From a virus, in the UHGV virus genome UHGV-1732475: a stretch of DNA of 13,357 bases; one strand, given 5' to 3'. This document shows, one piece after another, positions 1 to 13,357 of the stretch. The notes beneath the pieces were generated by a model that saw nothing but the letters and a program-made list of their open reading frames with translations, was not told the DNA's origin and did not search any database. The position numbers were made by a program, and so were the translations under genes. The number at the start of each line of letters is the position of its first letter. Position 1 is the stretch's first letter.

Positions 1-55
1 AACTGTCATGGAGAATTGAAACTTGTTTAAGACTTTGGCAGCCTACTGTTTTTAA

Positions 56-79
56 GTAACCGGCTCATTTAAACCGTCT
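56..79. repeat. Left terminal inverted repeat of the IS66-family element
   Basis: GTAACCGGCTCATTTAAACCGTCT matches the reverse complement of 2731..2754 (GTAAGCGACTCGTCAGAACCGTAT) at 17 of 24 positions, counted by hand. Confidence 0.6.
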
Positions 80-108
80 GGTCTGTTTCCTCCGGCTCTA
101 CAAAAATA

Positions 109-786
109 ATGTCCATCATTTTTAATGGCCACTATCGTATGAAACACCGGACCTGGATCACTGAAGCTTTACGTCTTCACTTTGAAGAACATTTACCCCG
201 GGTTGTGGCCGGGCGTCGCCTGGGTGTACCAAAATCAACAGTTTGTAGTATGTTCGTGCGCTTTCGGAGAGCTGGCCTTTCGTGGCCTTTGCCCGCAGGC
301 ATGTCGGAGCAGGAACTTGATGCCTGCCTTTACGGACAATTTTCCACGGTACCAGTCGTACGTCCTGAAAGCACCGTTATATCCGAAGCCCCCGTGGTAA
401 AAAAACGTCCCCGGCGGCCCAACTTCCCTTATGAGTTTAAAATCGCCTTAGTGGAGCAGTCACTGCAGCCCGGAGCCTGTGTGGCGCAGATCGCCCGGGA
501 AAACGGAATCAACGATAACCTGCTCTTCAACTGGCGCCATCAATACCGGAAAGGTGGCCTGCTGCCTTCCGGAAAAAATATGCCGGCACTGCTTCCCGTG
601 ACGTTAACGCCGGAGCCGGATAATAAAATCCCGGCCCCCGCACAGGAACCAGAGCAGATAAATACACCGTCCGACAGTCTGTGTTGTGAGCTGGTTCTGC
701 CGGCCGGAACTCTCAGGCTTAAAGGTAAACTGACGCCGGCGTTATTACAGACACTTATCCGCGAAATAAAAGGGAGCAGCCACTGA
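109..786 (+). CDS. tnpA: IS66-family orf1 accessory protein with an IS3/IS911-type helix-turn-helix region in its C-terminal half
   Basis: ATG at 109 and TGA at 784..786 overlapping the next start. The segment FPYEFKIALVEQSLQPGACVAQIARENGINDNLLFNWRHQYRKG resembles the IS3/IS911-type transposase HTH. The start is uncertain because no Shine-Dalgarno sequence precedes 109. Confidence 0.65.
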   Translation: MSIIFNGHYRMKHRTWITEALRLHFEEHLPRVVAGRRLGVPKSTVCSMFVRFRRAGLSWPLPAGMSEQELDACLYGQFSTVPVVRPESTVISEAPVVKKRPRRPNFPYEFKIALVEQSLQPGACVAQIARENGINDNLLFNWRHQYRKGGLLPSGKNMPALLPVTLTPEPDNKIPAPAQEPEQINTPSDSLCCELVLPAGTLRLKGKLTPALLQTLIREIKGSSH

Positions 787-1133
787 TGATATCTCTCCCT
801 GCAGGTTCGCGTATCTGGCTGGTTGCAGGTATCACCGATATGCGAAATGGCTTTAACGGCCTGGCATCAAAAGTTCAGAACGTCCTGAAGGATGACCCGT
901 TCTCCGGACACCTGTTCATCTTCCGCGGACGCCGGGGTGACCAGATAAAAGTGTTGTGGGCTGACAGTGACGGACTGTGCCTCTTCACCAAACGCCTGGA
1001 GCGGGGCCGCTTCGTCTGGCCAGTCACCCGTGACGGCAAGGTGCACCTTACTCCGGCTCAGTTATCCATGCTTCTTGAAGGTATCAACTGGAAGCACCCG
1101 AAACGAACGGAACGCGCTGGAATCCGCATATAA
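786..1133 (+). CDS. tnpB: IS66 orf2-like protein (115 aa)
   Basis: Start overlaps the orf1 stop (TGATG). The size and the segment IWLVAGITDMRNGFNGLA...KVLWADSDGLCLFTKRLERGRF are characteristic of IS66 orf2 proteins, from memory. Confidence 0.85.
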   Translation: MISLPAGSRIWLVAGITDMRNGFNGLASKVQNVLKDDPFSGHLFIFRGRRGDQIKVLWADSDGLCLFTKRLERGRFVWPVTRDGKVHLTPAQLSMLLEGINWKHPKRTERAGIRI

Positions 1134-1152
1134 CCCGTTGTAAAGTGAGGAT

Positions 1153-2724
1153 ATGGACACCTCACTTGCTCATGAGAACGCCCGCCTGCGGGCACTGTTG
1201 CAGACGCAACAGGACACCATCCGCCAGATGGCTGAATACAACCGCCTGCTCTCACAGCGGGTGGCGGCTTATGCTTCCGAAATCAACCGGCTGAAGGCGC
1301 TGGTTGCGAAACTGCAACGTATGCAGTTCGGTAAAAGCTCAGAAAAACTTCGTGCAAAAACCGAACGGCAGATACAGGAAGCACAGGAGCGAATCAGCGC
1401 ACTTCAGGAAGAAATGGCGGAAACGCTGGGTGAGCAATATGACCCGGTACTGCCATCCGCCCTGCGCCAGTCTTCAGCCCGTAAACCGTTACCGGCCTCA
1501 CTTCCCCGTGAAACCCGGGTTATCCGGCCGGAAGAGGAATGCTGTCCTGCCTGTGGTGGTGAACTCAGTTCTCTGGGATGTGATGTGTCAGAGCAACTGG
1601 AGCTTATCAGCAGCGCCTTTAAGGTTATCGAAACACAACGTCCGAAACAGGCCTGTTGCCGGTGCGACCATATCGTGCAGGCACCAGTACCTTCAAAACC
1701 CATTGCACGCAGTTATGCCGGAGCGGGGCTTCTGGCCCATGTTGTCACCGGGAAATATGCAGACCATCTGCCGTTATACCGCCAGTCAGAAATATACCGT
1801 CGTCAGGGAGTGGAGCTGAGCCGTGCCACACTGGGGCGCTGGACAGGTGCTGTTGCTGAACTGCTGGAGCCGCTGTATGACGTCCTGCGCCAGTATGTGC
1901 TGATGCCCGGTAAAGTCCATGCTGATGATATCCCCGTCCCGGTCCAGGAGCCGGGCAGCGGTAAAACCCGGACAGCCCGGCTGTGGGTCTACGTCCGTGA
2001 TGACCGTAACGCCGGTTCACAGATGCCCCCGGCGGTCTGGTTCGCGTACAGTCCGGACCGGAAAGGTATCCATCCACAAAATCACCTGGCCGGTTACAGC
2101 GGTGTGCTTCAGGCCGATGCTTACGGTGGTTACCGGGCGTTATACGAATCCGGCAGAATAACGGAAGCCGCGTGTATGGCTCATGCCCGGAGAAAAATCC
2201 ACGATGTGCATGCAAGAGCGCCCACCTACATCACCACGGAAGCCCTGCAGCGTATCGGTGAACTGTATGCCATCGAGGCAGAGGTCCGGGGCTGTTCAGC
2301 AGAACAGCGTCTGGCGGCAAGAAAAGCCAGAGCCGCGCCACTGATGCAGTCACTGTATGACTGGATACAGCAACAGATGAAAACACTGTCGCGTCACTCA
2401 GATACGGCAAAAGCGTTCGCATACCTGCTGAAACAGTGGGATGCACTGAACGTGTACTGCAGTAATGGCTGGGTGGAAATCGACAACAACATCGCAGAGA
2501 ACGCCTTACGGGGAGTGGCCGTAGGCCGGAAAAACTGGATGTTCGCGGGTTCCGACAGCGGTGGTGAACATGCGGCGGTGTTGTACTCGCTGATCGGCAC
2601 ATGCCGTCTGAACAATGTGGAGCCAGAAAAGTGGCTGCGTTACGTCATTGAACATATCCAGGACTGGCCGGCAAACCGGGTACGCGATCTGTTGCCCTGG
2701 AAAGTTGATCTGAGCTCTCAGTAA
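1153..2724 (+). CDS. tnpC: IS66-family DDE transposase (523 aa) with N-terminal coiled coil and CxxC...CxxC zinc ribbon
   Basis: Long ORF with GAGG just upstream of the ATG. Leucine-rich coiled-coil N-terminus, then CPACGG...CCRCDH zinc-binding motif, then a catalytic core typical of IS66 transposases. Confidence 0.9.
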
Positions 2725-2730
2725 ATATCA

Positions 2731-2754
2731 ATACGGTTCTGACGAGTCGCTTAC
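2731..2754. repeat. Right terminal inverted repeat of the IS66-family element
   Basis: The complement of 2754..2731 begins GTAAGCG and pairs with the left repeat. It lies 7 bp after the orf3 stop at 2722..2724. Confidence 0.6.
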
Positions 2755-2959
2755 GGTCATTCTGCATGGATACGAAAAGATCCGCTGGCCGGATGCACCG
2801 GAGTGGGCGAGCCGGGAAACCTGGCTGGAGTGTGTCCCGGACAGTACCGAACCGTCACCCTCACCGGAACCGGTACCCACGCCTGTTAAAAAACAAAAAC
2901 GGAAGAAAACAGTAACTGACGATGTTAACCCCTGGCTGACTTCCGGAGGATGGTTATGA
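2755..2959 (+). pseudogene. 3' fragment of a terminase large-subunit gene (lambda A position), cut at the IS right end
   Basis: The reading frame is open from inside the IS with no start codon and ends at TGA 2957..2959, overlapping the W-like start (ATGA), the same arrangement as the lambda A/W junction. Encodes ...LHGYEKIRWPDAPEWASRETWLECVPDSTEPSPSPEPVPTPVKKQKRKKTVTDDVNPWLTSGGWL. Identity is inferred from synteny only. Confidence 0.45.
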
Positions 2960-3168
2960 ATCAGAATGATATTGAAGCCATGATTCAGCGTTATACGGAA
3001 GCTGAAATGGCGGTGCTGGACGGAAAATCCGTCACCTTTAATGGTCAGCAGATGACCATGGAAAACTTATCTGAGATCCGGCAGGGACGGCAGGAGTGGG
3101 AGCGCCGCCTTGCGGCTCTGATTACACGACGACGGGGGCATCCCGGGTACCGGCTGGCGAGGTTCTGA
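2956..3168 (+). CDS. W: Head-tail connector protein, lambda gpW-like (70 aa)
   Basis: GGAGGA at 2945..2950 precedes the ATG at 2956. Size and pattern (GKSVTFNGQQMTMENLSEI...RRRGHPGY) resemble lambda gpW, and it sits immediately before the portal gene. The track start at 2950 is too close to the SD. Confidence 0.7.
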   Translation: MNQNDIEAMIQRYTEAEMAVLDGKSVTFNGQQMTMENLSEIRQGRQEWERRLAALITRRRGHPGYRLARF

Positions 3169-4676
3169 TGGCAATTCTTGATGATGTGATTGGCGTTTTT
3201 TCACCAGGATGGAAAGCGGCAAGGCTGCGTTCCCGTGCGGTGATCCAGGCTTATGAGGCCGTAAAAACGACGCGGACACACAAAGCCCGACGGGAGAACC
3301 GAACTGCCGACCAGTTAAGCCAGTACGGGGCCGTGTCGTTACGTGAGCAGGCTCGTTACCTTGATAACAACCACGATCTGGTCATTGGTGTATTTGACAA
3401 GCTGGAAGAACGGGTGGTGGGGAAAAACGGGATTATTGTCGAGCCACATCCGGTATTACGCAATGGGGCCATTGCCCGTGATCTGGCAGCGGAGATACGT
3501 ACCCGATGGAGTGAATGGTCTGTCAGTCCGGAGGTCACCGGGCAGTTTACCCGTCCGATGCTGGAACGTCTGATGCTGCGTACCTGGCTGCGCGATGGTG
3601 AGGTGTTTGCCCAGATGGTTTCCGGGCGCATAAACAGCCTGACGCCTTCTGCCGGTGTTCATTTCTGGCTGGAGGCGCTCGAGCCGGACTTTATTCCCAT
3701 GACCAGTGATGAGAGCAACAGGCTGAATCAGGGCGTGTTTGTTGATGACTGGGGGCGTCCCGAAAAATATCTGGTGTATAAAAGCCGTCCCGTATCCGGA
3801 CGGCAGATGGAAACCAAAGAAGTGGATGCAGAGCGAATGCTGCATCTTAAATTTGTTCGCCGTCTGCACCAGATGCGCGGGACGTCTTTGTTGTCCGGTG
3901 TGCTGATCCGCCTCAGTGCCCTGAAAGAGTATGAAGATTCTGAGCTGACTGCAGCAAGGATCGCCGCTGCTCTGGGGATGTACATCCGCAAAGGCGACGG
4001 ACAGAGCTATGAAACGGATGGTAATGACAGCAAGGAGAATGAACGCGAGCTTACCATTCAGCCAGGCATTATTTACGACGATCTGAAACCCGGCGAAGAA
4101 ATCGGAATGGTGAAGTCGGATCGCCCAAATCCTAACCTTGAAACTTTTCGTAATGGTCAGTTGCGTGCCGTGGCTGCGGGCAGTCGTCTGAGTTTTTCCA
4201 GTACAGCGCGCAACTATAACGGCACTTACAGCGCCCAGCGTCAGGAGCTGGTTGAATCTACTGATGGCTACCTGATCCTGCAGGACTGGTTTATTGGTGC
4301 CGTCACCCGCCCGATGTACCGTGCCTGGCTGAAACAGGCTGTGGTATCCGGTGTTATCAGGCTACCCCGCGATCTGGACCGATCTTCACTGTATACCGCG
4401 GTGTATTCCGGACCGGTGATGCCGTGGATTGACCCTGTTAAGGAGGCTGAGGCCTGGAAAATTCAGATTCGTGGTGGAGCGGCGACAGAATCAGACTGGG
4501 TACGTGCAGGTGGTCGTAATCCAGATGATGTCAAACGTCGGCGCAAGGCCGAAATTGATGAAAACCGCAAGCTGGATCTGGTATTTGATACCGATCCGGC
4601 CAGTGATAAAGGAGGCAGCAGTGCCGCAACGAAACGACAGGAGCCGCAGCACACCGACGACCAGTCCGAAGAATAA
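3168..4676 (+). CDS. B: Portal protein, lambda gpB-like (502 aa)
   Basis: ATG at 3168 overlaps the W-like stop (TGATG). Large protein in the position and size range of lambda portal. The track start at 3096 lies inside the W-like gene and is rejected. Confidence 0.85.
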   Translation: MAILDDVIGVFSPGWKAARLRSRAVIQAYEAVKTTRTHKARRENRTADQLSQYGAVSLREQARYLDNNHDLVIGVFDKLEERVVGKNGIIVEPHPVLRNGAIARDLAAEIRTRWSEWSVSPEVTGQFTRPMLERLMLRTWLRDGEVFAQMVSGRINSLTPSAGVHFWLEALEPDFIPMTSDESNRLNQGVFVDDWGRPEKYLVYKSRPVSGRQMETKEVDAERMLHLKFVRRLHQMRGTSLLSGVLIRLSALKEYEDSELTAARIAAALGMYIRKGDGQSYETDGNDSKENERELTIQPGIIYDDLKPGEEIGMVKSDRPNPNLETFRNGQLRAVAAGSRLSFSSTARNYNGTYSAQRQELVESTDGYLILQDWFIGAVTRPMYRAWLKQAVVSGVIRLPRDLDRSSLYTAVYSGPVMPWIDPVKEAEAWKIQIRGGAATESDWVRAGGRNPDDVKRRRKAEIDENRKLDLVFDTDPASDKGGSSAATKRQEPQHTDDQSEE

Positions 4677-4689
4677 TTCTTGGTTCAGG

Positions 4690-6648
4690 ATGCAGGCAGG
4701 TCACCAGAGTGACGCGGATATTTATATTTATGACGAGATTGGTTTCTGGGGTGTTACGGCGAAGCAGTTTATCAGTGATCTGAATGCACTGGGCGATATC
4801 ACCCACATTAATCTCCATATTAATTCACCGGGTGGCGATGTCTTTGAAGGCATCGCCATTTTTAATGCACTGAAAACACATGGTGCGTCCATTACCGTTT
4901 ATGTCGACGGTGTGGCGGCGTCAATGGCGTCGGTCATTGCGATGGTGGGAAACCCGGTCATTATGCCGGAAAACTCCTTCATGATGATTCATAAACCATT
5001 TGGCTTTACGGGCGGTGATGCGGAGGACATGCGCACCTATGCCGACCTGCTCGATAAAGTTGAGGCGGTTCTGTTACCCGCTTATGCACAGAAAACCGGG
5101 AAAACCACCGATGAAATTGCTGCCATGCTGGCGGATGAGACCTGGATGTCCGGTGCCGAATGTCTGGCACAGGGATTTGCTGATCAGGTGACGCCAGCCG
5201 TTAAGGCAATGGCATGTATTCAGTCAAAACGTACAGAGGAATTTAAAAAGATGCCGGAATCCATTCGAAACATGATTACTCCGCCACGCAACAGTGCTCC
5301 ACGCGTACAGGATGATGAACCTGCAGCCTCCCGGACGCCAGTGCAGGCAGCAGCACCCGTGGTGGATGAAAACAGTATCCGTGCGCAGGTACTGGCAGAG
5401 CAAAAAGCGCGTGTAAACGGTATTAATGATCTGTTTGCCATGTTTGGCGGGCGTTATCAGACGCTGCAGGCTCAGTGTCTTGCCGATCCTGAATGTTCGC
5501 TGGAGCAGGCCCGCGAAAAGCTGTTGAACGAGATGGGGCGCGAGTCCACGCCATCCAATAAAAATACCCCGGCTCATATTTATGCCGGTAACGGTAATTT
5601 TGTGGGGGACGGGATCCGCCAGGCGCTGATGGCGCGTGCCGGATTTGAAAAAACCGAACGTGATAATGTCTACAACGGGATGACCCTGCGTGAATATGCC
5701 CGTATGTCACTGACTGAACGTGGTATTGGTGTTTCCAGTTATAACCCGATGCAGATGGTCGGTGCGGCGTTCACACACAGTACGTCTGACTTCGGTAATA
5801 TTCTGCTGGATGTTGCGAACAAAGCCATTCTGCAGGGCTGGGAAGATGCTCCTGAAACCTATGAACAGTGGACGCGGAAAGGTCAGTTGTCTGATTTTAA
5901 AATTGCCCATCGTGTGGGTATGGGGGGCTTCAGTGCTCTGCGTCAGGTGCGTGAAGGGGCGGAATATAAATACGTCACCACCGGAGATAAACAGGCCACT
6001 ATTGCACTGGCGACCTATGGCGAGCTGTTCAGTATCACCCGTCAGGCCATTATCAATGATGATCTGAATATGCTGACCGATGTCCCGATGAAACTGGGCC
6101 GTGCGGCGAAATCCACTATTGCCGATCTGGTTTATGCCATTCTGACGTCTAACCCGAAAATCTCCACAGATAATGTAAGTCTGTTCGATAAAGCGAAACA
6201 TGCAAACGTACTGGAGAGCGCTGCAATGGACGTGGCATCGCTGGATAAAGCCCGCCAGTTGATGCGCGTTCAGAAAGAGGGGGAGCGTCATCTGAATATT
6301 CGTCCTGCGTTCGTACTGGTACCGACGGCGATGGAGTCTGTTGCTAACCAGGTCATTCGCTCCTCAAGTGTCAAGGGGGCTGACATTAACGCCGGTATTA
6401 TTAACCCGGTGAAAGATTTTGCGACCGTTATTGCAGAGCCTCGTCTTGATGATAACAGCCAGACCACCTTCTACCTGGCTGCGTCAAAAGGCTCCGATAC
6501 GATTGAAGTGGCTTATCTCAACGGTGTGGATACGCCATATATTGATCAGATGGAGGGCTTCAGTGTGGATGGCGTGACAACGAAAGTGCGTATTGACGCC
6601 GGTGTCGCGCCAGTTGATCACCGCGGTCTGGTGAAATGTACGGCGTAA
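4690..6648 (+). CDS. Fused capsid gene: ClpP-like (S14) prohead protease, scaffold-like linker and HK97-fold major capsid protein (652 aa)
   Basis: The N-terminal roughly 180 aa carry ClpP-like motifs (GVAASMAS with the candidate catalytic Ser, MMIHKP with the candidate His). A Pro/Ala/Gln-rich linker follows, then a roughly 350 aa capsid-like C-terminus. Start set to the first ATG after the portal stop (4690); it has a weak SD, so the start is uncertain. Confidence 0.85.
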   Translation: MQAGHQSDADIYIYDEIGFWGVTAKQFISDLNALGDITHINLHINSPGGDVFEGIAIFNALKTHGASITVYVDGVAASMASVIAMVGNPVIMPENSFMMIHKPFGFTGGDAEDMRTYADLLDKVEAVLLPAYAQKTGKTTDEIAAMLADETWMSGAECLAQGFADQVTPAVKAMACIQSKRTEEFKKMPESIRNMITPPRNSAPRVQDDEPAASRTPVQAAAPVVDENSIRAQVLAEQKARVNGINDLFAMFGGRYQTLQAQCLADPECSLEQAREKLLNEMGRESTPSNKNTPAHIYAGNGNFVGDGIRQALMARAGFEKTERDNVYNGMTLREYARMSLTERGIGVSSYNPMQMVGAAFTHSTSDFGNILLDVANKAILQGWEDAPETYEQWTRKGQLSDFKIAHRVGMGGFSALRQVREGAEYKYVTTGDKQATIALATYGELFSITRQAIINDDLNMLTDVPMKLGRAAKSTIADLVYAILTSNPKISTDNVSLFDKAKHANVLESAAMDVASLDKARQLMRVQKEGERHLNIRPAFVLVPTAMESVANQVIRSSSVKGADINAGIINPVKDFATVIAEPRLDDNSQTTFYLAASKGSDTIEVAYLNGVDTPYIDQMEGFSVDGVTTKVRIDAGVAPVDHRGLVKCTA

Positions 6649-6671
6649 ACGTCGCAGACAACAACTCTGAT

Positions 6672-6691
6672 GGCCCGTAAGGGCTTTTTTT
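6672..6691 (+). terminator. Candidate intrinsic terminator just after the capsid gene
   Basis: GGCCC-GTAA-GGGC hairpin (4 to 5 bp GC stem with a GNRA-type tetraloop) followed by seven T residues at 6685..6691, 24 nt after the capsid stop. Confidence 0.5.
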
Positions 6692-6702
6692 GTACCTGAA
6701 AT

Positions 6703-6721
6703 CAGCCCCTGAACGGGGCTG
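6703..6721 (+). other. Stable 7-bp stem-loop in the 5' leader of the next head gene
   Basis: CAGCCCC (6703..6709) pairs with GGGGCTG (6715..6721) around a 5-nt loop. No T-tract follows; the GGAG SD and the ATG at 6735 lie directly downstream. Confidence 0.35.
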
Positions 6722-6734
6722 TGCGGAGACAGTT

Positions 6735-7058
6735 ATGGCAAAGAATTTTGTAGAAGAAGGAAAAACGGTGGCGATTGTTGCCAGTGCAGCCATCAGCAGC
6801 GGAGATCTGGTGCAGGTGGGTGATGTTTTTGCGGTGGCGCTGACCGATATTCCACAGGGTGAAACAGGCGACGGCATGACCGAAGGTGTGTTTATGCTGC
6901 CTAAGCTGAAAACGGATGATATGAAAACGGGTAAGAAGGTTTATCTGAAGTCCGGAAAAGTTCAGCTGACTAACAGTGGCTCTGATCCGCTGGTCGGGGT
7001 TGTCTGGGCAGATGCCGGAACCAGTGCAGAAGAAGTGCCGGTAAAACTCAATGTCTGA
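6735..7058 (+). CDS. Small head protein (107 aa), candidate decoration or cement protein
   Basis: GGAG SD 7 nt upstream of the ATG at 6735. Sits directly after the major capsid gene, is about 11 kDa, and is Gly/Val-rich. Function inferred from position and size only. Confidence 0.5.
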   Translation: MAKNFVEEGKTVAIVASAAISSGDLVQVGDVFAVALTDIPQGETGDGMTEGVFMLPKLKTDDMKTGKKVYLKSGKVQLTNSGSDPLVGVVWADAGTSAEEVPVKLNV

Positions 7059-7326
7059 TCCCTTTTCCCGGCTGGCAGCGCGTATGGATGCGATCACGGT
7101 CAGAAAGATGGGAAAGACAGCCTCGGTTAATGATGTCGATATGACTGTGATCCCGGGAGAAACACTGGCAGAGCTGAATGCTCTGTCCGGACCTGCGGTC
7201 TCTCTGGTGGTGTTTTCTTCGGGATACCGCCCACGGCGCGGGGATCGCGTTGTTTATGACGGACAACAATGGACGGTCACACGGCATGAACGCTTTAACG
7301 GTAAGCCAATGATCTTTATTGAGTAA
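7051..7326 (+). CDS. Head-tail joining protein, lambda gpFII-like (91 aa)
   Basis: Overlaps the preceding gene by 8 nt. The N-terminus FSRLAARMDAITVRKMGKTA and a later RRGD motif resemble lambda FII (FDAAIARADETIRGYMGTSA ... RRGD), from memory. Confidence 0.6.
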   Translation: MSDPFSRLAARMDAITVRKMGKTASVNDVDMTVIPGETLAELNALSGPAVSLVVFSSGYRPRRGDRVVYDGQQWTVTRHERFNGKPMIFIE

Positions 7327-7337
7327 AGAGGTGTGGG

Positions 7338-7928
7338 ATGAAGGGGCTTGAGAATGCCATCCGCAATCTGAACAGCCTTGATACCCGTATGGTGCCACAG
7401 GCCAGCGCATGGGCGATAAACCGTGTGGCACAGAAAGCGGTCTCGGTTGCCACCCGGCAGGTTGCCGGGAATACCGTTGCGGGAGATAACCAGGTGAAAG
7501 GGATCCCCCTGAAACTGGTACGTCAGCGTGTCCGGGTGTTTAAAGCCAGTCCGTCAGGAAAAATGACGGCCAGGATCCGCGTTAACCGGGGCAATCTGCC
7601 CGCCATCAAACTGAACACAACACGGCGGCGTGCTGGTGAAGGACTGAGAGTGGGAAAATACTTTTTCCGGGGGGCATTTGTTCAGCAACTGGCGAATGGC
7701 CGCTGGCATGTTCTTAGGCGTCTTCCTGAAGCGCGTTTTGCAACAGGGCATGACCATCAGGGCAGGCCAAGAAAAAATCGTCTTCCTGTGGAGGTAGTGA
7801 AAATCCCGCTGTCCGGACCGCTGACACAGGCATTTGAAGATGCCCGCGACCGCATCATTGCTGCGGAAATGCCGAAACAGCTGGGGTATGCACTGAAACA
7901 ACAACTGAGGTTATGGCTGACCCGATGA
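7338..7928 (+). CDS. Z: Tail completion protein, lambda gpZ-like (196 aa)
   Basis: GAGGTG SD before the ATG. Strong recalled similarity to lambda Z (KGLE..., AINRVA..., IKVNRG.LP.IKL, GAF.QQL.NGRWHV..R, VVKIP...PLT.AF, LGYAL..QLR). Confidence 0.85.
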   Translation: MKGLENAIRNLNSLDTRMVPQASAWAINRVAQKAVSVATRQVAGNTVAGDNQVKGIPLKLVRQRVRVFKASPSGKMTARIRVNRGNLPAIKLNTTRRRAGEGLRVGKYFFRGAFVQQLANGRWHVLRRLPEARFATGHDHQGRPRKNRLPVEVVKIPLSGPLTQAFEDARDRIIAAEMPKQLGYALKQQLRLWLTR

Positions 7929-8326
7929 ACCGACATACACAAATCCGCCAGGTCGTACTGGCACGCCTTCGGGAACAGTGTGGAGACAGCGCCACGTTTT
8001 TTGACGGGCTTCCGGCATTTATTGATGCGCAGGAACTGCCTGCCGTGGCGGTGTGGCTGAGTGATGCTCAGTACACCGGAAAAATGACGGATGAAGATGA
8101 CTGGCAGGCTGTTCTGCATATTGCCGTCTTCATCCGGGCACAGGCACCGGATTCAGAGCTGGATATGTGGATGGAGAGCACCATTTTTCCTGCCCTGAAT
8201 GATATACCGGCACTTTCCGGACTCATCGACACCCTGATCCCACTCGGTTTTAACTATCAACGTGATAATGAGATGGCCACCTGGGCGATGGCGGAAATCA
8301 CGTACCAGATCACGTACACGAATTAA
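7925..8326 (+). CDS. U: Tail terminator protein, lambda gpU-like (133 aa)
   Basis: ATG at 7925 overlaps the Z stop (ATGA). Motifs ATFFDG, FPAVAVWL, AEYTG, W.A.LHI.VF, PDSELD.WMES, DIPALS and TY.ITY match lambda U as recalled. The track start at 7913 is probably an upstream extension. Confidence 0.85.
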   Translation: MNRHTQIRQVVLARLREQCGDSATFFDGLPAFIDAQELPAVAVWLSDAQYTGKMTDEDDWQAVLHIAVFIRAQAPDSELDMWMESTIFPALNDIPALSGLIDTLIPLGFNYQRDNEMATWAMAEITYQITYTN

Positions 8327-8336
8327 GGAGGTGGCA

Positions 8337-9080
8337 ATGACCACACCAAATCCACTGGCAAAGACGAAAGGTGCGGGGACGACGTTCTGGATGTATACCG
8401 GCAACGGCGATGCGTTTGCGAATCCTTTGTCGGACACTGACTGGCTGCGTCTTGCGATGGTGAAGGATCTGCAACCTGGCGAAATGACCGCTGATGCAGA
8501 AGATGACACTTATCTCGATGATGAAGATGCAGACTGGAAAACGACAACCCAGGGGCAGAAATCCGTTGGTGATACTTCGGCGACGCTGGCCTGGCGTCCG
8601 GGTGACAGCGGGCAGAAAAAACTGGTTCAGTTGTTCGACTCCGGTGAAGTCTGCGCGTTTCGTATCAAATATCCCAACGGTACTGTTGATGTTTTCCGTG
8701 GCTGGCTGAGTTCACTGGGTAAAACCATTGCCTCAAAAGACGTGATGACCCGCACAGTGAAAATCAGCGGTGTGGGGCGTCCGTATCTGGCAGAGGAAGG
8801 CACTGAAACAGTGAGCGTTACCGGGCTGACGGTGGCACCGGCATCTGCCAGTGTAAAAGTGGGAGCAACCACCACGCTGACCTTTACAGTAAAACCTGAC
8901 GGAGCCAGTGACAAAGCGATCAGTGTGCATTCGACAGATCCACAGACTGCCACGGTGACCCTGAACGGGCTTGTGGCCACGGTGAAAGGCGTGAAGCAGG
9001 GCAGTGTCAGCATTGTGGGCATGACTTCTGACGGCGATTTTGTGGCAGTGGCTGCGGTGGCTGTCAGCGCCGCAGGTTAA
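8337..9080 (+). CDS. V: Major tail protein, lambda gpV-like (247 aa) with a C-terminal Big_2-type Ig-like domain
   Basis: AAGGAGGTG SD before the ATG at 8337. Long identical runs with lambda V as recalled (KGAGTT, GDP/AFANPLSD, SYLDDEDADW, FPNGTVDVFRGW). The C-terminal roughly 90 aa are Thr/Val/Ala-rich and Ig-like. The track start at 8262 lies inside U. Confidence 0.9.
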   Translation: MTTPNPLAKTKGAGTTFWMYTGNGDAFANPLSDTDWLRLAMVKDLQPGEMTADAEDDTYLDDEDADWKTTTQGQKSVGDTSATLAWRPGDSGQKKLVQLFDSGEVCAFRIKYPNGTVDVFRGWLSSLGKTIASKDVMTRTVKISGVGRPYLAEEGTETVSVTGLTVAPASASVKVGATTTLTFTVKPDGASDKAISVHSTDPQTATVTLNGLVATVKGVKQGSVSIVGMTSDGDFVAVAAVAVSAAG

Positions 9081-9100
9081 CAGGACGATACTCATCATTT

Positions 9101-9124
9101 GCCCCGGTTATTCGGGGCTTTTTT
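9101..9124 (+). terminator. Candidate intrinsic terminator between V and G
   Basis: GCCCCG (9101..9106) pairs with CGGGGC (9113..9118) around a GTTATT loop, followed by TTTTTT at 9119..9124. It lies 20 nt after the V stop and 14 nt before the G start. Confidence 0.6.
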
Positions 9125-9137
9125 ACAGGTGGAGAAC

Positions 9138-9527
9138 ATGATGTTTCTGAAACAGGACACGTTTAATTATGAAAAACAGTCCGTGGTGCTCAGTGAGCTG
9201 TCCGGGCTGCAGAGAATTGAATATCTGACGTTTGTTCAGCAGCGAACGGCAAAGTTTGATGCCGGGGAGGGAGAACTGCCGGAGGCTGAACGACAGATTG
9301 CTTTTCTGCGGATGGGGATGGATATCAATGCCTGGCTGGTTTCCCGCTCACTGTGGAATGCGGAACAGTCTCAGGATGTTGAGACGCTTTACGCATCCGT
9401 TATTACAACATGGTCGTATGATGCCCTGGGAGCGGGGGCGGAGATGGTTCTGTCGCTGAGCGGTATGGGAGCCATTGAGAATGCCGGGGATTTGGAGCAT
9501 GAGGTGCTGACGCCGGAAAAGTCCTGA
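9138..9527 (+). CDS. G: Tail assembly chaperone, lambda gpG-like (about 129 aa)
   Basis: Tandem ATG codons at 9138 and 9141 after a GGAG SD; either could be the start. The N-terminus MFLKQDTF...VLSELSGLQRIEYL resembles lambda G (MFLKTESF...TLSELSALQRIEHL). Stop TGA at 9525..9527. Confidence 0.8.
   Translation: MMFLKQDTFNYEKQSVVLSELSGLQRIEYLTFVQQRTAKFDAGEGELPEAERQIAFLRMGMDINAWLVSRSLWNAEQSQDVETLYASVITTWSYDALGAGAEMVLSLSGMGAIENAGDLEHEVLTPEKS
9515..9521 (+). other. Putative -1 programmed frameshift slippery heptamer G_GAA_AAG for the G-T fusion
   Basis: Zero-frame codons are CCG GAA AAG TCC TGA. The -1 frame is open from 9503 through 9853, so the shift must occur within 9503..9524. GGAAAAG is the only slippery-looking heptamer there and differs by one base from lambda's GGGAAAG. 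Confidence 0.45.
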
Positions 9528-9853
9528 CGCGGGAAATGCAGTTTGTCATGCGGCTTGCCCGGGAGTTCCGGCGGGCAGACTGGCGGCGGATGCTGTCGGA
9601 AATGTCGGCCACTGAGCTTGGTGAGTGGGGCGATTATTTCCGGATGCAGAGCTTCAGTGATGTGTGGATGGATGCGCAGTTTGCCTCGCTGAAGGCATTG
9701 ATCGTGAGAATGGTGTCCGGCAGCAGTGATGCTGCGGTGGCTGATTTCAGCCTTTTACCGGAAGAGAACGGGATACCGGAGCGAACGGACGAAGAACTGA
9801 TGCATCTTGGGGAAGGTATTTCCGGAGGTGTGCGTTATGGACCAGATAGCTAA
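9521..9853 (+). CDS. T: T-like C-terminal extension reached by -1 frameshift from G, giving a G-T fusion of about 237 aa
   Basis: The ORF track shows 9536..9853 in the -1 frame relative to G, and that frame is open back to 9503. The position between G and the tape measure gene, with a 17-nt overlap onto the tape measure start, matches the conserved G/GT arrangement in long-tailed phages. Confidence 0.7.
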   Translation, partial: VLTREMQFVMRLAREFRRADWRRMLSEMSATELGEWGDYFRMQSFSDVWMDAQFASLKALIVRMVSGSSDAAVADFSLLPEENGIPERTDEELMHLGEGISGGVRYGPDS

Positions 9854-12800
9854 CCTGGTCATTGATTTGGGGATTGATGCGGCAGAGTTTAAAAATGAAA
9901 TTCCCCGTATCAAAAACCTTCTGAATGGTGCAGCCAGCGATGCAGAACGGTCTTCTGCCCGTATGCAGCGTTTTATGGAGCGTCAGACTCAGGCCGCCCG
10001 GCAGACAACGCAGGCGGCGTCTTCGGCTGCAACAGCCGCATCCGTCCATGCGCAGACGGTGGAGAAGAACGCACAGGCTCATGAACGCATGGCCCGCGAG
10101 GTGGAGAAAACCCGCCAGCGTATGGAGGCACTGAGCCAGAAAATACGCGAGGAACAGGCGCAGGCCATGGCTCTGGCGGAGGCTCAGGATAAAGCGGCTG
10201 CCGCGTTTTATCGTCAGATTGACAGTGTGAAACAGGCCAGTGCGGGGCTGCAGGAATTACAGCGTATTCAGCAGCAGATCCGACAGGCCAGAAACAGTGG
10301 CGGGATTGGTCAGCAGGATTATCTGGCGCTGATTTCTGAGGTTACGGCGAAAACCCGTGTTCTTACACAGGCTGAGGAAGAGGCTACCCGACAGAAAGTG
10401 GCGTTTATCCGTCAGCTTAAAGAGCAGGCAACCCGCCAGAATCTTTCTTCTTCTGAGTTGCTTCGTGCCAGGGCTGCCCAGCTGGGGGTAAGCAGTGCTG
10501 CAGAAGTGTATATCCGCAAAATGGAGCAGGCAGGAAAAGCCACGCATTCGCTGGGTCTGAAAAGTGCAGCGGCCCGTCAGGAGATAGGCGTTCTGATAGG
10601 TGAACTGGCCCGCGGAAATTTAGGTGCGCTGAGGGGATCCGGAATAACGCTGGCTAACCGTGCCGGGTGGATAGACACACTGATGTCACCGAAAGGCATG
10701 ATGCTTGGCGGGGTTATTGGCGGTATTGCCGCGGCCGTCTATGGTCTGGGTAAAGCCTGGTATGACGGTCAGAAGGAGGGGGAAGAATTTAACCGCCAGC
10801 TGTCACTGACGGGGCATTATGCCGGAGTCACTGCCGGGCAGCTGTGGACGCTCAGTCGTGCTATTTCCGGGAATGGTATCACGCAACATGCTGCAGTCGG
10901 TGCGCTGGCTCAGGTGGTGGGGAGTGGTGCATTTCGTGGAAACGATATCGGTATGGTGGCGAGAGCTGCCGCACAGATGGAGCGATCGGTTGGCCAGTCG
11001 GTCAGCGATACCATAAGTCAGTTTAAGCGGCTGAAGGATGATCCTGTAAATGCCGCGAAGGCTCTGGACAATGAGCTGCATTTTCTTACTGCCACTCAGC
11101 TTGAGCAGATACGCGTCCTTGGGGAACAGGGGCGGTCCAGTGATGCGGCACGGATAGCCATGTCTGCACTGGCAGAGGAAACCGGTCGACGTACTGCGGA
11201 TATTGATAATAACCTCAATGCGCTGGGCAGTACGCTGAAGTATCTGTCTGATTTATGGAGTCGTTTCTGGGATGCGGCCATGAATATTGGTCGTGAAGAT
11301 TCGCTGGATGCGCAGATTGCCACTTTGCAGGAGAAAGTGTCGCGGGCGAAAAGACTCCCCTGGACGGCATCATCTTCTCAGGTTGAATACGATCAGCAGC
11401 GTCTTAACGATCTTCAGGAGAAAAAACGCCAGAAGGATTTGCAGGATGCAAAAGAGCAGGCAGAGCGGAATTATCAGGAGCAACAGAAACGCCGTAATGC
11501 TGAAAATGCTGCACTGAACCGGATGAATGAAACGGAAGCTGCACGACATCAGCGTGAAATTGCGCGTATTAATGCCATGCAGTACGCCGATCAGGCTGTC
11601 AGGGATGCGGCGATACAACGTGAAAATGAACGTTACGAGAAAGCCCTGGCATCCGGTAAGAAAAAAACACGCGAAACCCGTAATGATGAGGCCACCCGGT
11701 TATTGCTGCAGTACAGCCAGCAACAGGCACAGGTGGAAGGACAGATTGCTGCTGCAAGACAGTCAGCAGGCATTGCCACTGACAGGATGACAGAAGCGCA
11801 TAAACAGCTTCTGGCTCTGCAGCAGCGCATCAGCGATCTGGACGGGAAAAAACTGACGGCAGATGAAAAGAGTGTGCTGGCCCGTAAAGATGAACTGATT
11901 CAGGCACTGACGCTGCTGGATGTAAAACAGCAGGAGCTTCAGAAACAGACGGCACTCAACGATCTGAAGAAAAAAACAATTCAGCTGACCAGTCAACTGG
12001 CTGAAGAAGAGCGCGCTCAGCGTCAGCAACATGACCAGGATATCGCCACGGTGGGTATGGGTGATCAGCAGCGGCAGCGATATCAGGTACAACTGAGTCT
12101 TCGCCAGAAATACCAGCAACAGCTGGAGCAGTTGAGGCGGGATAGTGAGCAGAAAGGGACATATAACACGGATGACTACAGAAAGGCCGAGCAGGCGCTG
12201 ACGGAGAGCCTGAACCGACAACTGAATGAGAATCGCCGTTACTGGCAACAGCTTGAAATTGCTCAGGGTAACTGGAAAAACGGAGTCCTGCGTGCATTTC
12301 AGGATTTTACCGTGGATGCAGATAATACGGCAGAAACAGCAGAACAGGTGTTCTCGTCAGCCTTCAGCAACATGGGAAATGGCCTGGCAACTTTTGTCAC
12401 TACCGGCAAACTCAATTTCAAATCCTTCACCTCTTCTGTGCTGTCAGATATGGCGAAAATCCTGGCGCAGGCAACCATGATGAAATCGATAAAAGGGATT
12501 GGCAGTGTACTGGGATTTGATCTCAGCAGCCTTTCCCTGAATGCCAATGGGGGGATTTATCAGTCTGCTGATTTGAGTCGTTACAGTGGCACGGTGGTTA
12601 ACCGTCCGACGTTTTTTGCTTTTGCAAAAGGCGCGGGTGTGATGGGGGAAGCTGGACCTGAAGCCATTCTGCCACTGCGTCGTGGTGCTGACGGTAAGCT
12701 GGGGGTTGTGGCGGATATTGGTGGTTCAGGTATGGCGATGTTTGCCCCGCAGTACAACATCGAGATCAATAACGATGGCACGAACGGGCAGATAGGTCCG

Positions 12801-12902
12801 GCTGCCCTGAAGGTGGTTTATGACCTTGGGAAAAAAGCGGCAGCGGACTTTATGCAACAGCAGGCCCGTGATGGTGGTCGGTTAAGTGGAGCATATCGGT
12901 AA
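9837..12902 (+). CDS. H: Tail tape measure protein, lambda gpH-like (1021 aa)
   Basis: GGAGG SD 8 nt before the ATG at 9837; the track start at 9807 is a TTG. N-terminus MDQIANLVIDLGIDAAEF resembles lambda H (LVVDLSLDAARF). Long Gln/Ala/Glu/Arg-rich coiled-coil body, an internal hydrophobic segment, and a C-terminus with NNDGTNGQIGPAALK.VYD matching lambda H. Confidence 0.9.
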   Translation: MDQIANLVIDLGIDAAEFKNEIPRIKNLLNGAASDAERSSARMQRFMERQTQAARQTTQAASSAATAASVHAQTVEKNAQAHERMAREVEKTRQRMEALSQKIREEQAQAMALAEAQDKAAAAFYRQIDSVKQASAGLQELQRIQQQIRQARNSGGIGQQDYLALISEVTAKTRVLTQAEEEATRQKVAFIRQLKEQATRQNLSSSELLRARAAQLGVSSAAEVYIRKMEQAGKATHSLGLKSAAARQEIGVLIGELARGNLGALRGSGITLANRAGWIDTLMSPKGMMLGGVIGGIAAAVYGLGKAWYDGQKEGEEFNRQLSLTGHYAGVTAGQLWTLSRAISGNGITQHAAVGALAQVVGSGAFRGNDIGMVARAAAQMERSVGQSVSDTISQFKRLKDDPVNAAKALDNELHFLTATQLEQIRVLGEQGRSSDAARIAMSALAEETGRRTADIDNNLNALGSTLKYLSDLWSRFWDAAMNIGREDSLDAQIATLQEKVSRAKRLPWTASSSQVEYDQQRLNDLQEKKRQKDLQDAKEQAERNYQEQQKRRNAENAALNRMNETEAARHQREIARINAMQYADQAVRDAAIQRENERYEKALASGKKKTRETRNDEATRLLLQYSQQQAQVEGQIAAARQSAGIATDRMTEAHKQLLALQQRISDLDGKKLTADEKSVLARKDELIQALTLLDVKQQELQKQTALNDLKKKTIQLTSQLAEEERAQRQQHDQDIATVGMGDQQRQRYQVQLSLRQKYQQQLEQLRRDSEQKGTYNTDDYRKAEQALTESLNRQLNENRRYWQQLEIAQGNWKNGVLRAFQDFTVDADNTAETAEQVFSSAFSNMGNGLATFVTTGKLNFKSFTSSVLSDMAKILAQATMMKSIKGIGSVLGFDLSSLSLNANGGIYQSADLSRYSGTVVNRPTFFAFAKGAGVMGEAGPEAILPLRRGADGKLGVVADIGGSGMAMFAPQYNIEINNDGTNGQIGPAALKVVYDLGKKAAADFMQQQARDGGRLSGAYR

Positions 12903-13231
12903 TGGAGACGTTTCACTGGAAAGTGCGCCCGGATATGAATGTGGTATCAGAGCCGAAAGTGGTGACAGTGAAGCTGGGCGATGGTTATGAACAGCGTCGT
13001 GCGGCGGGACTGAATAACCAGTTGTCGACTTACAGCGTGACGATACGTGTTCGTAAATGTGAACACCCATCTTTGAAAGCCTTTCTGGAACGGCACGGTG
13101 GCGTCCGCGCATTTCAGTGGACGCCACCTTATGACTGGAAGCCGATCAGGGTGGTTTGTCGTAAATGGTCGGCAAGCGTGGGGGCGCTGTGGGTAACCAT
13201 AACGGCAGATTTTGAACAGGTCGTGGCATAG
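12902..13231 (+). CDS. M: Minor tail protein, lambda gpM-like (109 aa)
   Basis: Start overlaps the tape measure stop (TAATG). Very close recalled match to lambda M (TFRWKV.P.M.V, VKLGDGY.QR..AGLN, TYSVT, HGG, WTPPY.W, AEFEQVV). Confidence 0.9.
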   Translation: METFHWKVRPDMNVVSEPKVVTVKLGDGYEQRRAAGLNNQLSTYSVTIRVRKCEHPSLKAFLERHGGVRAFQWTPPYDWKPIRVVCRKWSASVGALWVTITADFEQVVA

Positions 13232-13240
13232 GAGGCCCTG

Positions 13241-13357
13241 ATGCAGGATATTCCACAGGAAACACATCATGAGACGACACGCCTCACTCAGTCAGCCCAG
13301 GTGGTGCTCTGGGAAATCGATCTGACAGAGGTCGGTGGTGAACGTTATTTTTTCTGT
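13241..13357 (+). CDS. L: Minor tail protein, lambda gpL-like, 5' partial (39 codons before the window ends)
   Basis: GGAGG SD at 13231..13235 before the ATG. MQDIPQETHHETTRLTQSAQVVLWEIDLTEVGGERYFFC is nearly identical to the lambda L N-terminus as recalled. Confidence 0.9.
   Translation, partial: MQDIPQETHHETTRLTQSAQVVLWEIDLTEVGGERYFFC

Follow-up and report, generated by a model that had tools for sequence, protein, structure and literature searches.

In classical Hfr formation, F and the chromosome recombine through IS elements that are common to both. A comparable role is documented for ISCro1, an IS66-family element with a published length of 2,699 bp (PMC12115866): homologous recombination mediated by this element has been shown experimentally to fuse an IncF plasmid with another replicon (PMC12115866). 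The same work, like the survey reported below, finds an 8-bp duplication as the normal product of ISCro1 insertion (PMC12115866). Here we describe a copy of ISCro1 that is flanked on the left by IncF-plasmid DNA and on the right by the end of a prophage terminase gene.

Results

The window, i.e. the whole stretch of 13,357 bp that was analysed, is the entire contig NODE_338_length_13357_cov_3.547211 of ENA assembly ERZ724092, and no sequence exists to the left of position 1. It is a SPAdes-style contig from a short-read metagenome, with a k-mer coverage of about 3.5x (cov_3.547211). The element and its parts are located as follows:

56..2754, plus strand: complete ISCro1 (IS66 family), 2,699 bp (RefSeq annotation of matches, sequence comparison)
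56..77, plus strand: left terminal inverted repeat, GTAACCGGCTCATTTAAACCGT (repeat detection)
109..786, plus strand: tnpA, 225 aa, with HTH_Tnp_1 (Pfam, gene call)
786..1133, plus strand: tnpB, 115 aa, with TnpB_IS66 (Pfam, E 5e-40)
1153..2724, plus strand: tnpC, DDE transposase, 523 aa, with LZ_Tnp_IS66, zf-IS66, DDE_Tnp_IS66 (E 2.5e-103) and DDE_Tnp_IS66_C (Pfam)
2733..2754, minus strand: right terminal inverted repeat, reverse complement GTAAGCGACTCGTCAGAACCGT (repeat detection)

RefSeq labels the matches to this element 'IS66-like element ISCro1 family transposase'. The tnpA-tnpB-tnpC trio, the inverted repeats (arms of 22 nt, 73% complementary, both starting with GTAA), the length and the sequence are those of IS66/ISCro1; the family trait that the copy at 56..2754 does not display is the 8-bp target duplication. 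When compared with the commonest E. coli copy (found in L002, L003, L005 and others), a single mismatch was observed, which is synonymous and located at position 129. Positions 56 and 2754 recur as the start and the end of many E. coli matches, and sister copies with perfect duplications have the same terminal bases. The ends that an earlier note on this DNA had inferred for an IS66-family element were therefore correct.

The DNA on the two sides of the element is of different origin:

1..55, no strand assigned: IncF-plasmid backbone fragment, intergenic, between the hok/srnB-DUF2726 side and the finO side (sequence identity)
48..55, no strand assigned: left 8-bp flank GTTTTTAA, presumed half of a duplication from insertion into the plasmid (mismatch to the right flank)
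2755..2762, no strand assigned: right 8-bp flank GGTCATTC, presumed half of a duplication from insertion into the large terminase gene, terL (sequence, terL alignment)
2755..2959, plus strand: start-less 3' remnant of terL, 67 codons and a stop (identity to L004)
2956-3168, plus strand: 70-aa protein in the gpW position, the first intact phage gene after the junction (gene order)
3168-4676, plus strand: lambda-family portal (gene order)

The GC content is 34.5% for positions 1-55, 55.2% for the IS and 53.4% for positions 2755-13357, so the contrast between a left end of about 35% GC and the phage genes, pointed out in the earlier note, was reproduced. The left 55 bp are identical over their full length (55/55) to at least 494 E. 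coli records; of their 513 places in complete E. coli genomes, 501 are on plasmids. In plasmid L002 the 55-mer occupies positions 4001-4055, where it continues with TACACCCAATAAGG, and the gene context is repA, hok, DUF2726, the 55-mer, finO, traX and traI; this is F-type plasmid sequence between the RepFII/hok region and finO-tra. Judged by sequence identity, positions 1..55 are thus IncF-plasmid backbone, neither phage nor chromosome. On this side the earlier note had expected the terminase gene to continue, or DNA of the phage or the chromosome to follow, and this expectation failed.

On the right side, positions 2755-2959 correspond to the last 205 of the 2,103 bp of terL and are 100% identical to positions 9001-9205 of L004, whose annotated terL spans 7103-9205. 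The earlier reading of this segment as a start-less terminase 3' fragment was thereby borne out. Comparison with related intact prophages, which the same note had proposed, showed that homology starts exactly at the IS end (position 2755, L004 9001); in terL coordinates, the right junction is at nucleotide 1898/1899. The intact homologue (700 aa) carries GpA_ATPase (PF05876) and GpA_nuclease (PF20454) domains; no Pfam domain was found in the 67-aa translation of the remnant, which lies past the nuclease domain. The assignment to a GpA-type terL agrees with the arrangement, collinear with the 3' end of the intact gene and followed by the gpW-position gene and the portal.

Of the 7,324 places at which the phage segment occurs, 7,293 are chromosomal, and the 'plasmid' matches to the late region in PLSDB are mostly chromosomes that were mislabelled or phage circles. 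On sequence grounds, the 2755-2959 segment comes from the terL of a lambdoid prophage that is common in E. coli and chromosomal in almost all records. The idea that the phage segment is by default carried by an IncF plasmid was rejected, as the late region is essentially never found on genuine plasmids. A second truncated terL was observed within the same phage family, in L083. No coincidence was found between the right end of the contig and the variable sites among related prophages.

As the earlier note had stated, the 8 bp outside the two ends of the element differ, GTTTTTAA on the left being unmatched by GGTCATTC on the right. A duplication of at least 6 bp was sought with either IS boundary moved by up to 6 bp, and none was detected. 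Three sister copies of ISCro1 are bordered by perfect 8-bp duplications, namely TGTTAAAA in L001, AATAAATG in L002 and TTCTGGAG in L003. Among the 41 full ISCro1 copies surveyed, 32 possess an 8-bp duplication and nine have none; the copy without duplication is thus a real observation, but it is not rare. Since the duplication is present in 32/41 other copies, the lack of one here is a matter of what happened to this copy, or in the assembly, and has no bearing on whether the element belongs to the family. Hybrid flanks also occur around ISCro1 elsewhere, an example being L054, whose right flank is the duplication of L023.

Four junctions are possible: the plasmid 55-mer joined to the left end of the IS; the right end of the IS joined to GGTCATTC and the terL 3' part; …GAGGCTCTGGTCATTC joined to the left end; and the right end joined to GTTTTTAATACACCC. 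Among 5,426 complete E. coli genomes, none gave a contiguous match to either observed junction. Both were also absent from IMG/VR and the GTDB representatives, as was the observed left junction from PLSDB and the observed right junction from the JGI metagenomes. The top matches in these searches were in two pieces, the 55-mer being separated by 111-565 bp from another ISCro1 site. There is thus no independent sighting of the junctions in the collections searched. The predicted parental and reciprocal junctions (terL…GGTCATTC joined to the IS, and the IS joined to GTTTTTAATACACCC) gave no match in the 5,426 complete E. coli genomes; the three matches with more than 80% coverage corresponded to the known insertion 130 bp downstream. 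Among E. coli genomes with any ISCro1 end sequence, these ends occupy a median of one place per genome.

Discussion

As the left flank is IncF backbone (ending in …CTGTTTTTAA at the element) and the right flank is terL (beginning with GGTCATTC…), the two flanks originate from two different ISCro1 insertion sites. The reading that we rank first, narrowly ahead of an assembly chimera, is that an intact ISCro1 with hybrid flanks marks a physical junction, a plasmid-borne ISCro1 and the prophage being linked through the IS; we give it a probability of roughly 0.45. That the flanks lie on one DNA molecule in a cell is what we infer, as is the route by which they met. The contig passes from one unique flank to the other across the element, as would be expected if the IS were present only once in the assembly graph; the junctions would then be physically linked.

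The physical junction could have arisen in two ways. Either RecA-dependent recombination would have taken place between the plasmid ISCro1 copy and a copy already present in terL, or a cointegrate would have formed as the plasmid copy transposed into terL; other material may subsequently have been lost after either event. By both routes terL would be split, each IS copy would have one 'foreign' flank without a matching 8-bp duplication, and the locus would be left unable to make the large terminase. A more specific form of this reading, in which ISCro1 links an IncF plasmid of a gut E. coli to a lambdoid prophage's late operon, terL being the site of an Hfr-like integration, is possible at somewhat less than even odds. 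If true, the replication side of the plasmid would be joined directly to a full complement of head and tail genes that lacks the terminase.

Against a physical junction stands the lack of an independent sighting of either junction in the collections searched. Furthermore, if two ISCro1 copies are present, the assembly graph is identical for a cointegrate and for two separate simple insertions, of which the latter are far commoner a priori. The contig alone cannot separate joining in the cell from joining in the assembly graph. The 2.7-kb IS is longer than a short-read insert and no read pair spans it, so that direct evidence of flank linkage is absent from the contig, and the assembly itself may have created the hybrid flanks. 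In such a case the sample would contain ISCro1 in two unremarkable insertions, into an IncF plasmid at GTTTTTAA and into terL at GGTCATTC, both with 8-bp duplications of their own. The identical IS copies would have been collapsed, and metaSPAdes would have threaded a path from the plasmid left flank through the collapsed IS edge to the prophage right flank; the missing duplication would then not be biological. We regard this as a serious contender, if short of an even chance. The usual, default largest k of metaSPAdes is 55. The plasmid flank is exactly 55 bp long, which shows that the contig starts at a graph vertex branching at the IS boundary and that its plasmid part is only a k-mer overlap. 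The IS is moreover the consensus copy common to plasmid and chromosomal copies, which would therefore collapse, and the proper duplications of 32/41 ISCro1 copies and the failure to see either observed junction independently point the same way. However, de Bruijn assemblers such as SPAdes normally break at the ends of an unresolved multi-copy 2.7-kb IS and do not run through it, and ISCro1 is often single-copy in a genome. A chimera also needs three entities (an occupied plasmid, an empty-site plasmid or another branch at 1-55, and an occupied terL), and the parental junctions that it predicts were likewise not found in complete E. coli genomes.

The earlier note had proposed that an IS-associated deletion or rearrangement removed the 5' part of terL and possibly more. 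On this model, an adjacent deletion or intramolecular rearrangement within one molecule would have removed upstream phage DNA as well, leaving a single IS between an old and a new flank. The missing duplication, the cut of terL exactly at the IS end, a contig running through a single-copy IS and the other truncated terL of this phage family (L083) are in keeping with such an event. Its old flank, however, would be IncF backbone and not phage or chromosome, so that either an IncF plasmid must first have integrated beside the prophage or the phage late region must have been on a plasmid, and it is essentially never found on genuine ones. The left 55 bp hence speak for a join of two replicons and not for a deletion within the prophage. 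What stands of the proposal is that this is no simple insertion and that the 5' 90% of terL is absent from the junction; the deletion confined to the prophage does not. We consider it unlikely, and it amounts to a more complex version of the physical junction, not an independent explanation. A simple insertion with mis-set ends, concealing a true 8-bp duplication at corrected boundaries, has virtually no chance of being right: it is refuted by the terminal bases shared with the three sister copies and their perfect duplications, by the offset scan and by a left flank (1..55) that is not terminase.

The terL at this locus cannot be functional. Whichever explanation holds, the right junction, in which the right end of ISCro1 abuts terL nucleotide 1899, suggests a disrupted terminase gene in the strain that was sampled. 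That the prophage is cryptic is a reasonable conclusion only given a physical junction, or given an ISCro1 in terL in whatever arrangement, and the right junction alone suggests the latter. Either outcome is ordinary. A physical junction would be a further example of IS-mediated replicon fusion and of prophage inactivation by an IS, both already well documented, including for ISCro1. An artefact would serve as a warning that an IS without duplication in a short-read metagenome contig should not be taken for a rearrangement unless there is read-level evidence. The significance of the locus therefore goes little beyond quality control.

With respect to known systems, the contig resembles the repeat-induced chimeric contigs of de Bruijn assemblies in having a repeat longer than the insert, low coverage and an end that overlaps a neighbouring edge by exactly k; compared with known cases, its chimerism is a possibility only. 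The element shares with known ISCro1 its length, tnpA/tnpB/tnpC, its inverted-repeat termini and, but for one synonymous base, the sequence of the commonest E. coli copy; it differs from an ordinary ISCro1 by the absence of the 8-bp duplication and by flanks from different replicons. E. coli L5_E1779_ETEC (L001) and strain 98232 (L003) have the same IS in the same orientation and the same phage module, with ISCro1 in the terminase region, and in L001 it also lies in the terL 3' end, 130 bp downstream of the window's junction. These two are simple insertions, with the duplications TGTTAAAA and TTCTGGAG and phage DNA on both sides, unlike the window. The ISCro1-mediated IncF/IncHI1 plasmid fusion (PMC12115866) is similar in that the IS lies between IncF DNA and another replicon, without a matching duplication. 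In comparison with that fusion and with Hfr formation, the window holds one of the two expected junctions, on a short-read metagenome contig, and a prophage terL takes the place of a second plasmid as the partner of the IncF DNA.

Structure and identity of the insertion element

Elements matching positions 56..2754 of the window are annotated as ISCro1 in RefSeq, and the published ISCro1 length of 2,699 bp (PMC12115866) is equal to that found here.

Features of the element and of its right border
56..2754, + strand: complete IS66-family element (ISCro1), 2,699 bp
56-77 and 2733-2754: imperfect terminal inverted repeats of 22 nt, GTAA at the start of both
109-786, same strand as tnpB and tnpC: tnpA (Pfam HTH_Tnp_1)
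786-1133, same strand as tnpA and tnpC: tnpB (Pfam TnpB_IS66)
1153-2724, same strand as tnpA and tnpB: tnpC (Pfam LZ_Tnp_IS66/zf-IS66/DDE_Tnp_IS66/DDE_Tnp_IS66_C)
2755-2959: terL (large terminase gene) 3' remnant, 100% identity to the last 205 bp of L004 terL

When the element was compared with 36 other full copies, a single private difference from the commonest sequence was observed, a synonymous A-to-C change at 129 (tnpA codon 7, GGA to GGC; 0/36 other copies). Most of the listed E. coli matches also lack this change, their alignments ending at 128. The change could be a genuine marker of the strain, or else an error caused by low coverage. As only this synonymous difference separates it from the commonest copy, the element looks fully functional, judging by its sequence.

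Absence of a target duplication

Three other ISCro1 copies were read base by base, in a prophage of the same family in E. coli L5_E1779_ETEC (L001), in the IncF plasmid p1-S1-IVC-02-A (L002) and in a second such prophage in strain 98232 (L003). Their terminal bases were identical, and they were bracketed by the perfect 8-bp duplications TGTTAAAA, AATAAATG and TTCTGGAG, respectively. In the window, the left flank GTTTTTAA does not match the right flank GGTCATTC, and no repeat of at least 6 bp was found when either boundary was moved by up to 6 bp. Since the ends agree with those of the sister copies and the offset scan was empty, mis-set ends were excluded, and the missing duplication pointed out in the earlier note was confirmed. 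The element is an ISCro1/IS66 member by every structural criterion except the target duplication, a feature that reflects the past of an individual insertion and does not characterize the family.

Among ISCro1 copies from IMG/VR and the three loci just described, 41 had both flanks readable; a perfect 8-bp duplication was present in 32 and absent from nine, so that the state without duplication is that of a minority and no rarity. Some of the nine are clearly hybrid: the right flank of the IMG/VR copy L054, which has no duplication of its own, is the site duplicated in L023 (GAATGACA). Two further copies without duplication (L026 and L027) share their left flank and differ in their right one. 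Copies with hybrid flanks, or joins made during assembly, occur repeatedly with ISCro1.

Origin of the two flanks

Bases 1-55 are neither phage nor terminase, and are identical (55/55) to IncF plasmids. This 55-mer occurs at 513 places in 5,426 complete E. coli genomes, 501 of them on plasmids, and its low GC content (34.5%) is explained by its plasmid intergenic origin. On p1-S1-IVC-02-A, it has repA-hok-DUF2726 on one side and finO-traX-traI on the other, and is followed by TACACCCAATAAGG… for 111 bp and then by the differently placed ISCro1 of that plasmid.

From 2755 to its end, the window shows 99.66% identity with prophages in many E. coli chromosomes. Compared with the closest prophage, that of strain 1428 (L004), which was read in detail, it has 35 substitutions and a single 1-bp indel. 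The indel is an extra G at 6672, in the intergenic gap that separates the protease-capsid gene from the DUF2190/cement gene, and leaves the reading frames unaffected. Homology begins at base 1899 of the 2,103-bp gene (7103-9205) annotated as phage terminase large subunit, where the intact gene reads …GCCGAGGCTCT directly upstream of GGTCATTC; a 70-aa gene, the portal, a protease-capsid fusion and tail genes follow. Thus, each flank is half of a separate ISCro1 target site, the left one of a site on an IncF plasmid and the right one of a site in terL.

The start-less terminase fragment reported earlier was correctly recognized: the remnant has no in-frame start codon and gave no match in a Pfam search, while intact homologues contain GpA_ATPase and GpA_nuclease domains. 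As it codes for just 67 of 700 residues, those at the C terminus, the large terminase would be inactivated. Downstream of the remnant, the head and tail genes have kept their open reading frames intact. With terL cut at nt 1898/1899, this prophage copy would probably be unable to package DNA, as previously proposed.

Seven of 36 differences from L004 fall within 46 bp (9026-9071) of the tail tube gene (8337-9080), in its C-terminal portion, which is Ig-like (Big_2); this cluster looks like a small recombination patch. Among relatives, L083 (7536-9792; GCA_002587005.1, CP023815.1) has just a 370-aa terL remnant with GpA_nuclease only. A second protease-capsid gene and a D5-primase/SSB module stand before it, an arrangement suggesting that terL took up a satellite-like or rearranged insert. 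Gene calls are missing at the expected terL of L087 (7691-9789) and at the expected protease-capsid fusion of L089 (11509-13393) in otherwise collinear prophages, suggesting pseudogenes.

Joining of the flanks

The window is identical to the whole contig NODE_338_length_13357_cov_3.547211 of ENA assembly ERZ724092, a SPAdes-style short-read metagenome contig with about 3.5x k-mer coverage; its tape-measure protein was found on two contigs only in a collection of 15 billion proteins, and this one is the longer of the two. The default largest k of metaSPAdes is 55, and contigs from a de Bruijn graph open with the complete k-mer of the vertex at which they start. With a plasmid flank of exactly 55 bp, the branch in the graph must coincide with the IS boundary, so that bases 1-55 represent no more than an overlap with the neighbouring plasmid edge. 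The plasmid-IS and IS-terL junctions are each backed by overlapping k-mers; flank-to-flank linkage across 2.7 kb is beyond the reach of short reads. Since k-mers span the IS-GGTCATTC junction, the sampled strain very probably has an ISCro1 in its terL, at nt 1898/1899, regardless of what adjoins the element on the left.

We favour, narrowly and with a probability of about 0.45, a joining of the flanks in the cell. Two ISCro1 copies would have undergone homologous recombination with each other, or the plasmid copy would have formed a cointegrate, possibly with a subsequent deletion. ISCro1-mediated recombination was experimentally shown to fuse an IncF plasmid with another replicon (PMC12115866). 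In complete E. coli genomes that contain any, the ISCro1 end sequences occupy a median of one place per genome, which also counts for in-cell joining. Unresolved repeats usually stop assemblers, so a contig passing through the IS suggests a single copy.

This last point speaks against the alternative, in which the assembler crossed a collapsed repeat and paired the wrong flanks. In view of the low coverage, the metagenomic source and a plasmid flank of exactly k, that reading is nevertheless only slightly less probable than joining in the cell. With two IS copies, a cointegrate and two simple insertions give the same graph, and simple insertions are far commoner. Furthermore, neither observed junction was sighted independently: both were absent from complete E. 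coli genomes, IMG/VR and GTDB representatives, the left one from PLSDB and the right one from JGI metagenomes. The predicted parental and reciprocal junctions were likewise not found in complete E. coli genomes. The adjacent deletion within one molecule suggested in the earlier note is unlikely, because plasmid and prophage would have had to share a molecule beforehand and the phage region is essentially never found on real plasmids. The note's view that this is not a simple insertion is supported; its proposal that the 5' part of the terminase gene, and possibly more, was removed was not borne out.

Comparison with known insertions

In the same prophage family, L001 carries a simple ISCro1 insertion in terL, 130 bp downstream of the window junction, and L003 one in a small-terminase-like DUF1441 gene.

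ISCro1 sites in the terminase region of the prophage family
L001, 6138-8836: terL, duplication TGTTAAAA
L003, 4001-6699: DUF1441 gene, duplication TTCTGGAG
Window, 56-2754: terL nt 1898/1899

Three sites in one terminase region could reflect chance, both elements being common, or a slight preference for this region. Fusion of an IncF plasmid with the prophage inside terL, if physically real, would be of mild interest only. Hybrid flanks on IS copies, fusion of replicons through IS elements and assembly chimeras caused by repeats are all familiar, and the window junction is nothing new in kind.

What the first reader, a model, noticed from the sequence alone, without database searches (positions are those of the whole stretch)
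4690..6648. Single gene fusing prohead protease, scaffold and major capsid protein
One 652-aa ORF carries a ClpP-type protease domain at the N-terminus (Ser in GVAASMAS, His in MMIHKP), a low-complexity linker, and a capsid-like C-terminus. In lambda these functions are split across C, Nu3 and E. A fused tripartite capsid gene has been described for Salmonella phage Gifsy-2, so this is a member of a known but unusual assembly strategy in which the protease and scaffold are removed by self-cleavage. The cleavage sites and the true start codon (weak SD at 4690) are not determinable from sequence alone.
Basis: partly seen in the sequence, partly recalled or inferred. Interest (0 to 1): 0.5.

Follow-up and report, generated by a model that had tools for sequence, protein, structure and literature searches.

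The report
Fused protease–scaffold–capsid phage gene

Summary
One uninterrupted + strand ORF ending at 6648 encodes an N-terminal ClpP-fold serine protease, a variable disordered linker, a helical scaffold-like module and a C-terminal HK97-fold (Mu-GpT-type) capsid domain. It passes NCBI's curated model for [quoted passage not shown] (NF045540, 985 bits vs cutoff 475). It is 70% identical and collinear over 668 residues with the Gifsy-2 tripartite capsid protein, in the same gene order. It differs at 4 of 675 residues from the protein of phage mEp460. The 4.4-kb portal-to-decoration segment containing it (2700-7100) occurs at >=80% coverage in about 2,000 of 5,426 complete E. coli genomes, so the gene is common, not unusual. 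Correction: the start is very probably GTG 4621 (AAGGAGG, 5-nt spacer; 675 aa), not ATG 4690. Trp21, upstream of that ATG, is conserved even in stand-alone phage proteases. The SD-plus-start is conserved in diverged homologs, and Gifsy-2 has Ile at the "Met" position. The triad is Ser101-His124-Glu173. Cleavage sites remain unmapped; a mature capsid protein of roughly residues 375-675 is inferred only. The prophage is truncated in its terminase gene by an IS66-family element with a plasmid-like left flank. Already known; low interest.

The parts
4609..4615 (+). Shine-Dalgarno AAGGAGG, 5 nt upstream of GTG 4621
   Evidence: Read directly from the sequence. GGAGG is conserved at the aligned position in CP-1639 and Pseudomonas phage MD8.
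4621..6648 (+). Complete protease-scaffold-capsid fusion gene (675 codons plus stop); overlaps the portal gene's 3' end by 56 nt
   Evidence: ORF map. RefSeq uses the 675-aa form. NF045540 scores 985 bits vs cutoff 475. 70% identity to the Gifsy-2 protein. 4 of 675 differences from mEp460.
4690..4692 (+).
   Evidence: It aligns with I/M/F/L in homologs and with Ile in Gifsy-2. It lies inside predicted beta-strand 23-26.
4681..5193 (+). ClpP-fold (S14-like) prohead protease domain, residues 21-191
4921..4923 (+). Catalytic Ser101 codon (in GVAASMAS)
   Evidence: Aligned to the ClpP active-site Ser. Invariant in 59 of 59 sequences.
4990..4992 (+). Catalytic His124 codon (in MMIHKP)
   Evidence: Aligned to the ClpP His. 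Invariant in 59 of 59 sequences.
5137..5139 (+). Glu173 codon, at the position of the ClpP triad Asp
   Evidence: The alignment to 1y7o puts E under the ClpP Asp. The column is E in 49/59 and D in 6/59.
5281..5367 (+). Disordered, hypervariable Pro/Ala/Gln-rich linker, residues 221-249
   Evidence: pLDDT below 50 for 221-245. Highest column entropy and most indels in the family. 24% identity to Gifsy-2.
5368..5742 (+). Central helical module, residues 250-374, presumed internal scaffold (delta-domain analogue), with a low-confidence hinge at 311-326
   Evidence: Helices 250-273, 280-288, 294-307, 327-339 and 356-365. No Pfam family. The scaffold role is inferred from Gifsy-2 and HK97.
5743..6645 (+). 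Major capsid protein domain (HK97 fold, Mu-GpT-like), residues 375-675, about 32.7 kDa
6672..6692 (+). Terminator-like hairpin GGCCC-GTAA-GGGCT plus T7 run just after the gene
   Evidence: Scan. The equivalent site is annotated as a rho-independent terminator in mEp460.
6735..7058 (+). Head decoration/cement protein gene (DUF2190, Phage_cement_2), partner of the mature capsid
   Evidence: Pfam PF09956 E 1.4e-20 and PHROG 122 'head decoration'. Same position as STM1034 in Gifsy-2.
3168..4676 (+). Lambda-family portal gene immediately upstream
   Evidence: Pfam Phage_portal_2 E 5.6e-82. Coordinates transferred from the mEp460 annotation.
56..2754 (+). IS66-family element (tnpA, tnpB, ISCro1-like transposase) that truncates the terminase large-subunit gene; only its last ~65 codons remain at 2755-2958
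   Evidence: Pfam and PHROG hits. Boundaries by BLAST to mEp460 and NCCP 13717 and by the GTAA.../...CGCTTAC ends. The left flank 1-55 is plasmid-type.

Best explanation
The gene (most likely 4621..6648, 675 aa, 73.5 kDa) is the Gifsy-2-type 'tripartite capsid gene' of a lambdoid E. coli prophage of the mEp460/cdtI type. It is translated as one polyprotein from a GTG with a strong ribosome-binding site inside the end of the portal gene. The C-terminal HK97-fold domain (about residues 375-675) builds the shell. The central helical module (about 250-374) is presumed to act as a covalently attached internal scaffold, like the HK97 delta domain. The N-terminal ClpP-fold domain (21-191; Ser101, His124, Glu173) is thereby carried into the procapsid at one copy per subunit. 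After assembly the protease is thought to cut away and degrade the protease, linker and scaffold parts. That would leave a capsid protein of about 33 kDa, which expands on DNA packaging and is then stabilised by the decoration protein encoded just downstream (6735-7058). Shown here: the single ORF, the two folds, the conserved catalytic residues, family membership, homology and synteny with Gifsy-2, and the upstream start. Inferred from Gifsy-2, HK97 and lambda precedent: the scaffold role, self-cleavage, the approximate mature N-terminus, T=7 geometry and decoration binding. In this window the prophage has lost most of its terminase gene at an IS junction. The gene is therefore intact but probably sits in a packaging-defective element.
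Against: No experimental data exist for this exact protein. The primary Gifsy-2 paper (PMID 20427067) could not be read, so the cleavage sites and what procapsids contain are recalled or inferred. The central module has no family annotation, and its scaffold function is by analogy only. Several GenBank phage records annotate the shorter ATG start and one annotates a longer 706-aa form, so the start is not universally agreed. The terminase truncation means that the pathway may never run to completion from this locus.
Confidence: 0.88

Rival explanations
1. The gene starts at ATG 4690, as the first reader and the mEp460/cdtI GenBank records assume, giving a 652-aa protein that does not overlap the portal gene.
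For: ATG is the commonest start codon. It lies 13 nt after the portal stop. It is annotated this way in NC_019716 and other phage records. The NCBIfam profile begins at about residue 9 of the 652-aa form.
Against: Only 'cagg' abuts the ATG, with no spacer. Trp21, three codons upstream, is W in 48 of 59 fusion proteins and is conserved in stand-alone proteases of Mycobacterium, Gordonia and Pseudomonas phages. Met24 aligns with Ile in most homologs, including Gifsy-2. AAGGAGG-N5-GTG at 4609-4623 is conserved in CP-1639 and MD8. The model places residues 23-26 in a beta-strand of the protease fold.
Confidence: 0.1
2. The single ORF is an artefact: two or three separate genes joined by a sequencing or assembly frameshift.
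For: Error-derived chimeras of this very gene exist in databases, for example the 1159-aa portal-protease-capsid proteins.
Against: The same uninterrupted ORF is found in RefSeq complete genomes, in 16 independently sequenced phage isolates, in Gifsy-2 and in more than 100 diverged clusters at 35-60% identity. A curated NCBIfam model exists for the fusion.
Confidence: 0.01
3. Besides the full-length polyprotein, a nested product (scaffold-capsid or capsid alone) is made from an internal start, as with lambda C/Nu3 or Mu I/Z, so that only a minority of subunits carry a protease.
For: Nested in-frame genes are common in phage head modules (established knowledge). Proteins with only the helical module plus capsid domain exist in databases (P0167, P0230). 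One protease per subunit would fill much of the procapsid interior.
Against: No internal in-frame start with a strong SD is shared between the window gene and Gifsy-2. The only strong site in the window is at codon 649. The context of P0230 could not be recovered because its contig is 1.5 kb, so it may be a fragment or a genuinely split variant rather than a nested product.
Confidence: 0.1
4. At this locus the gene is a stranded remnant. The prophage cannot package DNA because its terminase gene is truncated, so the fusion protein has no productive role here, apart from possible complementation or recombination with other lambdoid phages.
For: An IS66-family element at 56-2754 leaves only the last ~65 codons of the terminase large subunit gene. 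The left flank is IncF-plasmid-type sequence without a target-site duplication.
Against: The capsid gene is intact and has 4 differences from a viable phage. The missing part of the prophage could lie elsewhere in the genome after an IS-mediated inversion, or the junction could be an assembly chimera. Only 55 nt of left flank are available.
Confidence: 0.5

Closest known systems
Salmonella phage Gifsy-2 tripartite capsid gene (STM1033 region; YP_001700678, 696 aa; Effantin et al. 2010, Virology 402:355, PMID 20427067)
   Same: Same three-module order: ClpP-like protease, central domain, capsid. 70% identity over 668 collinear residues, with the same Ser/His/Glu positions. Same neighbours: terS, terL, small protein, portal, fusion gene, decoration protein, then Z-U-V-G-T-H tail genes.
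   Different: The linker is unrelated in sequence (24% identity) and differs in length. The N-terminal 20 residues differ. The Gifsy-2 record uses an ATG start.
E. coli phages mEp460, cdtI, phi458, Ayreon, Tritos, HannyBb (NCBIfam NF045540 'scaf_prot_MCP1')
   Same: 99.0-99.5% nucleotide identity over the whole gene and 4 of 675 amino-acid differences from mEp460. Effectively the same gene.
   Different: Those are complete, viable phages. Here the module sits beside an IS-truncated terminase. Their records annotate the product variously as protease, Nu3, scaffold or major head protein, and with different starts.
HK97 gp4 / gp5 (separate protease; delta-domain scaffold fused to the capsid protein)
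   Same: A scaffold function covalently attached to the N-terminus of an HK97-fold capsid protein and removed by a phage protease (established knowledge). The C-terminal fold is shared.
   Different: The HK97 protease is a separate gene of a different (herpesvirus-like) fold, and HK97 stabilises its shell by crosslinks rather than a decoration protein (established knowledge). Here the protease has a ClpP fold and is in the same polypeptide, and a cement/decoration gene follows.
Lambda C / Nu3 / E / D head genes
   Same: Portal-protease-scaffold-decoration-capsid logic and a decoration protein stabilising a T=7 shell. The tail genes in this window are lambda-type Z, U, G, T, H.
   Different: Lambda C is an S49 (SppA-like) protease with Nu3 nested in it, and E is a separate gene (established knowledge). 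Here the protease is S14-like: the SppA model scores 21.8 bits vs cutoff 155. The decoration gene follows rather than precedes the capsid gene.
Cellular ClpP (ATP-dependent Clp protease proteolytic subunit)
   Different: It fails every ClpP equivalog cutoff, for example TIGR00493 at 60 bits vs 308.6. It has Glu at the Asp position. It is tethered to a capsid subunit, so it is not expected to work as a free heptameric ring with an ATPase partner (inference).
Mu-GpT-type major capsid proteins with solved structures (PDB 8rkc/8rkx, 9jod)
   Same: The C-terminal domain shares detectable sequence homology (profile E about 3e-7) and the Pfam Mu-like_gpT signal.
   Different: Those are stand-alone capsid proteins of about 300 aa without fused protease or scaffold. 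The similarity is confined to parts of the domain.

Membership tests
ClpP-like prohead protease/major capsid protein fusion (NCBIfam NF045540; Gifsy-2-type tripartite capsid gene) | Whole-protein score above the curated cutoff of the family model | tested here: met
   985.3 bits vs cutoff 475, covering residues 9-651 of the 652-aa form and 2-651 of 652 profile positions.
ClpP-like prohead protease/major capsid protein fusion (NCBIfam NF045540; Gifsy-2-type tripartite capsid gene) | One uninterrupted ORF with an N-terminal ClpP-like domain and a C-terminal capsid domain | tested here: met
ClpP-like prohead protease/major capsid protein fusion (NCBIfam NF045540; Gifsy-2-type tripartite capsid gene) | Catalytic Ser and His of the protease retained | tested here: met
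   Ser101 and His124 align to the ClpP active site and are invariant in 59 family members. The third residue is Glu173.
ClpP-like prohead protease/major capsid protein fusion (NCBIfam NF045540; Gifsy-2-type tripartite capsid gene) | Full-length collinear homology to the Gifsy-2 protein, and the same head-gene neighbourhood | tested here: met
   70% identity over 668 residues. Portal upstream and DUF2190 decoration gene downstream, as in Gifsy-2.
ClpP-like prohead protease/major capsid protein fusion (NCBIfam NF045540; Gifsy-2-type tripartite capsid gene) | Proteolytic removal of the protease and central domains, leaving only the C-terminal capsid protein in virions | not testable with these tools
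   Needs mass spectrometry or N-terminal sequencing of particles. The primary Gifsy-2 paper is not held.
ClpP-like prohead protease/major capsid protein fusion (NCBIfam NF045540; Gifsy-2-type tripartite capsid gene) | T=7 shell with trimeric decoration protein | not testable with these tools
   Reported for Gifsy-2 (PMC8814770, PMC8538268). Here only the decoration gene is seen.
Bona fide ClpP (TIGR00493 and related equivalogs) | Score above the equivalog cutoff | tested here: not met
   TIGR00493 scores 60 bits vs 308.6 and NF011091 scores 60.2 vs 361. It has the ClpP fold but is not a ClpP orthologue.
Lambda-type head protease (S49 / SppA-like, gpC) | SppA/S49 domain signature | tested here: not met
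HK97-fold major capsid proteins | HK97-like fold of the C-terminal domain | tested here: met
prohead protease/major capsid fusion, second type (NCBIfam NF045541 'scaf_prot_MCP2') | Score above the curated cutoff | tested here: not met
   400 bits vs cutoff 525, and the match covers only residues 197-649. The scaffold-capsid body is shared but the protease part is not.

The most novel reading that the evidence does not exclude
Every capsid subunit carries its own ClpP-fold protease on a flexible tether, with Glu rather than Asp at the third triad position. The protease domains therefore cannot adopt the heptameric ring that activates cellular ClpP. They may instead be switched on by clustering under 6-fold and 5-fold capsomers inside the procapsid. 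Such assembly-templated activation has not been described structurally for this family. Nothing in my data tests oligomeric state.
Probability: 0.3. Interest if true: 0.4.

Novelty: already known. Interest (0 to 1): 0.12.

Why it matters
It matters little as a discovery. The architecture was described for Gifsy-2 in 2010, NCBI has a curated family model for it, and it is carried by a large share of sequenced E. coli. There are two practical points. First, public phage records name this one gene inconsistently: protease, Nu3, scaffold, major head protein, even terminase. They also give it three different lengths (652, 675 and 706 aa). This can make automated capsid-gene detection miss it, as happened for Gifsy-2 in PMC8814770. 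Second, the comparative evidence here gives a defensible start codon (GTG 4621) and module boundaries that could guide experiments on how a tethered ClpP-fold protease is activated inside a procapsid.

Tried and rejected
(1) Programmed frameshift joining the portal gene to the fusion gene. Database proteins of 1159, 1135 and 1080 aa combine portal, ClpP and capsid domains. Their junctions lie at four different positions, and some also have C-terminal frameshifts. They are therefore independent indels or sequencing errors. Rejected.

(2) Nested internal start for a scaffold-capsid product. No strong SD-plus-start is shared between the window and Gifsy-2. Not supported.

(3) Natural split variants (P0167, P0230: helical module plus capsid only) as an independent marker of the domain boundary. 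The only contig for P0230 is 1.5 kb and gives no context. Inconclusive.

(4) Reading the primary Gifsy-2 paper for mapped cleavage sites. It is not held, and the secondary papers give only general statements. Further literature searches found no processing data for this family.

(5) Single-sequence PDB search for the capsid half found only ClpP. A four-sequence profile was needed to reach the Mu-GpT-type capsids.

(6) Antisense ORFs inside the gene (5710-6291 and 5227-5577, minus strand) have no Pfam or PHROG match. Treated as chance ORFs.

(7) Checking triad geometry in the model was not possible, because model coordinates are not exposed.

Full report
OBSERVATION. The stated interval 4690..6648 on the + strand is open and translates to 652 residues plus a stop. 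In the alignment to solved ClpP structures, the Ser of GVAASMAS and the His of MMIHKP fall on the ClpP catalytic Ser and His. Pfam gives CLP_protease (E 4.6e-36, residues 23-168) and Phage_capsid_4 (E 2.4e-55, residues 352-649), plus a weaker Mu-like_gpT signal. PHROG 133 matches end to end.

IDENTITY. NCBIfam holds a curated model for exactly this architecture: NF045540, 'ClpP-like prohead protease/major capsid protein fusion protein'. The protein scores 985 bits against a cutoff of 475. The separate model for the protease domain alone (NF045542, 'head maturation protease, ClpP-related') scores 217 against 120. The gene is 99.0-99.5% identical in DNA to the corresponding gene of 16 phage records, including mEp460, cdtI, phi458, Ayreon, Tritos and HannyBb. 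It is about 77% identical to that of a group of Stx-converting phages and CP-1639. In RefSeq complete E. coli genomes, the 4.4-kb portal-to-decoration segment containing the gene (window 2700-7100) is found at >=80% coverage in 2,012 of 5,426 genomes, and the gene is annotated under the NF045540 name. At the protein level it differs from mEp460 at 4 of 675 positions. An exhaustive HMMER scan of 1.84 billion cluster representatives found well over 100 distinct 50%-identity clusters that match over the full length at 35-60% identity. The fused architecture is therefore widespread well beyond the enterobacteria.

COMPARISON WITH GIFSY-2. Phage Gifsy-2 (NC_010393) encodes a 696-aa 'Clp protease involved in capsid processing'. 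It aligns with the window protein at 70% identity over 668 collinear residues. By module, identity is 87% for the capsid domain, 63% for the protease, 48% for the first helical module and 24% for the linker. Gene order is the same in both: terminase small and large subunits, a small DUF6148 protein, portal, fusion gene, DUF2190 decoration protein, an STM1035-like protein, then lambda-type Z, U, V, G, T and H. Secondary literature states that the Gifsy-2 prohead protease and coat genes are fused (PMC12315714). It also states that the capsid is T=7 (PMC8814770) and carries a trimeric decoration protein like lambda gpD (PMC8538268). The primary paper (Effantin et al. 2010, PMID 20427067) is not held. 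What I say about its '~200-residue central domain' comes from memory of its abstract.

START CODON. The reading frame is open back to 4429. A GTG at 4621 is preceded by AAGGAGG (4609-4615) with a 5-nt spacer, whereas ATG 4690 has only 'cagg' directly abutting it. Four lines of evidence favour 4621.
- Trp21 of the long form (codon 4681-4683, upstream of the ATG) is W in 48 of 59 diverged fusion proteins. It is also conserved in stand-alone prohead proteases of Mycobacterium phage GreaseLightnin and Gordonia phage RayTheFireFly and in the MD8 fusion, all within annotated coding sequence.
- The 'start' Met24 aligns with Ile in most homologs, including Gifsy-2, which therefore cannot start there.
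- The GGAGG-spacer-start arrangement sits at the same aligned position in CP-1639 (GTG) and in Pseudomonas phage MD8 (ATG).
- In the AlphaFold model, residues 23-26 form a beta-strand of the protease fold.
RefSeq already uses the 675-aa form. The mEp460 and cdtI records use 652 aa, and CP-1639 uses 706 aa. The gene thus overlaps the last 56 nt of the portal gene.

ANATOMY (675-aa numbering). An AlphaFold2 model built on 59 diverse homologs has mean pLDDT 84.3.
- Residues 1-18 are disordered.
- Ser101 and His124 are invariant. The position of the ClpP Asp is Glu173 (E in 49/59, D in 6/59).
- Residues 192-220 are weakly predicted helices.
- Residues 221-245 are disordered. They coincide with the most variable, indel-rich part of the family alignment.
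- Residues 250-310 form three confident helices, residues 311-326 a low-confidence hinge, and residues 327-374 two further helices. No family model covers 192-374.
- Masses: full length 73.5 kDa; residues 375-675 32.7 kDa.
- A terminator-like hairpin plus T-run follows at 6672-6692, as annotated in mEp460. The decoration gene follows at 6735-7058.

MECHANISM. The best-supported reading is the Gifsy-2 pathway. One polyprotein is made. The capsid domain assembles on the portal, with the helical module acting as an attached scaffold and the protease domain tethered inside. Assembly is followed by proteolytic removal of everything N-terminal to the capsid domain, then by packaging-driven expansion and binding of the decoration protein. 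Architecture, folds, catalytic residues, homology and synteny are shown here. The scaffold role, the self-cleavage and the mature N-terminus (about residue 375, taken from the Pfam boundary and from the recalled Gifsy-2 description) are inferred.

ALTERNATIVES EXAMINED. A sequencing artefact is excluded by the recurrence of the ORF. A nested internal start is not supported. The database proteins that fuse portal to this ORF have different junctions and are errors, not a programmed frameshift. Antisense ORFs have no family support.

CONTEXT. An IS66-family element (tnpA 109-786, tnpB 786-1133, ISCro1-like transposase 1153-2724) occupies about 56-2754. To its right, only the last ~65 codons of the terminase large-subunit gene remain (2755-2958), collinear with mEp460. 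To its left, bases 1-55 are not terminase, and there is no 8-bp target duplication. They match about 500 E. coli plasmids at 100%, in an IncFII backbone region. In strain NCCP 13717 the same IS sits 137 bp further along the terminase gene with a duplication, which indicates an independent insertion. The window therefore records either an IS-mediated rearrangement or an assembly chimera. Either way, the prophage as seen here lacks most of its terminase.

VERDICT. The feature is a typical member of a known, curated and very common family. The useful corrections are the start codon (4621 rather than 4690), the Ser-His-Glu triad and the module boundaries. In addition, the strategy is common rather than unusual in E. 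coli prophages. Novelty: already known. Interest: low.

Noticed in passing
window 1-2958: An IS66-family element (about 56-2754) has a terminase large-subunit remnant on its right (2755-2958). On its left are 55 nt that match about 500 E. coli IncF-type plasmids at 100%, with no target-site duplication. This indicates an IS-mediated rearrangement or cointegrate, or an assembly chimera. The prophage lacks most of its terminase here.
   Followed up: partly
L001 (NZ_CP115984.1) 4001-6912 versus window 54-2891: In strain NCCP 13717 the same IS sits 137 bp further downstream in the same terminase gene, with a ~9-bp overlap consistent with a target duplication. The 3' end of this terminase gene has therefore been hit by this IS at least twice independently.
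   Followed up: partly
database proteins P0005-P0013, P0016, P0017, P0043, P0070 (relative to window 4429-4676): Singleton proteins of 1159, 1135 and 1080 aa fuse the portal to the protease-capsid ORF. The junctions differ between them, so they are independent indels or sequencing errors. They arise easily because the fusion gene's frame stays open for about 250 nt inside the portal gene. Other chimeras with tail protein L, terminase or DUF1983 domains also occur (P0019, P0066, P0079).
   Followed up: yes
window 4621-6648 and public records H1-H16, H134-H135: The same gene is annotated in GenBank phage records as protease, head-tail preconnector Nu3, protease C, scaffold, major head protein, major capsid protein and even 'terminase protein', with lengths of 652, 675 or 706 aa. 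One published capsid survey failed to find a major capsid protein for Gifsy-2 (PMC8814770).
   Followed up: partly
window 9510-9527: The tail chaperone G gene ends at TGA 9525-9527, with T starting at 9536. The canonical lambda slippery heptamer GGGAAAG is absent there (its only copies are at 7110 and 12531). The sequence is CCGGAAAAG, so the G-T frameshift site, if used, is a variant.
   Followed up: no
window 7051-7326: The small ORF after the decoration gene hits Pfam 'Gifsy-2' (PF13856, described as an ATP-binding sugar transporter) and is named 'DNA breaking-rejoining protein' by RefSeq. PHROG calls it a minor tail protein, and it sits where a head-tail connector is expected. The database names look misleading.
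   Followed up: no
P0167 (443 aa), P0230 (468 aa; L010): Relatives consisting only of the helical module plus capsid domain begin where the window protein's disordered linker ends. They may be natural split versions with a separate protease gene. The only contig available was too short to tell.
   Followed up: partly
window 6690-6734: The mechanical ORF for the decoration protein starts at TTG 6690, inside the terminator's T-run. The real start is almost certainly ATG 6735, preceded by GGAG, as annotated in mEp460 and RefSeq.
   Followed up: partly

What the first reader, a model, noticed from the sequence alone, without database searches (positions are those of the whole stretch)
9503..9853. 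G/GT frameshift appears to use GGAAAAG, not lambda's GGGAAAG
The -1 frame that encodes the T-like extension is open only from 9503, and G stops at 9525, so the shift is confined to about seven codons. The only slippery-looking heptamer there is G_GAA_AAG at 9515..9521. The A-site shift AAG to AAA is canonical, but the P-site shift GAA to GGA needs a non-standard re-pairing. This predicts either lower frameshift efficiency than lambda or single-tRNA slippage on A_AAG helped by the stop codon two codons downstream.
Basis: partly seen in the sequence, partly recalled or inferred. Interest (0 to 1): 0.45.

Follow-up and report, generated by a model that had tools for sequence, protein, structure and literature searches.

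The report
Phage tail-chaperone G-T frameshift site GGAAAAG
This is the tail-assembly chaperone frameshift of a common E. coli lambda-like prophage, and its slip site GGAAAAG, which differs from lambda's by one base, is real, already annotated in phages N15 and phi80, and the commonest form in this gene family.

Summary
G (9141..9527, Pfam Phage_TAC_2) ends at TGA 9525. The -1 frame, which encodes a Phage_tail_T domain, is open only from 9503. The only slip-prone motif in that 25-nt overlap is G_GAA_AAG at 9515..9521. The window is an mEp460/cdtI-type E. coli prophage, and 1848 of 5426 complete E. coli genomes carry a >95% identical copy.

The site is not unusual. Among 160 related loci grouped into 41 clusters, 30 clusters use G_GAA_AAG and only 4 use lambda's G_GGA_AAG. 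The GenBank records of N15 and phi80 already label GGAAAAG as "slippery sequence for -1 translational frameshift".

Comparative data favour a two-tRNA slip. Heptamer base 1 is a synonymous site that the fusion never translates, yet it matches base 2 in all 41 clusters. The distance from AAG to the G stop varies (0, 1 or 5 codons), so the stop is not a conserved stimulator. The ATG at 9536 is not conserved, so T is not started independently. There is no conserved 3' RNA structure. An SD-like GAGGTG lies 8-10 nt upstream but is found in only some lineages.

Frameshift efficiency has not been measured; in vitro work treats G GAA AAG as "less slippery". Verdict: a real feature, a known variant, low novelty.

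The parts
9141..9527 (+). Gene G, the tail assembly chaperone (128 aa; an alternative ATG lies at 9138), translated in the 0 frame and ending at TGA 9525..9527.
   Evidence: Pfam PF06894 Phage_TAC_2, E=1.6e-40. PGAP relatives are annotated 'phage tail assembly chaperone G'. Translation.
9500..9502 (+). TGA stop in the -1 frame. It sets the upstream limit of where a productive shift can occur.
9503..9527 (+). [quoted passage not shown] The shift must happen here.
   Evidence: The homologous overlap is as short as 16 nt in some relatives (L034, L039, L041).
9515..9521 (+). Slippery heptamer G_GAA_AAG. tRNA-Glu in the P site moves from GAA to GGA, and tRNA-Lys in the A site moves from AAG to AAA.
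   Evidence: It is invariant in 91 of 91 close relatives and is used by 30 of 41 family clusters. Base 1 is constrained although synonymous. The same 7-mer is annotated as the slippery sequence in N15 and phi80.
9521..9853 (+). T segment read in the -1 frame after the shift. The first -1 codon is GTC at 9521..9523 and the stop is TAA at 9851..9853. It has no conserved start of its own.
   Evidence: Pfam PF06223 Phage_tail_T, E=4.5e-15. It aligns without gaps from the slip-site Lys in all 41 clusters. The conceptual fusion aligns with lambda gpGT at E=1e-41.
9536..9538 (+). ATG used by PGAP and GenBank as the start of a separate T gene. It is probably not a functional start.
   Evidence: An ATG at this position occurs only in the window cluster and in L039. 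In 22 of 41 clusters the first ATG lies at +24, inside the conserved DWRxML motif. Public records disagree on the T start.
9501..9506 (+). SD-like GAGGTG, complementary to the 16S 3' end CACCUC. It lies 8 nt upstream of the heptamer (10 nt counted from the GAGG core) and is a possible lineage-specific stimulator.
   Evidence: Duplex energy with the anti-SD is -9.2 kcal/mol. A GAGG core at exactly 10 nt is found in 12 of 41 clusters but not in the lambda or phi80 types. This assignment is an inference only.
9837..12902 (+). Tape measure gene H, which overlaps the end of T. It gives the context that fixes the G-T identity.
   Evidence: Pfam TMP_2 and Tape_meas_lam_C.

Best explanation
This is the programmed -1 ribosomal frameshift that makes the gpGT tail-assembly chaperone of a lambda-like siphophage. 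Most ribosomes translate G and stop at 9525. A minority slip back one base on G_GAA_AAG (9515..9521) and continue in the T frame to 9853. The product is a G-T fusion (...LTPEK|VLTREMQF...) whose T domain recruits the major tail protein to the tape measure.

The slip most likely involves both tRNAs. tRNA-Lys (anticodon mnm5s2UUU) moves from AAG to the better-matched AAA. tRNA-Glu (mnm5s2UUC) re-pairs from GAA to GGA with Watson-Crick pairs at codon positions 1 and 3 and a G.U at position 2. No 3' RNA structure is involved. An SD-like GAGGTG 8-10 nt upstream may add stimulation in this lineage.

What is shown: the frame geometry, the protein identities and the conservation pattern. What is inferred: the two-tRNA mechanism, the role of the SD-like element and a low (few-percent) efficiency.
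For: Gene order V-G-T-H and the Pfam identities of each. The -1 frame is bounded by a stop at 9500 and the 0 frame by a stop at 9525. Only this in-frame X_XNA_AAG site opens a long -1 extension.

The motif sits at the homologous position in all 41 clusters drawn from 160 loci in more than 20 enterobacterial genera. [quoted passage not shown]

The third base of the preceding codon is G in 40 of 41 clusters, and A in the single A_AAA_AAG case. This holds across the codons GCG, CTG, CCG, AAG, ACG and ATG. Neighbouring codons use all four bases at the third position, and the background G3 frequency is 0.29.

The T-frame protein aligns without gaps from the slip-site Lys. The conceptual fusion is colinear with lambda gpGT.

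N15 and phi80 records annotate GGAAAAG as the slippery sequence. Gifsy-2 has the identical CCG GAA AAG TCC TGA and is annotated as a G+G' frameshift hybrid.

For lambda, gpGT is made by a -1 shift in roughly 4% of ribosomes, and the gpG:gpGT ratio is critical for tail assembly (PMC3296357, PMC5009743).
Against: There is no experimental evidence for this locus or, as far as I could find, for any G_GAA_AAG G-T site. In a reconstituted E. coli system G GAA AAG gave mainly 0-frame product and was used as the 'less slippery' control (PMC6924986). Every public record of the close relatives that I inspected annotates T as a separate gene. The variants G_GTA_AAG and G_GCA_AAA have poor P-site re-pairing at positions 2 and 3, so P-site pairing beyond position 1 cannot be essential across the family.
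Confidence: 0.85

Rival explanations
1. Single-tRNA slippage. Only tRNA-Lys slips on A_AAG, as at the NNA_AAG hexanucleotide sites of IS1222 (G_CGA_AAG) or B. subtilis cdd (A_CGA_AAG). tRNA-Glu does not re-pair, and the nearby stop codon may help.
For: A_AAG is the only element shared by every variant in the family. G_GTA_AAG and G_GCA_AAA have mismatched P-site re-pairing. The Atkins et al. review describes productive -1 shifting on NNA_AAG whose efficiency depends on the 5' codon (PMC5009743). In 10 clusters the stop follows the AAG or AAA codon directly.
Against: Heptamer base 1 is synonymous in G and is not translated in the fusion. It still equals base 2 in 41 of 41 clusters, which a pure tRNA-Lys slip does not explain. 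The stop distance is 0, 1 or 5 codons, so the stop is not a conserved stimulator.
Confidence: 0.2
2. T is an independent gene translated from ATG 9536, as annotated by PGAP and in most phage records. No frameshift is needed.
For: RefSeq and GenBank records of relatives annotate a separate 'phage tail assembly protein T' starting at this ATG.
Against: The ATG is not conserved. In 22 of 41 clusters the first ATG lies 24 codons after the slip site, inside the conserved motif. The residues between the slip site and 9536 belong to a gapless conserved alignment. Annotators chose three different starts for near-identical sequence. GGGAA directly abuts the ATG, leaving no properly spaced SD. In lambda, T is made only as the gpGT fusion (PMC5009743).
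Confidence: 0.04
3. Transcriptional slippage. RNA polymerase adds or drops an A in the A-run, producing a frameshifted mRNA.
For: The heptamer contains a run of four A residues.
Against: Four A's is far shorter than the runs known to cause RNA polymerase slippage (established knowledge; reviewed in PMC5009743). Functional homologues have only three A's (G_GTA_AAG, G_GGA_AAG). A -1 frame change would need a one-base deletion in the transcript.
Confidence: 0.01

Closest known systems
Bacteriophage lambda G/GT programmed -1 frameshift (Levin, Hendrix and Casjens 1993; Xu, Hendrix and Duda 2004, 2013, 2014)
   Same: Same gene order V-G-T-H and same Pfam families for G and T. The shift occurs a few codons before the G stop. 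The conceptual fusion is colinear with lambda gpGT (34% identity, E=1e-41). There is no conserved RNA stimulator. The A-site shift AAG to AAA is the same.
   Different: The heptamer is G_GAA_AAG rather than G_GGA_AAG. The P-site tRNA is therefore Glu, not Gly, and re-pairs with a G.U at the middle position. The G stop lies 1 codon after AAG, against 5 in lambda. An SD-like GAGGTG lies upstream; lambda has none.
N15 gene 14/15 and phi80 G-T (GenBank NC_001901 and FN582354)
   Same: Both carry the identical heptamer GGAAAAG, explicitly annotated 'slippery sequence for -1 translational frameshift'. Both belong to the same G and T families.
   Different: G is only about 34% identical to the window's G, and the stop lies 5 codons after AAG. 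Those annotations are, as far as I know, sequence-based rather than experimentally verified.
Gifsy-2 STM1039/STM1041.1n (Salmonella)
   Same: This is the closest annotated frameshift relative. G is 56% identical, and the junction CCG GAA AAG TCC TGA and the GAGG 10 nt upstream are identical.
   Different: Different host. The record notes the 'G+G' frameshift hybrid' but does not mark the site.
NNA_AAG hexanucleotide and A_AAG tetranucleotide -1 sites (IS1222 G_CGA_AAG, B. subtilis cdd A_CGA_AAG; Licznar et al. 2003, as summarised in PMC5009743)
   Same: Low-level -1 shifting is driven by the E. coli-type single tRNA-Lys on A_AAG, with imperfect P-site re-pairing.
   Different: Here heptamer base 1 is conserved and equal to base 2, which implies partial P-site re-pairing. 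The hexanucleotide class does not need this.
E. coli dnaX A_AAA_AAG frameshift
   Same: The A-site codon is AAG, and an SD-like element lies about 10 nt upstream (PMC6924986).
   Different: dnaX needs a strong 3' hairpin and shifts at about 50-80%. Here there is no hairpin and the expected level is a few percent.

Membership tests
Lambda-type gpG/gpGT tail assembly chaperone frameshift | Two overlapping ORFs lie between the major tail protein gene and the tape measure gene, with the second ORF in the -1 frame. | tested here: met
   V 8262..9080, G 9141..9527, T frame 9503..9853 and H 9837..12902.
Lambda-type gpG/gpGT tail assembly chaperone frameshift | The upstream ORF is homologous to gpG and the downstream ORF to gpT. 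| tested here: met
   PF06894 at 1.6e-40 and PF06223 at 4.5e-15. The conceptual fusion aligns with lambda gpGT at E=1e-41.
Lambda-type gpG/gpGT tail assembly chaperone frameshift | A canonical X_XXY_YYZ slippery heptamer lies in the overlap. | tested here: not met
   G_GAA_AAG breaks the XXX rule at base 3. It fits only the relaxed form X_XNA_AAR. The same relaxed form is found in 36 of 41 family clusters, so the strict rule does not define this family.
Lambda-type gpG/gpGT tail assembly chaperone frameshift | The downstream ORF lacks its own conserved start, and its conservation extends up to the slip site. | tested here: met
   The T frame aligns without gaps from the slip-site Lys. ATG 9536 is shared only with L039, and the first ATG is at +24 in 22 of 41 clusters.
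Lambda-type gpG/gpGT tail assembly chaperone frameshift | A fusion protein is made at a few percent of G and is required for tail assembly. | not testable with these tools
   This needs a reporter assay, a western blot or mass spectrometry.
A_AAG / NNA_AAG single-tRNA -1 sites | An in-frame A_AAG is decoded by a single tRNA-Lys(UUU). | tested here: met
   GAA AAG is in the 0 frame. The host is E. coli, which has one tRNA-Lys (PMC5009743).
A_AAG / NNA_AAG single-tRNA -1 sites | There is no constraint on the base 5' of the P-site codon, that is, no P-site re-pairing. | tested here: not met
   Base 1 equals base 2 in 41 of 41 clusters although the position is synonymous.
dnaX-type stimulated -1 frameshift | An SD-like sequence lies about 10 nt 5' of the heptamer. 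| tested here: inconclusive
   The window has GAGGTG (-9.2 kcal/mol, GAGG core 10 nt upstream). A GAGG core at 10 nt occurs in 12 of 41 clusters but not in lambda or phi80. It overlaps a conserved Glu codon, so a protein-level cause cannot be excluded.
dnaX-type stimulated -1 frameshift | A stable 3' hairpin or pseudoknot lies 5-8 nt downstream. | tested here: not met
   The RNAalifold consensus is -1.25 kcal/mol with no covarying pairs. The window fold has z=-0.86. The 60-nt 3' segments have z between -2.8 and +2.0, and -0.02 for the window.

The most novel reading that the evidence does not exclude
The family-wide preference for G_GAA_AAG over the more slippery canonical G_GGA_AAG (30 clusters against 4) may be adaptive. 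It sets a lower basal gpGT level. It also places both slipping codons on tRNAs that carry mnm5s2U34 (Glu and Lys), so the G:GT ratio would be doubly sensitive to the host's tRNA thiolation and sulfur status. Lineages with weaker heptamers would compensate with an SD-like element exactly 10 nt upstream; all three G_GTA_AAG Pantoea clusters have GGAGG there. This would define a graded class G_GNA_AAR plus an optional SD, in which P-site re-pairing needs only the first position.
Probability: 0.15. Interest if true: 0.5.

Novelty: already known. Interest (0 to 1): 0.25.

Why it matters
The practical value is in annotation. This allele sits in about a third of complete E. coli genomes, including O157:H7. 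Every record of a close relative that I inspected calls T as a free-standing gene, with inconsistent starts, and none shows the gpGT fusion. Heptamer finders restricted to X_XXZ_ZZN miss the site.

Mechanistically there is a mild tension worth a bench test. Biochemists use G GAA AAG as a 'poorly slippery' control, yet it is the heptamer most often used by this chaperone family. The comparative pattern G_GNA_AAR, with base 1 fixed, gives a clean natural data set on how little P-site re-pairing a low-level programmed shift needs.

None of this changes the understanding of G-T frameshifting.

Tried and rejected
1. A 3' stimulatory RNA structure was rejected. The MFE of the 60 nt after the heptamer in all 41 cluster representatives gave z-scores centred on 0. 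RNAalifold on 41 gaplessly aligned sequences gave -1.25 kcal/mol, 4 pairs and no covariation. The fold of the window's 136-nt region gave z=-0.86.

2. The stop codon as a conserved stimulator was rejected because the distance is 0, 1 or 5 codons.

3. An independent T start at 9536 was rejected.

4. Other shift sites in the overlap were rejected. No other 0-frame codon in 9503..9524 allows even first-position re-pairing of its own tRNA in the -1 frame together with a slippery A-site codon.

5. Literature searches for GGAAAAG, 'G GAA AAG' or phi80 together with frameshift found only Peng et al. 2019. No open-access paper describes the natural site. Licznar et al. 2003 (the NNA_AAG series, which should include GAA_AAG) is not held, so I could not obtain a measured in vivo value. 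Bock et al. 2019 and Sharma et al. 2014 did not test second-position P-site mismatches.

6. Chance occurrence of the bare 7-mer is uninformative: 4 occurrences against 2.0 expected.

7. The viral-contig scan returned only near-identical copies (94-100%), which add nothing on divergence.

Full report
**What the window is.** The 801 bases around the finding match 17 E. coli phage records at 97-99% identity, including mEp460, cdtI, Ayreon and phi458. A copy at more than 95% identity is present in 1848 of 5426 complete E. coli genomes, O157:H7 among them. The genes in this part of the window are:
- a lambda-V-type tail tube protein, 8262..9080;
- G, 9141..9527, Pfam Phage_TAC_2, E=1.6e-40;
- a -1-frame ORF with Pfam Phage_tail_T, E=4.5e-15;
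- a lambda-H-type tape measure gene starting at 9837.

**Check of the observation.** The 0 frame reads GAG GTG CTG ACG CCG GAA AAG TCC TGA, with the stop at 9525..9527. The -1 frame has TGA at 9500..9502 and then runs open from 9503 to TAA at 9851..9853. A productive shift is therefore confined to 25 nt, and G_GAA_AAG at 9515..9521 is the only in-frame A_AAG or heptamer-like motif there.

Chance alone would not make the case. The bare 7-mer occurs 4 times in the window against 2.0 expected. In-frame A_AAG occurs at 12 of 4167 codons. Context does make the case: of the five in-frame X_XNA_AAG sites in the window's genes, only this one opens a long -1 extension, 110 codons against 1-26.

**Comparative evidence.** I collected 78 loci from one-genome-per-species bacterial assemblies, 80 from viral contigs, and several annotated phages. 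Of these, 160 loci had a complete G and a T-frame extension of at least 90 codons. They fall into 41 clusters at 90% amino-acid identity, spanning more than 20 enterobacterial genera.

All 41 clusters carry an in-frame A_AAR preceded by two identical bases at the homologous position:

| Heptamer | Clusters |
|---|---|
| G_GAA_AAG | 30 |
| G_GGA_AAG (lambda's) | 4 |
| G_GTA_AAG | 3 |
| G_GCA_AAA | 2 |
| G_GGA_AAA | 1 |
| A_AAA_AAG | 1 |

The window's heptamer is therefore the normal form in this family and lambda's is the minority form. Within the window's own cluster, 91 of 91 copies keep GGAAAAG, while the flanking codons vary (GTG/GCG upstream, TCC/TCA downstream).

**It is already annotated elsewhere.** The RefSeq record of N15 (gene 14/15) and the FN582354 record of phi80 (gpG-T, a joined CDS) each carry a misc_feature labelled 'slippery sequence for -1 translational frameshift'. 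In both, the feature lies exactly on GGAAAAG. Gifsy-2 has a G protein 56% identical to the window's and the identical junction CCG GAA AAG TCC TGA. It is annotated as a 'G+G' frameshift hybrid'.

By contrast, every record of the window's close relatives that I inspected annotates T as a separate gene. This covers mEp460, Ayreon, PhiR40_1 and two PGAP-annotated E. coli chromosomes. These records use three different start positions for near-identical sequence. The second phi80 record does the same.

**Independent initiation of T is unlikely.** Read from the slip-site Lys, the -1-frame protein aligns without a single gap in all 41 clusters. The consensus is K-[VA]-x3-E-[LR]-x-F-x3-L-A-R-E-F-x-R-P-D-W-R-x-M-L. 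The ATG at 9536 (codon +6) is shared only with one Edwardsiella cluster. In 22 clusters the first ATG is at +24, inside the conserved motif. The conceptual fusion ...LTPEK|VLTREMQF... aligns colinearly with lambda gpGT across the junction, at 34% identity and E=1e-41.

**Mechanism.** In the fusion, the 0-frame codons are translated up to and including AAG, and the next codon read is GTC in the -1 frame. Heptamer base 1 (9515) is therefore only the synonymous third base of the preceding 0-frame codon, and it is never read in the -1 frame. Nevertheless it is G in 40 of 41 clusters, across the codons GCG, CTG, CCG, AAG, ACG and ATG. It is A in the one A_AAA_AAG cluster. The neighbouring codons use all four third bases, and the background G3 frequency in these genes is 0.29.

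The clusters are related, so a simple product of probabilities overstates the significance. Still, the amino acid at that codon has changed repeatedly while the third base has not. The simplest reading is that the P-site tRNA must re-pair its first-position contact. This favours a two-tRNA slip over a pure tRNA-Lys slip.

For GAA to GGA the re-pairing is C36:G, U35.G and U34:A. That is one G.U at the middle position, so it is only mildly non-standard (inference from anticodon sequences). The G_GTA_AAG and G_GCA_AAA variants show that positions 2 and 3 can be worse still.

The stop codon is not a conserved helper. It follows the AAR codon after 0, 1 or 5 codons in different lineages.

**Stimulators.** There is no conserved 3' structure:
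- The 60 nt after the heptamer fold no better than shuffles. z is -0.02 for the window, and ranges from -2.8 to +2.0 across clusters.
- RNAalifold on the 41 sequences finds 4 invariant pairs far downstream, -1.25 kcal/mol and no covariation.
- The 136-nt window region folds with z=-0.86.

Upstream, the window has GAGGTG at 9501..9506, a perfect 6-nt complement of the 16S 3' end. Its GAGG core lies 10 nt from the heptamer, and its duplex energy with the anti-SD is -9.2 kcal/mol. A GAGG core at exactly 10 nt occurs in 12 of 41 clusters, and GGAG at 10-11 nt in 3 more. All three clusters with the weak heptamer G_GTA_AAG have GGAGG there. The lambda and phi80 types have nothing comparable. The element overlaps a conserved Glu codon, which is GAG in 20 of the 32 clusters that have Glu there, against 39% GAG elsewhere in these genes. 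I therefore treat it as a possible lineage-specific enhancer, not an established one.

**Literature.**
- Lambda keeps the 0 frame in about 96% of ribosomes. The gpG:gpGT ratio of about 30:1 matters for tail assembly, and loss of s2U34 on tRNA-Lys/Glu/Gln raises frameshifting (PMC3296357 and PMC5009743).
- Peng et al. 2019 compared G GGA AAG with G GAA AAG in a reconstituted E. coli system. They describe the latter as unfavourable because of the second-position mismatch, and it yielded mainly 0-frame product (PMC6924986).
- The review also documents productive -1 shifting on NNA_AAG motifs, where the 5' codon modulates efficiency.
- I could not obtain an in vivo value for GAA_AAG, because Licznar et al. 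2003 is not held.
- The systematic heptamer studies did not include second-position P-site mismatches.
- No open-access paper in the library describes G_GAA_AAG as a natural G-T site.

**Verdict.** The feature is neither unusual nor new. It is the commonest heptamer in this chaperone family and has been annotated in N15 and phi80. The alternative of a single-tRNA slip helped by the stop is disfavoured by the comparative pattern. What remains open is quantitative: the actual efficiency, the contribution of the SD-like element, and the dependence on tRNA modification. Interest is low to moderate (0.25).

Noticed in passing
window 9101..9124: A terminator-like hairpin GCCCCGGTTATTCGGGGC followed by TTTTTT lies between the major tail gene V and G. 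The equivalent position is annotated as a rho-independent terminator in mEp460, Ayreon and N15. It would lower G/T/H expression relative to V.
   Followed up: partly
window 9851..9853: The T frame ends 4 codons earlier here (...GPDS*) than in nearly all relatives (...GPDSQPGH*). The cause is a C-to-T change (CAA to TAA) that is synonymous (GCC to GCT) in the overlapping tape-measure frame.
   Followed up: partly
window 7110..7116: A canonical lambda-type heptamer G_GGA_AAG lies in frame in the 91-aa ORF 7051..7326. The -1 frame stops after 4 codons, so any slippage there would only truncate the protein. It is probably incidental.
   Followed up: partly
window 9501..9506; loci L028, L029, L036 and others: An SD-like GAGG core lies exactly 10 nt upstream of the heptamer in 12 of 41 family clusters. 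The three Pantoea clusters with the weakest heptamer (G_GTA_AAG) all have a full GGAGG there. This suggests compensation between heptamer strength and an upstream stimulator.
   Followed up: partly
loci L067-L079 (genome contigs): Exact phage lambda G-T sequence appears on short, roughly 1x-coverage contigs in assemblies labelled Pseudomonas, Kitasatospora, Oceanobacillus, Shewanella, Paenibacillus and others. These are almost certainly lambda DNA contamination of those assemblies.
   Followed up: no
public records of close relatives (L001, L002, L003, L171, L172): The T gene is annotated with at least three different start positions for near-identical sequence. No record of a close relative that I inspected shows the G-T join, so the gpGT fusion protein is missing from the protein sets of those records.
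   Followed up: yes
loci L021, L024, L025, L027, L034, L038, L041, L008, L022, L035, L043: In the Proteus, Providencia, Ewingella and Kluyvera lineages the G stop codon (TAG) follows the slippery AAG or AAA codon directly, and the two-frame overlap shrinks to 16-28 nt. This is the tightest bracketing of the shift site in the family.
   Followed up: partly
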